Assembly (NCBI RefSeq): GCF_054482525.1 | Contig: NZ_CM137006.1 | Reading direction: 5' to 3' (one strand) | Length of the DNA stretch: 64,000 nt | Position numbers and translations under genes: made by a program | Shown: positions 1-64,000 of the stretch, piece by piece | Numbering within the stretch: the stretch's first letter is position 1 | How the letters are laid out: every line of letters starts with the position of its first letter | Notes under the pieces: generated by a model | Databases searched by the model: none | Told to the model about the DNA's origin: nothing | Seen by the model: the letters and a program-made list of their open reading frames with translations, nothing else

Positions 1-45
1 ATATTCAAATGATTCGGTTTTCAGGAACATCGCTGACTCTCCGGA

Positions 46-786
46 TTAACTGGCGGTGACGGTGATTTCTGCAACCGCAGCAAACTCACCATTACCGGAT
101 ACAACCGGAATGTTGACCTTGCCTGCAGCAACGCCGTTCACGGTGATGGTCATACCACTGACCGACACGGTGGCTTTTGTTTTATCCGCTGACACCGCAC
201 GGAAGCTCTTGTCGGTTGCGCCTTCCGGCTGGAATGCCACGGTCAGCGTGGTGCTCTGCCCTTTCACTACGGAAGCACTGGCTGGCGTTACCGTCATGCC
301 GGTTGCCGCTGTTACCGTGCTGCGATCTTCTGCCATCGACGGACGTCCCACATTGGTGACTTTCACCGTACGGGTGATCACTTCCTTCGCCGTCACCGCC
401 TTACCGATACTGCTGACCCAGCCACGGAACACATCGACCGTGCCGTTCGGGAAGCGGATTTTATAGGCACGGGTATCACCTTCATTAAACCACGCCAGCA
501 GCGCCTGCTGCCCCTGCTCTCCGGGCATCCACGCCAGCGTGAAGCTGGTATCTCCGGCGGATTTCTGCCCCTGCCCGGTCGCGGTCCAGTCCGCATCTTC
601 ATCATCGAGATAACTGTCGTCATAGGACTCAGCGGTCAGTTCGCCGGGCGTCAGGTCTTTAACTTTTGCCAGACGCGACCAGTCAACGTCTGAAAGCGGG
701 TTCGCATAAGGGTCGCCGCTCCCGTTATAAACCCACAGGGTGGTCCCGGCACCTTTCACCGGCATTGTAGGATTTGGTACAGGCAT
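46..786 (-). CDS. V: Major tail protein V
   Basis: Translation from [20 protein letters not shown] reads as lambda gpV (246 aa); track ORF trimmed to residue 11. Confidence 0.9.
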
Positions 787-793
787 AGCGTCC

Positions 794-1189
794 TCACATT
801 TCATAGGTAATGACATAAGTCAGATCGGCTGAACTCCACAGGCCCGCATCATCGTCGCGCCGGTAGTCATAGCCACTGGCCACCATACTGGTGATCAAAT
901 CTGACAGTGCCGGGATATCGCTCATCACCGGATAAATCCGGGACTCCATCCACGAATCCAGCTCTGAATCCGGCACCTGAGCAGGCAGGAAAACTTCAAT
1001 ATGCAGCTCCGCCTGCCAGGTATCGTTGTCCAGCTCTTCGCCCGTGTATTCAGCGCCGGTGAGATAAACGGCAATTGCCGGAAAATCTTCCTCATCAAAA
1101 ACAGCGGGGCGACCATCAAAAAGCATCGCCCCGGTGTCATGCTTCTCCAGTGCATCCAGTACGGCTGCACGTAGTTCAGTATGTTTCAT
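794..1189 (-). CDS. U: Tail terminator protein U
   Basis: 131 aa, [21 protein letters not shown]..., reads as lambda gpU. Confidence 0.9.
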
Positions 1190-1761
1190 CGCTTTATCAC
1201 AATCCTCAGTTGTTGTTTCAGCGCATAGCCCAGTTCTTTTGGCAGACGTTCTCGCCGGATACGGTTAACGTTCTCATCAAAAGCCTGCTTCAGTGGGGCC
1301 GCCATCGGAATTTTCACCACCTGAATGGGAAGACGATTACGCTTTTTCCTTCCCTTATCGTCATTGCCCTTCGCATACCGGGCTTCTGGCAAACGTTGCA
1401 TAACATGCCAGCGCCCATTATTTAATCGCTGGATGAATGCCCGCTGATAACGATGCTGACCGGCTTTGAGTATGCTGTTCGGACGATGACCAAGCATCCT
1501 GATCCCCAGCTTAATAGCAGGGAGATCACCGCGGTTAACGATAATTTTTGCGTTCGGATTTCTTACCGTAGCCCGTTTCAGTCTGGATCGCTCTTTAACA
1601 AGTTTTCTCGGCACCCGGGTTTCACGGGCGACCTGAGACGAAGACTGATTAATCGCCGTTGTGGCCACGCGGTTAATGGCAATTGCTGACGCACCAGGCA
1701 CCGCCGTTTTGCTGATACGGCTGAGGTTTTCAACAGCCTGCTCAAGACCTTTTATGGCCAT
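1186..1761 (-). CDS. Z: Tail completion protein Z
   Basis: 191 aa, MAIKGLEQAVENLSRISKTAVPGA..., reads as lambda gpZ; overlaps U start. Confidence 0.88.
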   Translation of the reverse strand: MAIKGLEQAVENLSRISKTAVPGASAIAINRVATTAINQSSSQVARETRVPRKLVKERSRLKRATVRNPNAKIIVNRGDLPAIKLGIRMLGHRPNSILKAGQHRYQRAFIQRLNNGRWHVMQRLPEARYAKGNDDKGRKKRNRLPIQVVKIPMAAPLKQAFDENVNRIRRERLPKELGYALKQQLRIVIKR

Positions 1762-1772
1762 ACATCCCCCTT

Positions 1773-2126
1773 TCAGCGGCGACGATTAAGGACAGGCGGC
1801 ACGCCCCGTCCAAGCCAGAGATGACAGCTTCCGCCATCATCCGGCGTAACCCGATCTACCCAGAAGTTTTCCTCACCGATGGTCAGCGTATCTCCACGCC
1901 GCAGTTGCCGCACATCATCAGTCCGGACAAACAGGGACGGGCTGGAGCCTTCAACGCGCACGCCCTGTCCGGCATAGCTGATATGTTCAGGGTCATCAAA
2001 AACACCACGTATTACTGCGCCGGACTGCTCACCGGATGTCATGGTGGCTGACGTTCCCATGTACCCGCGTATCGTTTCATCGGCGCGGGCAATGGCAGCA
2101 TCGAACAGGTTATCGAAATCAACCAC
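1773..2126 (-). CDS. FII: Head-tail joining protein FII
   Basis: 117 aa, xDFDNLFDAAIARADETIRGYMGTSA..., reads as lambda gpFII. Confidence 0.9.
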   Translation of the reverse strand: MVDFDNLFDAAIARADETIRGYMGTSATMTSGEQSGAVIRGVFDDPEHISYAGQGVRVEGSSPSLFVRTDDVRQLRRGDTLTIGEENFWVDRVTPDDGGSCHLWLGRGVPPVLNRRR

Positions 2127-2137
2127 AGCGCCTCCCG

Positions 2138-2536
2138 TTATTGCATTCTGGCCAGGCCACGTTCTGTCATTTCGGCTGCCACACCGGCAGAGACACGGAA
2201 CGCCGTTCCCGGCAGCACAAATGCCACAGGTTCATCCCGCGTGGCGTGAAGTGCATCGGTATGCAGCGTCACCAGTGCCACGACCGTGACCAGTTCAGCC
2301 TTATCCTGAATCACGGTGTCCGGCTGCGCTGATACCACCTCATTTTCATGCCCGGTCAGCGCATTTTCCTGGCTGAGAGGGGTGTCCTGACCGGCAATGT
2401 CATCCGTGTCATCAAGCTCCTCTTCCAGCTCTGCCACACGGAGCGCCAGTTCTTCTTTCGTCCCCGTCAGGCTGACATCACGGTTCAGTTGTTCACCCAG
2501 CGAGCGGAGACGGGCAATCAGTTCATCTTTCGTCAT
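2138..2536 (-). CDS. FI: DNA packaging protein FI
   Basis: MTKDELIARLRSLGEQLNRDVSLTGTKEEL... reads as lambda gpFI; track ORF trimmed to Met14. Confidence 0.85.
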   Translation of the reverse strand: MTKDELIARLRSLGEQLNRDVSLTGTKEELALRVAELEEELDDTDDIAGQDTPLSQENALTGHENEVVSAQPDTVIQDKAELVTVVALVTLHTDALHATRDEPVAFVLPGTAFRVSAGVAAEMTERGLARMQ

Positions 2537-2577
2537 GGACTCCTCCACAGAGAGAAAATGGCCCCGAAGGGCCACGA

Positions 2578-3603
2578 TTACGCCAGTTGTACAGACACGA
2601 ATTCATCAGGGTCAGCCAGCAGCATCAGCGGTGCTGACTGAATCATGGTGAACTCACGCGCCGGATCGCCGGTGGTCACCCAGTTTTTCGGGTAACGGGC
2701 AGAGGCGTTAATGCCTTCGCGCTGTGCGTCCGCATCCTGAATGCAACCATAGGTGCGCAGACCGCGTGCCTGAGTGTTCCCCAGCACCATCGTGTTGTCC
2801 GGCAGGAAGTTCTTTTTGACGCCGTTTTCCACGTACTGTCCGGAATACACGACGATGGCCACATCGCCATACATTCCCTTATAAGACACCGCTTTGCCCA
2901 GGTCTTTTACCGCTGTCTCCAGTTCGGAATGAGAGCCGCGACGGGTATCCAGCGTCTCCCTGACGGCTTTGAAGGAACGGAACAGCGCCCAGCCTTTCGG
3001 ATCAAACACGATGATATTCACCACGCCGCTGGCGTTCAGCGCGTAGGCTTCGATATCGTCGGTCGGGTCATACGTGGACTTGTCACGCTTGCTCCACTCC
3101 GTACCACCGGACTGCGTGATGTTGTTGGCCGCACTGCGGCCCATATCCACCTCAACCGGATCGAAGGCTTCACCGGTCATGGTGTATTTGCCCTTAAGCA
3201 CGGCAGAAACGGCCTGCATCTCTTCGACCTGAGCAATGGCCAGCTCTTCGTCACGCATGTTCTGCATGATGATGCGACGGCGGCGGTAAGCCGGGTCCGC
3301 CAGATTCTGCGGATCTTCATCCGGCAGGCGACGCAGGGTCATCTGCGGATTCACCTCATGCTTGGGTTTGACATATCCCGGCGTAAATTCAGAGGTGGAT
3401 CCGCCACGGGAACGGATAACCTCACCGGAAACAATCGGCGAAACGTACAGCGCCATGTTTACCAGTCCCGGAATTTGTGAGAGATAGACTTTCTCCGTGG
3501 TGAAGGGATAGCTCTCACGGAAAAAGAGACGCAGAAACAGCGGATCAAACTTAAATTTCTGCTCATTTGCCGCCAGCAGCTGGGCGGTTGTGTACATCGA
3601 CAT
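2578..3603 (-). CDS. E: Major capsid protein E
   Basis: 341 aa, MSMYTTAQLLAANEQKFKFDPLFLRLFFRESYPF..., reads as lambda gpE. Confidence 0.93.
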   Translation of the reverse strand: MSMYTTAQLLAANEQKFKFDPLFLRLFFRESYPFTTEKVYLSQIPGLVNMALYVSPIVSGEVIRSRGGSTSEFTPGYVKPKHEVNPQMTLRRLPDEDPQNLADPAYRRRRIIMQNMRDEELAIAQVEEMQAVSAVLKGKYTMTGEAFDPVEVDMGRSAANNITQSGGTEWSKRDKSTYDPTDDIEAYALNASGVVNIIVFDPKGWALFRSFKAVRETLDTRRGSHSELETAVKDLGKAVSYKGMYGDVAIVVYSGQYVENGVKKNFLPDNTMVLGNTQARGLRTYGCIQDADAQREGINASARYPKNWVTTGDPAREFTMIQSAPLMLLADPDEFVSVQLA

Positions 3604-3659
3604 AAAAAAAATCCCGTAAAAAAAGCCGCACAGGCGGCCTTTAGTGATGAAGGGTAAAG

Positions 3660-3992
3660 TTAAACGATGCTGATTGCCGTTCCGGCAAACGCGGTCCGTT
3701 TTTTCGTCTCGTCGCTGGCAGCCTCCGGCCAGAGCACATCCTCATAACGGAACGTGCCGGACTTGTAGAACGTCAGCGTGGTGCTGGTCTGGTCAGCTGC
3801 AACAGCCAGAATGCCAACGGCAGCACCGTCGGTGGTGCCATCCCACGCAACCAGCTTACGGGTGGCGGTATCCGGCATCAGCGGAGTCATTGCAGGCGCT
3901 TTCGCACTCAATCCGCCGGGCGCGGTTGCGGTATGAGCCGGATCACTGTTGCCCAGCGGCTGGTAATGGGTAAAGGTTTCTTTGCTCGTCAT
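3660..3992 (-). CDS. D: Head decoration protein D
   Basis: [39 protein letters not shown]... reads as lambda gpD (110 aa). Confidence 0.9.
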
Positions 3993-4001
3993 AAACATCC
4001 C

Positions 4002-5301
4002 TTACACTGGTGTGTTCAGCAAATCGTTAACGGCATCAGATGCCGGGTTACCTGCAGCCAGTGGTGCCGGTGCACCCTGCATCAGACGATCCAGCGCAGT
4101 GTCACTGCGCGCCTGTGCACTCTGTGGTGCTGCGGCCAGAATGCGGCGGGCCGTTTCCACGGTCATTCCGGGGGTTTCTGCCAGAACGCGCGCCTGTTCT
4201 TCGCGTCCGTGAGCCTCCTCACAGTTGAGGATCCCCATAATGCGGCTGTTTTCTGCCGCAACCGCTGCGGTGATCTGCGCGTTCACGTCCGGCTGCGCCG
4301 CGCTGGCGTTTTCGCCCTCCGTCGCTTGCACCACGTCAGTAACGTCAGCCTGCGAAGCGGTGGCTGAAACAGTTGTTGATTGAGTCTCTTTGGTCATTCG
4401 CCCTCCTGAGAGACGGGATTTACGTGCATCCAGTGCATCACGCATGACGGTGATCGCATCGGTGCTGTTAACAAGTTCATCAGCCAGTCCGGCATCAATG
4501 GCCTCCTGACCGCTGTACACTGCAGCCTCGGTATCCAGCACAGCCTGCACGGACAGGCCGGTATATGCCGACACCTTCTGCGCAAACATCTGGCGGGTTG
4601 CATCCATCCGGGACTGCAGTGTCTCCCGGACGTCATCCGGAAGATGGCTGTAGGGGTTGCCATCCACCTTATGGCTGCCGCTGTAAATCAGCGTGATTTC
4701 CACGCCCTGTTTCTCCAGCGCAGCACCGTAATTACTGTGAGCCATCATGACGCCGATGGAGCCTGTCCGGGCGGTCTGCGTGACCAGACGCCGGGAGGCG
4801 GCGCTGGCAAGCAGCTGACCTGCACTGCAGTTCATGTCGTTGGCCAGCGCCCATACAGGTTTTATGTCACGCACACGGGCGATGATGTCAGCGCAGTCAA
4901 ATGCCCCTGCCACCATTCCACCGGGCGTGTCCATATCGAGCAGAATGCCGTCCACCATCGGGTCACTGGCAGCCTGTTGCAGACGGGCGATAATGCCGTT
5001 GTAACCGGTCATCCCCGAATAAGGCTGCAGCGCCCGCGTCCGGCTGACCAGCGTACCGGACACCGGCAGCACGGCGATGCCGTTCATGACCTGATAACTG
5101 CGGGCCTGTCGTGGTCCGTCACCATCACCGGCTAACGCCAGCGTCGCGGGTGCCTCCTGGGCAGTCAGGCTGTCGCCGGACACCGCATCCGTCAGGCGGC
5201 TGATCCCTAGCTGGCCTGCAAGCGCACAAAAGAAAACCCGCGCATAGGCGGGTTCAAGCATCAGCGGCTCATTAAAGGCCATGCTGGCAATATGCGGGAG
5301 A

Positions 5302-5321
<20 letters not shown>
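4002..5321 (-). CDS. C: Head maturation protease / scaffold C (Nu3 expected in-frame in its 3' third, about 4002-4607)
   Basis: 439-aa product from (V/M)TAELRNLPHIASMAFNEPLML... reads as lambda gpC; probable GTG start; overlaps portal gene 3' end as in lambda. Confidence 0.85.
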
Positions 5322-9002
<3,681 letters not shown>

Positions 9003-9028
<26 letters not shown>

Positions 9029-9548
9029 TCAGCAACCCCGGTATCAGTTCATCCAGCGCGGCTGCTTTGTTCATGGCTTTGATGATATCCCGTTTCAGGA
9101 AATCAACATGTCGGTTTTCCAGTTCCGGAAAACGCCGCTGCACCGACAGGGGGATCCCGTCGAGAATACTGGCAATTTCACCTGCGATCCGCGACAGCAC
9201 GAAAGTACAGAATGCAGTTTCCACCACTTCAGCGGAGTCTCTGGCATTTTTCAGCTCCTGTGCGTCGGCCTGCGCACGCGTAAGTCGATGGCGTTCGTAC
9301 TCAATAGTCCCTGGCTGGAGATCTGTCTCGCTGGCCTGCCGCAGTTCTTCAACTTCCCGGCGCAGCTTTTCGTTCTCAATTTCAGCATCCCTTTCGGCAT
9401 ACCATTTTATGGCGGCGGCAGAGTCATAAAGCACCTCATTACCCTTGCCACCACCCCGCAGAACGGGCATTCCCTGCTCCTGCCAGTTCTGAATGGTACG
9501 GATACTCGCGCCGAAAATGTCAGCCAGCTGCTTTTTGTTGACTTCCAT
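9003..9548 (-). CDS. Nu1: Terminase small subunit Nu1
   Basis: 181 aa, MEVNKKQLADIFGASIRTIQNWQEQGMPVLRGGGKGNEVLYD..., reads as lambda Nu1 with N-terminal winged HTH. Confidence 0.93.
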
Positions 9549-9559
9549 TGTTCATTCCA

Positions 9560-9740
9560 CGGACAAAAACAGAGAAAGGAAACGACAGAGGCCAAAAAGC
9601 CCGTTTTCAGCACCTGTCGTTTCCTTTCTTTTCAGGGGGTGTTTTAAATAAAAACATTAGGTTACGGCGAAGAAGAACGGAAACGCCTTAAACCGGAAAA
9701 TTTTCATAAATAGTGAAAAACCGCGAGGTCGCCGCCCCGT
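9560..9740 (-). other. cos: cos packaging site: cosN GGGCGGCGACCT (minus-strand reading of 9726-9737) plus cosB-like repeats upstream of Nu1
   Basis: Plus strand carries AGGTCGCCGCCC at 9726-9737; repeated AAAGGAAACGACAG / CTGTCGTTTCCTTTCT elements lie between it and the Nu1 start. Confidence 0.75.
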
Positions 9741-9936
9741 AACCTGTCGGATCGCCGGAAAGGACCCGCAAAATGATAATAATTATCATCTACATGTCAC
9801 AACGTGCATCTACGCCATCAAACCACGTCAAATAATCAATTATGACGCAGGTATCGTATTAATTGATCCGCATCAACTTAACGTAAAAACAACTTCAGAC
9901 AATACAAATCAGCGACACTGAATACGGGGCAACCTC

Positions 9937-10131
9937 ATGTCAACGAAGAACAGAACCCGCAGAACAACAACCCGCAACATCCGCTTTCCTAACCAAATGA
10001 TTGAACAAATTAACATCGCTCTTGATCAAAAAGGGTCCGGGAATTTCTCAGCCTGGGTCATTGAAGCCTGCCGTCGGAGGCTAACGTCAGAAAAGAGAGC
10101 ATATACATCAATTAAAAGTGATGAAGAATGA
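9937..10131 (+). CDS. Small phage protein of the lambda right-end / DLP12 ylcI type
   Basis: 64 aa, MSTKNRTRRTTTRNIRFPNQMIEQINIALDQKGSGNFSAWVIEACRRRL; recalled as the ORF just right of cos in lambda. Confidence 0.6.
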   Translation: MSTKNRTRRTTTRNIRFPNQMIEQINIALDQKGSGNFSAWVIEACRRRLTSEKRAYTSIKSDEE

Positions 10132-10295
10132 ACATCCCGCGTTCTTCCCTCCGAACAGGACGATATTGTAAATTCACTTAATTACGAGGGCATTGCAGTA
10201 ATTGAGTTGCAGTTTTACCACTTTCCTGACAGTGACAGACTGCGTGTTGGCTCTGTCACAGGTTAAGTAGTTTGAATGATTAGCAGTTATGGTGA

Positions 10296-10502
10296 TCAGT
10301 CAACCACCAGGGAATAATCCTTCATATTATTATCGTGCTTCACCAACGCTGCCTCAATTGCCCTGAATGCTTCCAGAGACACCTTATGTTCTATACATGC
10401 AATTACAACATCAGGGTAACTCATAGAAATGGTGCTATTAAGCATATTTTTTACACGAATCAGATCCACGGAAGGATCATCAGCAGATTGTTCTTTATTC
10501 AT
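10296..10502 (-). CDS. Small phage protein of the ybcW type, function unknown
   Basis: 68 aa ORF in the position of the lambda right-end ORF upstream of bor. Confidence 0.5.
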
Positions 10503-10787
10503 TTTGTCGCTCCATGCGCTTGCTCTTCATCTAGCGGTTAAAATATTACTTCAAATCTTTCTGTATGAAGATTTGAGCACGTTGGCCTTACATACATCTG
10601 TCGGTTGTATTTCCCTCCAGAATGCCAGCAGGACCGCACTTTGTTACGCAACCAATACTATTAATTGAAAATATTCCTAATATTTGACATAAATCATCAA
10701 CAAAACACAAAGAGGTCAGACCAGATTGAAACGATAAAAACGATAATGCAAACTACGCGCCCTCGTATCACATGGAAGGTTTTACCA

Positions 10788-11198
10788 ATGGCTCAGGTTG
10801 CCATTTTTAAAGAAATATTCGATCAAGTGCGAAAAGATTTAAACTGTGAATTGTTTTATTCTGAACTAAAACGTCACAATGTCTCACATTATATTTACTA
10901 TCTAGCCACAGATAATATTCACATTGTGTTAGAAAACGATAACACTGCGTTAATAAAAGGACTTAAAAAGGTTGTAAATGTTAAATTCTCAAGAAATACG
11001 CATCTTATAGAAACGTCCTATGATAGGTTGAAATCAAGAGAAATCACATTTCAGCAATACAGGGAAAATCTTGCTAAAGCAGGAGTTTTCCGATGGGTTA
11101 CAAATATCCACGAACATAAAAGATATTACTATGCCTTTGATAATTCATTACTATTTACTGAGAGCATTCAGAACACTACACAAATCTTTCCACGCTAA
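10788..11198 (+). CDS. DUF1398-family phage protein (ybcV-like)
   Basis: 136-aa product from [31 protein letters not shown]...; track ORF trimmed to Met42; alternative start Met28 possible. Confidence 0.6.
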
Positions 11199-11489
11199 AT
11201 CATAACGTCCGGTTTCTTCCGTGTCAGCACCGGGGCGTTGGCATAATGCAATACGTGTATGCGCTAAACCCTGTGTGCATCGTTATTAATTATTCCCGGA
11301 CACTCCCGCAGAGGAGTTTCCCTGTCAGGGCTGCGGACATAGTTAATCCGGGAATACAGTGATGATCCTTCGCATCTGACATACATTAATAAATATTAAC
11401 AATATGAGATTTCAACTCATTGTTTAGGGTTTGTTTAATTTTCTACACATACGATTCTGCGAACTTCAAAAAGCATCGGGAATAACACC

Positions 11490-11783
11490 ATGAAAAAAAT
11501 GCTACTCGCTACTGCGCTGGCCCTGCTTATTACAGGATGTGCCCAACAGACGTTTACTGTTCAAAACAAACCGGCAGCAGTAACACCAAAGGAAACCATC
11601 ACCCACCATTTCTTCGTCTCTGGAATTGGGCAGAAGAAAACTGTCGATGCAGCTAAAATTTGTGGCGGCGCAGAAAATGTTGTTAAAACAGAAACCCAGC
11701 AAACATTCGTAAATGGATTGCTCGGTTTTATTACTTTAGGCATTTATACTCCGCTGGAAGCGCGTGTGTATTGCTCACAATAA
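11490..11783 (+). CDS. bor: Bor outer-membrane lipoprotein (serum-resistance moron)
   Basis: 97 aa, MKKMLLATALALLITGCAQQTFTVQNKPAAV..., lipobox LITGC; reads as lambda Bor; opposite strand to lysis genes as in lambda. Confidence 0.92.
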   Translation: MKKMLLATALALLITGCAQQTFTVQNKPAAVTPKETITHHFFVSGIGQKKTVDAAKICGGAENVVKTETQQTFVNGLLGFITLGIYTPLEARVYCSQ

Positions 11784-11814
11784 TTGCATGAGTTGCCCAT
11801 CGATATGGGCAGCT

Positions 11815-12276
11815 CTATCTGCACTGCTCATTAATATACTTCTGGGTTCCTTCCAGTTGTTTTTGCATAGTGATCAGCCTCTCTCTGAGGGTGAAATAAT
11901 CCCGTTCAGCGGTGTCTGCCAGTCGGGGGGAGGCTGCATTATCCACGCCGGAGGCGGTGGTGGCTTCACGCACTGACTGACAGACTGCTTTGATGTGCAA
12001 CCGACGACGACCAGCGGCAACATCATCACGCAGAGCATCATTTTCAGCTTTCGCATCAGCTAACTCCTTCGTGTATTTTGCATCGAGCGCAGCAACATCA
12101 CGCTGACGCATCTGCATGTCAGTAATTGCCACGTTCGCCAGCTTCAGTTCTCTGGCATTTTTGTCGCGCTGGGCTTTGTAGGTAATGGCGTTATCACGGT
12201 AATGATTAACAGCCCATGACAGGCAGACGATGATGCAGATGAGCAGAGCGGAGATAATCGCGGTTAATCTGCTCAT
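11815..12276 (-). CDS. Rz: Spanin inner-membrane subunit Rz
   Basis: 153 aa, [40 protein letters not shown]..., reads as lambda Rz. Confidence 0.9.
11874..12056 (-). CDS. Rz1: Spanin outer-membrane lipoprotein Rz1 (embedded in Rz, +1 frame)
   Basis: 60 aa, [40 protein letters not shown]..., proline-rich lipoprotein wholly inside Rz. Confidence 0.85.
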
Positions 12277-12749
12277 ACCTCAATCTCTCTGACCGTTCCG
12301 CCTGCTTCTTTGAATTTTGCAATCAAACTGTCAACCTTATGCTCGAACTGACCATAACCAGCACCCGGCAGTGAAGCCCAGATATTGCTGCAACGGTCGA
12401 TTGCCTGACGAATATCACCGCGATCAATCATCGGTAAAGCGCCACGCTCTTTAATCTGCTGCAATGCCACTGCGTCCTGGCTATTGGGGGAAAAGTCTTT
12501 CAAACCAAGCTGTTTACAGTAAGCATCCCACCACCGGGAAAGAATCTGGTAGCGTCCAGCAGCCGTTGATTTAAGTTTTGGGTTTAGCGTGACAAGTTTG
12601 CGAGGATGATCGGAGTAATCAGTGAATAGCTCACCACCTACAATAACGTCGTAGCCGTGATTGCGGGTTGGCTGTCGCCCGTTATCCGTTCCTTCTGACC
12701 ACGCCAACATATCGAGGAAAGCTTTACGCTGAGGATTAAGATTTAGCAT
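12273..12749 (-). CDS. R: Endolysin R (lytic transglycosylase)
   Basis: 158 aa, ...[46 protein letters not shown]..., reads as lambda R. Confidence 0.92.
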
Positions 12750-13041
12750 TTTTCACCCCTGTCAGTCGTTCCCAGAAGTATGTCAGTGCAACCGAACCCA
12801 TCGCACCACTAATCCCCGCTGTCGCGAGAATCATGTAAATACTGAATCCACTTTCGATACTGATCAGGCCACCAATAACACCGGTGAATCCCGACACCAC
12901 TATCTGAGCCAAAGCATTTATCCAGCTCCACGTTGCTTTACTCTGCTTCACATCTATCAGGTAGCGGACCAGACCGCCCCAACCTGCGATGATCAGCAAA
13001 ACGAGCCAGAACGCTCCGGCAAGGCTCTCTTTTTCGTGCAT
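12736..13041 (-). CDS. Holin, class I-like with three predicted TM helices, not of lambda S type
   Basis: Position immediately upstream of and overlapping R; three hydrophobic segments plus charged C-terminus; first ATG is Met5 of the track ORF (track start is TTG). Confidence 0.6.
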   Translation of the reverse strand: MHEKESLAGAFWLVLLIIAGWGGLVRYLIDVKQSKATWSWINALAQIVVSGFTGVIGGLISIESGFSIYMILATAGISGAMGSVALTYFWERLTGVKNAKS

Positions 13042-13260
13042 ATGAATAGCCAATGTTTCGCCGCCGACAAAAGGCCGGGACGTTAAATGTCAGAAATCAG
13101 GCTCACGGGGTAATTTAACGACAAAGCACGGAGTTGATGCTCCCCGCAAGCCTGGAATAAAAAAGCCAGCATGTAGCTGGCAACAGAGGGTTAAGCAATA
13201 TCAACTCAACAGCTGAAGACACCCTGGCTGGGGTACGTTGGAAGGATACTCACCGCCCAG

Positions 13261-13296
13261 AAACAGAAAAGCCCAAGGCTTTAAACCTCGGGCTTG
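13261..13296 (-). terminator. Intrinsic terminator (tR'-like) of a short late leader transcript
   Basis: Minus-strand hairpin AGCCCGAGG-loop-CCTTGGGCT (9 bp with one G-U) followed by CTTTTCTGTTT. Confidence 0.45.
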
Positions 13297-13350
13297 AATT
13301 TGGATTACTGCCAGTGCGTACAACATTGGCAAAATATCAGATTTACATAA

Positions 13351-13379
13351 AATATATGATTTTTAATCCAGTTTTGCAA
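13351..13379 (-). promoter_or_regulatory. Candidate late promoter (pR'-like): -35 TTGCAA, 17-bp spacer, -10 TATATT
   Basis: Sigma70-like hexamers with 17-bp spacing at the 3' end of the Q-like gene, about 50 nt upstream of the hairpin terminator. Confidence 0.4.
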
Positions 13380-14052
13380 TATCTTGCTGTGAAAATGTGG
13401 TCTTTTGTTTTGAACGTGTTTTCGTTAAAAGCAATAAAGCTTGGCTATCAAGCTGTAGAAAAATGTGCTTCATTGCAACCCAGCGTTCAGTAAATGTCTC
13501 AGACCAGTTTTTTGATGTCACTCCCACCAGTGATGCCAACTCCTGGTATTCATAGGTCTTACGCCCTGCCAGCTCGTTCTTCACATCCTGTGCCGCCAGC
13601 CAGATCAACTTCTTCAAACGTTCCAGTGTCTTACCTGCAATTTTCCTGGTACCCAACAGAGTCTTAAACTCGCTCCATGCCCACTGCGTTATGGTGACCT
13701 GATGTTCCCAGCGAACACTTTCGCTGTAACTCCACAGCAACCACGCTTTCTGATGTTCTTCGAGAGACAGAACCGCGCGGCGCCATGATGATGTTGAGAA
13801 CTCGATCGGACTGACCAGGGCAATGGATGAGCCTTTCGCCCGTGACTGCTTACCGGGTATCGGCGGATTATCCAGCGTTATTAACCTGCCGGTCACTTCA
13901 TCCAGAATGCGCGGTTTCTTTCGTTTGTATGTACCGGTATCAAATTGCGCATGCTCCTGCCAGGCCACCAACTGCCCTTTCGTCGCACCACTCAGATCGG
14001 CGGTGGCCACCATGAGCTGCTCGCGAACAAACTGTAAATATTGGGTATTCAT
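13363..14052 (-). CDS. Putative late-gene antiterminator (Q-like), 229 aa
   Basis: Assigned by position between rusA/nin and the late promoter/lysis cassette; not similar to lambda Q; no family match recalled. Confidence 0.5.
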   Translation of the reverse strand: MNTQYLQFVREQLMVATADLSGATKGQLVAWQEHAQFDTGTYKRKKPRILDEVTGRLITLDNPPIPGKQSRAKGSSIALVSPIEFSTSSWRRAVLSLEEHQKAWLLWSYSESVRWEHQVTITQWAWSEFKTLLGTRKIAGKTLERLKKLIWLAAQDVKNELAGRKTYEYQELASLVGVTSKNWSETFTERWVAMKHIFLQLDSQALLLLTKTRSKQKTTFSQQDIAKLD

Positions 14053-14185
14053 GCGGCCGCTCCTTTCAGTGTTTTGGCGTAATTTTTCAGTATTCGGTAA
14101 TCAGTCACGACAGAACCGGAAAACCGGTACAACCGCAGGCGCATCCAGCGAAGGCGGAGGTGTTCTGTGATATAAGATTCAAACG

Positions 14186-14548
14186 TCATTCGCCCTCCAG
14201 TTCTGTAATGGTCAGCTCCAGCTTCCCGCCTTTAACGATCGGCATCTTCACAACGCGGTAATCAACAACCTGCGCATCATCCAGCCAGAAACCTGCTTTA
14301 GTAAGTGCGTCAAAAGCGGCTTTTTGCAGATTATCCAGGTCACGGCGACGGCGATCCGGCATGTGGCACTCAATGCGGATTTTCACTGGCATAGCCAGGC
14401 CGATATCCAGCATGGAGCCTTTGATGATTCGGGCGACGTTATCGCGGTATGCTTGCCCCTCTGCGCTGATGTGCGTGCGCCCGCGATTATGGCGGTAATA
14501 GCGATTATTGCTCGGAGGCCAGGGTAATGTGATGCTGTAGGTATTCAC
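14186..14548 (-). CDS. rusA: Holliday-junction resolvase RusA
   Basis: 120 aa, [43 protein letters not shown]..., reads as RusA. Confidence 0.92.
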
Positions 14549-14835
14549 GCCTTAATAACCCCCTCTTTCAGCCAGATAACCTGTGTTCTCGCCATACCTT
14601 CCAGCGCGCATTCTTTTGCATATCCAGCGTCAACAAAATGCGTGCGACGGTCGATCTCGTCGTGACAGGCAGAACATGCAATGGTGGCAATAAGGTCTGG
14701 CGGTTTAATACCGGTGCCGCACAATCCAGCCAGCCGGATATGTGCCAGTACAGACGTTTCAGAATTGCCATTACATACGCCAGGGATTCTTACCTGGCAT
14801 TCCCGACCACGCGCTGCTTTTCTCAAATCAGCCAT
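14545..14835 (-). CDS. DUF1364-family nin-region protein (ybcO-like)
   Basis: 96-aa product from [24 protein letters not shown]...; Cys/His-rich; ATG overlaps the ninE stop (ATGGCTGA). Confidence 0.75.
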
Positions 14836-14998
14836 GACTCCTCCTTGCTGCCAGTCGCAACCATTTTTTATCAACCAGGCTGGCGGTATATCCGAGCAGT
14901 GTTGGTATTTCGGATGGCTTCAGCTCAGGCTTACGCTTACGACGATTTGGTACTCTGTAGATGTGTCCGTTCATGACACGAATAAGCGGTGTAGCCAT
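14828..14998 (-). CDS. ninE: NinE-like protein (56 aa)
   Basis: Hand-translated [56 protein letters not shown]; basic and NinE-like; below the 60-aa track cutoff; start overlaps ybcN stop (TAATG). Confidence 0.65.
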   Translation of the reverse strand: MATPLIRVMNGHIYRVPNRRKRKPELKPSEIPTLLGYTASLVDKKWLRLAARRSHG

Positions 14999-15453
14999 TA
15001 CGCCTCCTGCTTGTCGCGCAGCAGCTGGAACTCGCAGCTCTGCGGAATAGTCAGGTTGCAGCCAATATTCATCGCCCAGGCTTCAACCTTACACAGGAAG
15101 ACATACATCTCTCCGGTATCAAGATCGGAGGTATGGCGTAACGACTGGATAGTAGTGATTTCGCCGGTTACGACATCAACCAGGTCCTTGGTTTCATAAC
15201 CGAGGTATGTGTGTTTGAGAGCATCTTTTACCCATGCTGCGGTAGCGAACGATTTCCCCCTGCTGATGAGGTATTCACTGATTTCGCTGTACCACATATG
15301 GCTGAGTGCATTCTGGGAAAGACTGCGTTTCTCTCGCCACGGTTTAAGCACCATGCGAAAGCATTTGCCTTCCTCCAGATAAGGCTGGATCTGCTGGCCG
15401 ATAGCGGTGAAGTTGCCGCGATGTAATTTGATGCCGTCTTGTGAGAGGTTCAC
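14998..15453 (-). CDS. Nin-region protein of the DLP12 YbcN type
   Basis: 151 aa, [45 protein letters not shown]..., recalled as YbcN-like. Confidence 0.8.
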
Positions 15454-15667
15454 GCTTCACCTCCGCAGAGCTCAAACGCTAGATGCAAAGAATTGCAGGT
15501 GCATTTCTGCATCTGTGAAGGGAGAAGAGAGTTTGGATTGTATGTGCGCATAAACGTCCCCGTTTAGCGCAGAAGTCACCGGAGTTGTTCAGGCTCCGGT
15601 GACATAATTATGCCGTGTTGATTTCCCAAAATCAAAATCGATAGAATTGCTCCTTCTTAAAACACTT

Positions 15668-16465
15668 TTACTCTCTGGAAGCTTTTCTTATCTCTCTTGG
15701 TGTTATATTAAAACGATTATGAAATCTTTCAGTAAAACGAGAAGGACACTTATAACCATTTTCTCTGGCAATCTCGCTTATAGGTTTTACCGTCGTTTGT
15801 ATAGCAGACAACGCATTATTTAACCTCACATCGTCCAGTATACTTTGGAAACTTACCCCCTCGCTTGCTAGACGGCGATGTAATGTAGAAACAGAAATGT
15901 AGAGATATCGTGCAACCTTGTTTGCTGTCCATTTTGTGCCGGGTTCGGATAGCAGCAGGCTATAACAACGACTTATCAATGATTGTTTACTATATGATAA
16001 AAGTAAATGATTAACATGATTCACTCCTAACGAAAGTAGAACGCCCATTGCTAAGTGTTCCTGAATTTTAGTTGAGAAGCCTCGGGAAACAGATGTTTTT
16101 AGTTGCTCCCAACAATATATTAACTCAGGATTCTGAGGTAAAAAGAAACTTGTTTTGTTACGTATTTGATCAGTTACCGTATAAAGTTTTTGGAAACTCT
16201 CAATTAAATCAATGGGTAAGTAAAGCATTTCTGCAAGATAAAGCCCTGCTTCAGGATAATTCTCAATATAAAATTCATAACCACAAGGAAATAATATTAT
16301 TTGATTATTATCAACAGTTAAAGTATGCGTCTCCCAATTGATAACTTTCTTTCCCTGACGGATACGACACAAAGCTGGCATAAGAGGCTTAACCCTATGA
16401 ATCTCATGATGTTTATGCATTCGTATTTCTTCGATCTTTAAGTTAGTCTTACCTCTTGCCAGCAT
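15668..16465 (-). CDS. AraC/XylS-family transcriptional regulator (ybcM-like), prophage cargo
   Basis: 265 aa with C-terminal AraC-type HTH (...[39 protein letters not shown]...); AT-rich gene. Confidence 0.85.
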
Positions 16466-16474
16466 ACTCTCACC

Positions 16475-17026
16475 CTACTTTATCTCATAAACTGGTGTTA
16501 TCTCAGCGGTTGCGATTTTATTAGCATTAAGCATATAACCAACTAACGCTCCGCTGGAGTTAGAATCTACAGGAATCTTTTCAGTTTTTAGAGCCCATAC
16601 TTTAAACTGGTAATGATGTGGTTTATCTCCTTTAGGAGGACATGCGCCACCAAACCCAGCATAGCCAAAATCATTTCGGCCTTGAACAGCACCAGTCGGC
16701 AGTTTTGTTCCATCACGTCTCCCTGCATCAACGGGCAAATATGTTACTGTTGCTGGAATATTAACAACAGTCCAATGCCACCAACCACTGCCTGTAGGTG
16801 CATCTGGATCATATACAGTTACGGCAAAGCTTTTGGTACCTTCAGGAACACCAGACCAGGTTAATGAGGGCGATGTATTACCACCTTCACACCCAAATCC
16901 AGAAAAGACATGAGACGTTGTAAGTTGCTCTCCTGTTTTTATTTCATTACTAGTGACCTGAAATGCTGCAGCCTGCGCAGAAAATGTTATGAATGCCAAT
17001 ACAGTTGAAACGATAAGTGTTTTCAT
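16475..17026 (-). CDS. Periplasmic PEBP/YbhB-family protein (ybcL-like) with signal peptide
   Basis: 183 aa, N-terminal signal peptide MKTLIVSTVLAFITFSAQAAAFQ; PEBP-like motifs (DPDAPTGSGWWHW, GYAGFGGACPPKGDKPHHYQF). Confidence 0.85.
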   Translation of the reverse strand: MKTLIVSTVLAFITFSAQAAAFQVTSNEIKTGEQLTTSHVFSGFGCEGGNTSPSLTWSGVPEGTKSFAVTVYDPDAPTGSGWWHWTVVNIPATVTYLPVDAGRRDGTKLPTGAVQGRNDFGYAGFGGACPPKGDKPHHYQFKVWALKTEKIPVDSNSSGALVGYMLNANKIATAEITPVYEIK

Positions 17027-17243
17027 AAAAACCTCTTTGTTATGACCTATCGTTATTTTATTTGATATTCCTTTATCTCATTATGCATAAAGGCGCAATG
17101 TTCATGCAAAAGCAATCACAATTGTACCCCCAACCCAATTATTTGCCACAATATACACAAAGCACATTGATACTATCTAAAAACTCTGCTTTATTATTAG
17201 TAATACCTACGAAAGTTGGTGTTATTTTTTAACCTACCATTCA

Positions 17244-17293
17244 AAATACGTGACATACACCATTTTGCTCATAATAATTTGTCACGTATTTTC
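17244..17293. repeat. Perfect 13-bp inverted repeat AAAATACGTGACA / TGTCACGTATTTT with 24-bp spacer
   Basis: Read directly from sequence in the AT-rich spacer between the recombinase 3' end and the PEBP gene start. Confidence 0.6.
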
Positions 17294-17490
17294 AGTATTT
17301 GAATCTGCGACCAAGAGTTCTCACCTAACAAATGATTAAGATTGTATAGCTCATTTACTACCCCAATACAGCCGTACAAAACTCGCTTGTGGGAGCAAAC
17401 AAAGTAATTACCCATTAAGTTTCGTTAAAGATAATTAATTCTGTCTTGCACTTTATCATCATAGCATAACTTAAAATCCGAGATCATTAT

Positions 17491-19017
17491 TTAGAAATAA
17501 ATCTCACCATCAACCATATATTTGAGAGCACTTATCGCCTGCTGGGCGGATATTACTTTCATTAAAGGATAGTGTTTAAAAACAATGCCATTCATAAAAT
17601 AGATATCACAGGTTTTATTATCCGTATTAATTATGATTTTTTCGAATGTTTTATAGGCAAGTGTACGGCATAACTCTCGTCCATTTTTACTGGTTAAGTC
17701 AATAGCATAAAAATCACTGAATGAATTTACACCTTTACTCTTCAAAGTTTTCAATGATACCGAAGCCCTTCGTAATTCCTTATCTAATAGTCTTATTTTC
17801 TCTGCTATAGCGGTAACTTCAGGCGCGACAGACAATGCAACGATTAAATTATTAATTTTCATCTGAAGCTCAATAATTTTTAACTCTAAAGTTTCATTAG
17901 CATCTTTCTTGTTTTCAACTGGTTGAATTTTGCTACAATTAAAAAGCAATTCATTAATGATATTATAATCAACCAAATCTCTTTTTATTGATGGCCTGTC
18001 ACATCGATGTAATCTTCTCATCGGACAAACATAATAGCCATGCAAACTTCCAGATACCGCATGAACAATCATGGTATTACCACAAGCCTCACACTTCATA
18101 ACTGTTCGAAGTAGATTTATTAGCATAGGATTCTTGCTACTATTGCTAATACCAAAAGGTGCCAACCGAATTTCCTGTACAGCGTAAAACAAATCATCTG
18201 ATATGACTCTGGGATAATAGCCAGCGATTTCACTTATCCCTTTCCCTCTTGCACGATATGAAGGTACGCATATACCTATCAGAGCTTTATTCGCTAATAA
18301 TTTTTCAATTACAGAAGGTCCCCATGCACTTTCTTTTCCTGAGAAATTCTTTACAGCATGATCATTTAAATACTTGGCTATTGCATTCAATGAGCGCCTT
18401 TCCATCCTGAGTTTAAAAATTAGCTCAATAGTTTTCACCCTGTCGGGGTCTGGAACAAAAGCCGTTCTTTTGTCATCTAAGGAGAGCCATCTCGGACAAG
18501 ACGCCGTCATAATCGTACCTGATTCCAGTGCATCCTGCCGTTTTTTCTTCCATGATAATTTAACCCGACTTGACTTTATCTCGCTTTCTTCATTTGCCCT
18601 TTGTGCTATAAGTATGGCTTTTATTAATGAATATGGCTCATTCAAAGAGTCAATATTATAGACTGTATTGTCGCAAAGAGTTATAACATCAATACCGTGA
18701 TTCAAAATCAATTTCAGACGTTCAATCGCTTCACCGACTTTTTCTCTTGAAAGTCTGTCCAGACTTTCAACTAACAATGTAGTTCCTGGCAATATATAAC
18801 CATGCTCTATAGCATCTAAAAATTCCGAAAAAGCTCCTGATTGTGCATGCTTTCCTTTGAATGCACTTAATCCTAAATCTTCATATGTTATGGTATCAAG
18901 ATAATAATCACTATTTACCTTTAACCATTCAGCAATAAGTCTTCTCTGTCGGTTTAATGAGTCGCCAGACATCTGACCTGGTGATGAAAATCGCATATAT
19001 GCTATGGCTTTTTTCAT
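17491..19017 (-). CDS. Large serine recombinase (ybcK-like), 508 aa
   Basis: N-terminal resolvase/invertase catalytic motif (AIAYMRFSSPGQ...SLNRQ), central recombinase domain, C-terminal Cys-rich zinc-ribbon (CEACGNTM...CPMRRLHRC). Confidence 0.85.
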   Translation of the reverse strand: MKKAIAYMRFSSPGQMSGDSLNRQRRLIAEWLKVNSDYYLDTITYEDLGLSAFKGKHAQSGAFSEFLDAIEHGYILPGTTLLVESLDRLSREKVGEAIERLKLILNHGIDVITLCDNTVYNIDSLNEPYSLIKAILIAQRANEESEIKSSRVKLSWKKKRQDALESGTIMTASCPRWLSLDDKRTAFVPDPDRVKTIELIFKLRMERRSLNAIAKYLNDHAVKNFSGKESAWGPSVIEKLLANKALIGICVPSYRARGKGISEIAGYYPRVISDDLFYAVQEIRLAPFGISNSSKNPMLINLLRTVMKCEACGNTMIVHAVSGSLHGYYVCPMRRLHRCDRPSIKRDLVDYNIINELLFNCSKIQPVENKKDANETLELKIIELQMKINNLIVALSVAPEVTAIAEKIRLLDKELRRASVSLKTLKSKGVNSFSDFYAIDLTSKNGRELCRTLAYKTFEKIIINTDNKTCDIYFMNGIVFKHYPLMKVISAQQAISALKYMVDGEIYF

Positions 19018-19271
19018 GGTGACACCTGCTAACGTATGCTTTTATAAACCTTAGTGGTGGGATATAATTTTTGTTTAATTTTTATTTAAAAAGACAATTA
19101 AGGTCACATTATCTTGAATATACAACAATAATCGTATTGCAATTTTCTTACGCCATAATCTTGAAGGCACAAAAGAATACATAAAAAATAAAGACATTAA
19201 CAAAAAGCATAAAACGAGGCTCATATAAATATAAGAGCCTCCATATTTTAGTCGTTTAGAAACAAATTATT

Positions 19272-19604
19272 TTAATGTGGTGTACTTCGTGACAATAAAT
19301 TAATAACCAACACACCGGCACAAATCAACATCATGCCTATAATGGCTGGCAGGTCCAGCCGTTGGCCGAAAAATCCCCATGACAGTAAGCTAATCAGGAC
19401 AATACCGACTCCTGACCAGATAGCATAAGCAATCCCTGTAGGAATATAAGCCAGCGTCTGAGCTAATAACCAGAATGATGCACAATAACAAATAATTGTA
19501 CCAACAGATGGCCATAACCGTGTAAAACCTTCTGAAAACTTCATTAAGGTTGTACCAATGACCTCTGCAAGTATTGCACCACCAAGATAAATATAAGGGT
19601 TCAT
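19272..19604 (-). CDS. emrE: Small multidrug-resistance efflux protein EmrE
   Basis: 110-aa product from MNPYIYLGGAILAEVIGTTLMKFSEGFTRLWPSVGTII..., reads as EmrE; track ORF trimmed to Met19. Confidence 0.88.
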   Translation of the reverse strand: MNPYIYLGGAILAEVIGTTLMKFSEGFTRLWPSVGTIICYCASFWLLAQTLAYIPTGIAYAIWSGVGIVLISLLSWGFFGQRLDLPAIIGMMLICAGVLVINLLSRSTPH

Positions 19605-19671
19605 AGCATATTCTTTCCTGTTCAAACTGGAGAGAATTGTACTACAGTTTGAACTCAACTCACCTGTTTCA

Positions 19672-19974
19672 TCATTGTGTACCCATTGATGTTCTTTTAT
19701 ATACCCTCAATACCCGTTTCATCGCGGCACTCTGGCGACACTCCTTAAAAATCAGATTCGTGCTCACCTTTCCTTCCCGTTCTTCTCTGGTAGCGAACCG
19801 GTAATACACCGTTCGCCAGACCTTACCATCAACGACCAGGATTCCTGCCCGCGCCATTTTAGCCGCAGCCTGATTTATGCTGGTTACGGTTGCGCCTGTT
19901 ACCGCGGCAACGTCCTGTGCACAGAAGCTCTTATGCGTCCCCAGGTAATGAATAATTGCCTCTTTGCCCGTCAT
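19672..19974 (-). CDS. ren: Ren (Rex-exclusion escape) protein
   Basis: MTGKEAIIHYLGTH.SFCA.DVAA.TGATVTSINQAAAKMARAG... reads as lambda Ren. Confidence 0.85.
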   Translation of the reverse strand: MTGKEAIIHYLGTHKSFCAQDVAAVTGATVTSINQAAAKMARAGILVVDGKVWRTVYYRFATREEREGKVSTNLIFKECRQSAAMKRVLRVYKRTSMGTQ

Positions 19975-20672
19975 ACGCTTGCTCCTTTCAGTCCGAACTT
20001 AGCTTTGATTTCTGCGATCTTCGCCAGAGCCTGTGCACGATTTAGAGGTCTACCGCCCATGACAGGAAGTTGTTTTACTGGTTCAGGGATCGCCTCACCA
20101 CGGTTAATTCTCGCAGTCATATGGACAAGCTCATCTGCGGCCTTACGGCGTAATTCCGCATCAGTAAGCGCATTGGCCCGCATGTTCTGATACAGGTTGG
20201 TAACCAGCCAGTAGTGCGCGTTTGATTTCCACGGATAAGACTCCGCATCCGGATACAGGCCTCGCTTCCGGCAATACTCGTAAACCATATCAACCAGCTC
20301 GCTGACGTTTGGCAGTCCGGCGATAACGGATGCTTCTTCCCGGCACCATGCAACAAACTGCCCGGGTGATGGCAGAAATGGTCGATTCTGCCGACGGGCT
20401 ACGCGCATTCCTGCGTTAACCTGTTCCATTGTGGTGATCCCGTTTTCCCGGAAAGCCAGAACCCACTGGCGGCGGATTTCGTTCAGTTCGTTCTGGTCAC
20501 GGTTAGCCAGACTCGCCGGGAAAGTTGCCAGTAACTGGCTGAACACACCGTTGATGATCTGCGCTACCTGCTGTACCTGCGGCTTTTCGTCGTACTGTTC
20601 CGGCATGTTGTTGGCGATCCGGCGCATCTGCTCACGGTCAAAGTTAACCATCTGTGCGGCGATGTTTTTCAT
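19971..20672 (-). CDS. P: Replication protein P (DnaB helicase loader)
   Basis: 233 aa, MKNIAAQMVNFDREQMRRIANNMPEQYDEKPQVQQVAQIINGV..., reads as lambda P. Confidence 0.93.
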   Translation of the reverse strand: MKNIAAQMVNFDREQMRRIANNMPEQYDEKPQVQQVAQIINGVFSQLLATFPASLANRDQNELNEIRRQWVLAFRENGITTMEQVNAGMRVARRQNRPFLPSPGQFVAWCREEASVIAGLPNVSELVDMVYEYCRKRGLYPDAESYPWKSNAHYWLVTNLYQNMRANALTDAELRRKAADELVHMTARINRGEAIPEPVKQLPVMGGRPLNRAQALAKIAEIKAKFGLKGASV

Positions 20673-21598
20673 AGCTCCACCCCGTAAATCCAGTCAGTGT
20701 TCGTCAGGTCGAATTTTGGTTTGCCGGCTGTCACGCCAGCCTGTTGCTTGTTACGGTTGATTTCGAGTTGGGTCCACTTGTCGCGGAGTTTGGCCGGACT
20801 TAGCACGTTACCGGACCAGAAGTTGTCCTGGCATGCCCAGCGGAACAGCACGCACATGTCGCGGTGGTTACGTCCGTCACGTTCACGCATCAGGCGGATA
20901 TCGTTAGCCCACCCTGCAAAATTCGGTTTTCTGGCTGATGGCGCGATGGTCTTCACCATGTCAAACATCCACTCTGCGGCGGTCAGGTCTTCTGCTGTCC
21001 CCCACTTTCTGCCGCTCTGAATTGCAGCATCTGGTTTCACCACAGGAAGATCCTTTTCTGGTTGGTCAGAGGATTCTCCAGAATTCTCGGACGAAAAAGG
21101 TTTTATATTGTCTTTTGTTAGTTTGTCTTTTGTGTTTACCTGATTCGGGTAAACGCCTTTACCTGATTTGGGTAAACTTTTCTTACCTGATTCAGGTAAA
21201 TTTACCTCTTTCAGGTAAACTTTATTTTTCTTACCTGATTCGGGTAATGTTGACCATTCACTGACCACATTATTAATACCGATATTCCGCCCGCTCTGAA
21301 TCAAAATCCCACGCTTTACCAGAACACTTTTTGCAGCAGAACACTTGTGCGGCAATATCCCGGTCAATTCGGACAGTTGCTCGTTGCTCACCCAATCCAG
21401 TTTTTTATTAAAGCCATATGTTTTGCGCATGACAGCCAGGAAGACCAGAAGCTGGTGCTGTGTTAATCCGGCCAGCATCACAGCTTCCAGCAACTCATTT
21501 GCAATGCGCGTATAACCATCATCGAGATCTGCCACGCGCGGCTCCTTTTGTGCCGCATCCGGCACAGGAAAATTGAATATCTCAGCAGTGTTTGCCAT
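20669..21598 (-). CDS. O: Replication initiator O (lambda O-like variant)
   Basis: N-terminal domain O-like (...VADLDDGY.R......LEA...); contains the iteron array; start trimmed to first ATG (Met31); the upstream TTG/GTG alternative is not excluded. Confidence 0.8.
   Translation of the reverse strand: MANTAEIFNFPVPDAAQKEPRVADLDDGYTRIANELLEAVMLAGLTQHQLLVFLAVMRKTYGFNKKLDWVSNEQLSELTGILPHKCSAAKSVLVKRGILIQSGRNIGINNVVSEWSTLPESGKKNKVYLKEVNLPESGKKSLPKSGKGVYPNQVNTKDKLTKDNIKPFSSENSGESSDQPEKDLPVVKPDAAIQSGRKWGTAEDLTAAEWMFDMVKTIAPSARKPNFAGWANDIRLMRERDGRNHRDMCVLFRWACQDNFWSGNVLSPAKLRDKWTQLEINRNKQQAGVTAGKPKFDLTNTDWIYGVEL
21136..21248. repeat. Origin of replication iterons: five copies of TTACCTGATTCGGGTAAA-like 18-mers inside the O gene, with adjacent AT-rich stretch
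   Basis: Copies at about 21136, 21159, 21183, 21202 and 21231, each an internal inverted repeat (TTACC...GGTAA); AT-rich run at 21090-21135. Confidence 0.75.
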
Positions 21599-21684
21599 AA
21601 TTCCTCCCGCAATGAGTGTGTTACGATTTGCACCTGAAAGTCGGTTCTGTTCCCGCAGACCGACTTTCGCCATTTTTGAACCTG

Positions 21685-22224
21685 TCATATTGCCCCCAGC
21701 ATGGTGGTTACCATCGCCATCAATGGACCAGCCAGATCCGGGTCCACTCGAAACATCGACACAATGCCTTCACTCATCTCCTTCAGTTTCTGGTGGCGTG
21801 GTGCGTTGAGAATGACCGCCTGCTTTGCCTCACAGAGTTCCTTTTCCATTTCAGCCAGCCGAGCCATGAAGCTATCCTGCTCAACCAGGTGGCCGCGATA
21901 TTCCAGCGGTAGTACCGCCAGAATTGCCGGGGTCAGTTCACGCACGTTATTTCGGTATTTTTCAGAATCGAATTTGTTATCGAGGAAGCGGAACAGCTTC
22001 TGGCGTGCACGGCTGACATCATCAGGGAAATCGATAGTGCCGCCGCCCTGCTCCCGATACTCATTCACAATGAGTGTGGCAACGACATCCTGATTATCTT
22101 CAGCCGACCAGGCGCGGACGGCATCACGGATTTTTTCGTGGCCTGGCACCTGTTTTGTTTGAGAACGATTTATCACCGCAGTCGGGCTAAATCCGCTAGT
22201 CTGTTGGTATGTAAGTGGTTGCAT
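21685..22224 (-). CDS. YdaT-family protein in the cII position
   Basis: 179 aa; segment ...EYREQGGG...TPAILAVLPLEYRGHL... resembles Rac YdaT; position immediately after the cro-like gene. Confidence 0.55.
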   Translation of the reverse strand: MQPLTYQQTSGFSPTAVINRSQTKQVPGHEKIRDAVRAWSAEDNQDVVATLIVNEYREQGGGTIDFPDDVSRARQKLFRFLDNKFDSEKYRNNVRELTPAILAVLPLEYRGHLVEQDSFMARLAEMEKELCEAKQAVILNAPRHQKLKEMSEGIVSMFRVDPDLAGPLMAMVTTMLGAI

Positions 22225-22293
22225 AATTGACTCCTTTAGTTTGAATTGACTGTTAAGTTGATTGCTTATTGTTAAAGAGCGTGAAATGGAAAT

Positions 22294-22524
22294 TTAAGCT
22301 GCGTTCTTTTCGGTGTGTGGAAACAACTTCGGAAGATCCGGGCGAATCTGGTATGCCTTCACTACTCCACCAGTAGCCGTAACAATGCTGCCGACATGTT
22401 CAGGGGATACCTTTGCTTTGTTGTGAAGCCACTTATAGACGGCCTGCTGTGAAACTTCGCAGGCAGCGCCCAGTTTCTTTTGTGAACCAACGATATTGAT
22501 CGCTGTTTTGATAGCTGGATTCAT
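22294..22524 (-). CDS. Cro-like HTH regulator (YdaS type)
   Basis: 76 aa, HTH ...KKLGAACEVSQQAVYKWLHNK...; divergent from the cI-like gene. Confidence 0.7.
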   Translation of the reverse strand: MNPAIKTAINIVGSQKKLGAACEVSQQAVYKWLHNKAKVSPEHVGSIVTATGGVVKAYQIRPDLPKLFPHTEKNAA

Positions 22525-22539
22525 AACAACCTCCGTGGT

Positions 22540-22620
22540 TAATTTGAATCAAGATTAAAACTATGGTTGTTTTTAGTCAACAACCATTTTCGTTTGATGG
22601 AATAAAACCTTGGTTGTACA
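22540..22620. promoter_or_regulatory. Right operator/promoter region (OR-like) between divergent cro-like and cI-like genes
   Basis: Palindrome ATGGTTGTT-N7-AACAACCAT at 22563-22587 and related AACTATGGTT / CCTTGGTTGT half-sites; the same motif family recurs at 24335-24390. Confidence 0.5.
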
Positions 22621-22628
22621 TTTGGACT

Positions 22629-23318
22629 ATGAAAACAACACTCTCAGAAAGACTTAAAGAAGCCAGATTAGCGCGAGGCCTTACACAAAAGGCGCTTGGG
22701 GATTTGGTCGGGGTTAGCCAAGCTGCTATTCAGAAAATCGAAACAGGGAAAGCTAACCAAACAACTAAAATCGTGGAGATCGCGAACGCTTTGGGTGTGC
22801 GCGCAGAATGGTTATCTTCTGGCGTTGGAAATATGTCAGACAGTACAGTGCAACCAATACAATCAACTGTCAGCCATTCCAAATACTTTAAGATTGACGT
22901 TCTTGATATAGAAGTGAGTGCCGGGCCGGGAGTCATCAACCGTGAATTTGTAGAAGTTCTACGCTCGGTTGAGTACTCGTTTGACGATGCTCGTCACATG
23001 TTCGATGGCAGGAAGGCGGAAAATATCCGCATCATTAACGTGCGTGGTGACAGCATGTCAGGAACGATCGAACCAGGTGATCTGCTGTTCGTTGATATCA
23101 CGGTTAAATCTTTCGACGGTGATGGTATCTATGCGTTTCTGTACGACGACACAGCCCATGTAAAGCGCCTGCAAATGATGAAAGATAAGCTACTGGTTAT
23201 CTCTGATAACAAGAGCTACTCACCGTGGGACCCGATCGAGAAAGACGAGATGAACCGGGTGTTCATTTTCGGGAAGGTTATTGGCAGTATGCCGCAGACG
23301 TATAGGAAACACGGATAA
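22629..23318 (+). CDS. Prophage repressor, LexA/S24 peptidase type with N-terminal HTH
   Basis: MKTTLSERLKEARLARGLTQKALGDLVGVSQAAIQKIETG... (HTH); C-terminal ...NVRGDSMSGTIEPGDLLFVD...HVKRL... (S24 Ser/Lys motifs); trimmed to first ATG. Confidence 0.8.
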   Translation: MKTTLSERLKEARLARGLTQKALGDLVGVSQAAIQKIETGKANQTTKIVEIANALGVRAEWLSSGVGNMSDSTVQPIQSTVSHSKYFKIDVLDIEVSAGPGVINREFVEVLRSVEYSFDDARHMFDGRKAENIRIINVRGDSMSGTIEPGDLLFVDITVKSFDGDGIYAFLYDDTAHVKRLQMMKDKLLVISDNKSYSPWDPIEKDEMNRVFIFGKVIGSMPQTYRKHG

Positions 23319-23397
23319 TCAGCTGCGTGCTGATGAGGCTTTTGGGTAATGCGCTGAAAGAATTCTTTATAAAAATAACATTACGGGAAAGGCAAAA

Positions 23398-23667
23398 ATG
23401 AGTGATAAAAAACTTATAAAAAAATCAAATAACTGTGTAGATGCATATGCTGATGCATTTGGATATTCATCTTTTGGGGAAGATGACGATCGCTTAGGCT
23501 CCATATCTTTCTTTCAGCATGTTACAGAATGGGGCGCTGATGGTAGTAATGACACTGAAAACGTAAAGTACAACATTGCAACAATTCGCATGACGGAAGA
23601 TTTAATGCTTAAACTCGCTGACTTTATTCGCGATCAGCATGATAGAGCTAAAACCAATAAGTCATAA
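23398..23667 (+). CDS. Hypothetical acidic protein (89 aa), first gene of the repressor-downstream moron
   Basis: ATG start with upstream AAAGG; no family recognised; C-terminal KYNIATIRMTEDLMLKLADFIR is reminiscent of a ribbon-helix-helix strand-helix. Confidence 0.5.
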   Translation: MSDKKLIKKSNNCVDAYADAFGYSSFGEDDDRLGSISFFQHVTEWGADGSNDTENVKYNIATIRMTEDLMLKLADFIRDQHDRAKTNKS

Positions 23668-23675
23668 TATTAACA

Positions 23676-24116
23676 ATGAAACACGGTTATTACGAAGCTC
23701 CAAACCTAACTGAAAAGCTTGAACAAGCGGCAAGATCATCATCTTTGCACACTGCAGCATTTTCTCAATCAGCTGGTATGTCTGGCGGTAATGTACCTAT
23801 GCTACAATCAAGTGGTAGCGGTGGCTCTGGGAGTAATAATGTGCTTGAATCGAAAGTTGCAAAGCTTGAGTCTGATGTGTCCTATATCCGACGTGACGTT
23901 GATGAGCTTAAGACAGATGTCAAATCTATCGACAGAAACATGATCGCTGTTCTGGAGCGACTCGATTCAATAAAAGATTCACTAGCCAAAAAACCCTCCA
24001 TCGATGCTGTCGATAGAAAGATTTCAGACGCAAAGCTTGCGGTATTGCTTGGTGTTCCAGCAATCATCGCTGCAGGAACAGGTCTTTATAAGCTATCAAT
24101 GTACTTTTTTCTTTAG
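23676..24116 (+). CDS. Hypothetical coiled-coil protein with C-terminal membrane anchor (146 aa)
   Basis: 8-bp gap after upstream gene; Gly/Ser-rich linker (SSGSGGSGSNN), charged heptad-like stretch, C-terminal hydrophobic helix LAVLLGVPAIIAAGTGLY; no family recognised. Confidence 0.5.
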   Translation: MKHGYYEAPNLTEKLEQAARSSSLHTAAFSQSAGMSGGNVPMLQSSGSGGSGSNNVLESKVAKLESDVSYIRRDVDELKTDVKSIDRNMIAVLERLDSIKDSLAKKPSIDAVDRKISDAKLAVLLGVPAIIAAGTGLYKLSMYFFL

Positions 24117-24191
24117 TGCTTAAGAAACTGCTCGCCACCTTGCATTACGCAAAGCGATTTTTCATTCCCTATTACCCTTTCTTATCCATAT

Positions 24192-24222
24192 AAACCCGGC
24201 CCCAGTGCCGGGTTTTCTTTTG
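24192..24222 (+). terminator. Intrinsic terminator closing the repressor-moron operon
   Basis: AACCCGGC-CCCAGT-GCCGGGTT followed by TTCTTTT. Confidence 0.65.
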
Positions 24223-24334
24223 CCTCCCCTCATCACACAAACCGTTCAAAAAACCACCACGACCTCGCTTCAGTTATCGCTATGCGATGCAAGTCACAAA
24301 ATAAATCCATCTTAAATACAACCAGTTATATCTA

Positions 24335-24390
24335 AAACAACCAATAAAACAACTTTTGTTGTTGACGATAAAACAACTATGGTTTTAAAT
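24335..24390. promoter_or_regulatory. Left operator/promoter region (OL/pL-like)
   Basis: AACAACCAAT, palindrome ACAACTTTTGTTGT and AACTATGGTT (same motif as the OR region); candidate -35 TTGACG, 17-bp spacer, -10 TTAAAT reading rightward. Confidence 0.45.
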
Positions 24391-24583
24391 GAATTCATCG
24401 CAACAACACAACGATACGGCAATCACCTGATTCACCGTTGCGATGACCGCTTAGATCCGCAGCTTGAATTTCAGCAGGCTCCGGGGAGTGCGAGGGGTGA
24501 AGCGGACGCGTGAACGTCGGTGTGACCAGCTGAAATCAACTCAACACTTCATACCTCAGTCGCTTCAACGAGGCGACTTAGTT

Positions 24584-24874
24584 ATGACAACCGGCGGCCA
24601 TCCACCGCCTGAATACGCGCAGAAGTCTCTATATGTTCAGCAGCCCAGCTTACGGGCAGGAGTTTTTATGGTTCATCAACATTACGGAACGCAGACCGTT
24701 AATCGAGGTGCGGTCATGCCAGGAATGCTGGTCAAACACAAAGATGGTACCTGGACTGCATCAGCTAATTTACGCGGACGGCTTTATCTGCATCGCGGCA
24801 TCGAGCGCACTTATACCCGTGACTTGCTCGTGGAAGTTTTTCTCGACGGGCGCGGCAACGGTCTGAATCACTAA
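24584..24874 (+). CDS. Hypothetical early-left protein (96 aa from first ATG)
   Basis: Only ORF between pL-like promoter and gam; track ORF starts at TTG 24464 with an Arg-rich stretch (GVKRTRERR) upstream of the first ATG; no similarity to lambda N, kil or cIII recognised. Confidence 0.35.
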   Translation: MTTGGHPPPEYAQKSLYVQQPSLRAGVFMVHQHYGTQTVNRGAVMPGMLVKHKDGTWTASANLRGRLYLHRGIERTYTRDLLVEVFLDGRGNGLNH

Positions 24875-24949
24875 TCCCCTTTCCTGTTTACCTAATCAGC
24901 CTGGCATTTCGCGGGCGATATTTTCACAGCCATTTTCAGGAGTTCAGCC

Positions 24950-25246
24950 ATGAACGCTTATTACATTCAGGATCGTCTTGAGGCTCAGAGCTGGGCGCGT
25001 CACTACCAGCAGATCGCCCATGAAGAGAAAGAGGCAGAACTGGCAGACGACATGGAAAAAGGCCTGCCCCAGCACCTGTTTGAATCGCTATGCATCGATC
25101 ATTTGCAACGCCACGGGGCCAGCAAAAAAGCCATTACCCGTGCGTTTGATGACGATGTTGAGTTTCAGGAGCGCATGGCAGAACACATCCGGTACATGGT
25201 TGAAACCATTGCTCACCACCAGGTTGATATTGATTCAGAGGTATAA
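24950..25246 (+). CDS. gam: Gam, RecBCD inhibitor (short form)
   Basis: 98 aa, [21 protein letters not shown]...; reads as lambda GamS; upstream in-frame stop prevents a long form. Confidence 0.9.
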
Positions 25247-25251
25247 AACGG

Positions 25252-26037
25252 ATGAGTACAGCACTCGCAACGCTGGCTGGGAAGCTGGCTGAACGTGTCG
25301 GCATGGATTCTATCGACCCACAGGAACTGATCACCACTCTTCGCCAGACAGCATTTAAAGGCGATGCCAGCGATGCGCAGTTCATCGCATTGCTGATCGT
25401 CGCCAACCAATACGGCCTTAATCCGTGGACGAAAGAAATTTACGCCTTCCCTGATAAGCAGAACGGCATCGTTCCGGTGGTGGGCGTTGATGGCTGGTCC
25501 CGCATCATCAATGAAAACCAGCAGTTTGATGGCATGGACTTTGAGCAGGACAATGAATCCTGTACATGCCGGATTTACCGCAAAGACCGTAATCATCCGA
25601 TCTGCGTTACCGAGTGGATGGATGAATGCCGCCGCGAACCATTCAAAACCCGCGAAGGCAGAGAAATCACCGGACCGTGGCAGTCGCATCCCAAACGGAT
25701 GTTACGGCATAAAGCCATGATTCAGTGTGCCCGTCTGGCCTTCGGATTTGCGGGTATCTATGACAAGGATGAAGCCGAGCGCATTGTCGAAAATACCGCA
25801 TACACTGCAGAACGTCAGCCGGAACGCGACATCACTCCGGTTAACGATGAAACCATGCAGGAGATTAACACTCTGCTGATCGCCCTGGATAAAACATGGG
25901 ATGACGACTTATTGCCGCTCTGTTCCCAGATATTTCGCCGCGACATTCGCGCATCGTCAGAACTGACACAGGCCGAAGCAGTGAAAGCTCTTGGATTCCT
26001 GAAACAGAAAGCCACTGAGCAGAAGGTGGCAGCATGA
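25252..26037 (+). CDS. bet: Bet (Red-beta single-strand annealing protein)
   Basis: 261 aa, [46 protein letters not shown]..., reads as lambda Bet. Confidence 0.94.
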
Positions 26038-26714
26038 CACCAGACATTATCCTGCAGCGTACCGGGATCGACGTGAGAGCTGTCGAGCAGGGGGATGATG
26101 CGTGGCACAAATTACGGCTCGGCGTCATCACAGCTTCAGAAGTTCACAACGTGATAGCAAAACCCCGCTCCGGAAAGAACTGGCCTGACATGAAAATGTC
26201 CTACTTCCACACCCTGCTTGCCGAGGTTTGCACCGGTGTGGCTCCGGAAGTTAATGCTAAGGCGCTGGCCTGGGGAAAACAGTACGAGAACGACGCCAGA
26301 ACCCTGTTTGAATTCACTTCCGGCGTGAATGTTACTGAATCCCCGATCATCTATCGCGACGAAAGTATGCGCACCGCCTGCTCTCCCGATGGTTTATGCA
26401 GTGACGGCAATGGCCTTGAGCTGAAATGCCCGTTTACCTCCCGGGATTTCATGAAGTTCCGGCTCGGTGGTTTCAAGGCCATAAAGTCGGCTTACATGGC
26501 CCAGGTGCAGTACAGCATGTGGGTGACACGAAAAGATGCCTGGTACTTTGCCAACTATGACCCGCGTATGAAGCGTGAAGGACTGCATTATGTCGTGGTT
26601 GAGCGGGATGAAAAGTACATGGCGAGTTTTGACGAGATGGTGCCGGAGTTCATCGAAAAAATGGACGAGGCACTGGCTGAAATTGGTTTTGTATTTGGGG
26701 AGCAATGGCGATGA
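26034..26714 (+). CDS. exo: Exo (Red-alpha 5'-3' exonuclease)
   Basis: 226 aa, [40 protein letters not shown]..., reads as lambda Exo. Confidence 0.94.
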
Positions 26715-26893
26715 CGCATCCTCACGATAATATCCGGGTAGGCGCGATCACTTTCGTCTACTCCATTACAAAGCGAGGCTGGGTATTTCCCGGCCTTTCT
26801 GTTATCAGAAATCCACTGAAAGCACAGCGGCTGGCTGAGAAGATAAATAATAAACGGGAGGCGGTATGCACAAAGCATCTCCTGTTGAGTTAA
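26711..26893 (+). CDS. Lambda orf60a-like protein
   Basis: [46 protein letters not shown]... recalled as lambda orf60a. Confidence 0.65.
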
Positions 26894-27057
26894 GAACGAG
26901 TATTGAGATGGCACATAGCCTTGCTCAAATTGGAGTCAGGTTTGTGCCAATACCAGTAGAAACAGACGAAGAATTTCATACGTTAGCCACATCCCTTTCA
27001 CAAAAGCTGGAAATGATGGTGGCGAAAGCAGAAGCAGATGAGAGAGACCAGGTATGA
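26866..27057 (+). CDS. Lambda orf63-like protein
   Basis: 63 aa ORF in the lambda exo-xis region; recalled as orf63. Confidence 0.6.
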   Translation: MHKASPVELRTSIEMAHSLAQIGVRFVPIPVETDEEFHTLATSLSQKLEMMVAKAEADERDQV

Positions 27058-27067
27058 CAACCACTGA

Positions 27068-27349
27068 ATGCATTTTTCTGGCAGCGGGCTTCATATTCTG
27101 TGTGCTTATGCTTGCCGGCATGGGGCTTGTTCAGTGACACCTCAGCAAGAAAACGCCCTTCGCAGCATTGCCCGTCAGGCTAATTCTGAAATCAAAAAAG
27201 CCAGACAGCAGTTTCCGGATAAAAACGTCGATGACATTTGCCGTAGCGTACTAAAGAAGCACCGCGAAACGGTAACGCTGATGGGATTCACACCGACTCA
27301 TTTAAGCCTGGCGATCGGCATGTTGAACGGCGTCTTTAAGGAACGATGA
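27068..27349 (+). CDS. Lambda orf61-like protein (start uncertain)
   Basis: C-terminal part (...SVTPQQENALRSIARQANSEIKKARQQ...) recalled as lambda exo-xis region orf61. Confidence 0.45.
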   Translation: MHFSGSGLHILCAYACRHGACSVTPQQENALRSIARQANSEIKKARQQFPDKNVDDICRSVLKKHRETVTLMGFTPTHLSLAIGMLNGVFKER

Positions 27350-27447
27350 ACATGAAAAGCAAAATCATCAGGGAGCTACAGGCTCCTTTTTTATTATTCG
27401 CATTTACCCTCAAGCGTATTAACCAACAATTCAGGGATTAATGAAAG

Positions 27448-27666
27448 ATGGCAGACATCATTGATTCAGCATCAGAAATCGAAGAATTACAGCGCAATAC
27501 AGCAATAAAAATGCGTCGTCTGAACTACCAGACTGTATCCGCAACTCATTGTTGTGAGTGTGGCGATCCGATAGATGAGCGAAGACGCCTGGCTGTTCAG
27601 GGTTGTCGGACTTGTGCAAGTTGCCAGGAGGAGATCGAACTTAAGAACAAACAATGGGGACTGTGA
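27448..27666 (+). CDS. TraR/DksA-family C4 zinc-finger protein
   Basis: 72 aa with CxxC-N17-CxxC (CCECGDPIDERRRLAVQGCRTCASCQ) and acidic N-terminal helix, typical of phage TraR-like RNA polymerase-binding proteins. Confidence 0.7.
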   Translation: MADIIDSASEIEELQRNTAIKMRRLNYQTVSATHCCECGDPIDERRRLAVQGCRTCASCQEEIELKNKQWGL

Positions 27667-27713
27667 TGGCCTCAAAGCAGCAAATTTCAACATCGTCCAA
27701 CTGAGGTGTAAAA

Positions 27714-27953
27714 ATGTTCAGAATCATTTTTCCTAACACCTGGTACGTCGACCATCACGGCACTCCCTGCAAAATCCTGCGTTCTACCCACAACAAAGTT
27801 CACTACATCCGAAAAGGCAGAACATGTATCGCCAGCATGTTCCGCTTTAATCATGACTTTGAACCTGTTAGTAAAGTGGAATCAGAGCGGATAGCCGAAG
27901 AGATCGATACAGCAGAACACATTAAGAAGTTACGCGCCATACGCAGGAAATAG
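27714..27953 (+). CDS. Hypothetical protein (79 aa)
   Basis: ORF with ATG start between the TraR-like gene and xis; no family recognised. Confidence 0.4.
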   Translation: MFRIIFPNTWYVDHHGTPCKILRSTHNKVHYIRKGRTCIASMFRFNHDFEPVSKVESERIAEEIDTAEHIKKLRAIRRK

Positions 27954-28092
27954 AAAAATTGATAAATTCAATACTGCATTTCTCAGCATTAAATTTATCT
28001 CTATGACCAGTCAAGAGATGTACCTGCCATGAGCTTAATATCATGTCAGATATATCGGTCACAAACTCCCTCAGCAGCTAAGAGGAGGACAA

Positions 28093-28329
28093 ATGTCTCG
28101 ACTAATCACTTTACAGGACTGGGCTAAAGAAGAATTTGGGGACTTAGCACCAAGTGAGCGAGTTCTGAAAAAATACGCGCAAGGGAAAATGATGGCCCCA
28201 CCCGCTATAAAAGTTGGTCGCTACTGGATGATTGACCGAAATTCCCGTTTTGTAGGAACGCTTGCAGAACCGCAACTCCCAATAAACGCAAACCCAAAAC
28301 TCCAACGGATAATCGCTGATGGCTGCTAG
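28093..28329 (+). CDS. xis: Excisionase (Xis-like)
   Basis: 78 aa; N-terminus MSRLITLQDW... parallels lambda Xis MYLTLQEW...; AGGAGG RBS; 3' end overlaps int start. Confidence 0.7.
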   Translation: MSRLITLQDWAKEEFGDLAPSERVLKKYAQGKMMAPPAIKVGRYWMIDRNSRFVGTLAEPQLPINANPKLQRIIADGC

Positions 28330-29461
28330 ACCCCGATCTCACAAAATCTCTATACCCAATTTATATTGCAAATTAGATAAGCGAACCGGAAAGGTATATT
28401 GGCAATACAAACATCCACTATCCGGTCGTTTTCATAGCTTAGGAACTGATGAGAATGAAGCAAAACAAGTTGCTACTGAAGCAAATACCATTATTGCTGA
28501 ACAACGTACCCGACAAATATTAAGCGTCAATGAGCGTCTAGAAAGAATGAAAGGCAGGCGCTCAGACATTACGGTGACAGAATGGCTTGATAAATATATT
28601 TCTATCCAGGAGGACAGGCTGCAACATAATGAACTAAAACCCAACTCCTATCGGCAAAAAGGTAAACCCATTCGTCTTTTCCGTGAGCATTGTGGAATGC
28701 AACACCTCAAGGATATTACCGCACTTGATATTGCCGAAATAATTGATGCTGTAAAGGCTGAAGGTCATAACAGGATGGCGCAAGTCGTGAGAATGGTGTT
28801 GATCGACGTCTTCAAAGAAGCACAACACGCAGGACATGTTCCGCCAGGATTTAACCCAGCGCAGGCAACAAAACAACCGCGAAATCGAGTAAACCGCCAA
28901 AGATTATCACTGCCCGAATGGCAGGCAATATTTGAAAGCATAAGCAGACGGCAGCCCTATTTAAAATGCGGCATGCTACTTGCTCTTGTTACTGGACAAC
29001 GTTTAGGCGATATCTGCAATTTGAAATTCTCTGATATATGGGACGACATGTTGCACATTACTCAGGAAAAAACCGGTTCAAAACTTGCTATTCCGCTTAG
29101 CCTGAAATGCGATGCTCTGAATATTACCCTTCGTGAAGTTATATCTCAGTGCAGGGATGCTGTTGTTAGTAAATATCTGGTCCATTACCGTCACACTACC
29201 TCTCAAGCAAACAGAGGAGACCAGGTTTCTGCAAATACTCTTACAACGGCTTTTAAAAAGGCCAGGGAAAAATGTGGCATAAAATGGGAGCCAGGAACTG
29301 CGCCCACATTTCATGAGCAGCGATCTCTGTCAGAACGGTTATATCGGGAACAGGGTCTGGATACGCAAAAGTTGTTAGGTCATAAATCCAGAAAAATGAC
29401 CGACCGATACAATGATGATCGTGGTAAAGACTGGATTATCGTAGATATCAAAACAGCATAG
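28319..29461 (+). CDS. int: Tyrosine integrase, lambda Int family
   Basis: 380 aa; motifs shared with lambda Int (RSHK near N-terminus, ...VTGQRLGDICNLKFSDI..., ...TFHEQRSLSERLY..., ...LLGHKS...RY.DDRG..W); adjacent to the attachment junction. Confidence 0.9.
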   Translation: MAARPRSHKISIPNLYCKLDKRTGKVYWQYKHPLSGRFHSLGTDENEAKQVATEANTIIAEQRTRQILSVNERLERMKGRRSDITVTEWLDKYISIQEDRLQHNELKPNSYRQKGKPIRLFREHCGMQHLKDITALDIAEIIDAVKAEGHNRMAQVVRMVLIDVFKEAQHAGHVPPGFNPAQATKQPRNRVNRQRLSLPEWQAIFESISRRQPYLKCGMLLALVTGQRLGDICNLKFSDIWDDMLHITQEKTGSKLAIPLSLKCDALNITLREVISQCRDAVVSKYLVHYRHTTSQANRGDQVSANTLTTAFKKAREKCGIKWEPGTAPTFHEQRSLSERLYREQGLDTQKLLGHKSRKMTDRYNDDRGKDWIIVDIKTA

Positions 29462-29471
29462 AAAATAGCCA

Positions 29472-29509
29472 GTTTTGGGGAAGGGTTTTGGGGAAAGTTT
29501 TGGGGAAGA
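29472..29509. repeat. Three tandem GTTTTGGGGAA(A/G) repeats, candidate arm-type Int binding sites of the att junction
   Basis: Direct repeats at 29472, 29485 and 29497 between the int stop and the icd terminator hairpin. Confidence 0.4.
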
Positions 29510-29528
29510 TTTTACATCATCATAAAAC

Positions 29529-29551
29529 AACGGGCGTGTTATACGCCCGTT
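29529..29551. terminator. Hairpin terminator shared by convergent int and icd
   Basis: ACGGGCG-TGTTATA-CGCCCGT with T-rich flank on the icd (minus) strand. Confidence 0.5.
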
Positions 29552-29574
29552 TCAATATTTAACACATGTAGTGA

Positions 29575-30825
29575 TTACATATTCTTGATGATCGCGTCAC
29601 CAAACTCTGAACATTTCAGCAGTTTAGCGCCTTCCATCAGACGTTCGAAGTCATAGGTTACAGTCTTGGCGTTGATCGCGCCTTCCATACCTTTAACAAT
29701 CAGGTCTGCGGCTTCAGTCCAGCCCATATGGCGCAGCATCATCTCAGCGGAGAGAATAATAGAGCCTGGGTTTACTTTGTCCTGACCGGCATATTTCGGC
29801 GCAGTACCGTGGGTGGCTTCAAACAGGGCGCATTCGTCACCGATGTTTGCGCCTGGGGCGATACCGATACCGCCGACCTGTGCAGCCAGAGCGTCAGAAA
29901 TGTAGTCACCGTTCAGGTTCATACAGGCGATAACATCATATTCAGCCGGACGCAGCAGAATCTGTTGCAGGAATGCATCAGCAATCACGTCTTTAATGAC
30001 GATCTCTTTGCCGGTATTCGGATTTTTAACTTTCAGCCACGGGCCGCCGTCGATCAGTTCACCGCCAAACTCTTCACGCGCCAGCTGGTAGCCCCAGTCT
30101 TTAAACGCGCCTTCGGTGAATTTCATGATGTTGCCTTTGTGAACCAGGGTCACAGAGTCACGATCGTTAGCAATTGCGTATTCGATCGCTGCACGAACCA
30201 GACGTTTGGTGCCTTCTTCAGAACACGGCTTAATACCGATGCCGCAATGTTCCGGGAAGCGAATTTTCTTCACACCCATCTCTTCACGCAGGAATTTAAT
30301 CACTTTCTCAGCGTCGGCAGAGTCTGCTTTCCATTCGATACCCGCATAAATGTCTTCCGAGTTTTCACGGAAGATAACCATATCGGTCAGTTCAGGGTGT
30401 TTAACCGGGCTTGGGGTGCCCTGGTAGTAACGTACCGGACGCAGGCAGATATAGAGATCCAGCTCCTGGCGCAGGGCAACGTTCAGAGAGCGAATACCGC
30501 CACCAACCGGAGTGGTCAGCGGGCCTTTGATGGCAACGCGATATTCACGAATCAGATCAAGGGTTTCAGCAGGTAGCCAGACATCCTGACCATAAACCTG
30601 TGTGGATTTTTCACCGGTGTAAATTTCCATCCAGGAGATTTTACGCTCGCCTTTATAGGCTTTCTCGACTGCAGCGTCGACCACTTTCAGCATGGCTGGG
30701 GTTACATCTACACCGATTCCATCACCTTCAATGTAAGGGATAATCGGATTTTCAGGAACGTTGAGTTTGCCGTTTTGCAGGGTGATCTTCTTGCCTTGTG
30801 CCGGAACAACTACTTTACTTTCCAT
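29575..30825 (-). CDS. icd: Isocitrate dehydrogenase (NADP), 3' end contributed by the prophage
   Basis: 416 aa, [38 protein letters not shown]..., ends ...FGDAIIKNM. Confidence 0.95.
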
Positions 30826-30996
30826 TCACCTCTCCTTCGAGCGCTACTGGTTTGCTCGTCTGCCACCACGTTGCATATGCGTTTGCGTCCTGCGATACGG
30901 ATGCTTTAGAGCAATTTTTTGTTAATGATTTGTAATTGGCTTGTCAATACTACCCTATTGTTTGCCGTCATGAAAGATGCGCGTTATTAGGCTATA

Positions 30997-31650
30997 ATGC
31001 GGCAATTCATAATCTCTGAAAATACCATGCAAAAAACTTCTTTTAGAAATCACCAGGTTAAGCGATTCAGCTCGCAACGTTCTACCAGGCGTAAACCTGA
31101 AAACCAGCCCACGCGTGTGATCCTGTTCAATAAACCCTACGATGTTCTTCCGCAGTTCACCGATGAAGCCGGACGCAAAACATTAAAAGAATTCATCCCG
31201 GTTCAGGGCGTTTATGCGGCAGGTCGTCTCGACCGCGATAGCGAAGGGTTGCTGGTGCTGACCAATAACGGCGCGTTGCAGGCGCGTTTAACCCAGCCGG
31301 GTAAACGCACCGGAAAAATCTATTATGTGCAGGTGGAAGGTATTCCCACACAAGACGCACTTGAAGCCTTGCGCAATGGCGTAACCTTAAATGATGGCCC
31401 TACCCTGCCCGCAGGCGTAGAGCTGGTTGACGAACCCGCGTGGTTATGGCCGCGGAATCCACCAATTCGTGAACGCAAAAGTATTCCCACCAGCTGGCTG
31501 AAGATCACCTTATATGAAGGACGTAATCGCCAGGTGCGCCGCATGACCGCCCATGTTGGTTTCCCCACGCTGCGACTGATTCGCTATGCGATGGGTGATT
31601 ACTCTTTGGATAATCTTGCCAACGGCGAATGGCGAGAAGCGACAGATTAA
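30997..31650 (+). CDS. rluE: 23S rRNA pseudouridine synthase RluE
   Basis: 217 aa; recognised as RluE (YmfC) by sequence and synteny next to icd. Confidence 0.9.
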
Positions 31651-31659
31651 GGACGCAAA

Positions 31660-33281
<1,622 letters not shown>

Positions 33282-33316
33282 TTATTATCTTTACTTAAAA
33301 CAAGGAAGCAGTGAAC

Positions 33317-33958
33317 GTGGCAAAGAATTACTATGACATCACCCTCGCCCTGGCCGGTATTTGTCAGTCGGCACGCCTGGTGCAACAACTCGCTCACCAG
33401 GGGCATTGTGATGCCGATGCGCTACACGTCTCACTCAACAGCATTATCGATATGAACCCCAGCTCGACGCTGGCGGTTTTTGGCGGTAGCGAAGCCAACC
33501 TGCGCGTCGGGCTGGAAACCTTGCTCGGCGTGCTCAATGCCAGCAGTCGCCAGGGCTTAAACGCTGAGTTAACCCGCTACACACTCAGCCTGATGGTGCT
33601 TGAGCGCAAACTCTCCTCAGCGAAAGGTGCGCTCGACACTCTGGGCAACCGGATCAACGGCCTGCAACGTCAGCTCGAACACTTCGATTTACAGTCCGAA
33701 ACGCTGATGAGCGCGATGGCTGCTATCTATGTTGATGTGATTAGCCCGCTTGGCCCACGCATTCAGGTCACCGGTTCCCCTGCTGTACTGCAAAGTCCAC
33801 AGGTACAGGCGAAAGTCCGCGCTACCCTGCTGGCAGGCATTCGCGCCGCCGTGCTCTGGCACCAGGTCGGCGGCGGACGTCTGCAACTGATGTTTTCTCG
33901 TAATCGCCTGACCACTCAGGCAAAACAAATTCTTGCTCATTTAACCCCGGAGTTGTGA
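33317..33958 (+). CDS. hflD: High-frequency lysogenization protein HflD
   Basis: 213-aa product (V/M)[23 protein letters not shown]...; probable GTG start. Confidence 0.85.
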
Positions 33959-35332
<1,374 letters not shown>

Positions 35333-35422
35333 GCCTCAAAACAGTGCCGGATGGCGATGCTGTCCGGCCTGCTTATTAAGATTATCCACTTTTTCTTTTT
35401 TCACTTTACCTCCCCTCCCCGC

Positions 35423-35439
35423 TGGTTTATTTAATGTTT
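35423..35439 (+). promoter_or_regulatory. PhoP box (GGTTTA-N5-TGTTTA) of the autoregulated phoPQ promoter
   Basis: GGTTTATTTAATGTTTA, a direct hexamer repeat with 5-bp spacer, about 65 bp upstream of the phoP start. Confidence 0.65.
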
Positions 35440-35501
35440 ACCCCCATAAACACATAATCGCGTTACACTATTTTAATAATTAAGACAGGGAGAAATAAAA
35501 A

Positions 35502-36173
35502 ATGCGCGTACTGGTTGTTGAAGACAATGCGTTGTTACGTCACCACCTTAAAGTTCAGATTCAGGATGCTGGTCATCAGGTCGATGACGCAGAAGATGCC
35601 AAAGAAGCCGATTATTATCTCAATGAACATTTACCGGATATTGCGATTGTCGATCTCGGTTTGCCTGACGAGGACGGTCTGTCACTGATTCGCCGCTGGC
35701 GTAGCAATGATGTTTCACTGCCGATTCTGGTATTAACCGCCCGTGAAAGCTGGCAGGACAAAGTCGAAGTATTAAGTGCCGGTGCTGATGATTACGTGAC
35801 TAAACCGTTTCATATTGAAGAGGTGATGGCGCGAATGCAGGCATTAATGCGGCGTAATAGCGGTCTGGCTTCACAGGTCATTTCGCTACCTCCGTTTCAG
35901 GTTGATCTCTCCCGCCGTGAATTATCTATTAATGACGAAGTGATCAAACTGACCGCGTTCGAATACACCATTATGGAAACGTTGATACGCAATAATGGCA
36001 AAGTGGTGAGCAAAGATTCGTTAATGCTCCAACTCTATCCGGATGCGGAGCTGCGGGAAAGCCATACCATTGATGTACTGATGGGACGTCTGCGCAAAAA
36101 AATACAGGCACAATATCCGCAAGAAGTGATTACCACCGTTCGCGGCCAGGGCTATCTGTTCGAATTGCGCTGA
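35502..36173 (+). CDS. phoP: Response regulator PhoP
   Basis: 223 aa, [40 protein letters not shown]..., OmpR-family. Confidence 0.95.
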
Positions 36174-37633
36174 TGAAAAAATTACTGCGTCTTTTTTTCC
36201 CGCTCTCGCTGCGGGTACGTTTTCTGTTAGCAACGGCAGCAGTAGTATTGGTGCTTTCGCTTGCCTACGGAATGGTTGCGCTGATCGGTTATAGCGTCAG
36301 TTTCGATAAAACCACGTTTCGGCTGTTACGTGGCGAGAGCAATCTGTTCTATACCCTTGCGAAGTGGGAAAACAATAAGTTGCATGTCGAGTTACCCGAA
36401 AATATCGACAAGCAAAGCCCCACTATGACGCTAATTTATGATGAGAACGGGCAGCTTTTATGGGCGCAACGTGACGTGCCCTGGCTGATGAAGATGATCC
36501 AGCCTGACTGGCTGAAATCGAATGGTTTTCATGAAATTGAAGCGGATGTTAACGATACCAGCCTATTGCTGAGTGGAGATCATTCGATACAGCAACAGTT
36601 GCAGGAAGTGCGGGAAGATGATGACGACGCAGAGATGACCCACTCGGTGGCGGTAAACGTCTATCCGGCAACATCGCGGATGCCAAAGTTAACCATTGTG
36701 GTGGTGGATACCATTCCGGTGGAGCTAAAAAGTTCCTATATGGTCTGGAGCTGGTTTATCTATGTGCTCTCAGCCAATCTGCTGTTAGTGATCCCGCTGC
36801 TGTGGGTCGCCGCCTGGTGGAGTTTACGCCCCATCGAAGCCCTGGCAAAAGAAGTCCGCGAACTGGAAGAACATAACCGCGAATTGCTCAATCCAGCCAC
36901 AACGCGAGAACTGACCAGTCTGGTACGAAACCTGAACCGACTGTTAAAAAGTGAACGCGAACGTTACGACAAATATCGTACGACGCTCACCGACCTGACC
37001 CATAGTCTGAAAACGCCACTGGCGGTGTTGCAAAGTACGCTGCGTTCTCTGCGTAGTGAGAAGATGAGCGTCAGTGATGCTGAGCCGGTAATGCTGGAGC
37101 AAATCAGCCGCATTTCACAGCAAATCGGCTACTACCTGCATCGTGCCAGTATGCGCGGCGGGACATTGCTTAGCCGCGAGCTGCATCCGGTCGCCCCACT
37201 GCTGGACAATCTCACCTCGGCGCTGAACAAAGTGTATCAACGCAAAGGGGTCAATATCTCTCTCGATATTTCGCCAGAGATCAGCTTTGTCGGTGAGCAG
37301 AACGATTTTGTCGAGGTGATGGGCAACGTGCTGGATAATGCCTGTAAATATTGCCTCGAGTTTGTCGAAATATCTGCAAGGCAAACCGACGAGCATCTCT
37401 ATATTGTGGTCGAGGATGATGGCCCCGGTATTCCATTAAGCAAGCGAGAGGTCATTTTCGACCGTGGTCAACGGGTTGATACTTTACGCCCTGGGCAAGG
37501 TGTAGGGCTGGCGGTAGCACGCGAAATCACCGAGCAGTATGAGGGTAAAATCGTCGCCGGAGAGAGCATGCTGGGCGGTGCGCGGATGGAGGTGATTTTT
37601 GGTCGCCAGCATTCTGCGCCGAAAGATGAATAA
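36173..37633 (+). CDS. phoQ: Sensor histidine kinase PhoQ
   Basis: 486 aa, [44 protein letters not shown]..., start overlaps phoP stop. Confidence 0.95.
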
Positions 37634-37708
37634 ATATGTCCATACTTCACGCATTACGTTAAGCATCCGTTATAATCGGTTGCAGATACCAGCCTGTGGA
37701 TGCTTAAC

Positions 37709-38830
37709 ATGGAATACCAACTCACTCTTAACTGGCCCGATTTTCTTGAACGTCACTGGCAGAAACGTCCGGTGGTGTTAAAACGTGGCTTTAATAATTT
37801 TATTGACCCGATCTCTCCAGACGAGTTGGCGGGTCTGGCGATGGAAAGCGAAGTCGACAGTCGACTGGTCAGTCATCAGGATGGCAAATGGCAGGTCAGC
37901 CACGGTCCATTCGAAAGCTACGATCATCTCGGTGAAACTAACTGGTCATTGTTAGTGCAAGCAGTGAACCACTGGCATGAGCCGACCGCCGCGCTGATGC
38001 GACCGTTCCGTGAACTACCGGACTGGCGTATTGATGATCTGATGATCTCTTTTTCCGTACCTGGCGGCGGCGTCGGCCCGCATCTCGATCAGTACGACGT
38101 GTTTATCATTCAGGGTACCGGACGTCGTCGCTGGCGAGTGGGTGAAAAGCTGCAAATGAAACAGCACTGCCCACATCCGGATCTGTTACAGGTCGATCCG
38201 TTCGAAGCCATCATCGATGAAGAGCTGGAGCCTGGTGATATTCTTTATATTCCGCCAGGATTCCCGCATGAAGGCTACGCGCTGGAAAATGCGATGAACT
38301 ATTCCGTGGGTTTTCGCGCGCCAAATACGCGGGAACTGATTAGCGGATTTGCCGATTATGTGCTGCAACGTGAACTGGGCGGCAACTACTACAGCGATCC
38401 TGATGTTCCACCTCGCGCTCATCCTGCGGATGTTCTGCCGCAAGAGATGGATAAACTGCGTGAGATGATGCTCGAATTGATCAACCAGCCGGAACACTTT
38501 AAGCAATGGTTTGGGGAGTTTATATCCCAGTCACGTCATGAACTGGATATCGCGCCGCCAGAGCCGCCTTATCAGCCGGATGAAATCTACGATGCGCTGA
38601 AACAAGGTGAAGTGCTGGTGCGTCTGGGTGGTCTGCGCGTATTGCGCATTGGCGACGACGTGTATGCCAATGGTGAGAAGATCGATTCCCCACACCGTCC
38701 GGCACTGGATGCGCTCGCCAGCAACATTGCGCTGACCGCGGAGAATTTTGGTGATGCGCTGGAAGATCCGTCATTTCTCGCGATGCTTGCGGCACTAGTC
38801 AATAGCGGGTATTGGTTCTTCGAAGGGTAA
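37709..38830 (+). CDS. roxA: Ribosomal protein uL16 arginine hydroxylase RoxA (YcfD), JmjC/cupin
   Basis: 373-aa product from MEYQLTLNWPDFLERHWQKRPVVLKRGF...; trimmed to Met4. Confidence 0.85.
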   Translation: MEYQLTLNWPDFLERHWQKRPVVLKRGFNNFIDPISPDELAGLAMESEVDSRLVSHQDGKWQVSHGPFESYDHLGETNWSLLVQAVNHWHEPTAALMRPFRELPDWRIDDLMISFSVPGGGVGPHLDQYDVFIIQGTGRRRWRVGEKLQMKQHCPHPDLLQVDPFEAIIDEELEPGDILYIPPGFPHEGYALENAMNYSVGFRAPNTRELISGFADYVLQRELGGNYYSDPDVPPRAHPADVLPQEMDKLREMMLELINQPEHFKQWFGEFISQSRHELDIAPPEPPYQPDEIYDALKQGEVLVRLGGLRVLRIGDDVYANGEKIDSPHRPALDALASNIALTAENFGDALEDPSFLAMLAALVNSGYWFFEG

Positions 38831-38845
38831 GTTTGAAGTTAAGCC

Positions 38846-38870
38846 GGATGCGGCATCACATGCCGCATCC
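38846..38870. terminator. Hairpin between convergent roxA and pepT
   Basis: GGATGCGGCA-TCACA-TGCCGCATCC followed by CTTTTCGCTT. Confidence 0.45.
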
Positions 38871-38878
38871 CTTTTCGC

Positions 38879-40105
38879 TTACTTCCGTTGCGCCGTTAAC
38901 TCGGCAATACGGACGATCACCTGCACCGCTTTTTCCATACCTTCCAGAGTCACAAACTCATGCTTACCATGATAGTTGTAACCGCCAGTGAACAGGTTCG
39001 GGCACGGTAATCCCATAAACGACAACTGCGCGCCGTCGGTACCGCCGCGGATCGGTTTCAGTTCCGGTTCAATATCGCAGTCACGCATCGCCTGCTGGGC
39101 GATATCGAGAATATGCGGATGCTCAACCACTTTCTCGCGCATATTGTAGTAACTGTCTTCAATCACCAATTCAATGTAGCAATCAGGATGTAACCCTTTG
39201 CCCACTTTTTTGGCGATCTCCATCATTTTACGTTTACGCGCTTCAAACTGTTTACGGTCGAAATCACGGATGATGTAGTGCATATCGGCCCGTTCAACGG
39301 TGCCTTTCATGCTCGCCAGGTGATAGAAACCTTCATAGCCTTCTGTCATTTCCGGGCTTTCATCCGCCGGAACTTCCGCATGAATACGTGCCGCCAGCGA
39401 CAGCGCATTTACCATCACTCCTTTCGCCGTGCCCGGGTGAACATTGTTACCGACAATTTTGATATTGACCGACGCGGCGTTGAAGTTTTCAAACTCCAGT
39501 TCGCCTACGCCACCACCATCAACGGTGTAAGCCCAGCTGGCATCGAAGGCGTCAACATCAAAATGTTTCGCCCCTTTGCCCACTTCTTCATCCGGGGTAA
39601 AGGCGACGCGAATATCACCATGCGGAATGTTTTTTTGTTGCAATACCGCCAGCGCGGTCATGATTTCTGCAATACCTGCTTTATCATCGGCACCTAACAA
39701 GGTTTTACCATCGGTGGTAATCAGCGTCTGACCCAGTAGCTGATGCAGCACCGGGAACATAACCGGTGATAAAACTTCATCGCCGATACCCAGCGCAATA
39801 TCGCCACCGCGATAGTTTTCAACAATTTGCGGATTCACATTTTTGCCGCTGCAATCCGGTGAGGTATCCACATGAGAAATAAAGCCAATCGCCGGGATAT
39901 CGCCAGGGACGTTAGCCGGTAACGTCGCCATCAAAGTGCCCTTCTCACTTAAGGTCACATTGATAAGCCCCATCTCTTCGAGCTGCTCTTTCAGCAGATG
40001 CAATAACTTCCATTGGCCTTCCGTGCTGGGAACCTGTCTCACCCCTGCTTTTGATTGGGTATCCAGAGACACGTAGTTCAAAAATCGCTCAAGTAGTTTA
40101 TCCAT
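38879..40105 (-). CDS. pepT: Peptidase T (tripeptide aminopeptidase)
   Basis: 408-aa product from [31 protein letters not shown]...; trimmed to Met15. Confidence 0.92.
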
Positions 40106-40354
40106 GTAGTCACCCTCACTTTTTGTGACAACATTATTAAGAAGCAAGAAAAGACAAATATTGCGTCAGGTCACTTTTACCCCTGCAAGCGGGAATATTT
40201 ATCAGCATTACCTTAATGAATATAAAGCTAAGCCAGTAATTCACAACAAAGATTGGCGATTCAAGCGGTTTGCCGTAGAATTACCGCCCTCATTAAGAGT
40301 CACCAAGGTGGTTAACCACAAACCCCGCATCGGTAAGCCATCCGTTGCGTTTAC

Positions 40355-41491
40355 ATGGGACAGAGTAAAAAATTGAATAAACAACCGAGTTCGCTTTCAC
40401 CGCTGGTGCAATTGGCGGGAATTCGCAAATGCTTTGATGGTAAAGAGGTCATTCCCCAGCTGGATCTGACTATCAACAATGGCGAGTTCCTCACGCTGCT
40501 TGGCCCTTCTGGCTGCGGTAAAACAACCGTTCTTCGCCTGATTGCAGGTCTGGAAACTGTTGATTCCGGACGCATCATGCTGGATAACGAGGACATCACC
40601 CACGTTCCGGCGGAAAACCGCTATGTGAACACTGTTTTCCAAAGCTACGCACTTTTCCCCCACATGACCGTATTCGAAAATGTGGCCTTTGGGTTGCGCA
40701 TGCAAAAAACCCCCGCTGCTGAAATTACGCCCCGCGTGATGGAAGCCCTGCGGATGGTGCAGCTGGAAACCTTCGCTCAACGTAAACCGCATCAGCTTTC
40801 TGGTGGTCAACAGCAACGCGTCGCCATTGCTCGCGCGGTGGTTAACAAGCCTCGTCTGTTGTTGCTGGATGAGTCGCTCTCAGCGCTGGATTACAAACTG
40901 CGTAAGCAAATGCAGAACGAGCTGAAAGCGTTACAGCGTAAGCTTGGCATTACATTCGTCTTCGTGACTCACGACCAGGAAGAAGCACTCACCATGTCAG
41001 ACAGGATTGTGGTGATGCGCGATGGTCGCATTGAGCAAGACGGCACGCCGCGTGAAATCTATGAAGAGCCGAAAAACCTGTTTGTTGCTGGGTTTATTGG
41101 CGAAATCAATATGTTTAACGCCACTGTCATCGAACGTCTCGACGAGCAGCGCGTACGCGCCAACGTTGAAGGCCGCGAATGTAATATCTACGTTAACTTC
41201 GCCGTTGAACCGGGGCAAAAACTGCATGTTCTGCTCCGCCCGGAAGACTTACGTGTTGAAGAGATTAACGACGACAACCACGCTGAAGGGCTGATTGGTT
41301 ACGTTCGCGAGCGTAACTACAAAGGCATGACGCTGGAGTCGGTTGTTGAACTGGAAAATGGCAAGATGGTGATGGTCAGCGAATTCTTCAATGAAGACGA
41401 CCCTGACTTTGACCACTCTCTCGACCAAAAAATGGCCATTAATTGGGTAGAAAGCTGGGAGGTCGTACTGGCTGATGAAGAACACAAGTAA
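40355..41491 (+). CDS. potA: Spermidine/putrescine ABC transporter ATPase PotA
   Basis: 378 aa with Walker [10 protein letters not shown] and signature [14 protein letters not shown]. Confidence 0.95.
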
Positions 41492-42332
41492 GTTCCAGAA
41501 TGTAGTGATTGTCACTATTGTCGGTTGGCTTGTGTTGTTTGTCTTTCTGCCCAACCTGATGATCATTGGCACCAGCTTTTTGACCCGCGACGACGCCAGT
41601 TTCGTCAAAATGGTCTTTACGCTGGATAACTACACGCGTCTGCTCGATCCGCTCTATTTTGAAGTGCTATTGCACTCGCTGAATATGGCGCTGATCGCCA
41701 CCTTCGCCTGCCTGGTGCTGGGCTATCCTTTTGCCTGGTTTCTGGCGAAGCTGCCACACAAGGTGCGTCCGCTGCTACTGTTTCTGCTGATTGTTCCGTT
41801 CTGGACCAACTCATTGATTCGTATCTACGGGCTGAAAATTTTCCTCAGCACCAAAGGCTATCTCAACGAGTTTTTGCTCTGGCTGGGCGTTATCGATACA
41901 CCAATTCGCATCATGTTCACACCCAGTGCGGTGATTATCGGTCTGGTTTACATTCTGCTGCCGTTTATGGTGATGCCGCTGTACTCCAGTATCGAAAAAC
42001 TGGATAAGCCGTTGCTGGAGGCGGCGCGCGATCTCGGTGCCAGCAAGTTACAGACTTTTATCCGCATCATTATTCCACTGACGATGCCAGGAATTATTGC
42101 CGGATGTCTGCTGGTGATGCTGCCAGCGATGGGCCTGTTCTATGTGTCCGACCTGATGGGCGGTGCGAAAAACCTGCTGATCGGTAACGTCATCAAAGTA
42201 CAGTTCCTCAATATTCGTGACTGGCCGTTTGGTGCAGCCACCAGCATTACGCTGACTATCGTAATGGGCCTGATGTTGCTGGTTTACTGGCGCGCTTCTC
42301 GTCTGCTGAACAAAAAGGTGGAACTCGAATGA
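41475..42332 (+). CDS. potB: Spermidine/putrescine ABC transporter permease PotB
   Basis: Polytopic permease overlapping the potA stop; annotated start may be slightly downstream. Confidence 0.9.
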
Positions 42333-43123
42333 TCGGTCGACTGCTTCGCGGCGGTTTTATGACCGCTATCTACGCGTACCTGTATATCCCAATCATTATT
42401 TTGATTGTGAACTCCTTTAACAGCTCGCGCTTTGGCATCAACTGGCAGGGTTTTACCACCAAATGGTATAGCCTGCTGATGAACAACGACAGCCTGTTAC
42501 AGGCAGCGCAGCATTCACTAACAATGGCGGTGTTTTCGGCGACGTTTGCTACGCTTATCGGTTCACTGACGGCAGTTGCGCTGTATCGTTATCGCTTTCG
42601 TGGTAAGCCGTTCGTTAGCGGAATGCTGTTTGTGGTGATGATGTCACCAGATATTGTGATGGCGATTTCTCTGCTGGTGCTGTTTATGCTGCTGGGTATT
42701 CAGCTTGGCTTCTGGTCGCTGCTGTTCTCGCATATCACCTTCTGCCTGCCGTTTGTGGTGGTGACGGTGTATTCGCGCCTGAAAGGTTTTGACGTGCGAA
42801 TGCTGGAAGCGGCGAAAGATCTCGGTGCCAGCGAATTTACCATTCTGCGAAAAATCATTCTGCCACTGGCAATGCCAGCGGTAGCGGCGGGCTGGGTGTT
42901 AAGCTTTACCCTGTCGATGGACGATGTAGTAGTTTCTTCGTTCGTCACCGGACCAAGCTATGAAATTCTGCCGTTAAAAATTTATTCGATGGTCAAAGTC
43001 GGCGTATCGCCGGAAGTTAACGCGCTGGCAACCATATTACTGGTGCTGTCGCTGGTGATGGTAATTGCCAGCCAGCTTATTGCTCGTGATAAAACGAAAG
43101 GTAACACAGGGGACGTTAAATGA
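42329..43123 (+). CDS. potC: Spermidine/putrescine ABC transporter permease PotC
   Basis: 264 aa permease, start overlaps potB stop. Confidence 0.92.
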   Translation: MIGRLLRGGFMTAIYAYLYIPIIILIVNSFNSSRFGINWQGFTTKWYSLLMNNDSLLQAAQHSLTMAVFSATFATLIGSLTAVALYRYRFRGKPFVSGMLFVVMMSPDIVMAISLLVLFMLLGIQLGFWSLLFSHITFCLPFVVVTVYSRLKGFDVRMLEAAKDLGASEFTILRKIILPLAMPAVAAGWVLSFTLSMDDVVVSSFVTGPSYEILPLKIYSMVKVGVSPEVNALATILLVLSLVMVIASQLIARDKTKGNTGDVK

Positions 43124-44166
43124 AAAAATGGTCACGCCACCTGCTCGCGGCGGGTGCTCTGGCACTGGGCATGAGCGCCGCTCACGCCGATGACAACAAC
43201 ACGCTGTATTTCTACAACTGGACCGAGTACGTGCCGCCAGGACTGCTTGAACAGTTCACCAAAGAAACCGGTATTAAGGTTATCTATTCGACTTACGAGT
43301 CGAACGAAACCATGTACGCGAAGCTGAAAACGTACAAAGACGGTGCCTATGACCTGGTGGTTCCTTCAACCTATTACGTCGATAAAATGCGTAAAGAAGG
43401 GATGATCCAGAAGATCGACAAGTCGAAGTTAAGCAATTTCAGCAACCTCGATCCAGACATGCTCAACAAGCCGTTTGACCCGAATAACGACTATTCCATT
43501 CCGTATATCTGGGGTGCAACGGCGATTGGCGTTAACGGTGATGCGGTGGATCCGAAATCTGTCACCAGCTGGGCCGATCTGTGGAAGCCTGAGTACAAAG
43601 GCAGCCTGCTGCTGACCGACGATGCCCGTGAAGTGTTCCAGATGGCGCTGCGTAAGCTGGGCTACTCCGGTAACACCACCGATCCGAAAGAGATTGAAGC
43701 TGCATACAACGAGCTGAAAAAACTGATGCCAAACGTGGCGGCGTTTAACTCCGATAACCCCGCTAACCCGTATATGGAAGGCGAAGTTAACCTCGGCATG
43801 ATCTGGAACGGTTCTGCTTTCGTTGCACGCCAGGCGGGTACGCCAATTGATGTGGTGTGGCCGAAAGAAGGCGGCATTTTCTGGATGGACAGCCTGGCGA
43901 TCCCGGCAAATGCCAAAAACAAAGAAGGCGCGCTGAAATTGATCAACTTCCTGCTGCGCCCGGATGTGGCAAAACAGGTTGCTGAAACTATCGGTTATCC
44001 AACGCCAAACCTTGCGGCGCGTAAGCTGTTAAGTCCGGAAGTGGCGAACGATAAAACGCTCTACCCGGATGCTGAAACCATTAAAAATGGTGAATGGCAG
44101 AATGACGTTGGCGCAGCCAGCAGCATTTATGAAGAGTATTATCAGAAGCTGAAAGCAGGACGTTAA
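43120..44166 (+). CDS. potD: Spermidine/putrescine periplasmic binding protein PotD
   Basis: 348 aa with signal peptide MKKWSRHLLAAGALALGMSAAHA. Confidence 0.95.
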   Translation: MKKWSRHLLAAGALALGMSAAHADDNNTLYFYNWTEYVPPGLLEQFTKETGIKVIYSTYESNETMYAKLKTYKDGAYDLVVPSTYYVDKMRKEGMIQKIDKSKLSNFSNLDPDMLNKPFDPNNDYSIPYIWGATAIGVNGDAVDPKSVTSWADLWKPEYKGSLLLTDDAREVFQMALRKLGYSGNTTDPKEIEAAYNELKKLMPNVAAFNSDNPANPYMEGEVNLGMIWNGSAFVARQAGTPIDVVWPKEGGIFWMDSLAIPANAKNKEGALKLINFLLRPDVAKQVAETIGYPTPNLAARKLLSPEVANDKTLYPDAETIKNGEWQNDVGAASSIYEEYYQKLKAGR

Positions 44167-44172
44167 TTCAGC

Positions 44173-44205
44173 AAGCGGGCGGTGGTATTACCGCCCGTTT
44201 TTTAT
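44173..44205 (+). terminator. Intrinsic terminator of the potABCD operon
   Basis: GCGGGCGG-TGGTATTA-CCGCCCG followed by TTTTTTATTT. Confidence 0.75.
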
Positions 44206-44223
44206 TTAGCAAGGATGTGGCTA

Positions 44224-44685
44224 ATGAGTCAGGACAGTAGAGTTTTCTTTCGTATATTCCTCGGTATCGGTCTGGTACTGATCCTCATTTCTGTTGTTGT
44301 CTTTTATAACCAGTTCACCTATAGCAAAGACGCGATTCATACTGAAGGCGTCATTGTTGATACCGTCTGGCACTCCAGTCATTCTCATCGCACGGGTAAA
44401 AATGGTTCGTGGTATCCCGTCGTTGCCTTTCGACCGACGCCTGATTACACGCTAATTTTCAATTCGAGTATCGGCAGCGATTTTTATGAAGACAGCGAAG
44501 GCGATAAAGTTAATGTTTATTATTCTCCAGGGCATCCTGAAAAGGCTGAGATAAATAACCCGTGGGTTAATTTTTTTAAATGGGGGTTTATCGGCATTAT
44601 GGGCGTTATTTTTATCGCCGTCGGTTTATTAATCAGTATGCCCTCCTCTAAAAAGTCACGCAGGAAACGGAAGTCCCGTCCATGA
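44224..44685 (+). CDS. ymfA: Inner-membrane protein YmfA
   Basis: 153-aa product from [28 protein letters not shown]...; trimmed to Met15. Confidence 0.8.
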
Positions 44686-45467
44686 AAAAAATCATAATAC
44701 TGCTCAGTTTACTGATACTGCTGCCTCTGACAGCAACCAGTAAGCCCTTAATCCCAATAATGAAGACACTTTTTACGGATGTTACAGGTACTGTACCGGA
44801 TGCTGAGGAGATTGCGCAGAAAGCGGAGCTTTTTCGTCAACAAACCGGGATTGCGCCGTTTATCGTGGTTGTACCTGGCGTTAATGAAGCAAGCTTCAGG
44901 CAAAATGGCAAAGCGATGCTGGCGCATGCGTCATCTTCATTGAGTGATGTAAAAGGCAGCGTCCTGTTACTTTTTACCACCCGCGAGCCACGGTTAATTA
45001 TGATAACCAACGGCCAGGTTGAAAGCGGTCTGGACGATAAACATCTCGGCCTTCTGGTAGAAAATCACACTCAGGCTTATTTACATGCGGACCTCTGGTA
45101 TCAGGGAATCAATAATGCATTGGCTGTTTTACAAGCACAGATATTAAAACAACCGACGCCGCCACTGACATATTATCCGCATCCCGGACAACAGCAGGAG
45201 AATGATCCTCCCGGCAGTACCACGATATTAGGTCTTTTTGCCTGGGCAGTTGCATTCATCGTCTTTACTGCATTTTTTTACTACACGACGCGCCTTAATT
45301 ATGCATTAAAGTTTGCAGTGGCGATGACTATTGCCAATATGGGTTATCAGGCTTTATGTTTGTACATCGATAATAGCTTTGCGATTACCAGAATATCGCC
45401 GCTCTGGGCAGGGCTGATTGGTGTCTGTACGTTTATTGCCGCGTTGTTATTGACGAGTAAACGGTAA
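44682..45467 (+). CDS. ycfZ: Inner-membrane protein YcfZ
   Basis: 261 aa, N-terminal signal/TM and C-terminal TM helices; synteny between ymfA and cobB. Confidence 0.8.
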
Positions 45468-45495
45468 AAGAGGCAGTAAAGTGTGCGTTTATTAT

Positions 45496-45592
45496 GCCGG
45501 ATGCGGCGCGAACGCCTTATCTGGCCCACAAAACCCGCAAATTCAATTAATTGCGTCCCCTTGTAGGCCTGATAAGCGTAGCGCATCAGGCA
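45496..45592. repeat. REP (repetitive extragenic palindrome) elements
   Basis: GCCGGATGCGGCGCGAACGCCTTATCTGGCC and GTAGGCCTGATAAGCGTAGCGCATCAGGCA in the ycfZ-cobB intergenic region. Confidence 0.7.
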
Positions 45593-45604
45593 ATGCTTCC
45601 TGCT

Positions 45605-46426
45605 TTATAAGCCCTTCAGCAACTTTTCAACAAACTCTGGCACCACCTGGCTTGCCGGGCCGTAATATTTCTCGGCAAATTCATTACCGACCTGGCTTGG
45701 TTCAAGATTCAGTTCCACGGTGTGTGCGCCATGCAGTTTCGCTTCGTGAACAAACCCAGCCGCCGGATAAACATGCCCTGATGTACCAATGGCAATGAAA
45801 ATATCGGCCATTGACAACGCCATATAAATTTCATCCATGCCGAGTGGCATTTCGCCAAACCAAACGACGTGCGGGCGCAAGGGTGCCGGGAACTGGCAAC
45901 AATGGCATTTATCTTCTGGCGTAACGTCTCCGGTCCAGTCGAGAACCTGACCACTTTGCGAACAGCGAACTTTCAGCAGTTCCCCATGCATATGAATGAC
46001 ATTGGTATTACCTGCGCGTTCATGCAGGTTGTCGATATTCTGCGTCACCAGCAAAAAGCGATCGCCGAGGGCGTCTTGCAGTTTAGCCAGCGCAAGATGC
46101 GCGGCGTTAGGCTGAATTTCTGGCTGCTGTAGCTGTCGACGACGGGCGTTATAAAACGCTTGCACCAGTTCAGGATCGCGATCGAAACCTTCCGGCGTTG
46201 CCACATCTTCAACCCGATGTTCTTCCCACAGGCCATCTGCGGCGCGAAAGGTACGAATACCTGATTCCGCAGAAATCCCTGCCCCTGTCAGTACGAGTAC
46301 TCTTGGTTTTTCCATTGCTTCCGGCACCACTTTATCTCTGAAAAAAATACGCTGACGCAAACGCTCGCGCAGACGGCGTTTATTTTTACGAAAACGACTT
46401 AACCGATGACCCCGACGCGACAGCAT
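45605..46426 (-). CDS. cobB: NAD-dependent protein deacylase CobB (sirtuin), long isoform
   Basis: 273 aa with [14 protein letters not shown] and zinc ribbon; basic N-terminal extension present. Confidence 0.9.
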
Positions 46427-46441
46427 AGCAACCTCTGTTGT

Positions 46442-47353
46442 TTAATCGGTTAGATGTAGGAAGGCCGCACCACGCATTCCTCCCGCATCACCGTGGCGCG
46501 CGCGTTCAATGCGCGGAACACGAGCTACAGGTAAGAGATGACGAGGCAGCCTGTCCGCCAGTTGCGTTGTGATTGCCGGGAAATTCGATAAGCCACCACC
46601 AATGACGACCAGGTCAGGGTCAACAATGGTCAGGATATTTCCCAGACAAACCGCTAATAAATCCAGATAACGCTCAACGTGCGCCCTTGCCTGCTCATCG
46701 CCTTGATCATAAAGCGCAATAATTTCGGGAGCCTGCAACGGTTGATGATAATAGTGTTGATACAGCCACGCAAAACCGCGACCAGACAGATAATTTTCAA
46801 TGCAGCCATGCTGACCACAGCCGCAGCGGCGTAACGGGAAATCCAGCCCCATCATGGTTAACGCATCAACCGGCAGACGCATATGGCCAAACTCGCCGGT
46901 AATATAGCTTTTACCGGTAATTGGTTTACCGTTGAAAATCAGCCCGCCGCCAACGCCGGTACCGAGAATCAACCCCATCACCAGTGGATATTGAGTAAAT
47001 TCATCATCCCAGGCTTCTGAAAGGGCAAAACAGTTGGCATCGTTATCAAGGCGTACATCGCGATCAAGACGTGCGCTCAGGTCGGCACGCAGCGGTTTAC
47101 CGCTGGCAGCGGGGACATTGGCGGCATACAGCGTACCATCTTCTGTTTCCGGCATTCCCGGAATACCGATGCCGACAGAGCCTTTACAGCCAAAACGTTG
47201 GTCAGCTTCAGCTACCAGCTCACACACTGCATCTAAAAATGCGTCATAGCTGTCACGCGGTGTCGGCACCCGCTTTTCCCACTGCAACTGCCGACCGCTA
47301 TCAAACACGCCAAGCGCAATTTTTGTTCCACCAATATCAAACCCGTAATACAT
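46442..47353 (-). CDS. nagK: N-acetyl-D-glucosamine kinase NagK (ROK family)
   Basis: 303-aa product from [18 protein letters not shown]...; trimmed to Met21. Confidence 0.9.
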
Positions 47354-47381
47354 TGCCGCTCCTTGTTTTAATGTACTGCCT

Positions 47382-50630
<3,249 letters not shown>

Positions 50631-50779
50631 TCAATCGACTAAAGGGCCTCATTTTCTCATTGGCCTTGTGGCCTGATCTTTATCTGAAAAATAACCAAAT
50701 ACAGACAGATACGCATTACACCACGCGACTGGCCCCTCAGGATCAACAGCATGTTAAATAAAAAGAGCGTGTTGTCCTG

Positions 50780-51853
50780 ATGAAACAAAAAGAGCTATGG
50801 ATTAACCAGATCAAAGGGTTATGTATTTGTCTGGTAGTGATTTATCACTCGGTGATTACCTTTTATCCGCATCTGAGCACTTTTCAGCATCCGTTATCGG
50901 AAGTCCTGAGCAAATGCTGGATCTATTTCAATCTTTACCTTTCACCCTTTCGTATGCCGGTTTTTTTCTTTATATCCGGCTATTTGATTCGCCGCTATAT
51001 CGACAGCGTACCGTGGGGAAATTGTCTCGATAAACGGATCTGGAACATCTTCTGGGTGCTGGCGCTTTGGGGCGTGGTGCAGTGGCTGGCGTTAAGTGCG
51101 CTGAACCAGTGGCTGGCACCTGAGCGCGATTTAAGCAATGCCTCCAATGCCGCGTATGCCGATTCCACCGGTGAGTTCCTGCACGGGATGATCACCGCCA
51201 GCACCAGTTTGTGGTATCTGTATGCGTTAATTGTTTATTTCGTGGTATGTAAAATTTTTAGCCGTCTGGCGCTGCCACTATTCGCCTTGTTTGTACTGAT
51301 GAGTGTGGCGGTTAATTTCGTTCCCACGCCGTGGTGGGGAATGAACAGTGTGATCCGCAATTTGCCTTATTACAGCCTTGGCGCATGGTTTGGCGCAACA
51401 TTAATGACCTACGTTAAAGAGGTGCCGTTGCGCCGCCATCTGCTGATGGCTTCTTTGCTGACCGTTCTGGCGGTCGGTGCCTGGTTGTTTACTATCTCGC
51501 TGCTGTTGTCGCTGGTATCGATTGTGGTGATCATGAAGCTGTTTTATCAATACGAGCAACGTTTCGGTATGCGCTCCACCAGCCTGCTGAATGTGATTGG
51601 CACCAACACCATTGCTATCTACACCACCCATCGCATTCTGGTAGAGATATTCAGCTTAACTCTGCTTGCGCCAATGAACGCGGCACGCTGGTCGCCGCAA
51701 GTCGAACTGACACTCCTGATGGTTTACCCCTTTGTCAGTTTGTTCATCTGTACTGTTGCGGGCTTGCTGGTAAGAAAACTTTCACAGCGCGCATTCAGCG
51801 ATCTGTTGTTCTCCCCGCCTTCACTGCCCGCTGCCGTCAGTTACTCCCGCTAA
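50780..51853 (+). CDS. ycfT: Inner-membrane acyltransferase-family protein YcfT
   Basis: 357 aa polytopic membrane protein; synteny between lolC and mfd. Confidence 0.8.
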   Translation: MKQKELWINQIKGLCICLVVIYHSVITFYPHLSTFQHPLSEVLSKCWIYFNLYLSPFRMPVFFFISGYLIRRYIDSVPWGNCLDKRIWNIFWVLALWGVVQWLALSALNQWLAPERDLSNASNAAYADSTGEFLHGMITASTSLWYLYALIVYFVVCKIFSRLALPLFALFVLMSVAVNFVPTPWWGMNSVIRNLPYYSLGAWFGATLMTYVKEVPLRRHLLMASLLTVLAVGAWLFTISLLLSLVSIVVIMKLFYQYEQRFGMRSTSLLNVIGTNTIAIYTTHRILVEIFSLTLLAPMNAARWSPQVELTLLMVYPFVSLFICTVAGLLVRKLSQRAFSDLLFSPPSLPAAVSYSR

Positions 51854-51980
51854 GCCATCGCCCCAGCCGGGGCGATTCAATTTGCTAAACCATGTCGATT
51901 ACGGATAATGAACAGCATTGCTTATCAGAGATATGCCCCCATATGTTGAGGCATATCCTAACGAGAATCTGACAACCGTT

Positions 51981-54900
51981 ATGCCTGAACAATATCGTTA
52001 TACGCTGCCCGTCAAAGCGGGTGAGCAGCGTCTGCTGGGCGAGTTAACCGGCGCTGCCTGCGCGACGCTGGTAGCGGAAATTGCCGAACGTCACGCCGGT
52101 CCGGTGGTACTCATTGCACCAGATATGCAAAATGCTCTGCGTTTGCATGATGAAATTAGCCAGTTCACCGATCAGATGGTGATGAATCTGGCGGACTGGG
52201 AAACCCTCCCTTACGACAGTTTTTCGCCTCATCAGGACATTATCTCCTCGCGCCTTTCCACCCTTTACCAGCTACCGACGATGCAGCGTGGCGTACTGAT
52301 TGTTCCGGTGAATACGCTTATGCAGCGCGTTTGCCCGCACAGTTTTCTCCACGGCCATGCGCTGGTGATGAAAAAAGGTCAGCGCCTGTCACGAGATGCA
52401 TTACGATCCCAACTGGACAGCGCAGGTTATCGCCATGTTGACCAGGTGATGGAGCACGGCGAATACGCCACGCGCGGCGCATTGCTGGATCTCTTCCCGA
52501 TGGGAAGTGAGCTGCCTTATCGTCTTGATTTCTTTGATGATGAAATCGACAGTCTGCGGGTGTTTGACGTCGACAGCCAGCGCACGCTGGAGGAAGTAGA
52601 AGCGATCAATCTGCTGTCCGCGCACGAATTTCCGACCGATAAAGCGGCAATTGAACTGTTCCGCAGCCAGTGGCGCGATACCTTCGAAGTGAAGCGCGAT
52701 CCGGAACATATTTACCAGCAAGTGAGTAAAGGCACATTACCTGCCGGGATCGAGTACTGGCAGCCATTGTTCTTCAGCGAACCACTGCCGCCGCTGTTCA
52801 GTTATTTCCCTGCCAATACCTTGCTGGTGAATACTGGCGATCTGGAAAACAGTGCCGAACGTTTCCAGGCTGACACGCTGGCGCGTTTTGAGAATCGCGG
52901 CGTCGATCCGATGCGCCCACTGTTGCCACCACAATCGCTCTGGCTGCGGGTGGACGAGCTCTTCTCAGAGCTGAAAAACTGGCCCCGAGTGCAGCTAAAA
53001 ACTGAACATTTACCGACAAAAGCCGCGAATGCCAATTTAGGTTTCCAGAAACTGCCAGACCTGGCCGTTCAGGCACAACAAAAAGCGCCGCTGGATGCGC
53101 TGCGTAAGTTCCTCGAGTCTTTCGACGGTCCGGTGGTGTTCTCGGTAGAAAGTGAAGGTCGCCGTGAAGCACTGGGTGAACTGCTCGCGCGAATTAAAAT
53201 TGCTCCTCAACGCATTATGCGTCTTGATGAAGCCAAAGACCGTGGGCGTTATCTGATGATTGGCGCTGCCGAACATGGTTTTGTCGATACGGTACGTAAT
53301 CTGGCGCTGATTTGCGAAAGCGATCTGCTCGGTGAACGCGTTGCCCGTCGTCGTCAGGATTCTCGCCGCGCCATCAACCCCGATACACTGATCCGTAACC
53401 TTGCGGAGCTGCATATTGGTCAGCCGGTGGTCCATCTGGAGCACGGCGTCGGTCGTTATGCCGGAATGACCACGCTGGAAGCGGGAGGCATTACTGGCGA
53501 GTATTTGATGCTCACCTATGCCAACGACGCCAAACTGTATGTTCCGGTGTCGTCACTGCATCTGATTAGCCGTTACGCGGGTGGCGCGGAAGAAAACGCC
53601 CCGCTGCATAAACTTGGCGGCGATGCGTGGTCACGCGCGCGGCAGAAAGCGGCGGAAAAAGTGCGTGATGTGGCGGCGGAATTGCTGGATATCTACGCGC
53701 AACGCGCCGCCAAAGAGGGCTTCGCGTTTAAACACGATCGTGAGCAGTATCAGTTGTTCTGCGACAGCTTCCCGTTTGAAACCACGCCGGATCAGGCGCA
53801 GGCCATTAATGCGGTGCTTAGCGACATGTGTCAGCCGCTGGCAATGGATCGTCTGGTGTGCGGCGATGTTGGCTTTGGTAAAACAGAAGTGGCAATGCGC
53901 GCCGCTTTCCTGGCTGTAGATAACCACAAGCAGGTGGCGGTGCTGGTGCCTACCACCCTTCTCGCGCAGCAGCATTACGACAACTTCCGCGACCGTTTCG
54001 CCAACTGGCCGGTACGCATCGAAATGATCTCCCGTTTCCGCAGCGCCAAAGAACAGACGCAAATCCTTGCGGAAGTAGCGGAAGGGAAAATCGATATTCT
54101 GATCGGTACGCACAAACTGCTGCAAAATGACGTCAAGTTTAAAGATTTAGGCCTGCTAATTGTCGATGAAGAACACCGCTTCGGGGTGCGTCATAAAGAG
54201 CGCATTAAAGCGATGCGCGCGAACGTGGATATTCTGACGCTTACTGCAACGCCGATCCCACGTACGCTGAATATGGCAATGAGCGGAATGCGTGACCTGT
54301 CGATTATCGCCACGCCGCCCGCCCGTCGTCTGGCGGTCAAAACGTTTGTCCGCGAGTATGACAGTCTGGTGGTCCGGGAGGCGATCCTGCGTGAAATTTT
54401 GCGCGGAGGACAGGTTTATTATCTCTACAATGATGTGGAAAACATTCAGAAAGCCGCCGAACGGCTGGCAGAACTGGTGCCAGAAGCGCGGATCGCCATC
54501 GGTCACGGGCAGATGCGCGAGCGCGAACTGGAGCGGGTGATGAATGATTTCCATCATCAACGTTTCAACGTGCTGGTTTGTACAACCATTATCGAAACCG
54601 GGATCGACATCCCGACAGCCAACACCATTATCATTGAACGCGCGGATCACTTCGGTCTGGCGCAGCTGCACCAGTTACGCGGTCGCGTCGGACGTTCGCA
54701 TCATCAGGCATATGCATGGTTGCTGACACCGCATCCAAAAGCGATGACTACCGATGCGCAAAAACGTCTTGAAGCGATTGCCTCGCTGGAAGATCTCGGG
54801 GCAGGTTTTGCGCTGGCAACGCACGATCTGGAGATTCGCGGCGCGGGTGAACTGCTTGGCGAAGAACAAAGCGGCTCAATGGAAACTATCGGTTTCTCGC

Positions 54901-55427
54901 TGTATATGGAGTTGCTGGAAAACGCCGTCGATGCGCTGAAAGCCGGACGCGAGCCGTCGCTGGAAGATCTCACCAGCCAGCAAACAGAAGTCGAGCTGCG
55001 GATGCCGTCGCTATTGCCAGATGATTTCATCCCTGACGTGAACACGCGTCTGTCGTTCTACAAACGTATTGCCAGCGCCAAAACGGAAAACGAACTGGAA
55101 GAGATCAAAGTCGAGCTTATCGATCGCTTCGGCCTGCTGCCGGATCCGGCGCGTACCCTGCTGGATATTGCCCGTCTGCGCCAGCAAGCGCAGAAACTGG
55201 GGATCAGGAAGCTGGAAGGTAATGAGAAAGGCGGGGTGATCGAATTTGCCGAGAAGAATCACGTTAATCCGGCCTGGTTGATTGGTTTGCTGCAAAAACA
55301 GCCGCAGCATTATCGCCTCGATGGCCCGACTCGCCTGAAGTTTATTCAGGATTTGAGCGAGCGAAAAACGCGTATCGAATGGGTACGCCAGTTTATGCGT
55401 GAACTGGAAGAGAACGCGATCGCTTAA
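51981..55427 (+). CDS. mfd: Transcription-repair coupling factor Mfd
   Basis: 1148-aa product from MPEQYRYTLPVKAGEQRLLGELTGAACATL...; helicase motifs (GDVGFGKTEVA, DEEHRFG); trimmed to Met22. Confidence 0.95.
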   Translation: MPEQYRYTLPVKAGEQRLLGELTGAACATLVAEIAERHAGPVVLIAPDMQNALRLHDEISQFTDQMVMNLADWETLPYDSFSPHQDIISSRLSTLYQLPTMQRGVLIVPVNTLMQRVCPHSFLHGHALVMKKGQRLSRDALRSQLDSAGYRHVDQVMEHGEYATRGALLDLFPMGSELPYRLDFFDDEIDSLRVFDVDSQRTLEEVEAINLLSAHEFPTDKAAIELFRSQWRDTFEVKRDPEHIYQQVSKGTLPAGIEYWQPLFFSEPLPPLFSYFPANTLLVNTGDLENSAERFQADTLARFENRGVDPMRPLLPPQSLWLRVDELFSELKNWPRVQLKTEHLPTKAANANLGFQKLPDLAVQAQQKAPLDALRKFLESFDGPVVFSVESEGRREALGELLARIKIAPQRIMRLDEAKDRGRYLMIGAAEHGFVDTVRNLALICESDLLGERVARRRQDSRRAINPDTLIRNLAELHIGQPVVHLEHGVGRYAGMTTLEAGGITGEYLMLTYANDAKLYVPVSSLHLISRYAGGAEENAPLHKLGGDAWSRARQKAAEKVRDVAAELLDIYAQRAAKEGFAFKHDREQYQLFCDSFPFETTPDQAQAINAVLSDMCQPLAMDRLVCGDVGFGKTEVAMRAAFLAVDNHKQVAVLVPTTLLAQQHYDNFRDRFANWPVRIEMISRFRSAKEQTQILAEVAEGKIDILIGTHKLLQNDVKFKDLGLLIVDEEHRFGVRHKERIKAMRANVDILTLTATPIPRTLNMAMSGMRDLSIIATPPARRLAVKTFVREYDSLVVREAILREILRGGQVYYLYNDVENIQKAAERLAELVPEARIAIGHGQMRERELERVMNDFHHQRFNVLVCTTIIETGIDIPTANTIIIERADHFGLAQLHQLRGRVGRSHHQAYAWLLTPHPKAMTTDAQKRLEAIASLEDLGAGFALATHDLEIRGAGELLGEEQSGSMETIGFSLYMELLENAVDALKAGREPSLEDLTSQQTEVELRMPSLLPDDFIPDVNTRLSFYKRIASAKTENELEEIKVELIDRFGLLPDPARTLLDIARLRQQAQKLGIRKLEGNEKGGVIEFAEKNHVNPAWLIGLLQKQPQHYRLDGPTRLKFIQDLSERKTRIEWVRQFMRELEENAIA

Positions 55428-55567
55428 TAGTAAATCGGGGGCGTTTCTGCGCCCCCATCTGCAACATTTACAAATTCTTTGCACTTCCCTGCACTATCCG
55501 ACACTGTCACCATCCATAATTCAGGCTTATCTGTTTATTACAATAACCTTATATATATTATGGATTT

Positions 55568-56533
55568 TTGGTGATGATCAAAACGCGTTTTTCTCGCTGG
55601 CTAACGTTTTTTACGTTCGCCGCTGCCGTGGTGCTGGCGCTGCCGGCAAAAGCCAACACCTGGCCGCTGCCGCCAGCGGGCAGTCGTCTGGTTGGTGAAA
55701 ACAAATTTCATGTTGTGGAAAATGACGGTGGTTCTCTGGAAGCCATTGCCAAAAAATATAACGTCGGCTTTCTCGCTCTGTTACAGGCTAACCCCGGCGT
55801 TGATCCTTACGTACCGCGCGCGGGTAGCGTGTTAACGATCCCGTTGCAAACCCTACTTCCAGACGCGCCGCGCGAAGGCATTGTGATCAACATTGCGGAG
55901 CTGCGTCTCTATTACTACCCGCCGGGTAAAAATTCGGTAACCGTGTATCCCATCGGCATTGGTCAGTTGGGTGGTGACACGCTGACACCGACAATGGTGA
56001 CCACCGTTTCAGACAAACGTGCAAACCCAACCTGGACGCCAACGGCAAACATCCGCGCCCGTTATAAAGCACAGGGAATTGAGTTGCCTGCGGTAGTTCC
56101 GGCTGGACCGGATAACCCAATGGGCCATCATGCGATTCGTCTGGCGGCCTATGGCGGTGTTTATTTGCTTCACGGTACGAACGCCGATTTCGGCATTGGC
56201 ATGCGGGTAAGTTCTGGCTGTATTCGTCTGCGTGATGACGATATCAAAACACTCTTTAGCCAGGTCACCCCTGGTACCAAAGTGAATATCATCAACACCC
56301 CGATTAAAGTCTCTGCCGAACCAAACGGTGCGCGTCTGGTTGAAGTACATCAACCGCTGTCAGAGAAGATTGATGACGATCCGCAACTGCTGCCAATTAC
56401 ACTGAATAGCGCAATGCAATCATTTAAAGATGCAGCACAAACTGACGCTGAAGTGATGCAACATGTGATGGATGTCCGTTCCGGGATGCCGGTGGATGTC
56501 CGCCGTCATCAAGTGAGCCCACAAACTCTGTAA
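55568..56533 (+). CDS. ldtC: L,D-transpeptidase LdtC (YcfS)
   Basis: About 320 aa with signal peptide, LysM-like segment and catalytic ...HGT...SSGCIRL... motif. Confidence 0.85.
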   Translation: MVMIKTRFSRWLTFFTFAAAVVLALPAKANTWPLPPAGSRLVGENKFHVVENDGGSLEAIAKKYNVGFLALLQANPGVDPYVPRAGSVLTIPLQTLLPDAPREGIVINIAELRLYYYPPGKNSVTVYPIGIGQLGGDTLTPTMVTTVSDKRANPTWTPTANIRARYKAQGIELPAVVPAGPDNPMGHHAIRLAAYGGVYLLHGTNADFGIGMRVSSGCIRLRDDDIKTLFSQVTPGTKVNIINTPIKVSAEPNGARLVEVHQPLSEKIDDDPQLLPITLNSAMQSFKDAAQTDAEVMQHVMDVRSGMPVDVRRHQVSPQTL

Positions 56534-56541
56534 ATCCTGGA

Positions 56542-56583
56542 TAAAAAAATCCCCGCGACACGGCATGTCGCGGGGAAAAAAAT
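56542..56583. terminator. Bidirectional intrinsic terminator between convergent ldtC and bhsA
   Basis: A-tract, CCCCGCGACA-CGGCA-TGTCGCGGGG, A-tract. Confidence 0.65.
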
Positions 56584-56615
56584 CAGCAGTAGCAGGCATT
56601 AATGAGGGTTAATGC

Positions 56616-56873
56616 TTATTTATAAATTACTGCTGTTCCATGGAGGGTATTCGGACCGGTTACAGAAGTAATACGGAAAGATTTTGCGCCCATCTCATCC
56701 GCTTTTTGCGCCAGCTGCTCTTCCAGCGATCCCAGATTTGTCCCCGCGTTAGCACTGATAGTACCGACTTTTTGTTGGCCTTCTGGCGTTGACTGAACTT
56801 CGACAGCCGCAAAGCTGGCAAATGACATTGAGCTTAAAATCGCCGCAGCGATGAGGGTTTTTACGTTTTTCAT
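56616..56873 (-). CDS. bhsA: Multiple stress resistance protein BhsA (YcfR)
   Basis: 85 aa with signal peptide MKNVKTLIAAAILSSMSFASFA. Confidence 0.85.
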   Translation of the reverse strand: MKNVKTLIAAAILSSMSFASFAAVEVQSTPEGQQKVGTISANAGTNLGSLEEQLAQKADEMGAKSFRITSVTGPNTLHGTAVIYK

Positions 56874-56941
56874 AATAGTGGCCTTATGCAGATGAATGAC
56901 GTCGCAAGCAATTACTTAACGATCGATAACTAAATGATAGA

Positions 56942-56957
56942 TGTGATCTGGATCACA
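56942..56957. promoter_or_regulatory. Palindromic TGTGA-N6-TCACA site (CRP-consensus-like or ComR operator) in the bhsA-comR divergent region
   Basis: TGTGATCTGGATCACA read directly, about 70 bp upstream of the bhsA start. Confidence 0.4.
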
Positions 56958-57113
56958 TACAAGATATTTTTTATAACAATCATTAATTAATTTAAAAATC
57001 TTTAAATTTCAGTTAAATAGAAAGCAATTATTTTTATGGTTTGTGGACTGGTGAACGGAGGTGATTATTTTTATAATAACCTTTCATTCACAGTCACCAG
57101 GTACAACGGCATC

Positions 57114-57746
57114 ATGGCAACTGACTCAACACAATGTGTAAAAAAAAGCCGTGGCCGCCCAAAAGTGTTCGACAGGGATGCCGCGCTTGATAAGGCCATG
57201 AAATTGTTCTGGCAGCACGGTTATGAAGCGACTTCTCTTGCGGACCTCGTCGAAGCGACCGGAGCCAAAGCGCCCACGCTATACGCGGAATTTACCAACA
57301 AAGAGGGGTTATTCCGCGCCGTACTCGACCGCTATATCGATCGTTTTGCCGCTAAGCATGAAGCACAGCTGTTTTGTGAAGAGAAAAGCGTGGAGTCTGC
57401 GCTGGCTGACTATTTTGCTGCCATCGCCAACTGCTTTACCAGCAAAGACACCCCGGCTGGCTGCTTTATGATCAACAACTGCACCACCCTCTCCCCGGAT
57501 TCCGGAGATATCGCCAATACGCTGAAATCACGCCATGCGATGCAAGAGCGCACTTTGCAGCAGTTTTTATGTCAACGACAAGCGCGCGGGGAAATCCCGA
57601 CCCACTGTGACGTGACGCATCTGGCAGAATTCCTTAATTGTATTATTCAGGGGATGTCGATCAGCGCACGCGAAGGTGCATCGCTGGAAAAACTGATGCA
57701 GATTGCCCGAACGACTTTGCGTTTATGGCCCGAACTGGTGAAATAA
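57114..57746 (+). CDS. comR: TetR-family repressor ComR (YcfQ)
   Basis: 210-aa product from MATDSTQCVKKSRGRPKVFDRDAALDKAMKLFWQHGYEATSLADL... (TetR HTH); trimmed to Met27. Confidence 0.82.
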   Translation: MATDSTQCVKKSRGRPKVFDRDAALDKAMKLFWQHGYEATSLADLVEATGAKAPTLYAEFTNKEGLFRAVLDRYIDRFAAKHEAQLFCEEKSVESALADYFAAIANCFTSKDTPAGCFMINNCTTLSPDSGDIANTLKSRHAMQERTLQQFLCQRQARGEIPTHCDVTHLAEFLNCIIQGMSISAREGASLEKLMQIARTTLRLWPELVK

Positions 57747-57807
57747 GGCGCAAAAAAAGCCCCTCAGCCTGAGCGAATGGGGGGCTAAATTGCAGAATAC
57801 AGCCTTG

Positions 57808-58347
57808 TTATACTTTGTTATTCAAAATCAGTTGCCCGTTGCCATCTAACGGGATCTGCGTGCCCGGATCGCGGTCCATGCGGATTTTGCCCTGCTGATC
57901 GCCAATCTTATAGGTCACATCATAACCGAGCATTTTTTCTGACTTGTCATACACCGTTTTACAACGCTGTTGCGTAGTCGTGTAAGTATCGCTTTCCTGG
58001 AGAGAGCCCTGGATCTGGTTACCGGCATAGCCACCTCCCAGCGCCCCCACAACAGTGGCGACATCTTTACCCCGACCACCGCCAAACTGATGCCCTATCA
58101 CGCCGCCAGCAACAGCGCCGAGCACCGACCCGGTAATGCGATTTTCATCCTGCACCGGTCGACGATGGGTCACTGTGACGTTGCGACACTCCTGACGCGG
58201 TGTTTTAACCGTTTCCTTGATTGGGGTTGCAGAAACAACCTGAGCGTATTGCGGGCCACGTTCAAACACGTTCAGACTGGCCACTGCCGCTACGCCCAAC
58301 GCAGCTGCGACACCAATCCCCATACCCGCCAACATTGATTTATTCAC
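57808..58347 (-). CDS. ycfJ: Glycine-zipper membrane protein YcfJ
   Basis: About 179 aa; N-terminal TM, Gly-rich ...GAVAGGVIGHQFGGGRGKDVATVVGALGGGYAG...; start approximate. Confidence 0.8.
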   Translation of the reverse strand: MNKSMLAGMGIGVAAALGVAAVASLNVFERGPQYAQVVSATPIKETVKTPRQECRNVTVTHRRPVQDENRITGSVLGAVAGGVIGHQFGGGRGKDVATVVGALGGGYAGNQIQGSLQESDTYTTTQQRCKTVYDKSEKMLGYDVTYKIGDQQGKIRMDRDPGTQIPLDGNGQLILNNKV

Positions 58348-58474
58348 GGGAACACCTCCTTCTTTGCTGTTATGCCAATCATGCAAGCGAAGGAGAAAAG
58401 CAGCTATCAGACAGAAGATGAAAAGCGCGGGAATGGCTGGAAATACTTAGGGATTCGGAGGAGTCTGAAGGAAT

Positions 58475-58563
<89 letters not shown>

Positions 58564-58573
58564 TACAAGCCGA

Positions 58574-59878
58574 TTAATGCAACTTCAAACGTGGACGGAT
58601 AACGCGGTTAATACTCCCCACCAGCATCATTAATCCGGTTTTAAAGTAACCATGCAGCGCAATCTGATGCATTCTGTATAGCGAGATGTATACAAAGCGC
58701 GCAATTCGTCCTTCAATCATCATTGAGCCGCGCGTCAGGTTACCCATCAGGCTACCGACGGTGGAGAAGTTCGACAGCGATACCAGCGAACCGTGATCTT
58801 TATACTGATAATTTTTCAGCGGCTTACCGTTCATCTGCGCCAGAATGTTGTTCATTGCGCAAGTTGCCATCTGGTGTGCAGCCTGAGCGCGCGGCGGAAC
58901 AAAGCCCCCTTCCGGACGCGGGCATGACGCGCAATCGCCAATAGCGTAAATGTCTGGATCGCGGGTGGTTTGCAGCGTCGGTTCCACCACCAGCTGGTTG
59001 ATACGGTTGGTTTCAAGACCACCAATATCTTTCAGGAAGTCTGGCGCTTTGATCCCGGCTGCCCACACCATCAGATCAGCCTCAATATATTCGCCATCTT
59101 TAGTGTGCAGGCCGCCTTCATCAGCACTGGTGACCATGGTTTGCGTCAGCACGCGAACGCCAAGTTTCGTTAGCTCGTTGTGGGCCGCAGCAGAGATACG
59201 TGGCGGTAATGCAGGCAAAATACGTTCGCCCGCTTCTACCAGCGTTACGTTCAGGGCTTCGTTGGTCAGACCTTTATAACCGTAGCTGTGCAGTTGCTTG
59301 ACCGCGTTGTGCAATTCAGCGGAGAGTTCTACACCCGTCGCGCCGCCGCCGACTATCGCAATGTTCACTTTGCCATTCGCGCCCAGGTTGGCGGAGTATT
59401 TCAGGAACAGATTCAGCATCTCCTGGTGGAAGCGACGCGCCTGGTGCGGGTTATCGAGGAAAATGCAGTTCTCTTTGACACCTGGCGTATTGAAATCGTT
59501 AGAGGTGCTACCCAGCGCCATTACCAGGGTGTCATAGGCGATTTTACGTTCCGGAACCAGCAATTCACCTTTTTCGTCGCGCAGTTCTGCAATAGTGATT
59601 GTTTTCGCTTCACGATCAATATCAATGACGGAACCCAGCTGGAACTGGAAACCATGATTACGCGCATGGGCCAGATAGCTCAACGCATCGACGCCTTCAT
59701 CAAGCGAGCCAGTCGCCACTTCGTGCAGCAGCGGTTTCCACAGGTGGCTGTGGTTACGATCGACCAGCGTGATTTTGGCTTTTTTCTTGCGTCCCAGCTT
59801 ATGCCCCAGCTGTGTTGCCATTTCCAGCCCACCAGCACCGCCGCCGACAATCACAATTTTTTTCAATGGCGTAGTCAA
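58574..59878 (-). CDS. ndh: NADH dehydrogenase II (Ndh)
   Basis: 434-aa product beginning (M)[28 protein letters not shown] (FAD-binding GxGxxG); start codon reads TTG here. Confidence 0.92.
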
Positions 59879-60208
59879 CGTGACCCCCTTAAATTTATTA
59901 ACCAATTGTTAATTAATGGTTATTAACATAGCTCTTAATTAACAACAGGTTACAGCAATGAAAATGTTCTTCGCTATTGAGAATAACATGAATGGTGCAT
60001 TGGTCATACCAAAATTGATGTTAATCAAGTTTTGTTGCTGAAAAGATAGGCGACTTTACCGGGCGAGATCAAAAAACAGAGTTTGTTGTTTATTATTTGA
60101 GCGAATTTATGAGAGTGGTATAGCGTGAGGGGTGTATAGAGGACGTTTGGTAGGCCTGATAAAATGCGCATCAGGTACCGGCAAGGTTACCTGATGCGAC
60201 GAGGGCAT

Positions 60209-60751
60209 TTACCCGAGGGTTTTGAACGCTTTAATGCGCTGTAAATGCGGGGAGATATTCTTGAATTTGTGCGTCTGCTCTTCGTCCCAGACAATCTCGT
60301 AATAATGATGCAGCTCTTCAGATGTCCGCTGGCTGTTAAGCGCTTCATCATTACGCGACAAAATCACCAAACAACGATCGCGATTCTTTTCGCGGAAGTT
60401 GGTCACACACTTAGTGGCAATATCGGCATACTCTTCCGGGCGATCAATCTTGCCTTCCATGTTCTCATAAGGGAACAAATTAGGGTTGAAGATCACCTGG
60501 CGGATGTCGCAAAGAAAACCAATCCGTTCCGCCCAGTATCCGCCCAAGCCAACGCCGCAAATTAGCGGACGCTCGTCAACGTTCAGTTGCAACATTTTGT
60601 CCACTTCTTTAAGCAGATGCTGCATATCATGTTTCGGATGCCGCGTACTGTAGCTTATCAAGCGTACATCCGGGTCAATAAACTGCAATTGTAAGACTTT
60701 CTCGTGGTTACCCGGACTGTTAGAGTCAAAACCGTGTAAATAGATAATCAT
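60209..60751 (-). CDS. ycfP: UPF0227 esterase-fold protein YcfP
   Basis: 180-aa product from [24 protein letters not shown]...; trimmed to Met20. Confidence 0.85.
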
Positions 60752-60773
60752 CGCTTCCTCACATAAGCCAGGG

Positions 60774-62614
<1,841 letters not shown>

Positions 62615-62634
<20 letters not shown>

Positions 62635-63256
62635 CTTTACCTGACCAGATAATTTCGCCCGTCTGCACCAGCATCAGCTGCATTTGTAGGGTCGGAGCGT
62701 TAACGTTGCCAGAGGCGCTGGAGTACAGCACGTAATGAGCGCCGACATTGCGGGCAATGCCTATGGCTTTACTACGGGTGCCTAAACTGTCCTGCGGCGA
62801 CAAACCTAACTGTTGCTTTGCCATCGACAGCTGCTGGGCGGAAACCAGGGTAAATTTACCGTTATTAGCCAGCGCATTTTGCAGCGTTTCGGTCGCTTCT
62901 GCGGCATTCAGCGAACCGTTAGTACGGTTGTTAACGCTATCAACCAGCAGGACGCTACCCGCAGTCACGCCGTCAGCCCCAAGCATCTTACTGACCATCG
63001 GCTGCATTGCGCCATTCCAGTCATAATGGCGAATATGCGGCGCAGGCGGTGCAGTTTGATCTTCGTGCTCAATTGGGCCTGGCTGCTGCGGGATTGTCGG
63101 CACCGATGGCACTGTGGGGACAGGCTGTTGCGGCTCGGCTGGTTGTTCCGGCGCTGGTTTCACTTCTTCTACCGGCGCAGGTTCACGTTGCCCCACACAC
63201 CCGGCGAGAAACATCGCCAGCGCGGTAATCAAGGCGTAGCGACTCATTTTTGTCAT
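62615..63256 (-). CDS. lpoB: Penicillin-binding protein activator lipoprotein LpoB
   Basis: 213 aa, lipobox LAGC, proline-rich linker; start overlaps thiK stop. Confidence 0.85.
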
Positions 63257-63269
63257 CAAGATTCACCCC

Positions 63270-63647
63270 TTACAAATATAGATAAAGTCTGACTTTGTGC
63301 GCCCCCAGAAAATTGGCGCTGCCGTACAGCGTTACCGCCGAATGTGCGGGAATGGTAACGCTGCGTGGCCTTTCCAGAGGATGCATCTCCAGCCCTCTGG
63401 CGTCATACCAGTAAAAACGATAATGAACGGTAACGGGTTCTTGCCTTTCGTTATAAAGCGTTGAGGATGCTGAAGGTTGAATATCAGACGTCGAAAGGAC
63501 GGGCTTTTCTGCACTGATGCCCGCAGCCAATAAAGATGACTCCATCACCAGCGACTGCTCATCATTCACCGGAATTTCCGGATGTGAACGACAGCCCACC
63601 AGCACTAACAACGCCAGAGACACCAGCCCAAAGCATCCTTTTCTCAT
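63270..63647 (-). CDS. ycfL: Lipoprotein YcfL
   Basis: 125 aa with lipobox LVGC. Confidence 0.8.
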   Translation of the reverse strand: MRKGCFGLVSLALLVLVGCRSHPEIPVNDEQSLVMESSLLAAGISAEKPVLSTSDIQPSASSTLYNERQEPVTVHYRFYWYDARGLEMHPLERPRSVTIPAHSAVTLYGSANFLGAHKVRLYLYL

Positions 63648-63649
63648 CG

Positions 63650-64000
63650 TTACAGACCTTTATGCGCCAGCATTGGTCCCAGCGGACGGCCACCCAACAA
63701 GTGCATATGGATGTGGTAAACCTCTTGTCCGCCGTGGCGGTTGGTGTTCATGATCAGACGATAGCCATCTTCGGCAATACCTTCTTGCTCAGCAATTTTT
63801 GCCGCTACGGTGATCATGCGTCCCAGCGCCTGCTCATGCTCAGCAGACACGTCGTTCACAGTTGGAATGAGGATATTTGGAATGATCAGAATATGCGTTG
63901 GCGCTTGCGGCGAAATATCGCGAAACGCCGTTACCAGATCATCCTGGTAGACGATATCGGAGGGGATCTCACGACGAATAATTTTGCTAAATATAGTTTC
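63650..64000 (-). CDS. hinT: Purine nucleoside phosphoramidase HinT (HIT family), 5' end truncated by window edge
   Basis: HIT motif HIHMHLLGG; reverse-strand reading at the window edge continues ...[14 protein letters not shown]..., so the start lies a few codons beyond 64000. Confidence 0.88.

Follow-up and report, generated by a model that had tools for sequence, protein, structure and literature searches.

A repressor-linked pair of soluble and membrane protein genes in the rexAB slot of a lambdoid Escherichia coli prophage, a candidate phage-exclusion system

What is the role of two small genes that lie directly behind the repressor of a lambdoid prophage, at the place where lambda carries rexA and rexB, and that are annotated as 'hypothetical' everywhere? 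We addressed this question in a stretch of 64,000 nucleotides (contig NZ_CM137006.1 of assembly GCF_054482525.1; hereafter the window), which contains a lambdoid, lambda-like prophage of E. coli whose PL direction is read on the + strand. A sequence-only reading had proposed that the two genes, here called A and B, form a cassette of lysogen-expressed cargo, and had been unable to place either protein in a family. Both open reading frames were confirmed on the + strand: gene A (23398..23667) encodes an acidic, predicted cytoplasmic protein of 89 aa, and gene B (23676..24116) a protein of 146 aa predicted to be a tail-anchored inner-membrane coiled-coil protein. As that reading had described, they are co-oriented, follow a cI-like repressor gene and are separated by a gap of 8 nt. 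A-B is a repressor-linked prophage cargo of one soluble and one membrane protein, from families without a characterised member in this role.

On the - strand of the window lie P (19971-20672), O (20669-21688) and a cro-like gene (22294-22524). A YdaT-like gene sits at the cII position. Between the cro-like gene and the repressor gene there is an OR-like operator cluster (22525-22594) of three AACAAC-N4-GTTGTT-like sites, inside which an inverted repeat is found at 22563-22587. The repressor gene (22563..23318, + strand) encodes a cI-type protein with a helix-turn-helix domain and an S24 peptidase domain that matches PHROG 4 'transcriptional repressor' at E 5e-73; in RefSeq relatives, where it is annotated as 'S24 family peptidase' (WP_000858975.1), its start lies at 22629, giving 229 aa. 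From the repressor stop to A there are 79 nt (23319..23397, +), a spacer in which our terminator scan found no terminator-like site and in which the start codon of A is preceded by the ribosome-binding site GGAAAGG.

Behind B, an intrinsic terminator (24192..24222, +) with a 9-bp stem at 24192-24215 that includes 6 G-C pairs and is followed by a T-run was the top-ranked site in the terminator scan of the region; the terminator-like sites within gene B were weaker, and several of them lie on the opposite strand. The strong terminator thus stands, as had been proposed, just before OL-like operators (24348..24387), which consist of a perfect AACAACTTTTGTTGTT site and a second site and overlap a PL-like promoter pointing downstream to kil-gam-bet-exo. 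Operator-like sites therefore flank the unit on both sides (22525-22594 and 24348-24387), and in the window as a whole the AACAAC-N4-GTTGTT pattern was matched 10 times against 3.3 expected by chance. Beyond the cassette follow kil, gam, bet, exo, xis, int and then icd, the first four of which are named from the annotation of relatives.

The order of repressor, A, B, terminator and OL/PL matches lambda cI-rexA-rexB-tIMM and bears out the rexAB-slot position assigned to the pair. The terminator at 24192-24222 most likely closes a repressor-A-B transcription unit, and from this arrangement we infer co-transcription of A and B with the repressor; the promoter scan gave A and B no convincing promoter of their own, either in the window or in the tail-gene context described below, and an Rfam search of 22200-25000 gave no match. 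The likeness to RexAB is one of site and layout, in that both pairs lie directly 3' of cI, are closed by a terminator before OL/PL and combine one soluble with one inner-membrane protein in a lysogenic operon. RexAB acts by abortive infection, with the membrane depolarised when a phage such as T4 rII infects. The proteins themselves differ. RexA is a protein of ~279 aa, as opposed to the 89 aa of A, and RexB is a four-transmembrane protein of the multi-pass type, whereas B has a single C-terminal transmembrane helix and a long cytoplasmic coiled coil. No Rex-named match was found for A or B in PADLOC, NCBIfam or Pfam, of which PADLOC v2 may not hold RexA/RexB models. A weak promoter-like site in the 3' end of A (23639-23668) recalls lambda PLIT, with a score that is below chance expectation.

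The borders of the cassette are visible when related prophages are compared. One O26 prophage, whose repressor protein is the same as that of the window, is 98-100% identical to it in DNA up to ~23300, only 50-88% identical over ~23350-24250, and again 96-100% identical from 24250 on; this sharp drop marks A-B as a discrete, exchangeable module and upholds the cassette idea. A second mark, the higher AT content that had been noted for the segment, held in part: GC is 0.38-0.44 over 23300-24350 versus 0.46-0.55 further out, but the repressor gene is itself only 0.42-0.48, so that the AT-richness of the cassette is real but modest. The segment has the features of an insert, being discrete, absent from siblings with an empty slot, equipped with its own terminator and deviating in composition.

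Among 5426 complete E. coli genomes the 901-bp unit was present in 200, always as a single copy and always on the chromosome. These fall into two allele groups, with 49 genomes at >=95% identity and 151 at 80-90%, the second group including O26 and O111 EHEC strains and SE11. The repressor gene, matched over >=80% of its length, is found in ~1519 E. coli genomes, meaning that the cassette is ~7.5x less frequent. To see what else may follow this repressor we sampled 13 sibling loci with the same or a near-identical repressor, and found the slot empty in 4 and occupied by the A-B cassette, in either allele, in another 4. Further contents of the slot are a DUF7946 protein; a DUF6932 protein with a 311-aa protein (PADLOC PDC-M63A/B, E ~1e-42); a BamE-like lipoprotein; a HipA-like kinase with a DUF3037 protein (PDC-M66A/B); a Ser/Thr kinase with a PP2C phosphatase (PD-T4-6, Stk2 and mad6 profiles, E 1e-34 to 5e-39); and a 353-aa protein with an ASCH-domain protein (PDC-M11A/B, E 3e-133 and 7e-52). 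Four of these six types of alternative cargo match known or candidate defence families, three of the four being PADLOC candidates only, and two (the BamE-like lipoprotein and the DUF7946 protein) have no defence link.

A hotspot for cargo lies 3' of this repressor, in agreement with the sequence-only reading, which had regarded the site as a slot for lysogen cargo: the same repressor may be followed by nothing, by a PD-T4-6/Stk-like kinase and PP2C phosphatase, or by the PDC-M63, PDC-M66 or PDC-M11 pairs. Ser/Thr kinases of the prophage 933W Stk and PD-T4-6 type occupy the same slot behind a repressor of 97% DNA identity (sibling locus L084) and thereby mark the site as a defence hotspot, although the proteins and their chemistry are unrelated to those of A-B.

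A and B were confirmed to be real genes under purifying selection. Reading frames are open in all 21 of the 21 unique variants, and in comparisons with three diverged alleles (dS of 0.4 to >1) dN/dS was 0.06-0.10 for A, 0.11-0.23 for the core of B and 0.30-0.46 for its tail. The exact A and B proteins (WP_001280883.1 and WP_023140623.1) each occur on at least 1000 contigs; the O26 alleles are WP_000066829.1 and WP_012565042.1.

The protein encoded by A is acidic as had been stated, with a computed pI of 4.98 (16 D+E versus 12 K+R), and contains no hydrophobic segment. It belongs to phrog_4231, a family of unspecified function has only 15 homologues at 90% clustering, and gave no match in sequence searches against PADLOC v2, NCBIfam, Pfam and the PDB. 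B belongs to phrog_3556 (E 4e-54). Both proteins, which the sequence-only reading had been unable to place, thus do fall in families, although the PHROG families of both are of unspecified function, and the profile searches that had been recommended placed neither in a characterised defence family. Neither A nor B possesses a signal peptide, and both are predicted to be cytoplasmic or cytoplasm-facing.

The architecture of B can be divided into three parts. Residues 1-55 (23676..23840, +) form a variable N-terminal tail ending in a Gly/Ser linker; in the AlphaFold2 model disorder spans residues 1-53, with pLDDT <50 everywhere except in a short helix at residues 11-21. The tail is followed by a coiled coil of seven heptads (residues 57-105; 23844..23990, +) in which all 14 of the a and d positions are L, I, V or M and the heptads are uninterrupted, some relatives having a coil insertion of exactly 7 residues. 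The near-invariant start of the coil, 'MLEARVAKLESDVSYIRRD', is the point at which the modules of B are joined. The third part consists of a juxtamembrane KKPS kink and a transmembrane helix at residues ~119-139 (23991..24113, +). AlphaFold2 predicts helices at 54-105 (pLDDT 73-91) and 109-145, and the best 19-residue hydropathy window (119-137, Kyte-Doolittle 1.8) is the sole hydrophobic segment, all of which supports the single transmembrane helix and the coiled coil with C-terminal membrane anchor that had been read from the sequence. With four K/R just ahead of this segment and only 8 residues after it, B is predicted to be tail-anchored with its N-terminus in the cytoplasm.

The transmembrane helix of B is more than an anchor. 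In an alignment of 38 sequences the invariant residues (K106, P107, I116, A119, L121, L124, L125, G126, P128 and K139) concentrate in the juxtamembrane and transmembrane part, and positions 24001-24100 form an island of 96-98% identity between two otherwise diverged E. coli alleles. Outside its own PHROG, B showed weak similarities to PHROG families of holins, spanins and 'hemolysin' at E 0.003-0.16. It had no family match in NCBIfam and only coiled-coil noise (E >=0.006) in PADLOC-DB v2.0.0; its matches outside the PHROGs to GajA, LmuB, Lpp, FlaC, a tail-needle protein and GCN4 were likewise rejected as coiled-coil noise.

Through its coiled coil, B appears to be linked to the XhlA family (Pfam PF10779). 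The holin-like proteins XhlA of the Bacillus prophage PBSX and gp24.1 of SPP1 each have their transmembrane helix at the C-terminus, and are harmless alone and lethal only with a second, two-transmembrane holin (PMC6316719). Their core of ~90 aa combines an N-terminal coiled coil with one C-terminal transmembrane helix, as do residues 56-146 of B. The PF10779 profile match to B of the window is itself not significant (E 0.35, covering only residues 58-102 of the coil), nor does variant P0159 score much better (0.08), but the sister variant P0103, which shares its coiled coil with B at high identity, is matched with an i-E of 2.8e-5. The members of the B family that match Pfam XhlA are those with transmembrane module ii, whereas the KKPS and transmembrane half of the window's B is a different, separately conserved module. 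B also departs from the XhlA family in its N-terminal tail, in having a gene for a dedicated partner, and in its neighbours: XhlA is found in a lysis cassette with the two-transmembrane XhlB and an endolysin, B beside a repressor, partner and OL/PL, beside mnt, or among tail genes.

The junction of tail and coil is also of interest as a putative second start of translation. Here a possible ribosome-binding site, GGGAG (23829-23833), precedes an in-frame GTG (23841-23843; the element spans 23829..23843, +) from which a short form of 91 aa would be made. The linker/coil junction carries an ATG in every unique family variant, the window having GTG at 23841, and a Shine-Dalgarno core (GGAG or GAGG) is found 3-11 nt before the conserved start in 20 of the 21 unique variants, against an expectation of 4.3-4.9 variants (maximum 12 in 5000 trials) obtained by recoding the sequences synonymously at E. 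coli codon frequencies. Of the Gly codons in the B linker 42% are GGA, which is otherwise rare, and the 91-aa form is often called by gene callers. A conserved start with a selected ribosome-binding site makes it likely that there are a long form of B and a tail-less short form, and B is thus probably produced both as the full-length protein and as the 91-aa protein. Such pairs have precedents in phage membrane proteins: the lambda S107/S105 holin-antiholin and P22 SieB/Esc each use two in-frame starts to make a long and a short membrane protein, one form modulating the other. The S107 and S105 forms differ by 2 residues, while those of B would differ by the 55-residue tail. In SPP1 gene 24.1, too, a second start codon lies in frame within the gene and is served by a ribosome-binding site of its own (PMC6316719).

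A and B do not form a fixed pair, as was seen in a survey of 55 IMG/VR loci together with loci from assemblies, in which the partner was read where the upstream flank was legible. In the legible loci B is preceded by a small gene on the same strand that comes from at least six unrelated families, namely A itself, phrog_12039 (93-106 aa), an 88-aa singleton, a Cys-rich 119-aa protein (phrog_4293), a second XhlA-like protein, and a large, probably beta-rich family with proteins of 136-187 aa (phrog_5893). B is therefore the constant core, for which A is just one among several partners that can replace each other. A possible kinship between A and another partner family of ~90 aa (c14) was rejected, as profile-profile comparison showed no relationship. 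Eight partner-family representatives gave no match in PADLOC-DB v2.0.0 (noise level only for the coiled-coil partner), and neither did the BamE-like lipoprotein found behind B at some loci.

Each type of partner goes strictly with one type of N-terminal tail of B, and this pairing holds across three alternative C-terminal transmembrane modules of B. The 'YYE.PNL...SSSLH' tail, for instance, accompanies A whether B carries module i (the window), module ii (L073) or module iii (UPF_BP1). It is tempting to think that each partner protein binds the matching tail of B, as such covariation would suggest. In an AlphaFold2 model of the fused A-(G4S)6-B, however, the tail was disordered, A was not docked onto it and pTM was 0.32, which lends this binding no structural support.

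A-B occupies three contexts in prophages, two of which are lysogen-expressed slots. In the first it lies directly 3' of at least two unrelated kinds of cI-type repressor, S24 proteins of 161-251 aa and 155-aa Phage_CI_repr proteins. In the second, P22-like immI, the order is mnt-A-B with stop and start codons overlapping or abutting, at the place of orf59a and sieA, as seen between mnt and gene 16 in UPF_BP1, L021 and L073. In the third it lies between tail genes K and I/J on the strand opposite to theirs, beside a lipoprotein gene, and has the look of an independent insert. The homologous cassettes of UPF_BP1, L021 and L073, as distinct from the window copy, thus share their position with SieA of P22, which is also an inner-membrane protein of lysogens like B but works as a single protein of 164 aa; BLASTP found no homology to SieA, as A did not align at all and B reached E 1.7 at best, and the paper on P22 SieA makes no mention of other cargo at the sieA locus. 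A similarity of layout joins A-B to gp30/gp31 of the mycobacteriophage Sbash, a repressor-adjacent pair of one cytoplasmic and one membrane protein from a phage of a different host phylum, which aborts infection and is Rex-like without Rex homology.

No component of a known system was found when A, B and the partner families were compared with the PADLOC v2 defence profiles, and A and B are absent from the DefensePredictor supplements. None of the papers searched names these accessions or PHROGs, and the proteins may have been described experimentally before. Lying in a proven slot for anti-phage cargo and matching no characterised defence family, A-B is a good candidate for a new prophage-encoded phage-exclusion system.

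How far can the function of A-B be narrowed down from these observations? Occurrence in three separate slots, two of them known to be lysogen-expressed, argues for accessory cargo, and it is very likely that A-B is a lysogen-expressed accessory module of the lambdoid prophage. Its most likely function, at about even odds, is to guard the lysogen from other phages, through either abortive infection or exclusion of superinfecting phages. In favour of an anti-phage role is the modular swapping of partners and tails, as known from conflict systems; against it counts that the selection on A and B is purifying and not diversifying. Hardly any of B is predicted to reach the periplasm, which speaks against a classical barrier to DNA injection on the outer side of the membrane. 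The conservation of its transmembrane helix far beyond the needs of a simple anchor counts in favour of the anti-phage role.

A mechanism may be sketched along these lines. A and B would be transcribed with the repressor in the lysogen, up to their own terminator. A would be a small acidic cytoplasmic protein, probably forming dimers, and would act as specificity or regulatory subunit, while B would be an XhlA/holin-like membrane effector, tail-anchored in the inner membrane with all of its soluble parts facing the cytoplasm and oligomerising through its seven-heptad coiled coil. A, the ratio of long to short B, or both might hold the oligomerised membrane effector in check until infection, whereupon the released or triggered oligomer could disturb the inner membrane or cooperate with the holin of the incoming phage. 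Taken as a whole, the proposal that A-B represents an undescribed, widespread and modular defence family of Enterobacterales prophages, with an XhlA-like effector, two isoforms, exchangeable tail and partner modules and killing or arrest of a holin-like kind, is tentative. The specific trigger and membrane event, drawn by analogy with RexAB, XhlA and gp24.1, are more speculative still and at best doubtful.

Other roles can be envisaged for the same features. One is addiction or stabilisation of the toxin-antitoxin type, in which B would be a small toxin of the membrane, kept harmless by A or by B's own long form, and which would mainly retain the prophage or the cassette. The gene order with the soluble protein first and the small membrane protein second, their tight coupling (an 8-nt gap, or overlapping stops and starts), the holin-like relatives of B, a dual-start design that could supply a built-in antidote and the behaviour of the cassette as a selfish exchangeable module all fit this idea. 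However, XhlA-type proteins are non-toxic alone (PMC6316719), and the extreme diversity of the partner families against a constant B core would be unusual for the antitoxin of a conserved part. We consider this role unlikely; it also has much in common with abortive infection, and the two do not exclude each other.

Slightly less likely again is a regulator of the prophage's own life cycle, in which B, as a holin accessory or antiholin-like protein, would set the timing of lysis or couple the state of the membrane to induction, with A as its regulator. While the homology of sister variants to XhlA lysis proteins, the resemblance of the dual-start motif to holin/antiholin pairs and the weak resemblance of B to PHROG families of holins, spanins and 'hemolysin' (E 0.003-0.16) would suit such a regulator, A-B sits in the immunity operon or behind mnt and not in the late lysis cassette, and can be inserted within tail operons on the opposite strand. 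Moreover, most prophages that share its repressor and backbone lack it, and it is therefore dispensable for the phage cycle.

We think it improbable that A-B is a lysogenic-conversion factor, altering host physiology (for example virulence or the tolerance of envelope stress) and playing no part against phages. The slot does accept a non-defence insert, the BamE-like lipoprotein, the cassette adjoins a lipoprotein gene in the tail-gene context, and some databases name relatives 'hemolysin XhlA', but that label is an inherited Pfam name and not data, both proteins are predicted to remain cytoplasmic or cytoplasm-facing with no signal peptide, and the swapping of partner and tail modules would be hard to explain for a housekeeping-type role. 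Finally, that A and B are non-functional, hitch-hiking open reading frames, as their lack of functional annotation anywhere might suggest, is effectively refuted by the constraint seen in the selection analysis (dN/dS 0.06-0.23 at dS 0.6 to >1), the 21 of 21 open frames, homologues in many Enterobacterales genera and a transmembrane helix with invariant residues.

Should protection of the lysogen by exclusion or abortive infection be the role of A-B, it would add a new protein family to prophage-encoded immunity, provide a compact natural system in which exchangeable recognition modules are mounted on one membrane effector, and link XhlA-type holin-accessory proteins to immunity. The family is common in pathogenic E. 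coli, the second allele occurring in O26 and O111 EHEC lineages, and further systems can be sought in the hotspot behind this repressor, which is very common among E. coli prophages.

In all, 108 homologues of B (at 90% clustering) are spread across the Enterobacterales, with representatives in Escherichia, Salmonella, Klebsiella, Citrobacter, Enterobacter, Pantoea, Erwinia, Serratia and Dickeya. When the full library was searched with a profile of the B core, this recovered ~25 true clusters at 50% identity among many coiled-coil false positives, and this small number of true members indicates a compact family. A nucleotide search of a phage collection with the cassette gave no match; the protein-mode search found UPF_BP1.

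Within gene B, which encodes the coiled-coil, tail-anchored membrane protein of the cassette, an internal GGGAG is followed by an in-frame GTG (window 23829-23843). A ribosome-binding site and start were found at this position in 20 of 21 family variants, far more than expected from synonymous recoding, and this conservation implies a predicted 91-aa short isoform of B. Directly before B, inside the 3' end of the acidic-protein gene A, lies a weak sigma-70-like site (ATGATA-18-CATAAT, 9/12 matches; window 23639-23668) that resembles lambda PLIT in its position. Sigma-70-like sites in the region were rarer than in shuffled controls.

Opposite-strand ORFs of 67-74 aa were seen to converge on B in related loci from Klebsiella, Citrobacter and Salmonella (L003 5411-5614, L006 5886-6110 and L010 5294-5500, all on the minus strand), and the window has no ORF of this kind. 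The Citrobacter and Salmonella ORFs share the motif ...GNVIHKG.LRDAA..VRKGQ, the Klebsiella ORF is a different protein, and a Pfam search with the ORFs of L003, L006 and L010 gave no match. In lambda-like prophages the cassette of B and its small upstream partner gene is also inserted between the tail genes K and I/J on the opposite strand (L070 3001-4354; L032-L035), where it is adjoined by a gene for a lipoprotein of 113-126 aa.

The site 3' of the repressor gene (window 23319-24250; the same slot in the related loci L076-L086) is a polymorphic cargo hotspot. In this comparison the slot was empty or held the A-B cassette (in either of two alleles), a DUF7946 protein, one of the PADLOC candidate defence systems PDC-M63, PDC-M66 (HipA-like kinase plus DUF3037) and PDC-M11 (which includes an ASCH protein), a kinase of the PD-T4-6/Stk type together with PP2C, or a BamE-like lipoprotein. 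Matches that cover 80% or more of the repressor gene occur in approximately 1519 E. coli genomes. The 126-aa lipoprotein annotated as BamE-like (phrog_3135; L006 5474-5854, L080 3920-4300) weakly resembles the Cor exclusion family at its N-terminus, and is found 3' of B in Citrobacter prophages and as the sole slot content in one E. coli prophage.

The stretch from the PL-like promoter to kil (24668-24874) lacks an N-like ORF, and an Rfam search of this leader gave no match (both for window 24390-24667). The leader, of approximately 290 nt, contains GC-rich hairpins, such as GTCGCTTCAACGAGGCGAC near 24560-24578, and may represent an antitermination element of the nut or put type. Since the integrase gene (28319-29461) abuts icd (29575-30825, minus strand), the prophage is located at the e14/icd attachment site. 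Elsewhere in the prophages of its relatives, NADAR, phosphoribosyltransferase-like and DGQHR-domain accessory genes are present.

Follow-up and report, generated by a model that had tools for sequence, protein, structure and literature searches.

The window, by which we mean the whole stretch of 64,000 nucleotides analysed here, carries a lambdoid prophage whose integration site adjoins icd. On the plus strand, cI is followed by two unknown (moron) ORFs, the intrinsic terminator of this cI operon and then the operators together with a pL-like promoter, and past the leader come kil, gam, bet, exo, lambda-like orf60a, orf63 and orf61, a DksA-like gene, xis and int. The minus strand carries cro, a CII-like gene, O, P, ren, an EmrE/QacE-like gene, a large serine recombinase, ninB and rusA, and also a Q-type late antiterminator (Table 1). 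Homology to related phages begins at the cI-operon terminator. The OL operators and pL were read from the sequence, with a 17-nt spacer between the −35 and −10 elements and a layout that parallels the OR/pR arrangement at 22587-22530, and transcription from pL presumably starts near 24397. This OL/pL region is immunity-specific, with other sequence in its place in Perceval and an O157 prophage, and the hairpin predicted from an inverted repeat at the 5′ end of the leader is likewise not kept across immunity types, with unrelated sequence found there in the O157-type leader. The distance of about 730 bp from the OL/pL-like region to gam, as given in an earlier note on this DNA, was confirmed by pL as read from the sequence and by the start of gam at 24950.

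Table 1. Features of the prophage and of its early-left region, with positions in the window and the observations on which each assignment rests.
Feature	Position	Strand	Remarks
Q-type late antiterminator	13363-14052	−	
Exact boxA consensus CGCTCTTTAACAA	22269-22281	−	0 mismatches; in the 69-nt cro-cII spacer
cI	22563-23318	+	
cI-operon intrinsic terminator (cI and two moron ORFs)	24192-24215	+	9-bp stem with 6 GC pairs, T-rich tail
OL operators and pL	24330-24396	+	AACAAC/GTTGTT half-sites; read from sequence
pL-like promoter, −35 TTGACG	24362-24367	+	
pL-like promoter, −10 TTAAAT	24385-24390	+	
5′ leader hairpin ATCGCAAC...GTTGCGAT	24397-24444	+	inverted repeat in sequence
Core leader RNA, candidate cis-acting antiterminator	24441-24541	+	about 100 nt
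Core hairpin A	24457-24484	+	
Core hairpin B	24493-24531	+	
Arginine-rich frame (GTG start, KRTRERR)	24497-24556	+	falls within hairpin B; not considered a gene
Early-left leader module	24550-24667	+	118 nt in the window; elsewhere a 120-160-nt intergenic module
Module hairpin 1	24555-24581	+	after CATACC, before ATG 24584; the hairpin of the earlier note
Module hairpin 2, GGCGGCCATCCACCGCC	24593-24609	+	
Conserved block GCGCAGAAGTCT	24617-24628	+	
Module hairpin 3, GCCC/GGGC	24643-24657	+	followed by Shine-Dalgarno AGGAG 24658-24662
kil, predicted Kil/KilR-type cell-division (FtsZ) inhibitor	24668-24874	+	68 aa; ATG 24668
gam	24950-25246	+	Pfam Gam PF06064, E 2.9e-64; ORF list; annotations of relatives
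bet	25252-26037	+	ORF list; annotations of relatives
exo	26034-26714	+	ORF list; annotations of relatives
Intrinsic terminator-like hairpin in orf60a homologue	26775-26797	+	region 97% identical to lambda
Strong intrinsic terminator-like site upstream of DksA-like gene, xis, int	27370-27388	+	8-bp stem, then TTTTTATTATT
Integrase	28319-29461	+	
icd	29575-30825	−	

The frame upstream of gam is open from 24464 to 24874 with an ATG at 24584, as the earlier note had described, while its description as the only ORF there has to be modified, as the OL/pL-gam interval contains two more, one of 44 aa at 24379-24513 and one of 77 aa at 24633-24866. Residues 60-136 of the long frame matched PHROG 294 ('Kil protein for bacterial septation inhibition') with an E value of 1.4e-38 over profile positions 4-80 of 83, and residues 69-136 matched NCBIfam NF008465 ('FtsZ inhibitor protein') with an E value of 6.6e-17 at 61.3 bits, which is below the cut-off of 92 for that model. 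The 68-aa product starting at ATG 24668, located 5 nt 3′ of the Shine-Dalgarno sequence AGGAG, had no match in Pfam, was 41% identical to phi80 Kil (E 5e-16) and was unrelated to lambda's own Kil. The same start is used for the RefSeq protein WP_000233577.1 (68 aa, named 'phage encoded cell division inhibitor protein'), with no gene being annotated by RefSeq in the leader. The Kil homologues of HK225, mEp237, KO-TP1, SEN34 and phi80 have 68-69 aa and the frame 5′ of their Met is closed within 3-18 codons. On this homology, the last 68 codons of the ORF before gam belong to the Kil/KilR FtsZ-inhibitor family. With Rac KilR and phi80 Kil the window product shares the whole-length match, the size and an early-left place beside recombination genes, but it differs in scoring under the NCBIfam cut-off and in having, within the window lineage, an upstream uORF in frame. 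The earlier note had considered the ORF to resemble neither N nor kil; this holds with regard to N and to lambda Kil, whereas the match to PHROG 294 and to phi80 Kil places the ORF in a known family that is unrelated to N. The product of 96 aa (from ATG 24584) given in that note, and one of 136 aa from the longer frame, disagree with the RefSeq call of 68 aa from 24668. A 96-aa extended form of Kil, not conserved, is possible in the window lineage, and we suggest that the gene before gam should be annotated as a 68-aa Kil and not as a protein of 96-139 aa.

The TTG-initiated version of the same frame includes the sequence GVKRTRERR, which is indeed present and had been taken as reminiscent of N-type arginine-rich motifs. 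When this upstream frame was compared across 31 distinct close variants, a C24557T change gave an in-frame TAG in 10 of them, including the isolated phage IdasGreatGrand, with the stop falling between the arginine-rich stretch and the remainder of the frame. A 2-nt deletion in two variants (L017 and L086) and a 1-nt deletion in another (L078) shift the frame from ATG 24584 relative to that of kil, and a 1-nt deletion at 24467 in L086 destroys the TTG frame. At the position equivalent to GTG 24497, the two other types of the core leader sequence described below read GTG-TAA (L051) and GTG-AAG-CGG-ACG-TGA (L144). Weak signals in the opposite direction were a GGGGAG located 7 nt 5′ of GTG 24497, a G24497A change turning this GTG into ATG in three variants, and the synonymous nature of five out of seven substitutions in the first 20 codons of the arginine-rich frame. 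The stops outweigh these signals of coding, and the frame is therefore not a gene. The arginine-rich ORF was thus rejected as an N, on account of the TAG in 10 of 31 variants, the three independent indels, the frame being closed early in the other core types and the lack of any family match, and with it the divergent N-like factor with an unusual start that the earlier note had proposed as one of two options. Within the sequences compared, nothing points to selection of the arginine-rich stretch as protein.

None of the early ORFs matched an N protein among the Pfam, PHROG and NCBIfam models, each falling either to some non-N family or to none, and the arginine-rich frame had no PHROG match; the absence of a recognisable N antiterminator, as stated earlier from the letters only, was hence upheld. 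The boxA/boxB-like elements for which a search had then been advised were not found on the early-left side, with no boxA at ≤3 mismatches in the pL leader (24223-24949), no boxA plus boxB (nutL) in the leader between pL and kil, and no boxA upstream of core-bearing modules at any locus. A scan of the entire window at ≤3 mismatches yielded 39 boxA hits compared with 32.9 expected by chance, among which only two exact hits stand out. The exact boxA on the pR side (Table 1) has no boxB-like hairpin after it and goes with this cro allele only, being missing where the core is joined to other immunity types. Between cro and Q on the minus strand no strong intrinsic terminator was detected using a simple scan, Rho-dependent sites being outside its reach. 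Searching Rfam with cmscan for the region 21500-25500 at E ≤1 gave only a chance miRNA hit within cI. No put element was found in the window by eye, by nhmmer profile or by covariance model; the nhmmer profile found put in 27 loci and in none of the window family, and the best window match of the put covariance model R2 had an E value of 0.5 and was located outside the early region. The closest isolated phages, which have this arrangement at 91-97% identity, are likewise without an annotated N, namely Perceval (genus Bievrevirus), Lambda_4C10, 4A7, 1W, 3W, D2, IdasGreatGrand, Turner and the PhiR series. The isolated N-less relatives Perceval, Lambda_4C10, IdasGreatGrand and the PhiR series form plaques. 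In its early-left operon, this lambdoid prophage at icd has neither an N gene nor a nutL site.

What the pL leader does contain is a segment of about 100 nt with two hairpins, here called the core. With the covariance model R1 a single copy was found in the window (125 bits, E 5e-27, with the next best match having an E value of about 0.5), and a second, pR-side copy was not found using this model. Three core sequence types could be distinguished, i.e. that of the window and those of L051 and L144, with the divergent copies coming from IMG/VR, one Trabulsiella genome and two metagenome contigs. The two-hairpin structure was paired in 99.1% of cells, compared with 25-40% in slid controls, and four pairs showed changes on both sides, although this covariation derives from about three lineages and hence from few independent events. 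Hairpin A (CCG-C-AGCUUG[AAUUUCAG]CAGGCU-C-CGG) has AG/CU exchanged for CA/UG in the L051 type, and in the apical stem of hairpin B an A-U pair is changed to G-C and the neighbouring pair is seen as G.U, A-U and G-C; one more pair, column 64/79, is contributed by L142 and L256. Because of its G.U pairs, the core structure is specific to the pL-sense strand. A long-range helix around the core, ATTTCAGC/GCTGAAAT, was tried and rejected, as three variants disrupt it and no compensatory change was seen, with hairpin A being preferred. Folding energies were no better than those of shuffled sequences (z = −0.2 for the core and z = −0.75 for the whole leader) and were uninformative. Judging from these alignments, the core is a conserved structured RNA.

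Members of the window core family are 95-100% identical to each other, and the core segment is identical in prophages of three different immunity regions. In all, the core was found joined to at least five different immunity regions and it is thus not an operator-linked feature. Of 5426 complete E. coli genomes, 2205 (about 41%) had the leader, which was counted as present where ≥80% of the 276-nt query was covered. Only the window core type occurred in complete E. coli genomes and in INPHARED. In a collection with one genome per species, a first core pattern gave no matches and a looser pattern matched E. coli and Trabulsiella in addition to two chance coding hits, so that in this collection the distribution of the core is narrow, comprising Escherichia and Trabulsiella; a metagenome scan gave two further copies. 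Neither the core nor the module sequences described next had any occurrence in the searchable literature.

Between the core and kil lies a second element, a leader module that is also present in phi80, HK639, HK225 and KO-TP1 and that was widespread in IMG/VR, where each of two pattern scans gave at least 120 matching stretches. Its order is CATACC, hairpin 1, TAGTT-ATG-ACAACC, hairpin 2, a variable insert, GCGCAGAAGTCTTGT(A)TTAAC, hairpin 3, a Shine-Dalgarno sequence and the start of the next gene. The hairpin before ATG 24584 that had been pointed out earlier was found at 24558-24578 and corresponds to hairpin 1 of the module. Across 17 variants, seven of its eight pairs had changes on both sides, with six or more different stem sequences, and 97.8% of cells were paired as compared with 25-53% when using slid partners. 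Hairpin 1 is thus paired far more than by chance. Hairpin 2 and the ATG are near-invariant in nucleotides. The peptide of the uORF, MTTGGHPPP, was considered as a conserved polyproline stalling peptide and was rejected as a conserved entity, with indels of 1-2 nt between the ATG and hairpin 2 shifting the frame (giving MRRRPSTAH* or MKPAAIHR...) while the nucleotides are unchanged, and with the conserved block GCGCAGAAGTCT being read in three different frames across copies. In all contexts other than that of the window family, a canonical intrinsic terminator (tL1A in phi80, for example) immediately precedes the module, a part of which is annotated as 'terminator' in HK639. Our guess is that the module might serve transcripts that have passed tL1 as a pad for ribosome loading or for processing. 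Being widespread, unannotated and placed after tL1 terminators, it is worth study in its own right.

The position held by the core in other phages is that of known antitermination elements. In L150 it is located between flanks that are identical to those of the HK639 put, including the 5′ leader (…GGCGAAGTGGAG), the 3′ hairpin and the first gene, such that a 103-nt core cassette stands in place of an 83-nt put cassette. The annotation of HK639 (HM208537) gives a 'putL-like antiterminator RNA' in that slot. In phi80, the same 5′ leader as in L150 and HK639 is followed by boxA/nutL and then N. Among 195 module-bearing loci with enough upstream DNA, the core was found in 41, put in 44 and a phi80-type boxA in 55, with no locus having two of these; 55 of the 195 were scored as having neither core, put nor boxA, which makes this classification of pL leaders incomplete. 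The first genes after the core vary by phage (HNH endonuclease, TerB-like, unknowns) and none of them is N-like. A single put was present in 13 HK639-type loci for which 4 kb or more of upstream sequence was available, which gives a precedent for an RNA antiterminator on the left side only and means that a second copy (putR) is not defining for the whole put family.

A canonical intrinsic terminator was found between the core and the module or downstream genes in all of the 10 distinct non-window contexts, and read-through is therefore required there, with no other device for it being visible. In the window, no terminator was found from pL to exo, so that in the window family the core is not needed for expression of kil-gam-bet-exo. 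Two terminator-like sites follow further downstream, the first of them, at 26775-26797, being at the place where lambda tL3 reportedly lies (Luk and Szybalski 1982).

We tentatively propose that the core represents a new sequence family of antiterminator RNAs that act in cis and do not depend on N, a reading to which we would assign not quite an even chance. The pL transcript, beginning near 24397, would then have an untranslated leader of about 270 nt, followed by kil, gam, bet and exo. The nascent core RNA would act in cis on its own RNA polymerase, as the put RNA of HK022 and HK639 does, making the elongation complex resistant to terminators downstream. In the window prophage, those to be overcome before xis and int are reached would be the sites at 26775-26797 and 27370-27388, and in relatives it would be tL1, whereby delayed-early left genes and excision functions could be expressed without a phage antitermination protein. 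Both antitermination by the core and binding to RNA polymerase as its means are what we infer, and since the core is unlike put in sequence and structure, a shared mechanism is argued from position alone. An N-independent mechanism had been the other option of the earlier note and is supported circumstantially, by the lack of N and nutL, by the N-less plaque-forming relatives and by the structured RNA in the put/nutL slot. Slightly less probable still, in our view, is the wider proposal that the core founds a second family, unrelated to put, of RNAs that would modify the polymerase in cis and provide terminator resistance without a phage protein, that would be interchangeable as cassettes with put and nutL/N, and that would be carried by about 4 in 10 complete E. 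coli genomes.

A different and, as we see it, unlikely explanation would be that the leader is an ordinary 5′ UTR in a lineage from which N, nutL and tL1 have been deleted and that has no strong terminator before its essential early genes, with the core and module being kept for message stability or translation, or by a recent spread of the segment. The window family would fit this, having no terminator between pL and exo, no strong intrinsic terminator from cro to Q on the minus strand, a very high identity among its members and unremarkable folding energies. However, an ordinary UTR leaves unexplained why the core should be found exactly in the put slot of an HK639-type leader and why it never co-occurs with put or boxA, and it has to contend with the canonical terminators after the core in ten other contexts where no other antitermination device was seen, as well as with compensatory changes that favour selection on structure.

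We find it less plausible again, and on the whole rather improbable, that the core would be a nut-like recruitment site for a factor acting in trans, such as Nus factors of the host or an unrecognised protein that the phage encodes at another place. In phi80, nutL occupies the corresponding slot behind the same 5′ leader, which is in line with such a site, as is the exact boxA on the pR side. Proteins of the N type vary too widely for exclusion by profiles, with phi80 N itself matching only a PHROG of unknown function. On the other hand, there is no boxA in or near the core, no gene adjoining the core is common to its contexts, in the window family pL and kil are too close for a gene to fit between them, and the pR-side boxA is tied to one cro allele and absent in most core-bearing phages. 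That an N-like arginine-rich protein translated from TTG 24464 or GTG 24497, whether fused to Kil or as a peptide of about 20 aa, should bind a boxB-like hairpin is hardly credible, for the likeness of KRTRERR to arginine-rich motifs and the weak coding signals around GTG 24497 (the preceding GGGGAG, G24497A in three variants and five of seven synonymous substitutions) are opposed by the TAG at 24557 in 10 of 31 variants, the indels in L017, L086 and L078 that uncouple the frame from kil, the stops after 1-4 codons in the L051 and L144 types, the lack of a family match and the lack of a boxA or boxB in the leader.

The put RNA, which is blocked by changes such as Y75N in the zinc-binding domain of rpoC, represents the single family of RNA-only processive antitermination known in phages, and it has been a key model for how a nascent RNA reprograms RNA polymerase. 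If the core indeed acts as an antiterminator RNA, this type of antitermination would have evolved more than once and a second structure would become available for comparison at the β′ zinc-binding domain and the RNA exit channel. The expression of excision and recombination genes without N in very common E. coli prophages would also be explained; such prophages and phages include those of Shiga-toxin strains, Perceval and Lambda_4C10. If the core is inert, the window holds an ordinary N-less lambdoid prophage with a Kil gene.

Comparing the locus with known systems, the 13-mer on the pR side equals the consensus CGCUCUUUAACAA of the rrn-type boxA, a NusB-NusE site (PMC3177189, PMC2800207), and it has the classical position of nutR, between cro and cII; it differs in being without boxB and N, and in not being conserved among core-bearing phages. 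The N/nutL system of lambda, and that of phi80 with N and an annotated nutL boxA and core, occupy the same slot in the pL leader as the core of the window and would share with it the presumed task of tL read-through to recombination and excision genes, but the window has no N, its leader has no boxA or boxB and its arginine-rich frame is not conserved. The put RNAs of HK022 and HK639 are cis-acting, protein-independent processive antiterminators that bind the β′ zinc-binding domain of RNA polymerase (PMC9378689). In contrast to these, the core has no detectable similarity in sequence or by covariance model, lacks the conserved put motifs GAACGGC, GUCGG and UCAGGA and has no putR counterpart. 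At the same time, the core is like put in being an RNA of about 80-100 nt just 3′ of pL in an N-less lambdoid phage, in having two stem-loops with internal bulges, in its place 5′ of intrinsic terminators and, with regard to put of the HK639 type, in being a lone copy in the left operon.

We found that about 55 nt of the 5' pL leader (CCATCGAAACGAAACATCGACAGCTGAGCGAAGTTAGCCAGCGGCGAAGTGGAG) were common to several phages, being joined to several differing operator and immunity regions and followed downstream by one of three alternative cassettes, namely the phi80 boxA/nutL, the put antiterminator RNA, or the two-hairpin core. In the L051-type phages, we also noted a predicted, very basic ORF of 17 codons (MPVKQRERQKRTGYKRR), located about 200 nt 3' of the core and preceded by a good Shine-Dalgarno sequence. 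An OL/pL region and leader of the window type, near-exact, was furthermore seen in a 7-kb contig labelled 'MAG: Collinsella sp.' (JAIJJM010000109.1), which is likely to be a piece of an E. coli prophage that was mis-binned.

The unannotated three-hairpin leader module was widespread, being located immediately 3' of tL1-type terminators in many lambdoid phages, with genes downstream of it that differed between phages. Its hairpin 1 displayed strong covariation and its hairpin 2 (GGCGGCCATCCACCGCC) almost no variation; the ATG within the module was invariant and the peptide sequence of its short uORF was not conserved. Further downstream, the orf60a region was 97% identical to that of lambda, including the hairpin GAGGCTGGGTATTTCCCGGCCTT, a region that in lambda we take to be the site of the rho-independent tL3.

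Coordinates of the features in the window and in the compared loci
Feature	Locus	Position	Strand	Remark
Common 5' pL leader	phi80	2262-2318		also L150, L051, L137-L152
	HK639	1773-1827
Three-hairpin module	window	24550-24667	+
	phi80	2995-3128
	HK639	2966-3100
	HK225	~3500-3638
Basic ORF (predicted)	L051	6432-6380	-
orf60a region	window	26700-26900	+
	lambda	31169-31351
boxA	window	22269-22281	-	cro-cII spacer
boxA, second copy	window	1589-1601	+	antisense within head/tail structural gene, ORF 1186-1761 (-)
Two ORFs between cI and OL	window	23398-24116	+	position of lambda rexAB
EmrE/QacE-like and recombinase genes	window	17491-19658	-

The exact 13-nt boxA consensus (CGCTCTTTAACAA) was found twice in the 64 kb, which is more than chance predicts. 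The copy in the cro-cII spacer, accompanied by neither boxB nor N, occurred with the cro allele of the window only and could be either the remnant of a nutR or an anti-Rho signal of the rrn type that relies on Nus factors alone, while the second copy had no obvious transcriptional context.

The two ORFs between cI and OL encode a protein of 89 aa (phrog_4231) and a coiled-coil protein of 146 aa with a hydrophobic C-terminus (phrog_3556). With GevT/GevA, a SIR2 protein or different genes taking this place in the relatives, the interval resembles a hot spot for defence genes or morons. Between ren and the nin region, the early-right operon contained a small multidrug-resistance gene of the EmrE/QacE type together with a YbcK-like large serine recombinase (508 aa), the same placement of these two genes as in DLP12 and phage Perceval.

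Follow-up and report, generated by a model that had tools for sequence, protein, structure and literature searches.

The window, by which we mean the whole stretch of 64,000 nucleotides analysed, is part of an E. coli chromosome. From its left end to approximately position 29,500 it is occupied by a lambdoid prophage, the early-left (pL) operon of which runs from left to right on the + strand (Table 1). Beyond icd follow rluE, nudJ, mnmA, hflD, purB and phoPQ. The icd site is the attachment site of phage 21, and the order xis-int-icd is identical in that phage. Taken jointly with our readings of the two genes discussed below, the locus is likely to be the int-proximal part of the leftward early operon in a lambdoid prophage that has integrated at E. 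coli icd.

Table 1. Features of the prophage from bet to the attachment site, in window coordinates
Feature	Position	Strand	Basis or remark
bet	25252-26037	+	early-left operon
exo	26034-26714	+	early-left operon
orf60a / DUF1317	26705-26893	+	upstream side of the gene pair
orf63 / DUF1382	26866-27057	+	upstream side of the gene pair
orf61-like ORF, 93 aa as listed	27068-27349	+	phrog_303, E 1.8e-42; exo-xis block, upstream neighbour
Intrinsic-terminator-like hairpin: 8-bp GC-rich stem, 3-nt loop, then U-run	27370..27397	+	scan; fold -10.2 kcal/mol, z -4.1; 50 nt upstream of the orf73 orthologue
Putative orf73 orthologue: 72-aa TraR/DksA-family C4 zinc-finger protein, ATG start	27448..27666	+	PF01258, phrog_54, identity to lambda Orf73, motif alignment
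Shine-Dalgarno GAGGTG of the DUF4222 gene	27703..27708	+	read in the sequence; 5 nt before the ATG
79-aa DUF4222 protein, ATG start: basic; predicted SH3/Tudor-like five-stranded beta-barrel (residues 10-51) and C-terminal helix (54-78, motif E-x3-H-I-K-K-L-R)	27714..27953	+	
Mosaic junction in the last codons of the DUF4222 gene	27934..27943	.	megablast matches H24 and H25 stop at query 1244 and 1235
P21-type excisionase, xis	28093-28329	+	PF07825; phage 21 annotation
Tyrosine integrase, int	28319-29461	+	PF09003 and PF00589; phage 21 annotation
icd	29575-30825	-	prophage end; icd and neighbouring genes seen in locus L004

Two small genes, 47 nt apart, were predicted to lie between the orf60a/orf63/orf61 block and xis. 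ORF, Pfam and PHROG annotation all bear out this placement, and the coordinates originally given for the pair (27448..27666 and 27714..27953) match the ORF list exactly. On comparison with their relatives both can be regarded as true genes and not chance ORFs, since each scores above its Pfam gathering threshold (37.3 bits against 24.9, E 2.8e-9, for PF01258 in the 72-aa product; 69.6 bits against 27, E 1.6e-19, for DUF4222, PF13973, in the 79-aa product), each matches a PHROG family (phrog_54, "DksA-like zinc-finger protein," E 3.6e-26; phrog_285, E 2.9e-35 over residues 1-79), length is kept in homologues down to 35% identity, and both are under purifying selection. Across the fetched relatives dN/dS is approximately 0.1 for the TraR-like gene and 0.25-0.3 for the DUF4222 gene; in the latter, third codon positions hold 41 of the 66 variable sites.

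No promoter-like site was found ahead of either gene in a sequence scan of the + strand. The hairpin upstream of the pair would, from its structure, act as a terminator; its stem, loop and U-run are identical in lambda, and a single base at the foot of the stem differs in phage 21 (three-way alignment). If it does function in this way, expression of both genes from pL would need antitermination by N. The lack of a + strand promoter-like site of their own, together with the hairpin, makes it most likely that both are expressed from pL as delayed-early genes, by N-antiterminated read-through, as has been reported for lambda orf73. The ribosome-binding region of the 72-aa ORF is weak. We considered the name tL3 of lambda for the hairpin (27370-27388); it was not confirmed in the literature found, and the hairpin is left unnamed.

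Neither gene is new to the databases, automatic annotation having picked up both in the E. coli genomes and phages inspected. An 801-bp block (27300-28100) is matched in 3364 of 5426 complete E. coli genomes, 1551 of these at 80% or more of the block length, and in 184 phage records. In the E. coli records listed, the products are named "TraR/DksA family transcriptional regulator" and "DUF4222 domain-containing protein," and strain G5 encodes a 79-aa protein identical to that of the window. A search of IMG/VR for related loci returned close relatives only (89-97% identity); the diverse contexts described below were taken from contigs encoding homologues and from phage records.

The TraR-like protein and its lambda counterpart

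The original prediction assigned the 72-aa product to the TraR/DksA family of zinc-finger proteins, and rightly so. The PF01258 search that it proposed gives the score listed above, over residues 33-64, and the comparison that it proposed with lambda orf73 is equally clear: the two proteins are 87% identical over 71 aa. The lambda gene is unannotated in the lambda record and was recovered between orf61 and ea22. Sequence matches were also obtained to the TraR chains of the RNA polymerase-TraR complexes 5w1s and 6n57/6n58 (F TraR, E 8e-5) and to YbiI (2kgo).

The window protein was aligned with F TraR, lambda Orf73 and six other phage homologues. Across these nine homologues D6, A8, C35, C38, C56, C59, R46 and R47 are invariant, and position 3 is either D or E. 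The zinc site is C35-x2-C38-x17-C56-x2-C59; loss of the CxxC spacing on careful alignment had been named as grounds for giving up the assignment, and the spacing is invariant, F TraR included. The tip of the N-terminal helix reads D3-I-I-D6-S-A8 (DxxDxA), and R46/R47 are equivalent to the Arg pair R48/R49 of TraR, so that the TraR/Orf73 motifs are all kept. AlphaFold2 predicts a helix at residues 2-33, the zinc knuckle and a C-terminal helix at 57-69. The length of 72 aa fits the TraR subfamily (about 70-75 aa, with no DksA-type coiled coil). Two extra cysteines, Cys36 and Cys53, are found as in lambda Orf73. The protein scores 53.9 bits against NCBIfam TIGR02419 (C4_traR_proteo), below the curated cutoff of 59.7; F TraR reaches 80.7. 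Since the experimentally validated lambda Orf73 also falls short (54.7 bits), the cutoff leaves out the whole lambdoid branch and is no argument against function. No second TraR-like ORF with a CxxC-N17-CxxC pattern was found on scanning the window.

Lambda Orf73 has been studied in detail (PMC9239242). The purified protein binds RNA polymerase and inhibits rRNA (rrnB P1) and ribosomal-protein promoters; it complements a dksA-null strain, slows host growth, is expressed early from pL after induction, and raises burst size, phage yield being approximately 4-fold higher (PMC9239242). Binding in the secondary channel of RNA polymerase and inhibition of rRNA promoters without ppGpp, the function typical of the TraR subfamily, have been shown for it, and Gopalkrishnan et al. 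link the DxxDxA tip, the zinc site and the Arg pair to the active-site region of the polymerase, the rim helices and beta'Si3 (PMC9239242). Orf73 inhibits promoters and barely activates them, and its authors suspect that the two extra cysteines limit activation (PMC9239242).

The likeness between the two proteins extends to length (73 aa in lambda), the same six cysteines, and the shared DxxDxA, ExxRRRL and CxxC-17-CxxC motifs. Both genes follow orf61 and the conserved hairpin in the pL operon, and the DNA upstream is identical. Lambda Orf73 and the window protein differ by nine substitutions, which fall chiefly within the C-terminal helix (EEIELKNKQWGL against EDLELISKQRGSK) and at positions 27, 29 and 30. 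What lies downstream also differs, namely DUF4222 in the window and ea22 in lambda. F-plasmid TraR, the structure of which is available in complex with RNA polymerase (PDB 5W1S, 6N57/6N58), has the same three-element architecture and functional motifs, and presumably the same mechanism; it differs in belonging to a conjugative plasmid rather than a phage, in sharing only 33% identity with the window protein, and in having two cysteines fewer.

It is highly probable that the 72-aa protein is the orthologue of lambda Orf73 and works by the TraR-type mechanism. This mechanism has been shown for lambda Orf73 and TraR and is carried over here on the strength of the 87% identity to Orf73 and the full conservation of the motifs. 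With no need of a DNA site, the protein would insert its N-terminal helix, tipped by DxxDxA, into the secondary channel of the host RNA polymerase, and the zinc knuckle and C-terminal helix would touch the rim helices, beta'Si3 and betaSi1. In this manner it would mimic DksA with ppGpp, and after prophage induction or infection would turn off rRNA and ribosomal-protein promoters, resulting in a higher phage yield. Its potency may differ from that of Orf73, given that several residues of the C-terminal helix are unlike those of the lambda protein. This reading is not new, the experiments suggested with the original prediction having already been published for the lambda orthologue. The value of the gene as a discovery is small, as it is a near copy of one whose product has a published mechanism and phage phenotype.

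The DUF4222 protein and its genomic contexts

The 79-aa ORF had been put down as belonging to no known family. This is right only as regards biochemical function; the family is DUF4222 (PF13973), a name routinely given by PGAP. Residues 3-52 align with positions 1-52 of the 53-position Pfam model. A search of 5.8 billion proteins yielded 101 clusters, all from Enterobacteriaceae or their phages and all DUF4222 where named, and a profile search found 996. An exhaustive phmmer search of 1.84 billion representatives returned only 40 clusters, which marks the protein as a member of a narrow enterobacterial subfamily. Homologues down to 35% identity keep a length of 78-81 aa.

The AlphaFold2 model (pLDDT 82.9, from a 34-sequence alignment) consists of strands at residues 10-13, 18-24, 28-33 and 36-41, a short helix (42-48), a strand (49-51) and a long helix (54-78). 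Both the DUF4222 membership and the SH3/Tudor-like barrel fold are almost certain. The protein is basic (pI 9.9; 16 K+R versus 9 D+E). Near-invariant positions in the same alignment are D13, G16, I21, Y31, R33, G35, F45, F49 and E50 and, in the helix, I60, E65, H69, K71, L73 and R74. No significant sequence relative was found in the PDB, either with the single sequence or with the 34-sequence profile; the best match, to nuclear-receptor zinc fingers (E 0.046), is spurious. Another match, to the 476-aa repeat protein P0112, was likewise spurious. No NCBIfam models were found for DUF4222, RgdR or the orf61-like ORF.

The C-terminal helix (residues 54-79; window 27873-27950), which is basic, lies outside the Pfam DUF4222 model. 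Its motif (H/E)-I-K-K-(L/M) is shared by members of the lambdoid subfamily and can still be made out in RgdR (L003 18305-18604).

RgdR (ECs1581), encoded by island OI-51 (Sp7) of E. coli O157:H7, is the only member of the family to have been studied (PMC3378721). It activates the LEE1 promoter, represses motility and raises Congo red binding; in EMSA it produces a non-specific DNA shift, and its authors propose a co-factor role (PMC3378721). The RGD motif at residues 20-22 is needed for activation of the T3SS, and orthologues are 83-94% identical to ECs1581, approximately 99 aa long and possess an N-terminal extension (PMC3378721). RgdR matches PF13973 at E 2e-23. Like the window protein it is small, basic and encoded by a mobile element, and its DUF4222 domain is followed by a C-terminal helix with I-K-K-(L/M). 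The differences are considerable. The two proteins are 29% identical over 45 aa, and the window protein lacks the 13-aa N-terminal extension of RgdR. P7-N8-T9 aligns with R20-G21-D22, and L22 with K35; many other lambdoid DUF4222 members have RGQ at the RGD position. The setting differs too, rgdR being located in a PICI/P4-like island, on the upstream side of a primase gene, and the window gene ahead of xis-int within the pL operon of a lambdoid prophage. The low identity, the missing extension and RGD motif, and the other genomic context make the 79-aa protein, as far as comparison of the two goes, a distant paralogue within DUF4222 and not an orthologue of RgdR. Its pI of 9.9 is compatible with non-specific DNA binding such as that of RgdR. 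Literature searches on DUF4222 in phage biology, PF13973 and vb_24B_1c revealed nothing beyond RgdR, and no experiment on a lambdoid DUF4222 gene.

Fifteen lambdoid contexts were compared, in which DUF4222 is from 34% to 100% identical to the window protein. These include phage 21, SfI, Turner, a prophage at the DLP12 site, HK639, Klebsiella phage 2b, Raoultella, E. coli and Salmonella prophages, phiP27, ASU11, phi24B and a P22-like contig. In all fifteen the gene lies 0.2-1.4 kb upstream of the integrase gene, usually directly before xis (loci L005, L089-L101 and L103, with the window). The neighbouring integrases are of at least four types, namely Arm-DNA-bind_1, _2, _3/P4-like, and types with no arm-domain match. 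We found no published mention of this positional rule. A TraR-like gene sits immediately before DUF4222 in three independent lineages, the two genes being -1 to 47 nt apart; two further lineages carry one within the same operon, and about five lack it, DUF4222 having no TraR-like gene nearby in phiP27/ASU11, L096, L101, HK639 and the PICI with RgdR.

Phage 21, SfI and lambda-like environmental phages (e.g., Perceval and 4A7) carry both genes, with 87-100% protein identity to the window; the TraR-like protein of SfI is 100% identical. The module of phage 21 (xis, int and the icd attachment site) is that of the window, although phage 21 contains an extra 110-aa ORF between the TraR-like and DUF4222 genes (L002 3470-3802), without a Pfam match; the window lacks this ORF. 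Phages of the SfI and DLP12 types combine a different xis-int module with a 92-aa variant of DUF4222. In lambda, ea22, ea8.5 and orf55 take the place of DUF4222. A relationship between DUF4222 and lambda Orf55, which is in the equivalent position, was considered, and hhalign of the profile showed none.

Three different xis-int modules are found linked to the TraR-DUF4222 allele (87-98% identity), L093, L094 and L103 carrying other integrases. A mosaic junction falls in the last codons of the DUF4222 gene. The DNA upstream of it is shared, at 98%, with phages that have other xis-int modules, and the DNA downstream belongs to the P21-type module. The junction explains the two C-terminal variants of the protein, one ending in AIRRK (79 aa) with the P21-type integrase module, the other in DMRSKSRGNHGIIQPHTR (92 aa) with the SfI-, DLP12- and Turner-type modules. 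One allele with three unrelated xis-int modules, and a junction at the 3′-end of the gene, indicate that DUF4222 travels with the exo-xis block and not with int-xis.

Two deletion chimeras were noted among the homologues. P0081 ("ybl17") joins the N-terminus of the orf61-like protein to the C-terminal half of DUF4222, the TraR-like gene being deleted; P0101 (phage D2 "Ea22") joins the N-terminus of lambda Ea22 to the C-terminal helix of DUF4222. P0134, at first sight a natural TraR-DUF4222 (Rosetta-stone) fusion, is a +1 frameshift read-through.

Possible roles of DUF4222, and minor observations

What remains of value at this locus is DUF4222, which is common, under purifying selection and situated beside the integrase in every lambdoid context examined, and has a studied relative that regulates virulence genes. 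A phage phenotype or a binding partner would fill a gap in the lambda-type exo-xis region. Our best guess, a tentative one, is that the protein modulates transcription in the manner of RgdR. Co-transcribed with the TraR-like gene, it would act as a low-specificity co-factor binding nucleic acid or protein, rather than as a sequence-specific regulator, and would modulate transcription of host (or phage) genes in early lytic development. This proposal draws on family membership, fold, charge and position in the operon. We count in its favour the strong Shine-Dalgarno sequence, the purifying selection and the lack of a + strand promoter-like site of its own, and against it the distant similarity to RgdR and the different element in which RgdR is found.

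The constant proximity to integrase genes of at least four types might instead point to an accessory or architectural factor of site-specific recombination, tuning excision or integration by Xis and Int. SH3-like barrels include non-specific DNA benders, and a basic protein whose relative RgdR binds DNA non-specifically would suit such a role. We nevertheless think it rather unlikely, because one allele (87-98%) occurs with three unrelated xis-int modules and the junction lies at the 3′-end of the gene, because lambda does without DUF4222, because other genes part it from xis or int in some phages, and because the PICI homologue adjoins a primase and has transcription phenotypes. Another alternative is that the two products form a physical pair. 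DUF4222 would bind the TraR-like protein, or would sit next to it on RNA polymerase, with the beta lobe as one possible site, where bacterial Tudor-like domains are known to dock. DUF4222 is without a nearby TraR-like gene in about five lineages, and lambda has Orf73 without DUF4222; moreover, the fold matches are generic, and in an AlphaFold2 run on a Gly-Ser-linked construct (paired 14-sequence alignment), a weak test without PAE or coordinates, the halves folded separately with the linker unstructured, and no complex was predicted (pTM 0.39). A physical pair thus seems very unlikely.

The exo-xis region, a highly mosaic one, is not required under laboratory conditions (PMC8614690), and chimeras that truncate DUF4222 exist (P0081 and P0101), as would be expected if the ORF were a dispensable passenger of a variable region, or served some unrelated host-takeover or anti-defence function. 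The dN/dS of 0.25-0.3, the length of 78-81 aa held down to 35% identity, and the near-invariance of D13, I21, Y31, F45, F49, H69, K71, L73 and R74 argue for a selected function, and we hold this alternative to be highly improbable. In a broader scheme, DUF4222 would represent a second, unrecognised class of phage modulators of host transcription or the nucleoid, Tudor/SH3-like barrels that dock on RNA polymerase or DNA. With the TraR-like protein it would then make up a conserved two-gene cassette for host takeover, located in enterobacterial lambdoid phages where the early operon approaches int, and RgdR would be a domesticated member. We regard this scheme as distinctly unlikely.

Several minor features of the surrounding DNA were recorded. 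A 31-aa ORF at 27346-27441 is an annotated gene in phage 21 ("putative secreted protein") and SfI; it is made up largely of the hairpin at 27370-27397 and its U-run, had no Pfam or NCBIfam match, and is probably a transcription signal rather than a gene. An AT-rich inverted repeat with a 16-bp stem (27961-27999) immediately follows the stop codon of DUF4222, where the P21-type xis-int module starts. As RNA it folds at -17.4 kcal/mol (z -6.0) on the - strand, followed by AAUUUUUCUAUUU, and at -7.4 kcal/mol on the + strand. A scan of 28000-28330 showed no promoter-like site on the - strand. The repeat looks like either the intrinsic terminator of a leftward transcript antisense to xis or a protein-binding palindrome.

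The orf61-like ORF is unbroken at 93 aa in the window, with phrog_303 matching over its full length; PGAP and the phage 21 annotation use an internal start that gives 71 aa. In the lambda reference (L001 3213-3525) a frame change divides this sequence into two ORFs, orf61 (61 aa) and another of 60 aa, and lambda orf61 looks like a truncated version of the longer protein. The remainder of the prophage (window 1-24900) resembles an annotated O169:H41 prophage (89% coverage, 97% identity) and has the look of a complete lambda/DLP12-type element. Its cargo would, by this similarity, be in the style of DLP12, comprising the ybcK recombinase, ybcL and ybcM and, with less certainty, an emrE-like gene, a porin and bor, the match within the window being one of ORF sizes only.

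Follow-up and report, generated by a model that had tools for sequence, protein, structure and literature searches.

Positions 28093-29738 of the DNA analysed here, a stretch of 64,000 nucleotides referred to below as the window, almost certainly represent attL (B-O-P′), the end nearest to int, of a lambda-like prophage with the integration module of phage 21, inserted inside icd. The module is that of phage 21, the DNA following int is collinear with attP of free phages, the homology to attP ends within icd, and the native 3′ allele of icd has been replaced by a phage-linked one. As a prophage site, icd is well known, with attP carrying a replacement sequence (PMC10111431, PMC7192596). The arrangement itself is already known: the phage 21/e14 site, the phage-borne 3′ end that takes the place of the native one in icd, and the dodecamers have been described since about 1989-1997 and are annotated in GenBank. 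As a discovery the case is ordinary, lambda-like prophages at the icd site being common. The practical addition is a near-isogenic comparison which places the crossover within 35 bp and reveals a replacement of 12 substitutions, with synonymous coding changes.

Organization of the junction and identity of the integration module

Every feature named in the initial annotation of this DNA was found where it had been placed. The int and icd genes are convergent, and the junction is organized as follows.

28093..28329, + strand: xis, open reading frame for an excisionase of 78 aa, sharing 11 bp with int
28319..29461, + strand: int, open reading frame for a phage 21-type tyrosine integrase of 380 aa, stop codon TAG
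29472..29508, + strand: three tandem dodecamers GTTTTGGGGAAR, putative arm-type Int sites of the P′ arm, now in attL
29522..29738, no strand: attP/host homology block (about 217 bp) with the 3′ end of icd and its terminator, from alignments; the copy here is phage-derived
29529..29551, - strand: predicted intrinsic terminator hairpin of icd, a phage-borne copy of the native one, from a terminator scan and folding
29575-30825, - strand: full-length icd, open reading frame for 416 aa, C-terminus ...GDAIIKNM followed by the stop
29575..29738, - strand: phage-supplied icd tail (53 codons at the 3′ end, 2 nt more and the stop codon), corresponding to the 165-bp icd pseudogene of phage 21
29704..29738, no strand: interval holding the Int strand-exchange (core/overlap) site, between the last phage-versus-native substitution (29703) and the end of the attP homology (29738)
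29739..30825, - strand: 5′ part of icd that comes from the host (codon 1 to about codon 362), with 100% identity to the empty-site strains PCN033 and 19KM1776

The spacer between int and icd is 113 nt long (29462-29574). The closeness of int to the icd stop codon had been described correctly; the distance of 114 bp given for it is a stop-to-stop count. An Rfam scan of the whole 64-kb window at gathering thresholds gave 0 matches, and the spacer overlaps no known RNA family. Past icd, the window continues with rluE, nudJ and mnmA, the usual E. coli neighbourhood. The prophage genes from position 1 onward are those for tail and head, terminase, lysis, Q, replication, immunity and exo/bet.

The Int protein is identical to that of phage 21 at 374/380 aa (98.4%). 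Xis is identical over its entire length (78/78 aa, 100%) to the phage 21 protein, which is labelled excisionase in phage 21 and its relatives. Two domains were found in Int, namely the lambda-type arm-binding domain Arm-DNA-bind_1 (Pfam PF09003; residues 1-71, E = 4.9e-28) and the catalytic domain Phage_integrase (residues 200-367, E = 1.8e-23). At the nucleotide level, 28319-29740 matches 29 phage records with identities of 98.2-98.9%. Phage 21 (M61865; OL657228 is the complete genome) is 98.2% identical over 1420 bp; the other matching phages include ev017 (98.9%), 4A7, 3W, Perceval, 1W and many named 'Lambda_ev'.

From int to 29738 the DNA is collinear with the free-phage attP of phage 21, ev017 and 3W. 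In OL657228, int is followed in the same order and with the same spacing by a three-subsite attP, a terminator and an 'ICDH-like' pseudogene which corresponds to the last 53 icd codons, and both the pseudogene and the terminator are annotated in M61865 as well. The homology to attP stops within icd at 29738, at about codon 363, which bears out the earlier proposal that the prophage sits in the icd 3′ end. The junction has an Int orthologous to that of phage 21 with an overlapping xis, an icd surrogate contiguous with int and a crossover in icd, three of the properties by which a phage 21-type icd module is recognized. An int-icd junction of this kind is present at a coverage of at least 80% in 1687/5426 complete E. 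coli genomes (31%).

The initial annotation had also likened the element to the icd-integrating e14 and phage 21, with a lambda-like structural backbone. This description agrees with the phage 21 module found here and with the head and terminase genes, which are about 96-97% identical to lambda in nucleotide sequence. The region 1-25000 of the window has, over 56-84% of its length, 96-97% identity to lambda and to lambda-like ECOR phages, with PhiR34_1 and PhiR47_2 among the matches.

Cargo genes were seen at several places. The nin/Q region of the window (15668-19017, - strand) holds DLP12-like cargo coding for an AraC-family regulator of 265 aa, a YbcL-type kinase inhibitor of 183 aa (NF007330, E = 1e-120) and a serine-recombinase-like protein of 508 aa with a weak match to XisF. 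Between the lysis genes and Nu1, at 11490-11783 (+ strand), lies an open reading frame for a lipoprotein of 97 aa; it has no NCBIfam match. In the prophage of strain UPEC132 the gene at the equivalent position is annotated iss (increased serum survival, Bor-like), and the two products share 90/97 aa, or 91/98 when the stop codon is counted. The UPEC132 prophage and phage 3W are lambda-like phages with the 21-type att site. Both carry cargo by attP, in the equivalent of the b region, that codes for the iron/manganese transporter sitABCD (UPEC132, L004 1442-4891; 3W, L010 3537-3820).

Replacement of the icd 3′ end

The alignments included the window, the attP regions of phage 21, ev017 and 3W, the lysogens UPEC132 and O157:H7, the empty sites of O9:H10 and strain 500010, and K-12 with e14. 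In addition, host-only DNA of the window (29739-31000) was searched against 5,426 complete E. coli genomes. This host allele occurs in only 3 of them, PCN033 and 19KM1776 (100%) and SCU-102 (99.9%). In all three the site is empty, and icd is followed by iraM, ymgK, IS200C, ymgL, ycgX and bluR. The IS200C copy of these strains lies between ymgL and ymgK, just downstream of att (L012-L014, 1314-1772).

Over the 4,262 bp from 29739 to 34000, PCN033 and 19KM1776 each differ from the window at 0 positions and SCU-102 at 1. Within 29522-29738 there are 12 substitutions, at 29572, 29581, 29593, 29596, 29608-29611, 29629, 29662, 29677 and 29703. The native allele of the PCN033 type reads G29581, T29593, A29596, GCTG29608-11, A29629, G29662, T29677 and A29703. 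The difference between block and flank (12/217 vs 0/4262) is significant (Fisher exact P = 1.2e-16). Since the substitutions are confined to exactly the block that is homologous to attP, the icd 3′ end and its terminator were supplied by the phage. The claim that the phage must supply the terminal icd codons is thus borne out by the empty-site relatives. Alignment with an unintegrated icd allele had been proposed as the check on this claim, with the crossover and any silent substitutions as its expected yield, and both were obtained: the crossover was located to 29704-29738, and silent substitutions were found. Indeed, each of the 11 coding changes that came with the prophage is synonymous, and thus the Icd protein is left unchanged by the prophage.

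UPEC132 is an unrelated lysogen. Its sequence is the same as that of the window from int through 29784, after which 12/453 positions (2.6%) differ in the host part of icd. Taken together, the empty-site differences and the identity with UPEC132 indicate that the 217-bp block moves together with the prophage rather than with the host DNA. For annotation, the prophage boundary is to be placed at 29704-29738, the last 164 nt of icd and the terminator being phage DNA. A caution also follows for MLST-type comparisons that draw on icd 3′ polymorphism: such variation can stem from the history of prophages rather than from host descent.

The phage copies of the block are themselves polymorphic. Those of the window, phage 21, ev017 and 3W differ from one another at 7-13/217 positions; the window copy is a different mosaic, with 13 differences from phage 21 and 8-9 from 3W and ev017, to which it is closer. 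Variants like those of the window, TGAA at 29608-11 and the CTT Lys codon, occur in attP of the free phages ev017 and 3W. The empty site of strain 500010 differs from the window block at 6/217 positions. In this strain, genes of the STM2901 family and with DUF1493 follow icd (L008 4346-5130) where other strains have rluE, and rluE was not found within the fetched stretch.

At icd, the O157:H7 lysogen ECP19-598 (L005 1260-2402) has a 21-type element in decay: int is interrupted by an internal stop codon, and the replication gene is truncated directly beside xis. The icd-like block of this element is again a different mosaic, with 8/164 differences from the window.

The initial annotation had set the C-terminus of Icd, AIIKNM here, against AIIENM in K-12. 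The K-12 ending was given correctly, K-12 Icd ending in ...GDAIIENM. K-12 icd, however, is not an unintegrated reference, because its 3′ end comes from e14. All 21-type attP copies encode ...KNM, and Icd of the empty-site strains PCN033, 19KM1776, SCU-102 and strain 500010 also ends in ...KNM; the empty O9:H10 allele ends in ...GEAIIENM. With KNM present in four empty-site strains and the coding changes synonymous, the E to K difference was rejected as a marker of phage origin. The K residue is an allele common to phages and some chromosomes and no mark of this insertion.

Hairpin and dodecamers of the spacer

The hairpin at 29529-29551 has a stem of 9 bp with 6 G-C pairs and a loop of 5, and a centroid energy of -15.3 kcal/mol on either strand. 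As it lies in the host-homologous block and is conserved in the empty sites, it represents the native icd terminator carried by the phage. In e14, two base pairs of the stem are changed on both sides in a compensatory way, with A-T for C-G and C-G for T-A (arms AACGGGCGT/ACGCCCGTT in the window vs AACGGGAGC/GCTCCCGTT in e14), and this preservation of the stem argues that the hairpin is functional. The terminator scan picks out the hairpin on the icd (-) strand, where the tail GTTTTATGAT provides a T-run after the stem, and the hairpin probably acts as the terminator of icd.

The hairpin had been proposed to terminate both convergent genes. The hairpin itself and its fit to a terminator on the icd strand stand. 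On the int (+) strand the tail TTTCAATATTT falls below the criterion of the scan, which does not support the other half of the proposal. Termination of int at the hairpin is plausible: the stem is equally stable on that strand, it lies 68 nt past the int stop codon, and TTTCAATATTT forms a partial T-run after it. Yet a true bidirectional terminator, ending int transcription as well, is on balance the less probable reading. The - strand alone passes the scan, the annotation of phage 21 puts the terminator on the icd-like strand, and the hairpin is kept in empty sites where int is absent, so that icd alone explains its conservation. The hairpin is a conserved native icd terminator and no novel shared device.

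Between int and icd, three tandem repeats had been reported, and they are present at 29472-29508. The dodecamer GTTTTGGGGAAR matches exactly at 29472-29483, 29485-29496 and 29497-29508, and Tandem Repeats Finder returned a period of 13, 3.4 copies and a score of 65. When up to one mismatch was allowed, 4 matches were found in the window against 0.67 expected, and the 3 exact ones are adjacent. The OL657228 record carries the note 'integration site attP consists of 3 subsites P1P2P3; consensus YYTTCCCCAAAA'; this consensus is the reverse complement of the repeat given in the initial annotation.

The dodecamers are identical in attP of phage 21, ev017 and 3W and in the UPEC132 and O157 lysogens, although the adjoining icd-like block is polymorphic. 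Phage 21, ev017, 3W and the far end of the UPEC132 prophage each have a fourth dodecamer, ATTTTGGGGAAA, on the P arm some 120 bp past the core, and its distance from the core is the same in all the phages examined. The repeat thus occurs on both arms of attP, apart from the core, with three copies on P′ and one on P in phage 21, ev017 and 3W; the window contains the P′ arm only. In phage 21 the span from the first to the last dodecamer is 397 bp (2654-3050 of L001). Wang et al. are said to have delimited, in 1997, a minimal attP so as to include the outermost dodecamers. At the corresponding place e14 has three TTTTGATAA repeats, with a spacing of 13/11 vs 13/12 here and a distance to the hairpin of 32 bp vs 31 bp in the window.

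The arm-binding domain of Int, the exact conservation of the repeats, the fourth copy on the P arm and the e14 triplet at the equivalent place all point to the dodecamers as putative arm-type sites, to which Int would bind. Against this stands their distance from the core, about 230-265 bp for the P′ copies, which would call for bending of the DNA; in lambda the core-to-P′ distance is far shorter, roughly 55-85 bp.

It is improbable that the repeats are not arm sites of Int and serve instead as Xis, IHF or Fis sites, as a regulatory element of int or as a slippage repeat devoid of function. Such a reading could draw on lambda, where Xis and Fis also bind tandem attP sites, and on the GenBank subsite note, which cites no experimental reference. 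It leaves the exact conservation in every 21-type attP and attL examined, beside a polymorphic block, and the lambda-type arm-binding domain of Int speaking against it. The fourth copy on the opposite arm likewise fits arm-type sites and not Xis, whose sites in lambda are on one arm only. The e14 and phage 21 integrases are not known to be interchangeable, the e14 enzyme having a different specificity, and the e14 triplet of another sequence at the equivalent position matches this difference. An extra copy of the 10-mer, which lies far from att, could also be counted in favor of a role other than Int binding, but it is located within an open reading frame and is missing from UPEC132.

This copy is an exact TTTTGGGGAA at 23472-23481 (as the 12-mer CTTTTGGGGAAG, one mismatch). 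It lies in the immunity region, some 6 kb away from att, and seems to fall within a coding sequence. It was rejected as a part of the att system on account of its coding location and its lack of a counterpart in UPEC132, and is probably a chance occurrence.

Crossover, proposed recombination and related systems

The phage-host homology extends from 29522, just outside the hairpin, to 29738. Beyond 29738, attP continues with GTATATAAAA... and the chromosome with TCATCTCAGCGG... Strand exchange therefore took place at or before 29738, in icd near codon 363, the only place where phage and host can be joined into the observed structure. With the last phage-versus-native substitution at 29703, the crossover lies within the 35 bp of 29704-29738. 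Inside this interval CCCATATGGCG (29723-29733) is invariant across all the 21-type and host sequences aligned, while e14 has CCCATGTGGCG. Our best guess is that the overlap region lies in CCCATATGGCG.

A BLAST search of the window for a second copy of the icd 3′ end (word size 7) returned the self-match only, and the far end of the prophage is beyond position 1. The absence of a second copy anywhere in the window agrees with the expectation that the displaced icd fragment would be found outside it. The UPEC132 prophage, of 48.9 kb, has a far end with a displaced icd fragment of 168 bp (L004 362-529), and the far-end dodecamer lies at L004 645-654, about 120 bp inward of this fragment. The far-end sequence of UPEC132 (L004 311-529) is the same as the attP block of phage 21 (L001 2704-2920), with 0/217 differences, and the int-side block of this prophage differs from that of phage 21 at 13 positions. 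This suggests that the icd-like block moved earlier between 21-type phages and the UPEC132 host lineage.

Had the strands been exchanged at about 29522, where the homology is closest to int, icd and the terminator of the window would be entirely native and the icd-like copy of the phage would lie at the far end. Such a crossover would give the same attL/attR topology and would suit the UPEC132 arrangement, in which the far-end fragment and not the int-side copy equals phage 21 attP; it was nevertheless rejected on linkage evidence and is extremely improbable, because the near-isogenic empty sites differ in the block alone, because two lysogens with different host icd share the same block (about 5.7 differences would be expected at 2.6% if it were host DNA, and 0 were seen), and because ev017 and 3W hold the window-like variants in attP. 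In vitro work on phage 21, which is reported to have placed the core at the homology's distal end, also speaks against it.

In the free phage, attP comprises, in order, a P arm that bears a single TTTTGGGGAA dodecamer some 120 bp away from the core, the core itself, an icd surrogate of about 217 bp, the three dodecamers and the end of int. The surrogate consists of 53 codons with their stop codon and of the terminator of icd. With the crossover within 29704-29738, Int is proposed to act as a heterobivalent tyrosine recombinase, with its N-terminal domain on the dodecamers and its C-terminal domains on the core, and to exchange strands with attB in the region of codon 363 of icd. This would displace the native tail of icd, along with its terminator, to the far end of the prophage as a pseudogene. 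The synonymous copy of the phage would complete icd, leaving the TCA-cycle enzyme intact and properly terminated.

A wider reading, held only tentatively and rather unlikely as a whole, would see in the icd-like block a circulating pool of mosaic alleles that is traded between phage and chromosome at integration, excision and attL-attR recombination, in the KNM empty sites the scars of past lysogeny, and in the hairpin a bidirectional insulator. The facts behind it are the differences among the phage copies, the identity of the displaced UPEC132 fragment with phage 21 and the proximity of the strain 500010 block to that of the window. If it were true, the hairpin might keep read-through from int/pL out of antisense icd. 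A report of 1997 is said to have described how phages replace the 3′ end of icd in natural E. coli, and the mosaic-pool reading mostly extends known work.

Among the known systems, phage 21 (M61865, OL657228) resembles the window in Int (98.4%) and Xis (100%) and has an identical spacer, the three dodecamers and the hairpin; the length of the icd-like block, the base at which the homology ends and the host site are all equal. It differs in that the window block is 13 positions off and that head and terminase of the window are lambda-like rather than 21-like.

The defective prophage e14 of K-12 supplies the icd 3′ end, according to a passage of PMC6379469 citing Hill et al. 1989. With the window it shares the same attB inside icd, an element that supplies both the 3′ end and the terminator, and three tandem repeats of 9-12 bp with a spacing of 11-13 bp, 31-32 bp from the hairpin. 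In contrast to the window, its repeat is TTTTGATAA and not TTTTGGGGAA, its icd-like block is 10% divergent, its Icd ends in ...ENM, its stem carries two compensatory changes, and its int is non-adjacent, with ymfD, ymfE and lit in between.

Lambda attP and Int (P1, P2, P′1-P′3) share with the module described here the Arm-DNA-bind_1 and catalytic domains, an xis that overlaps int, and three tandem arm-type repeats adjoining the int end with a further site or sites on the other arm. The arm consensus is different, however, and attB here is inside a protein gene. Unlike in lambda, a gene-replacement block of about 217 bp lies between the core and the P′ sites, attP is about 400 bp long, and one copy of the repeat was detected on the P arm of the 21-type attP.

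A further group of known systems is that of the lambda-like prophages at the 21 site: NC-SV of E. coli NC101, a lambda-like prophage inserted where phage 21 enters icd (PMC12803456), 50icd of NRG857c and the EcCICFT073 helper (PMC10111431), and the Lambda_ev and PhiR phages. These combine structural, replication and recombination modules of lambda type with integration at icd, as the prophage of the window does. They differ from it in nothing that bears on the junction; cargo genes vary among the members.

What the first reader, a model, noticed from the sequence alone, without database searches (positions are those of the whole stretch)
35423..35439. PhoP box upstream of phoPQ
The direct repeat GGTTTA-N5-TGTTTA matches the PhoP box consensus and sits about 65 bp upstream of phoP, consistent with the known autoregulated promoter. 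It confirms that the host regulatory region is intact next to the prophage-bearing locus.
Basis: established knowledge. Interest (0 to 1): 0.15.

Follow-up and report, generated by a model that had tools for sequence, protein, structure and literature searches.

The report
Known PhoP box of phoPQ promoter
This is the well-known binding site through which the E. coli regulator PhoP switches on its own operon (phoPQ) when magnesium is low; it is intact, matches the K-12 site exactly, and is ordinary.

Summary
The motif is real. GGTTTA-TTTAA-TGTTTA lies at 35424-35440 (+), one base to the right of the reported coordinates. Its 3' end is 61 nt from the phoP ATG at 35502. About 0.01 perfect (T/G)GTTTA-N5-(T/G)GTTTA matches are expected by chance in this window, and two were found. 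The other sits upstream of the prophage gene bor, whose K-12 counterpart borD is in the PhoP regulon.

The box, the -10 hexamer CATAAT (35453-35458) and the 12-nt gap between them are positioned exactly as in E. coli K-12. By homology, the mapped PhoP-dependent P1 start falls at 35465, so the box spans -41 to -25 and replaces the -35 element. The constitutive P2 start falls on the last base of the box.

The 59-nt core promoter is present in 5424 of 5426 complete E. coli genomes. In 71 of 81 purB-phoP syntenic loci from other Enterobacterales species, a box of at least 10/12 sits 49-64 nt from the ATG. Across all 83 loci with such a box, the best -10-like hexamer starts 12 nt downstream in 78.

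The prophage junction (29521/29522) is 5.9 kb and six genes away. This is already known and of low interest.

The parts
35424..35440 (+). PhoP box: half-site 1 GGTTTA (35424-35429), spacer TTTAA (35430-35434), half-site 2 TGTTTA (35435-35440). The repeat is direct and in the same orientation as phoP.
   Evidence: identical to K-12; identical to the Shigella flexneri phoP site tGGTTTAtttaaTGTTTAc. The S. flexneri phoPQ upstream fragment was shifted by PhoP-P in EMSA (PMC5775216).
35453..35458 (+). -10 hexamer CATAAT of the PhoP-dependent promoter P1, starting 12 nt after the box
   Evidence: Read from sequence. Position follows from the K-12 P1 start. CATAAT is the commonest hexamer at offset 12 in 83 orthologous promoters.
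35465..35465 (+). Inferred P1 transcription start (A). It corresponds to K-12 position -36 from the ATG. The leader here is 37 nt because of one extra A.
   Evidence: PMC3536696 plus the alignment. Inferred by homology, not mapped in this strain.
35440..35440 (+). Inferred start of the upstream promoter P2 (K-12 position -61, first base of 'acccccataacc'). It is the last base of the PhoP box.
   Evidence: Primer 5'Ptet-P2phoP in PMC3536696 plus the alignment. Inferred by homology.
35465..35501 (+). phoP 5' leader with Shine-Dalgarno GGGAG (35488-35492) and an A-run (35497-35501) that is one A longer than in K-12
   Evidence: The predicted MicA-leader duplex is essentially unchanged by the extra A (-25.3 vs -24.3 kcal/mol).
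35450..35450 (+). SNP A (K-12 has C) at P1 position -15, in the spacer between the box and the -10
   Evidence: The 59-nt core with this allele is identical in 1349 of 5426 matching records.
35346..35368 (+). Terminator-like hairpin after purB (GCCGGA...TCCGGC)
35502..36173 (+). phoP, 223 aa, 222/223 identical to K-12 PhoP (I44L). The C-terminal DNA-binding half is identical.
36173..37633 (+). phoQ sensor kinase, 486 aa, overlapping the phoP stop codon by one base
33962..35332 (+). purB, the upstream gene on the same strand

Best explanation
The 17-bp direct repeat at 35424-35440 is the PhoP box of the PhoP-dependent promoter P1 of the phoPQ operon. When PhoQ is activated (low Mg2+ and other inducing conditions), phosphorylated PhoP binds the two hexamers. 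Their centres are 11 bp apart, about one helical turn. The site occupies -41 to -25, where a -35 hexamer would normally sit. From there PhoP recruits RNA polymerase to the -10 hexamer CATAAT 12 nt downstream (class II-type activation), and transcription starts at about 35465. This raises PhoP and PhoQ levels, giving positive autoregulation. Shown here: the sequence, spacing and position are identical to the K-12 promoter, and they are conserved within and between species. Taken from the literature: PhoP dependence of P1, the position of the start, and binding of PhoP-P to the phoPQ promoter fragment of Shigella, which carries the identical 17-mer. Inferred: binding and activation in this particular strain. 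Also inferred: because the weak upstream promoter P2 starts on the last base of the box, its core elements lie under the box, so PhoP binding should occlude P2 while it activates P1.
For: Perfect consensus match at 35424-35440; 0.01 expected by chance in the window. Box, flanks and -10 are identical to MG1655. K-12 P1 is 36 nt upstream of the ATG and 'normally positively regulated by PhoP' (PMC3536696). This places the box 12 nt upstream of the -10, as in the Salmonella phoP promoter, where the box overlaps the predicted -35 and is orientation- and distance-dependent (PMC3335776). No sigma-70 -35/-10 pair is found in 35200-35620, as expected for an activator-dependent promoter. The identical site is listed for S. 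flexneri phoP, and the phoPQ upstream fragment is shifted by PhoP-P (PMC5775216). The core promoter is present in 5424/5426 complete E. coli genomes. Two of the more divergent full-length alleles (H40, H41) and a deletion allele (P276M) were inspected, and all three still read an unchanged box. Of 81 purB-phoP syntenic loci from other species, chosen without regard to the box, 71 have a box of at least 10/12 at 49-64 nt from the ATG and 41 have a perfect one. Across all 83 loci with such a box, the best -10-like hexamer starts exactly 12 nt after the box in 78. Only 5% of random 260-nt windows reach 10/12 anywhere. The PhoP DNA-binding domain is identical to K-12. phoP is induced in a PhoQ-dependent way in E. 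coli (PMC5740661).
Against: There is no direct binding or transcript-mapping data for this strain. The primary E. coli papers (Kato 1999, Yamamoto 2002, Minagawa 2003, Zwir 2005) are not in the held library, so the footprint and S1 mapping are cited only second-hand. Two small differences from K-12 (A for C at -15; one extra A in the leader) have not been tested for effect. In the cross-species logo, the high information content of the half-sites is partly circular, because loci were anchored on the best box. The conserved -10 at +12 and the syntenic-set frequency are not circular.
Confidence: 0.95

Rival explanations
1. The motif is a chance occurrence in an A+T-rich intergenic spacer and has no regulatory role.
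For: The spacer is A+T-rich. Two one-mismatch matches elsewhere in the window are at chance level.
Against: A perfect match is expected 0.01 times per window. The site is identical to the characterised K-12 site. It is near-universal in E. coli. It is conserved in position and spacing across Enterobacterales while the flanks and spacer vary.
Confidence: 0.01
2. The main role of this sequence is as core promoter DNA for the constitutive promoter P2 (its -10 region lies in or around the TTTAA spacer and it starts at 35440). PhoP binding here would mainly repress P2 rather than activate P1.
For: The K-12 P2 5' end maps to the last base of the box. TATTTA (35428-35433) and TTTAAT (35430-35435) are -10-like. 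TTTACC (35405-35410) is a weak -35 lying 17 nt before TATTTA (read).
Against: The spacer TTTAA is poorly conserved between species (at most 0.56 bits per position), whereas the half-sites and the P1 -10 are conserved. P1 is the PhoP-activated promoter according to the literature. In Salmonella, deleting the box abolishes growth in low Mg2+ (PMC2650801). The two roles are not exclusive, so this is an added layer rather than a replacement.
Confidence: 0.03
3. The repeat is bound in vivo mainly by a regulator other than PhoP (another OmpR-family response regulator, or factors reported at the Salmonella phoP promoter).
For: OmpR-family proteins all read direct repeats about 10-11 bp apart. The search listed papers whose titles and abstracts concern other regulators at the Salmonella phoP promoter (a horizontally acquired regulator, PMC7641745; OmpR, PMC3945435). 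Neither was read.
Against: The hexamers are a perfect PhoP consensus. PhoP-P shifts the promoter fragment that carries the identical site in Shigella. The same motif with the same 12-nt geometry precedes bor in this window. No evidence here points to another protein.
Confidence: 0.01

Closest known systems
E. coli K-12 phoPQ promoter P1 and its PhoP box (Kato, Tanabe and Utsumi 1999, cited in PMC3536696 and PMC8355897)
   Same: The 17-mer, both flanking bases, the 12-nt distance to CATAAT, the -10 hexamer and the inferred start are all the same. Gene order purB-phoP-phoQ is identical.
   Different: One SNP in the box-to-(-10) spacer (A for C at 35450, position -15), one extra A in the leader before the ATG, and several substitutions further upstream near the purB stop. 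PhoP differs by I44L.
Salmonella enterica phoP promoter, 'architecture I' PhoP-activated promoters (Zwir et al. 2012, PMC3335776)
   Same: A single box in direct orientation, 12 nt upstream of the -10 and overlapping the -35 position. Positive autoregulation.
   Different: The spacer differs: S. enterica subsp. arizonae and diarizonae read GGTTTATTAACTGTTTA, 62 nt from the ATG (L097, L105).
Shigella flexneri phoP PhoP box (PMC5775216)
   Same: Identical 19-mer tGGTTTAtttaaTGTTTAc. The phoPQ promoter fragment is shifted by PhoP-P.
   Different: Different host. No known difference in the site.
Yersinia phoP autoregulation through the y1795 promoter (Perez et al. 2009, PMC2650801)
   Same: A perfect PhoP box 12 nt before GATAAT drives transcription into phoP.
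   Different: In Yersinia the box is about 750 nt upstream, in front of an extra gene, and none lies next to phoP. Here the box is directly in front of phoP.
borD (DLP12 prophage) PhoP-regulated promoter of K-12
   Same: The second perfect box in this window (11421-11437) precedes the prophage gene bor. It matches the K-12 borD upstream region at 140 of 141 positions and is identical through the box and everything downstream. It has the same 12-nt geometry.
   Different: A different gene, carried by a prophage. Not part of the phoP promoter.

Membership tests
PhoP box (PhoP-binding direct repeat of Enterobacteriaceae) | Two hexamers (T/G)GTTTA in direct repeat separated by 5 nt | tested here: met
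   GGTTTA-TTTAA-TGTTTA at 35424-35440, 12/12 consensus positions. Consensus as quoted in PMC5775216 and PMC8355897.
PhoP box (PhoP-binding direct repeat of Enterobacteriaceae) | More frequent than chance, and located in a promoter region in front of a PhoP-regulated gene | tested here: met
   0.01 expected, 2 found. One precedes phoP and the other precedes bor, whose K-12 counterpart borD is in the PhoP regulon.
PhoP box (PhoP-binding direct repeat of Enterobacteriaceae) | Bound by phosphorylated PhoP | not testable with these tools
   Only indirect evidence: the S. flexneri phoPQ promoter fragment, which carries the identical site, is shifted by PhoP-P (PMC5775216). The PhoP DNA-binding domain here is identical to K-12. 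No PhoP-DNA complex is found in the PDB by sequence; the nearest full-length DNA-binding relatives are BasR/PmrA and KdpE entries.
Architecture I / class II-type PhoP-activated promoter | A single box, in direct orientation, about 12 nt upstream of the -10 hexamer and overlapping the -35 position | tested here: met
   The box ends at 35440 and CATAAT starts at 35453, leaving 12 nt. There is no other box with at most 1 mismatch in the intergenic region. Definition from PMC3335776.
Architecture I / class II-type PhoP-activated promoter | No good -35 hexamer, so the promoter depends on the activator | tested here: met
   The sigma-70 consensus scan finds no -35/-10 pair in 35200-35620. The hexamer 17 nt upstream of the -10 is TTTAAT, 3/6 to TTGACA (read).
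E. coli phoPQ autoregulated promoter P1 | Same position relative to the mapped PhoP-dependent transcription start (K-12: 36 nt before the ATG) | tested here: met
   The alignment with MG1655 and the published start place +1 at 35465 and the box at -41..-25. The start itself was not mapped in this strain.
E. coli phoPQ autoregulated promoter P1 | Conserved at orthologous loci | tested here: met
   5424/5426 complete E. coli genomes. 71/81 purB-phoP syntenic loci of other species have a box of at least 10/12 at 49-64 nt from the ATG. Among all 83 loci with such a box, 78 have the best -10-like hexamer exactly 12 nt downstream.
E. coli phoPQ autoregulated promoter P1 | Mg2+- and PhoP-dependent transcription in vivo | not testable with these tools
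   Literature only (PMC3536696; PMC5740661; PMC2650801 for Salmonella).

The most novel reading that the evidence does not exclude
The promoter allele of this lineage quantitatively alters phoPQ autoregulation or translation compared with K-12. The allele has A instead of C at P1 position -15, three bases upstream of the -10, a variant shared by about a quarter of complete E. coli genomes. It also has a 37-nt rather than 36-nt leader, which lengthens the Shine-Dalgarno-to-AUG spacing by one A. A predicted MicA pairing change was checked and not found (-25.3 vs -24.3 kcal/mol).
Probability: 0.08. Interest if true: 0.15.

Novelty: already known. Interest (0 to 1): 0.05.

Why it matters
It matters only as annotation. 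It shows that the phoPQ control region in this strain is the standard one. The PhoP/PhoQ circuit governs Mg2+ homeostasis, envelope modification and resistance to antimicrobial peptides, and here it should be autoregulated as in K-12. The neighbouring prophage at icd has not disturbed it. The one mildly useful by-product is that the prophage's own bor gene carries a perfect PhoP box, so it is probably wired into the same host regulon.

Tried and rejected
(1) I tried to read the primary E. coli papers (Kato 1999 PMC94065, Minagawa 2003 PMC161583, Zwir 2005 PMC548500, Coornaert 2010 PMC2925231). None is held, so the start sites are taken second-hand from PMC3536696.

(2) The sigma-70 consensus scan of 35200-35620 found no promoter. 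I read this as consistent with an activator-dependent promoter, not as evidence against one.

(3) The Rfam scan of the whole window gave no hit, so no known cis-regulatory RNA is present in the leader.

(4) I asked whether the extra A in the leader weakens MicA pairing. MicA was verified by Rfam, and the duplex prediction is practically the same for both leaders, so this idea was dropped.

(5) The one-mismatch box matches at 7954 and 19072 lie in the prophage, one inside the terminase ORF on the opposite strand. Their number is at chance level, so they are not considered sites.

(6) I considered whether the prophage could have displaced or altered the regulatory region. This is rejected: the junction is at 29521/29522, and the host segment 29522-43612 is 99.9% identical and colinear with prophage-free PCN033.

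Full report
OBSERVATION. The + strand reads ...ccccgct GGTTTA TTTAA TGTTTA cccccataaacaCATAATcgcgttAcact.... The pattern search places the motif at 35424-35440. The reported 35423-35439 is therefore one base too far left.

The first ORF downstream is phoP (ATG 35502, 223 aa), followed by phoQ (36173-37633). purB ends upstream at 35332. There are 61 nt between the box and the ATG, and the box centre is 70 nt upstream, so 'about 65 bp' is fair.

A perfect (T/G)GTTTA-N5-(T/G)GTTTA is expected 0.01 times in the window (dinucleotide-preserving shuffles), and two are present. With one mismatch allowed there are four against 0.8 expected. The two imperfect matches are in the prophage and are not distinguishable from chance.

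IDENTITY WITH THE CHARACTERISED PROMOTER. The 169-bp purB-phoP spacer matches 5425 of 5426 complete E. coli genomes and is 100% identical to strain PCN033.

Aligned with K-12 MG1655, the box, the bases on either side of it and everything from the -10 hexamer to the Shine-Dalgarno sequence are identical. The differences are:
- A for C at 35450.
- One extra A in the A-run before the ATG (35497-35501).
- A few substitutions close to the purB stop.

[quoted passage not shown] Transferred through the alignment, +1 is the A at 35465, the -10 hexamer is CATAAT at 35453-35458 (-12 to -7), and the box spans -41 to -25. The 12-nt gap between the box and the -10 is the geometry described for the Salmonella phoP promoter and the other 'architecture I' promoters. 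In those promoters the box overlaps the predicted -35 hexamer, and activity depends on its orientation and distance (PMC3335776).

A consensus scan finds no sigma-70 -35/-10 pair anywhere in 35200-35620, as expected for a promoter that needs an activator in place of a -35 element. The same 19-mer (tGGTTTAtttaaTGTTTAc) is listed for Shigella flexneri phoP, and the phoPQ upstream fragment there is shifted by phosphorylated PhoP (PMC5775216).

It was carried out and is not met.

P2. The same paper gives the 5' end expected for the upstream promoter P2 as -61, with a primer beginning acccccataacc. In the window this is 35440, the last base of the box. The core elements of P2 must therefore lie under the box. 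Candidates are TATTTA at 35428-35433, with TTTACC 17 nt upstream. I infer that PhoP binding occludes P2 while activating P1. This is inference only.

CONSERVATION WITHIN E. COLI. A 59-nt core (35412-35470) is found in 5424 of 5426 genomes. It is identical in 1349 records, 95-99% identical in 4067 and 90-95% identical in 10. I inspected two of the more divergent full-length alleles (H40, H41) and the deletion allele of P276M. In the first two the changes lie in the C-tract upstream of the box or near purB, never in the box. Strain P276M has a 9-bp deletion (ACCCCCATA) between the box and the -10. If real, it would bring the spacing to 3 nt.

CONSERVATION BETWEEN SPECIES. I anchored a degenerate DNA pattern on the conserved N-terminus of PhoP ([14 protein letters not shown]), not on the promoter. 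It returned 120 loci from species-representative genomes of Enterobacterales.

Of the 81 loci in which purB lies directly upstream, 71 have a box of at least 10/12 located 49-64 nt from the ATG, and 41 have a perfect box at 59-64 nt. Over all 83 loci with such a box, the best -10-like hexamer starts exactly 12 nt after the box in 78. The hexamers are CATAAT 39, TATACT 20 and GATAAT 10. In random 260-nt windows of the same loci only 5% reach 10/12 anywhere.

When the loci are anchored on the box, information content is high in the half-sites and at the -10, and low in the 5-nt spacer and the flanks. The half-site signal is partly circular because of the anchoring. The -10 signal at +12 is not.

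The Yersinia loci lack a box next to phoP. They have a perfect one about 750 nt upstream, before a gene of about 207 aa, again 12 nt before GATAAT. This reproduces the published rewiring through the y1795 promoter (PMC2650801). That paper also reports that deleting the box from the Salmonella phoP promoter prevents growth in low Mg2+.

THE REGULATOR. PhoP in the window is 222/223 identical to K-12 (I44L), and the DNA-binding half is identical, so the recognition specificity should be the same. By sequence, only the receiver domain of E. coli PhoP is in the PDB (2pkx/2pl1). The closest full-length relatives listed there are BasR/PmrA (4s04, 4s05, 8jo2) and KdpE (4kfc, 4kny). The tandem head-to-tail binding mode is therefore taken from established knowledge of the OmpR/PhoB family and not tested here.

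CONTEXT AND THE 'PROPHAGE' REMARK. Window 1-29521 is a lambdoid prophage. It encodes:
- a lambda-type integrase at 28319-29461;
- terminase, portal and capsid proteins;
- a replication O protein;
- a CI-like repressor.

The prophage is inserted next to icd (29575-30825, minus strand). The host segment 29522-43612 is 99.9% identical and colinear with PCN033, which has no prophage at that position. The PhoP box is 5.9 kb from the junction, beyond icd, rluE, nudJ, mnmA, hflD and purB. The regulatory region is intact, but nothing would have led one to expect otherwise.

SMALL DIFFERENCES FROM K-12. The -15 A/C SNP does not create or destroy an extended -10 (TG) motif. About a quarter of complete genomes carry the window's core allele. 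The extra A lengthens the Shine-Dalgarno-to-AUG spacing by one base and lies in the region that MicA is predicted to pair with. The MicA sequence was verified by Rfam. The predicted duplex is -25.3 kcal/mol for the window leader against -24.3 for K-12, so no effect is predicted.

VERDICT. This is the textbook PhoP box of the autoregulated phoPQ promoter. It is already known and of low interest.

Noticed in passing
window 11421-11437 (+), bor ATG at 11492: This is the only other perfect PhoP box in the window (TGTTTAGGGTTTGTTTA). It lies 54 nt upstream of the prophage lipoprotein gene bor and 12 nt upstream of a -10-like TACGAT (11450-11455). The 141-nt region differs by a single base (upstream of the box) from the K-12 DLP12 borD upstream region. 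borD is reported as part of the PhoP regulon (PMC5740661). This prophage gene is therefore probably under host PhoP control, 24 kb from phoP itself.
   Followed up: partly
L004 (E. coli P276M, NZ_CP044293.1), aligned to window 35441-35449: A 9-bp deletion (ACCCCCATA) lies between the PhoP box and the P1 -10 hexamer. It shortens the spacing from 12 to 3 nt and removes the P2 start region. It could be a natural loss of phoPQ autoregulation or an assembly error.
   Followed up: no
L008, L034, L040, L044 (Citrobacter werkmanii, Citrobacter sp. Cu233, Lelliottia nimipressuralis, Citrobacter youngae ATCC 29220): A phoP-like gene (83-96% identical to the window PhoP) is preceded by ORFs that look related to one another (shared LKLANRSQFILHAPYE / LARQ-RAPST stretches). 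The longest, 429 aa in L040, begins like a phage integrase by eye (no family search was run). purB is absent and there is no PhoP box of at least 11/12 in the upstream sequence available (921-2500 nt). Either a mobile element has inserted directly upstream of phoP or this is a second, element-borne copy. Another C. youngae assembly (L045) has the normal purB-box-phoP arrangement.
   Followed up: no
L009, L020, L036, L096 (Yersinia spp.): No box lies next to phoP. A perfect box sits 746-766 nt upstream, in front of a gene of about 207 aa and 12 nt before GATAAT. This is consistent with the published y1795-promoter rewiring.
   Followed up: yes
window 1-29521: A lambdoid prophage is integrated beside icd, with its junction at 29521/29522. 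It has a lambda-type integrase (28319-29461), a large serine recombinase (17491-19017), a CI-like repressor (22563-23318), replication protein O, terminase, portal and major capsid proteins, and a DUF1398 (ybcV-like) gene upstream of bor.
   Followed up: partly
E. coli genome searches of window 35333-35501 and 35412-35470: Eleven of about 5430 matches to the phoP promoter are on records labelled as plasmids. A few genomes have two copies.
   Followed up: no

What the first reader, a model, noticed from the sequence alone, without database searches (positions are those of the whole stretch)
45496..45592. REP element clusters in host intergenic regions
Typical REP palindromes (GCCGGATGCGGCG..., GTAGGCCTGATAAGCG...CATCAGGC) occur between ycfZ and cobB, again between ycfJ and ndh (58475-58562), and near the ycfP 3' end (about 60150-60215). 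They are ordinary E. coli features, noted so they are not mistaken for other repeats.
Basis: established knowledge. Interest (0 to 1): 0.1.

Follow-up and report, generated by a model that had tools for sequence, protein, structure and literature searches.

The report
Ordinary E. coli REP/BIME repeats
The three flagged spots are ordinary copies of the short palindromic REP repeats, grouped into BIME clusters, that occur between genes throughout the E. coli chromosome; they are real but already well known.

Summary
The window is E. coli chromosome (100% identical to strain PCN033 and others). It holds five full REP units and one partial unit, in three intergenic clusters, and none elsewhere.

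- Site 1 (45496-45591, between ycfZ and cobB): a Y REP, a 33-nt L-type linker (core GCAAATTCAATTAATTGC, one base off the IHF core consensus), and an inverted Z2 REP.
- Site 2 (58475-58561, downstream of ndh, upstream of ycfJ): a Z1 REP, a 16-nt linker, and an inverted Y REP. This Y has lost GTAG but keeps its stem through a compensatory C:G to G:C change.
- Site 3 (60150-60201, just after ycfP): a degenerate inverted Z2-like unit and only the 13-nt head of a Z1 unit.

Pattern matches exceed 100 shuffles in every test (0 expected). The same units recur 21-33 times each in 300 kb of unrelated MG1655 sequence, at classical BIME loci. All three clusters are polymorphic among 5,426 E. coli genomes; for example, the window's site 3 allele lacks a 69-nt Y-containing segment and occurs in only 262 genomes.

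Each cluster begins 10-13 nt after the stop codon of cobB, ndh or ycfP. Likely roles, inferred and not shown here, are mRNA 3'-end hairpins, possible translation damping, IHF binding at site 1, and RayT substrates. Novelty: already known. Interest is low.

The parts
45496..45529 (+). Site 1, Y-type REP unit: GCCGGATGCGGCGCGAACGCCTTATCTGGCCCAC. The foot tetranucleotide is CCAC instead of CTAC.
   Evidence: (32/32-nt blast stretch at 93.8%, E 6e-9). It differs at 4 of 34 positions from the Y consensus of 20 MG1655 copies. It keeps the conserved G.T and C x T stem mismatches.
45530..45562 (.). Site 1, L-type linker of 33 nt. The core GCAAATTCAATTAATTGC lies at 45537-45554. ATTCAATTAATTG (45541-45553) is one base off the IHF core WATCAANNNNTTR.
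   Evidence: The same core (GCAAATTCAATAAATTGC) sits between Y and inverted Z1 at MG1655 phr-dtpD, and between Y and inverted Z2 at ubiA-plsB. PMC3333891 says the BIME-1 L linker is conserved and often carries an IHF site. The strict IHF pattern does not match here exactly.
45563..45591 (-). Site 1, Z2-type REP unit. It reads GCCTGATGCGCTACGCTTATCAGGCCTAC on the - strand, has an intact GTAG on the + strand, and starts 13 nt after the cobB stop codon (45605-45607).
   Evidence: (31/31, E 3e-13). It differs at 1 of 29 positions from the sampled Z2 copies. It is the only part of this BIME kept in O157:H7 EC4115.
58475..58511 (+). Site 2, Z1-type REP unit: GCCTGATGCGACGCTTAACGCGTCTTATCAGGCCTAC, with an intact CTAC.
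   Evidence: It is 37/37 identical to three Z1 copies in the MG1655 gltP-yjcO BIME array. The K-12 allele has a 17-nt deletion inside this unit.
58512..58527 (.). Site 2, 16-nt tail-to-tail linker (CGCTCGTACCATTTGT). It is unique to this locus.
   Evidence: no hit elsewhere at E<0.01; comparable 14-15-nt linkers at yabI-thiQ and malE-malF.
58528..58561 (-). Site 2, Y-type REP unit. It reads GGCGGATGCGGCGTAAACGCCTTATCCGCCCTGG on the - strand. The foot is CTGG instead of CTAC. Stem pair 2:29 is G:C instead of C:G. The stem starts 12 nt after the ndh stop codon (58574-58576).
   Evidence: 0 mismatches in the core; pair 2:29 is CG in 6, UA in 3, GC in 1.
60150..60176 (-). Site 3, degenerate Z2-like REP unit (GTAGGCCTGATAAAATGCGCATCAGGT on the + strand) with an intact GTAG.
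   Evidence: It finds no copy elsewhere at E<0.01 as a whole unit. It looks like a fusion of two Z2 halves after loss of 69 nt present in MG1655 and SCU-204.
60189..60201 (+). Site 3, head of a Z1-like unit only (ACCTGATGCGACG). Together with 60167-60177 it forms an inverted repeat, CGCATCAGGTA / TACCTGATGCG. It lies 10 nt from the ycfP stop codon (60209-60211).
   Evidence: 12/12 to the Z1 head; hairpin in the minimum-free-energy fold on both strands.

Best explanation
These are REP (repetitive extragenic palindromic) units of the E. coli Y, Z1 and Z2 types, arranged as three BIME-like clusters in the core chromosome. They are non-coding, non-autonomous repeats. In E. coli they are recognised as single-stranded hairpins, cut and recombined by the REP-associated tyrosine transposase RayT (TnpA-REP), which is encoded elsewhere in the genome.

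Shown here: identity, arrangement, copy-family membership, hairpin potential, population polymorphism, and distances to stop codons.

Inferred from published work on the family:
(a) Each cluster is transcribed as the 3' untranslated end of the upstream - strand gene (cobB, ndh, ycfP; also ycfZ on the + strand at site 1). There it forms stable hairpins that block 3'-to-5' exonucleases.
(b) The first hairpin starts only 10-13 nt after each stop codon, so it could also stall terminating ribosomes and lower expression.
(c) The L linker at site 1 is an IHF-binding site of the BIME-1 (RIB/RIP) kind.
(d) The Z units, with GTAG intact, remain RayT substrates, whereas the two Y units with altered GTAG probably do not. 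Recombination between units explains the indel alleles.
For: Sequence and statistics:
- Pattern matches exceed all shuffles.
- The window's own units, used as queries, find 21-33 copies each in 300 kb of unrelated MG1655 DNA. The hits fall at known BIME loci: araD-araA, rayT flanks, sdhB-sucA, sucB-sucC, tldD-yhdP, malE-malF, lamB-malM, gltP-yjcO.
- One site 2 unit is 37/37 identical to gltP-yjcO copies.

Structure:
- The Y stem is 89.9% paired, against 33-47% when the partners are slid. It has the invariant G.T and C x T mismatches and one covarying pair.
- RNA folds have z-scores of -3.3 to -6.0 on both strands.

Arrangement and context:
- Inverse pairs with linkers fit the BIME definitions in PMC3333891. 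The L-linker core is shared with two MG1655 BIMEs.
- All units are extragenic. No intrinsic terminator lies at any site. No RayT gene is in the window.
- Gaps from stop codon to REP are 13, 12 and 10 nt. PMC12306157 summarises Liang et al. 2015 as finding that REPs fewer than 16 nt from a stop codon reduce translation.

Polymorphism typical of BIMEs.
Against: - The RefSeq MG1655 record served by the tool carries no REP features. They are absent even at the yaaX-yaaA interval, where from memory earlier versions of the record listed a REP. No database annotation could therefore be used as confirmation.
- The strict IHF core consensus is not matched exactly at site 1; it is one mismatch off.
- Site 1 pairs L with Z2, not Z1, so it is not a textbook BIME-1.
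- Both Y units lack the GTAG that PMC3333891 shows is needed for TnpA-REP binding.
- Site 3 is too degenerate to find other copies by blast.
- No transcript, IHF, gyrase or RayT data were available, so every functional statement is inference.
Confidence: 0.95

Rival explanations
1. The hairpins are Rho-independent (intrinsic) transcription terminators of cobB/ycfZ, ndh and ycfP, not members of a repeat family.
For: They are G+C-rich hairpins just downstream of stop codons, and at site 1 they lie between convergent genes. A true terminator-like hairpin with a REP-like head exists nearby at 38843-38870.
Against: No T-tract follows any of the REP stems, and the terminator scan finds none at the three sites. 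The same sequences recur dozens of times at unrelated loci, which terminators of individual genes would not do. REPs may still pause or partly terminate transcription, so this overlaps with the main explanation rather than replacing it.
Confidence: 0.03
2. The matches are chance palindromes or locus-specific inverted repeats with no relation to the REP family.
For: Short 9-13-nt matches to REP consensus are scattered all over the window at chance level. GCCKGATGCG at up to 1 mismatch occurs 34 times.
Against: Full-length patterns occur 2 and 3 times against 0.00 expected in 100 shuffles. Blast E-values to the consensus are 3e-13 to 9e-8. There are 21-33 copies in unrelated MG1655 DNA, including a 37/37 identity.
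Confidence: 0.01
3. The clusters are ends or remnants of another mobile element (a miniature inverted-repeat transposable element, an IS200/IS605 end, or a prophage attachment-site scar), or they encode a small RNA.
For: REPs resemble the subterminal hairpins of IS200/IS605 (PMC3333891). The window carries a prophage at about 1-28.3 kb. Indels occur at all three sites.
Against: There is no transposase or RayT homologue in the window. No REP unit lies in or at the border of the prophage. Rfam finds no RNA family anywhere in the window at gathering threshold. The units align base for base with Y, Z1 and Z2 copies.
Confidence: 0.01

Closest known systems
E. coli REP units of types Y, Z1 and Z2 (palindromic units; Bachellier et al. 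nomenclature, as summarised in PMC3333891)
   Same: They are 29-37-nt imperfect palindromes and extragenic. Heads are GCCKGATGCG and tails CTTATCMGGCCTAC. The conserved stem mismatch is kept in the Y units. They are highly repeated across the genome.
   Different: The site 1 Y unit has CCAC and the site 2 Y unit has CTGG in place of CTAC. The site 2 Y unit has a G:C for C:G swap in the stem. The site 3 units are degenerate or truncated.
BIME-1 (also called RIB or RIP, the IHF-binding form: y + L linker + z1, single copy)
   Same: Site 1 is a single-copy, tail-to-tail pair joined by a 33-nt linker. The linker core GCAAATTCAATTAATTGC matches the linker of the MG1655 phr-dtpD BIME-1 (GCAAATTCAATAAATTGC).
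   Different: The partner of Y is Z2, not Z1, so by the strict definition it is a chimera (an 'atypical BIME'). MG1655 ubiA-plsB has the same Y-L-Z2 layout. IHF binding was not tested, and the core consensus is one base off.
BIME-2 and atypical BIMEs (y + z2 with short linkers, tandemly amplified, copy number variable between strains, gyrase targets)
   Same: Site 3 in MG1655 and SCU-204 is inverted Z2 - Y - partial Z2 with short linkers, and its unit number differs between strains. Site 2 is Z1 - short linker - inverted Y, like malE-malF and yabI-thiQ.
   Different: There is no tandem amplification at any of the three sites in the window. The window's site 3 has lost its Y unit, which is the unit type reported as the preferred gyrase cleavage target (PMC6379681).
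Translation-attenuating REPs (Liang, Rudd and Deutscher 2015, as summarised in PMC12306157)
   Same: The first hairpin starts 13, 12 and 10 nt after the cobB, ndh and ycfP stop codons. All are within the under-16-nt limit.
   Different: No expression data exist for these genes here. The primary paper and its gene list could not be read.

Membership tests
REP (E. coli Y/Z1/Z2) | 30-40-nt imperfect palindrome able to form a stem-loop | tested here: met
   Folds (z-scores -3.3 to -6.0). The Y stem has 13 pairs at 89.9% paired, against 33-47% for slid controls.
REP (E. coli Y/Z1/Z2) | Sequence match to the Y, Z1 or Z2 consensus | tested here: met
   The consensus was rebuilt from 20 Y, 33 Z1 and 3 Z2 copies in unrelated MG1655 DNA. 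The window's Y units differ at 4 of 34 positions. The Z1 stems are identical, with differences only in the loop. The site 1 Z2 differs at 1 of 29. The site 3 unit is clearly weaker.
REP (E. coli Y/Z1/Z2) | Conserved GTAG/CTAC tetranucleotide at the foot of the palindrome | tested here: inconclusive
   Intact in the three Z units (45563-45566, 58508-58511, 60150-60153). Altered in both Y units (CCAC at 45526-45529; CCAG on the + strand at 58528-58531). Some MG1655 copies also deviate (CTTC, GCC).
REP (E. coli Y/Z1/Z2) | Conserved non-complementary bases in the stem (needed for TnpA-REP binding according to PMC3333891) | tested here: met
   Pair 9:22 is unpaired (C x T) and pair 8:23 is G.T in all 13 distinct Y sequences, including both window copies.
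REP (E. coli Y/Z1/Z2) | Extragenic location | tested here: met
   All units lie between annotated genes or ORFs. The ORFs overlapping site 1 (45347-45586 -, 45481-45798 +) are mechanical calls with no annotated counterpart.
REP (E. coli Y/Z1/Z2) | High copy number dispersed over the genome | tested here: met
   21-33 blast hits per unit in 300 kb of MG1655. The 321-nt query around site 1 finds a median of 17 places per genome across 5,425 genomes.
BIME (generic) | Two or more REPs in alternating orientation separated by linkers | tested here: met
   Site 1 is Y(+)/Z2(-). Site 2 is Z1(+)/Y(-). Site 3 is Z2-like(-)/partial Z1(+).
BIME-1 | Composition y + z1 | tested here: not met
   Site 1 is y + z2. 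Site 2 is y + z1 but lacks L.
BIME-1 | Long conserved L linker | tested here: met
   Met for site 1 only. It shares an 18-nt core, with one difference, with the phr-dtpD and ubiA-plsB linkers.
BIME-1 | IHF binding at the L linker | not testable with these tools
   ATTCAATTAATTG is one mismatch from WATCAANNNNTTR. There is no exact match at the site. EMSA or ChIP is needed.
BIME-2 | y + z2 with short S linker in tandem copies; gyrase cleavage | tested here: not met
   No tandem repetition at any site in the window. Gyrase binding is not testable here.
REPtron / RAYT association | rayT (tnpA-REP) gene flanked by BIMEs | tested here: not met
   tblastn of MG1655 RayT against the window gives nothing better than E = 1.3. 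These are dispersed copies acted on in trans.

The most novel reading that the evidence does not exclude
All three clusters place a stable hairpin 10-13 nt after a stop codon (cobB, ndh, ycfP). Their strain-to-strain indels are the 69-nt loss at site 3 (262 of 5,426 genomes), the 17-nt loss in K-12 at site 2, and the loss of Y + L in O157:H7 at site 1. These could act as natural expression variants that tune NADH dehydrogenase II, CobB deacylase or YcfP levels through REP-dependent ribosome stalling and mRNA stability. The Y-L-Z2 chimera at site 1 might be an unrecognised IHF-binding subclass of BIME.
Probability: 0.15. Interest if true: 0.25.

Novelty: already known. Interest (0 to 1): 0.06.

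Why it matters
Its main use is bookkeeping. Labelling these palindromes as REP/BIME units stops them being mistaken for terminators, small-RNA genes, att sites or new repeats in the rest of the scan. They also mark the part of the window after about 28.3 kb as core E. coli chromosome, since the prophage part has none. A minor point of interest is that all three loci are polymorphic among E. coli strains and lie within 13 nt of a stop codon. That makes them convenient natural test cases for the published idea that REPs modulate translation and mRNA decay.

Tried and rejected
- Rfam scan of the whole window at gathering thresholds: no family.
- MG1655 RefSeq annotation: I looked for REP repeat_region features and found none in this copy, even at the yaaX-yaaA interval where I recalled one. 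Annotation could not be used.
- Terminator and promoter scans at the three sites: nothing relevant.
- Exact IHF core consensus: no match at site 1.
- Primary paper on REPs near stop codons (Liang et al. 2015): not held by DOI or PMC id. An earlier search for it also failed.
- Supplements of PMC12306157 and PMC3333891: no usable per-gene REP lists.
- Literature search linking REPs to cobB, ndh or ycfP: only irrelevant papers.
- Other exact GCCKGATGCG hits in the window (20886, 21554, 38843): the first two lie inside ORFs with no palindrome partner. The third is a terminator-like hairpin without a REP tail. All three were rejected as REPs.
- Linker-only search of 5,426 genomes in 'distant' mode: a median of only 3 places per genome. 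A 46-nt query is too insensitive to count L linkers, so the L assignment rests on the two MG1655 copies aligned by eye.
- My first blast script failed because the loci are bundled in one file. It was rerun.

Full report
**1. The observation**

- Site 1. GCCGGATGCGGCGCGAACGCCTTATCTGGCCCAC occupies 45496-45529. GTAGGCCTGATAAGCGTAGCGCATCAGGC occupies 45563-45591. A 33-nt spacer separates them.
- Site 2. GCCTGATGCGACGCTTAACGCGTCTTATCAGGCCTAC occupies 58475-58511. CCAGGGCGGATAAGGCGTTTACGCCGCATCCGCC occupies 58528-58561.
- Site 3. GTAGGCCTGATAAAATGCGCATCAGGT occupies 60150-60176. After an 11-12-nt spacer comes ACCTGATGCGACG at 60189-60201.

**2. Where the window comes from**

The window is E. coli chromosome. 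A 701-nt query around site 1 is 100% identical to PCN033 and many other strains, and it lies over genes annotated ycfZ and cobB. The equivalent searches name ndh and ycfP. The gene order is that of MG1655 at about 1.16-1.18 Mb, in reverse orientation.

**3. More than chance**

- The Y core pattern GGATGCGGCGNNNNCGCCTTATCC (up to 2 mismatches) occurs twice, against 0.00 expected in 100 dinucleotide-preserving shuffles.
- CCTGATGCG-N(3-18)-TTATCAGGCCTAC occurs three times, against 0.00 expected.
- The REP tail CTTATCMGGCCTAC (up to 2 mismatches) occurs five times, against 0.42 expected, and four of the five are in the three sites.
- Blast of remembered consensus sequences gives E-values of 3e-13 to 9e-8 for the five full units. 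Everywhere else it gives only 9-13-nt chance-level matches.

The window therefore holds five full REP units and one partial unit. All lie in the host part. There are none in the prophage that fills roughly 1-28.3 kb.

The copy of the MG1655 RefSeq record available here carries no REP features. I therefore fetched six unrelated 50-kb stretches of MG1655 and used the window's own units as blast queries.

- Each full unit found 21-33 copies. They fall at loci known from the literature as BIME sites: araD-araA, both flanks of rayT, sdhB-sucA, sucB-sucC, tldD-yhdP, malE-malF, lamB-malM, ubiA-plsB, gltP-yjcO and yjdN-yjdM.
- The site 2 Z1 unit is 37/37 identical to three gltP-yjcO copies.
- I rebuilt consensus sequences from 20 Y, 33 Z1 and 3 Z2 reference copies: GCCGGATGCGGCGTAAACGCCTTATCCGGCCTAC, GCCTGATGCGACGC-TGGCGCGTCTTATCAGGCCTAC and GCCTGATGCGCTGCGCTTATCAGGCCTAC.
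- Against these, the window's Y units differ at 4 of 34 positions. Its Z1 differs only in the loop. Its site 1 Z2 differs at one loop base. The site 3 unit is distinctly degenerate and, as a whole unit, finds no copy by blast.

On an alignment of the 13 distinct Y sequences, the 13-pair stem is 89.9% paired, against 33-47% when the partners are slid. Pair 2:29 covaries (C:G, U:A, G:C). G8.T23 and the C9 x T22 mismatch are invariant, including in both window copies. PMC3333891 reports that this stem mismatch and the GTAG tetranucleotide are both needed for TnpA-REP binding and cleavage.

GTAG/CTAC is intact in the three Z units. It is altered in both Y units: CCAC at site 1 and CTGG at site 2.

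**5. Anatomy of each cluster**

*Site 1* is Y(+) - L linker - Z2(-), tail to tail, between the convergent genes ycfZ and cobB. Its linker core is GCAAATTCAATTAATTGC. This matches GCAAATTCAATAAATTGC in the Y-L-Z1 element at MG1655 phr-dtpD and in a Y-L-Z2 element at ubiA-plsB.

PMC3333891 defines three classes:
- BIME-1: z1 + y with a conserved long linker L that often carries an IHF site.
- BIME-2: z2 + y with short linkers, in tandem copies.
- Atypical BIMEs: chimeras of the two.

Site 1 is therefore L-bearing and single-copy like BIME-1, but chimeric in composition. The IHF core consensus WATCAANNNNTTR is missed by one base (ATTCAATTAATTG; one search finds no exact match there). IHF binding is a reasoned prediction, not a result.

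*Site 2* is Z1(+) - 16 nt - Y(-), like the malE-malF and yabI-thiQ pairs. It lies downstream of ndh and upstream of ycfJ.

*Site 3* is a head-to-head remnant. An inverted Z2-like unit and the first 13 nt of a Z1-like unit together form an 11-bp inverted repeat.

**6. Polymorphism**

All three loci vary among strains, as the literature says BIMEs do.

- Site 3. MG1655 and SCU-204 carry 69 extra nucleotides containing a Y unit, bounded by direct GCGCATCAGG repeats. The window's short allele is found in only 262 of 5,426 genomes. It is probably a derived deletion between the two Z2 halves.
- Site 2. K-12-type genomes have a 17-nt deletion inside Z1 and many substitutions. The intact allele of the window is the commoner form, at roughly 70% of the evenly sampled ranking.
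- Site 1. About 4,830 genomes keep the whole region. O157:H7 EC4115 lacks ymfA-ycfZ together with the Y unit and linker, and keeps only the Z2 unit next to cobB. Strain E600003 lacks ymfA-ycfZ but keeps a diverged full Y-L-Z2.

**7. How it most likely works**

*Shown here.*
- The units are strong hairpins on either strand: -40.7 to -50.4 kcal/mol for sites 1 and 2, with z-scores of -3.6 to -6.0.
- No T-tract terminator is present at any site.
- No RayT homologue is in the window.
- The first stem starts 13, 12 and 10 nt after the stop codons of cobB, ndh and ycfP, and 28 nt after ycfZ.

*Inferred from established knowledge of the family.*
- As 3'-UTR hairpins they protect upstream mRNA from 3' exonucleases.
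[quoted passage not shown] This is Liang et al. 2015 as summarised in PMC12306157; the primary paper could not be read.
- The L linker probably recruits IHF.
- As single-stranded DNA, the GTAG-bearing Z units are substrates for RayT acting in trans. Recombination between units generates the observed indels.
- Gyrase targeting, reported mainly for Y units in BIME-2 (PMC6379681), is unlikely to be prominent here.

**8. Rivals**

- Intrinsic terminators: no T-tracts, and the sequences are repeated genome-wide.
- Chance palindromes: refuted by shuffles and copy counts.
- Remnants of other mobile elements, or small-RNA genes: no transposase, no Rfam hit, and base-for-base alignment with REP types.

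None of these competes seriously with the main explanation.

**9. Verdict**

The finding is real, correctly interpreted, and ordinary. These are REP/BIME elements of a family described since the 1980s, at loci where other E. coli strains also carry them. Novelty: already known. Interest is about 0.06.

The only mildly interesting points are the Y-L-Z2 chimera, the GTAG-less Y units whose stems are maintained by compensation, the strain polymorphisms, and the uniform 10-13-nt spacing from stop codons.

Noticed in passing
window 38843-38870: A perfect hairpin, GGATGCGGCAT-CAC-ATGCCGCATCC, followed by TTTT lies between roxA/ycfD (stop at 38830) and the convergent pepT (stop at 38879). Its 5' arm GCCGGATGCGGC is identical to the head of a Y REP, but it has no REP tail or GTAG. 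It looks like a bidirectional intrinsic terminator that could be mistaken for a REP.
   Followed up: partly
window 1-29461: A prophage lies next to the 3' end of icd (29575-30825, - strand). It has a lambda-type integrase at 28319-29461 and a gpA-type large terminase at 7103-9028 (-). It also has a large serine recombinase (Resolvase + Recombinase + Zn ribbon) at 17491-19017 (-) in its interior. No REP unit occurs in this part of the window.
   Followed up: partly
window 44182-45562; L010 2396-2550; L011 536-748: ymfA-ycfZ is an insertion/deletion polymorphism in E. coli. O157:H7 EC4115 goes from potD straight to the Z2 REP and cobB; ymfA after its first codons, ycfZ, the Y REP and the L linker are all missing. 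Strain E600003 joins the ymfA start codon to the last codons of ycfZ and keeps the whole BIME.
   Followed up: partly
window 60163-60166 versus L001 (MG1655) and L009 (SCU-204): The window lacks a 69-nt segment carrying a Y REP, flanked by direct GCGCATCAGG repeats. The short allele is present in 262 of 5,426 complete E. coli genomes.
   Followed up: yes
window 58475-58561 versus L001 7390-7600: The K-12 MG1655 allele of the ndh-ycfJ BIME has a 17-nt deletion inside the Z1 unit and about 20 substitutions, so it is a decaying copy. The window's intact allele is the commoner one.
   Followed up: yes
NC_000913.3 (L001, L002): The RefSeq MG1655 record as served by the tool lists no REP repeat_region features. 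They are absent even at the yaaX-yaaA interval, where from memory older versions of the record listed one. Absence of annotation there says nothing about absence of REPs.
   Followed up: no

Follow-up and report, generated by a model that had tools for sequence, protein, structure and literature searches.

The bhsA-comR locus and its promoters

The genes bhsA and comR are divergently transcribed from a 240-bp spacer within the 64,000-nucleotide (64-kb) stretch of E. coli chromosomal DNA analyzed here, referred to below as the window. According to the RefSeq annotation of identical chromosomes, the gene order is ldtC (+), bhsA (-), comR (+) and ycfJ (-), and Pfam assigns TetR_N and TetR_C_13 domains to ComR and a YdgH_BhsA-like domain to BhsA. 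The G+C content is 31% in the spacer and 50% in the window as a whole. Over positions 56500-57800 the sequence is 100% identical to that of E. coli strains PCN033, VCSW7 and others, the bhsA-comR region is found in 5425 of 5426 complete E. coli genomes, and of 5423 E. coli genomes 5093 carry the 86-bp core promoter at an identity of 99% or more. Just three differences separate the spacer from that of K-12 MG1655 (57040, 57041 and 57043), all of them far from the CRP site described below. The features of the region are as follows.

56616-56873, minus strand: bhsA (ycfR/comC), encoding a DUF1471 outer-membrane stress protein (RefSeq annotation, Pfam)
56916-56929, no strand assigned: candidate ComR operator TTAACGATCGATA(A), an imperfect palindrome centred at +5.5 of bhsA in the most conserved block of the spacer
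56927, minus strand: bhsA transcription start (+1; Kim et al. 2012, Table S1), at a distance of 54 nt from the ATG
56934-56939, minus strand: bhsA -10 element TATCAT (-12 to -7), from its position relative to the mapped start site and its aligned conservation
56942-56957, no strand assigned: CRP-cAMP binding site TGTGATCTGGATCACA, from sequence, ChIP-seq, matrix score and conservation
56957-56962, minus strand: probable bhsA -35 element TTGTAT (-35 to -30), placed by its spacing to the mapped start site, with a 17-bp spacer
56972-56987, no strand assigned: second related element, TATAACAATCATTAAT in E. coli, from the alignment, centred at -52.5 of bhsA
57068-57077, plus strand: TTTTTATAAT, an invariant aligned block with a consensus -10 TATAAT (57072-57077), putative comR core promoter
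57114-57746, plus strand: comR (ycfQ), divergent from bhsA and encoding its TetR-family copper-responsive repressor (annotation, Pfam)

In Table S1 of Kim et al. 2012, bhsA has one K-12 start site, supported by 145 reads and followed by a leader of 54 nt. The 51-nt upstream sequence given there agrees base for base with the minus strand of the window from 56977 to 56927, which places +1 at 56927. Across the other genera examined, the -10 element reads TATGAT or TATCAT. The -35 element is weak in E. coli, with matches at three of six positions, and shares its last base with the CRP site, where that base is the first T. In most other genera the element reads TTGACG and is shifted upstream by one base, with an 18-bp spacer, seen as a conserved GTCAA on the plus strand. 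Because of the poor -35 match, a simple promoter scan missed the real bhsA promoter. The scan proposed instead a minus-strand candidate at 57055-57027, the same as the computational bhsA promoter of Shimada 2014 (TTCACC-17-AATAAT, about 57055-57027), which was not adopted because the mapped start site is at 56927. If the Shimada 2014 promoter were also used, the CRP site would lie downstream of it and act as a roadblock, not within its spacer. A further candidate on the plus strand, overlapping the comR ATG, is a scan proposal only.

On the comR side, a longer reading frame of 236 aa begins at ATG 57036. Since the alignment has indels and the conserved -10 block upstream of 57114, the annotated start at 57114 is, as far as the aligned sequences go, the credible one.

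A near-consensus CRP site: match, conservation and occupancy

The 16-mer TGTGATCTGGATCACA is located exactly at 56942-56957 and consists of the two CRP half-sites TGTGA and TCACA with 6-bp spacing, enclosed in a perfect 8+2+8 palindrome, ATGTGATC-TG-GATCACAT (56941-56958). The comR ATG (57114) lies 157 bp downstream of its far edge. A preliminary description of this DNA, made from the sequence alone, had reported the 16-mer at these coordinates, with both half-sites and the right spacing, about 70 bp upstream of bhsA in the bhsA-comR divergent region. All of this is borne out: the match is perfect and the only one in the window, and its near edge lies 69 bp from the bhsA ATG (56873, minus strand) within the 240-bp spacer. 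FNR sites have the form TTGAT-N4-ATCAA. As the half-sites and spacing TGTGA-N6-TCACA are of the CRP type, a site for FNR or another member of the CRP family was rejected.

From shuffled sequences, 0.09 perfect copies of TGTGA-N6-TCACA are expected in 64 kb, and 9 of 100 shuffled windows contain at least one. When up to two mismatches are allowed, the 64-kb window has 21 matches compared with 28 expected, so that there is no enrichment. The window count by itself is only suggestive and constitutes weak evidence; the case beyond chance comes from the matrix score and the conservation of the site.

For the score, we derived a symmetrised weight matrix from the table of Haycocks 2015, using the 106 sites there other than the one at bhsA. 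With this matrix the CRP site obtains 21.2 of a possible 21.75 bits, the highest score in the window, where the second-best 16-mer reaches 14.9 bits. All of the training sites score below it (median 13.0 bits, maximum 19.9 bits). Compared with the synthetic consensus AAATGTGATCTAGATCACATTT, 18 of 22 positions match.

For the conservation, we collected 80 comR loci from enterobacterial genomes, 72 of which have a divergent bhsA and a spacer of 238-250 bp, giving 73 spacers together with the window. These come from Escherichia, Citrobacter, Salmonella, Enterobacter, Lelliottia, Kosakonia, Siccibacter, Buttiauxella and other genera. The aligned CRP site scores at least 13.6 bits in all 73 orthologous spacers, with a median of 19.4. 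Among the 39 distinct versions of the site in this set, a single base occupies each of positions 2, 4-7 and 12-14, three or four different bases occur at each of the central positions 8-11, and changes within the half-sites are limited to T1 to C, T3 to C, C15 to T (once) and A16 to G, T or C. The resulting variant half-sites (CGTGA, TGCGA, TCACG/T) carry substitutions that real CRP sites often show. Only Escherichia has the extended palindrome; across genera the arms beyond TGTGATC/TCAC and the centre vary. In the aligned sequences, fixed contact bases combined with a free central 4 bp read as the signature of CRP.

Occupancy of the site is on record. Table 1 of Haycocks 2015 (PMC4287617) lists 111 high-confidence CRP ChIP-seq targets in ETEC H10407, and exactly TGTGATCTGGATCACA is the MEME-predicted motif under the high-confidence peak at ycfQ/bhsA. 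The preliminary description had suggested a comparison with curated CRP sites, and this table supplies the identical 16-mer. In addition, an EMSA of CRP on the ycfR upstream region is attributed to Zhang et al. 2007 where that work is cited in a Klebsiella paper. An EcoCyc/RegulonDB-based study (PMC6121374) assigns bhsA to an incoherent type-2 feed-forward loop with comR; CRP acts as a repressor in the incoherent type-2 loops of that study, which lists bhsA as repressed by both CRP and ComR. These functional data come from other E. coli strains (ChIP-seq from ETEC, the start site and the microarray described next from K-12) in which the promoter DNA is identical.

The microarray series in File S1 of PMC6121374 was measured in a cyaA tolC mutant after 15 min with cAMP at 0, 0.01, 0.03, 0.1, 0.3, 1, 3 and 10 mM. 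In this strain bhsA mRNA falls steadily as cAMP rises (log2 values of 0, -0.24, -0.42, -0.96, -1.09, -1.66, -1.74 and -1.94 along the series), in a whole-cell measurement to which indirect effects could contribute part of the bhsA response. The preliminary description had stated that an absence of both CRP binding and cAMP-dependent regulation would speak against its reading; the published data report binding as well as regulation, and the CRP site that it proposed for the divergent region is supported by ChIP-seq occupancy, the cAMP response and the EcoCyc/RegulonDB link. We conclude that TGTGATCTGGATCACA is a real, near-perfect and already documented CRP site, ordinary though conserved.

Repression of bhsA and the place of ComR

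Relative to the mapped start site, the CRP site spans -30 to -15 and fills the -35/-10 spacer of bhsA. Activating CRP sites were taken as those centred near -41.5 (class II) or near -61.5, -71.5, -82.5 or -92.5 (class I), whereas this site is centred at -22.5 of bhsA and at about -135 of the putative comR promoter. Its position at bhsA is that of a repressing and not of an activating site. Since the site fills the -35/-10 spacer and the response to cAMP is negative, steric occlusion is the likely mechanism, as deduced from the geometry. When cAMP is high, a CRP dimer would occupy and bend the DNA inside the core sigma-70 promoter of bhsA, and its presence between the -35 and -10 elements would keep RNA polymerase off and turn bhsA down. 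When cAMP is low, the promoter would be free and would answer to ComR, the copper-responsive repressor of the TetR family, whose most likely place is the invariant TTAACGATCGATA block that lies next to the CRP site and covers the start site. We consider it highly probable that bhsA carries a near-consensus CRP site in its core promoter and is repressed there by CRP-cAMP through occlusion, with ComR as the local repressor.

It is unlikely that the CRP site mainly serves comR, with the effect on bhsA arising secondarily through ComR levels. The two genes share the divergent spacer, the loop assignment derived from EcoCyc/RegulonDB (PMC6121374) implies a CRP-to-comR link as well, and ycfQ is reported to be up under glucose limitation and in stationary phase. 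However, repression through comR only predicts that bhsA goes up with cAMP, and it falls. The site is also in register with the mapped bhsA -35 and -10, while it lies about 135 bp upstream of the conserved comR -10 (57072-57077), which is not a standard activating position. A conserved TATAAC/TATAAT on the plus strand at 56972-56977 could be the -10 of a distal comR promoter, which the CRP site would overlap at about -35; such a promoter is conceivable but unsupported, and Table S1 of Kim et al. 2012 (K-12) has no comR start site next to bhsA.

Genomes that have lost bhsA bear on the same question. Pseudescherichia vulneris, Escherichia sp. ESNIH1 and Enterobacter spp. ENT03 and Bisph1 (four genomes) have kept comR without bhsA, with ldtC followed directly by comR at the deletion loci (L059, L064, L073 and L074). 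There the CRP site and the AACGATCG-type element at +5.5 of bhsA are lost, the AACGATCG-type element at -52.5 is lost or decayed, and the comR-proximal TTTTTATAAT alone is kept, which argues against a site serving mainly comR, a gene that these genomes retain together with its proximal promoter block. The joint loss with bhsA indicates that all three elements are part of the bhsA promoter. By itself it does not separate CRP from ComR as the protein bound at the palindrome, as a ComR operator would also be lost along with bhsA.

A second alternative, which we hold to be quite improbable, is that the palindrome is the operator of ComR, instead of or besides being a CRP site, and that copper releases ComR dimers from it. 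In favour of this, the palindrome is perfect and is flanked by a TetR-family gene and the known target of that gene, although the presence of a palindrome in the spacer beside a TetR-family gene, which holds for the 8+2+8 sequence, is a necessary and not a specific trait of TetR operators. ComR has been reported on the bhsA/comC promoter, and the part of a review that deals with Mermod 2012 describes ComR as without autoregulation and gives its site as '60 bp upstream' of comC/bhsA, near the 69-84 bp of the palindrome. Across genera, however, only the CRP contact bases of the palindrome are fixed, while the central 4 bp and the right outer base vary. Conservation of the whole operator, as expected for a TetR-family protein, is seen in TTAACGATCGATA and not in the palindrome, and this better operator candidate lies 13 bp away over the start site. 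CRP occupies the palindrome in vivo, bhsA responds to cAMP, and a Klebsiella DUF1471 paralogue has its CRP footprint at the same position in a study that invokes CRP alone (see below). The preliminary description held that the palindrome 'could equally be' the ComR operator; with conservation of the CRP type and a better block in TTAACGATCGATA, we do not favour the two as equals.

The strongly conserved blocks of the spacer, according to a weighted conservation profile, are the CRP half-sites, TTAACGATCGATA, TTTTATAA (56969-56976) and TTTTTATAAT (57068-57077). The longest of them, and the most conserved part of the bhsA-comR spacer, is TTAACGATCGATA (56916-56928), which is near-invariant in the 73 loci. 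With its additional A it covers -1 to +12 of bhsA, 45-58 bp upstream of the ATG. From its sequence and position, this block is likely to be the ComR operator, and a better candidate for it than the CRP palindrome. None of the full texts searched contains TTAACGATCGATA. Copy number gives no support to the motif TAACGATCGWTA, as its 13 matches in the window (up to two mismatches), against 7.7 expected, are no enrichment. In Citrobacter, the related element with its centre at -52.5 forms a perfect palindrome, TATAACGATCGTTATA, while the E. coli version TATAACAATCATTAAT is degenerate through two symmetric CG-to-CA changes. Judging from the alignment, it may be a second operator, an A/T-rich UP element of the bhsA promoter, or both.

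The AACGATCG-type elements at +5.5 and -52.5 flank the CRP centre at 27 and 30 bp. One can imagine that the CRP bend is a hinge that joins two ComR dimers on these flanking palindromes in a three-site looped repression module, a proposal that we regard as highly speculative and very probably wrong. If it were true, carbon status and copper or stress signals would be integrated cooperatively on one looped complex and not by two independent repressors. The evidence speaks neither for nor against such a module, and the upstream element of E. coli may simply be a UP element. That the palindrome arose by chance in AT-rich intergenic DNA and regulates nothing is extremely improbable: although perfect matches turn up in some shuffles and relaxed matches are not enriched, all 73 orthologous spacers keep the site in a CRP-specific pattern, CRP is found on it in vivo and the adjacent gene is cAMP-responsive.

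Comparison with known systems and additional observations

Among E. coli CRP sites, the bhsA site is alike in its half-sites, 6-bp spacing, ChIP-seq binding and cAMP-responsive target; it is stronger than most natural sites, and nothing in the site itself differs. The activating CRP positions in Haycocks 2015 are at about -40.5 and -92.5, in contrast to -22.5 at bhsA. A parallel in position is KP1_4563 of Klebsiella pneumoniae, a CRP-repressed DUF1471 paralogue of bhsA between the fim and mrk clusters, for which the published study invokes CRP alone. Its CRP DNase I footprint covers the stretch 49-85 bp before the ATG, a range that includes the 69-84 bp of the bhsA site. CRP-repressed occlusion promoters have a site within or next to the -35/-10 region and a negative effect of cAMP-CRP, and bhsA is alike in both respects, with occlusion itself deduced; unlike the promoters compared, it has a second, local repressor in ComR. 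The cyaA P2 promoter is a CRP-repressed promoter of this kind, with a site overlapping core elements.

As in the type I TFTR arrangement (acrR/acrAB), comR and bhsA are divergent, with short palindromes in their 240-bp spacer. Compared with TetR-family operators, the bhsA palindrome behaves as a CRP site, and the likely operator is the neighbouring TTAACGATCGATA. The locus is listed as an incoherent type-2 loop in which CRP represses comR and bhsA and ComR represses bhsA, the CRP-to-comR arm coming from the curated network; the data consulted gave neither a start site nor a cAMP response for comR. The genes ybiJ, yahO and yjfY are presumably DUF1471 paralogues of bhsA. CRP peaks are also found at ybiJ, yahN/yahO and yjfY/rpsF (Haycocks 2015, Table 1), and CRP control may be a family-wide trait of the DUF1471 small stress proteins.

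The CRP site at bhsA is already known from the CRP ChIP-seq literature and curated regulatory networks. It offers a clear textbook example of repression by a near-consensus CRP site, placed exactly in the -35/-10 spacer of a gene for stress and biofilm, with a local TetR-family repressor alongside and conservation of the CRP site across the Enterobacteriaceae. The new product is modest, namely a phylogenetic footprint of the spacer and a precise ComR operator candidate, TTAACGATCGATA, at -1 to +12.

Several individual genomes show additional features. Kosakonia sacchari SP1 (L062/L078) and K. arachidis (L065/L081) each have two comR-bhsA pairs, and both copies in these genomes retain the CRP site and the TTAACGATCGATAG block. 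In one of the bhsA-deletion loci (L064), the deletion endpoint is apparently inside the former CRP site, of which ATCACG is left. A sequence titled Chryseobacterium sp. 18061 (L051, CACSKA010000011.1) has a typical enterobacterial ldtC-bhsA-comR arrangement with a ComR 77% identical to that of E. coli, and the assembly is probably mislabelled or contaminated.

Within the window, the comR coding region contains a near copy of the operator-like sequence at 57335-57346 (AAACGATCGATA, minus strand). Chance probably accounts for it, because matches at such stringency occur without enrichment in the window. Shortly before its AAGG ribosome-binding site, the 54-nt bhsA leader has conserved blocks at 56890-56898 (minus strand TTCATCTGC) and at 56901-56904, and these may represent a post-transcriptional control element or a small RNA target. 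An Rfam scan of 56300-57300 gave nothing in the spacer, with sub-threshold hits of unrelated sRNA families on the bhsA terminator hairpin alone. The K-12 annotation has a small RNA, BhsB (b4832), over the bhsA 3' end and terminator, corresponding to about 56544-56643 of the window on the minus strand, and the window carries a matching strong terminator with its stem at 56576-56550 and a T run.

The window holds a second documented CRP site at 31116-31131: TGTGATCCTGTTCAAT, which on the opposite strand reads ATTGAACAGGATCACA, the site given for (rluE)/icd in the CRP ChIP-seq data of ETEC; its matrix score is 11.8. Positions 1 to about 30000 of the window are not collinear with VCSW7, and the lambdoid prophage remnants next to icd differ between strains.
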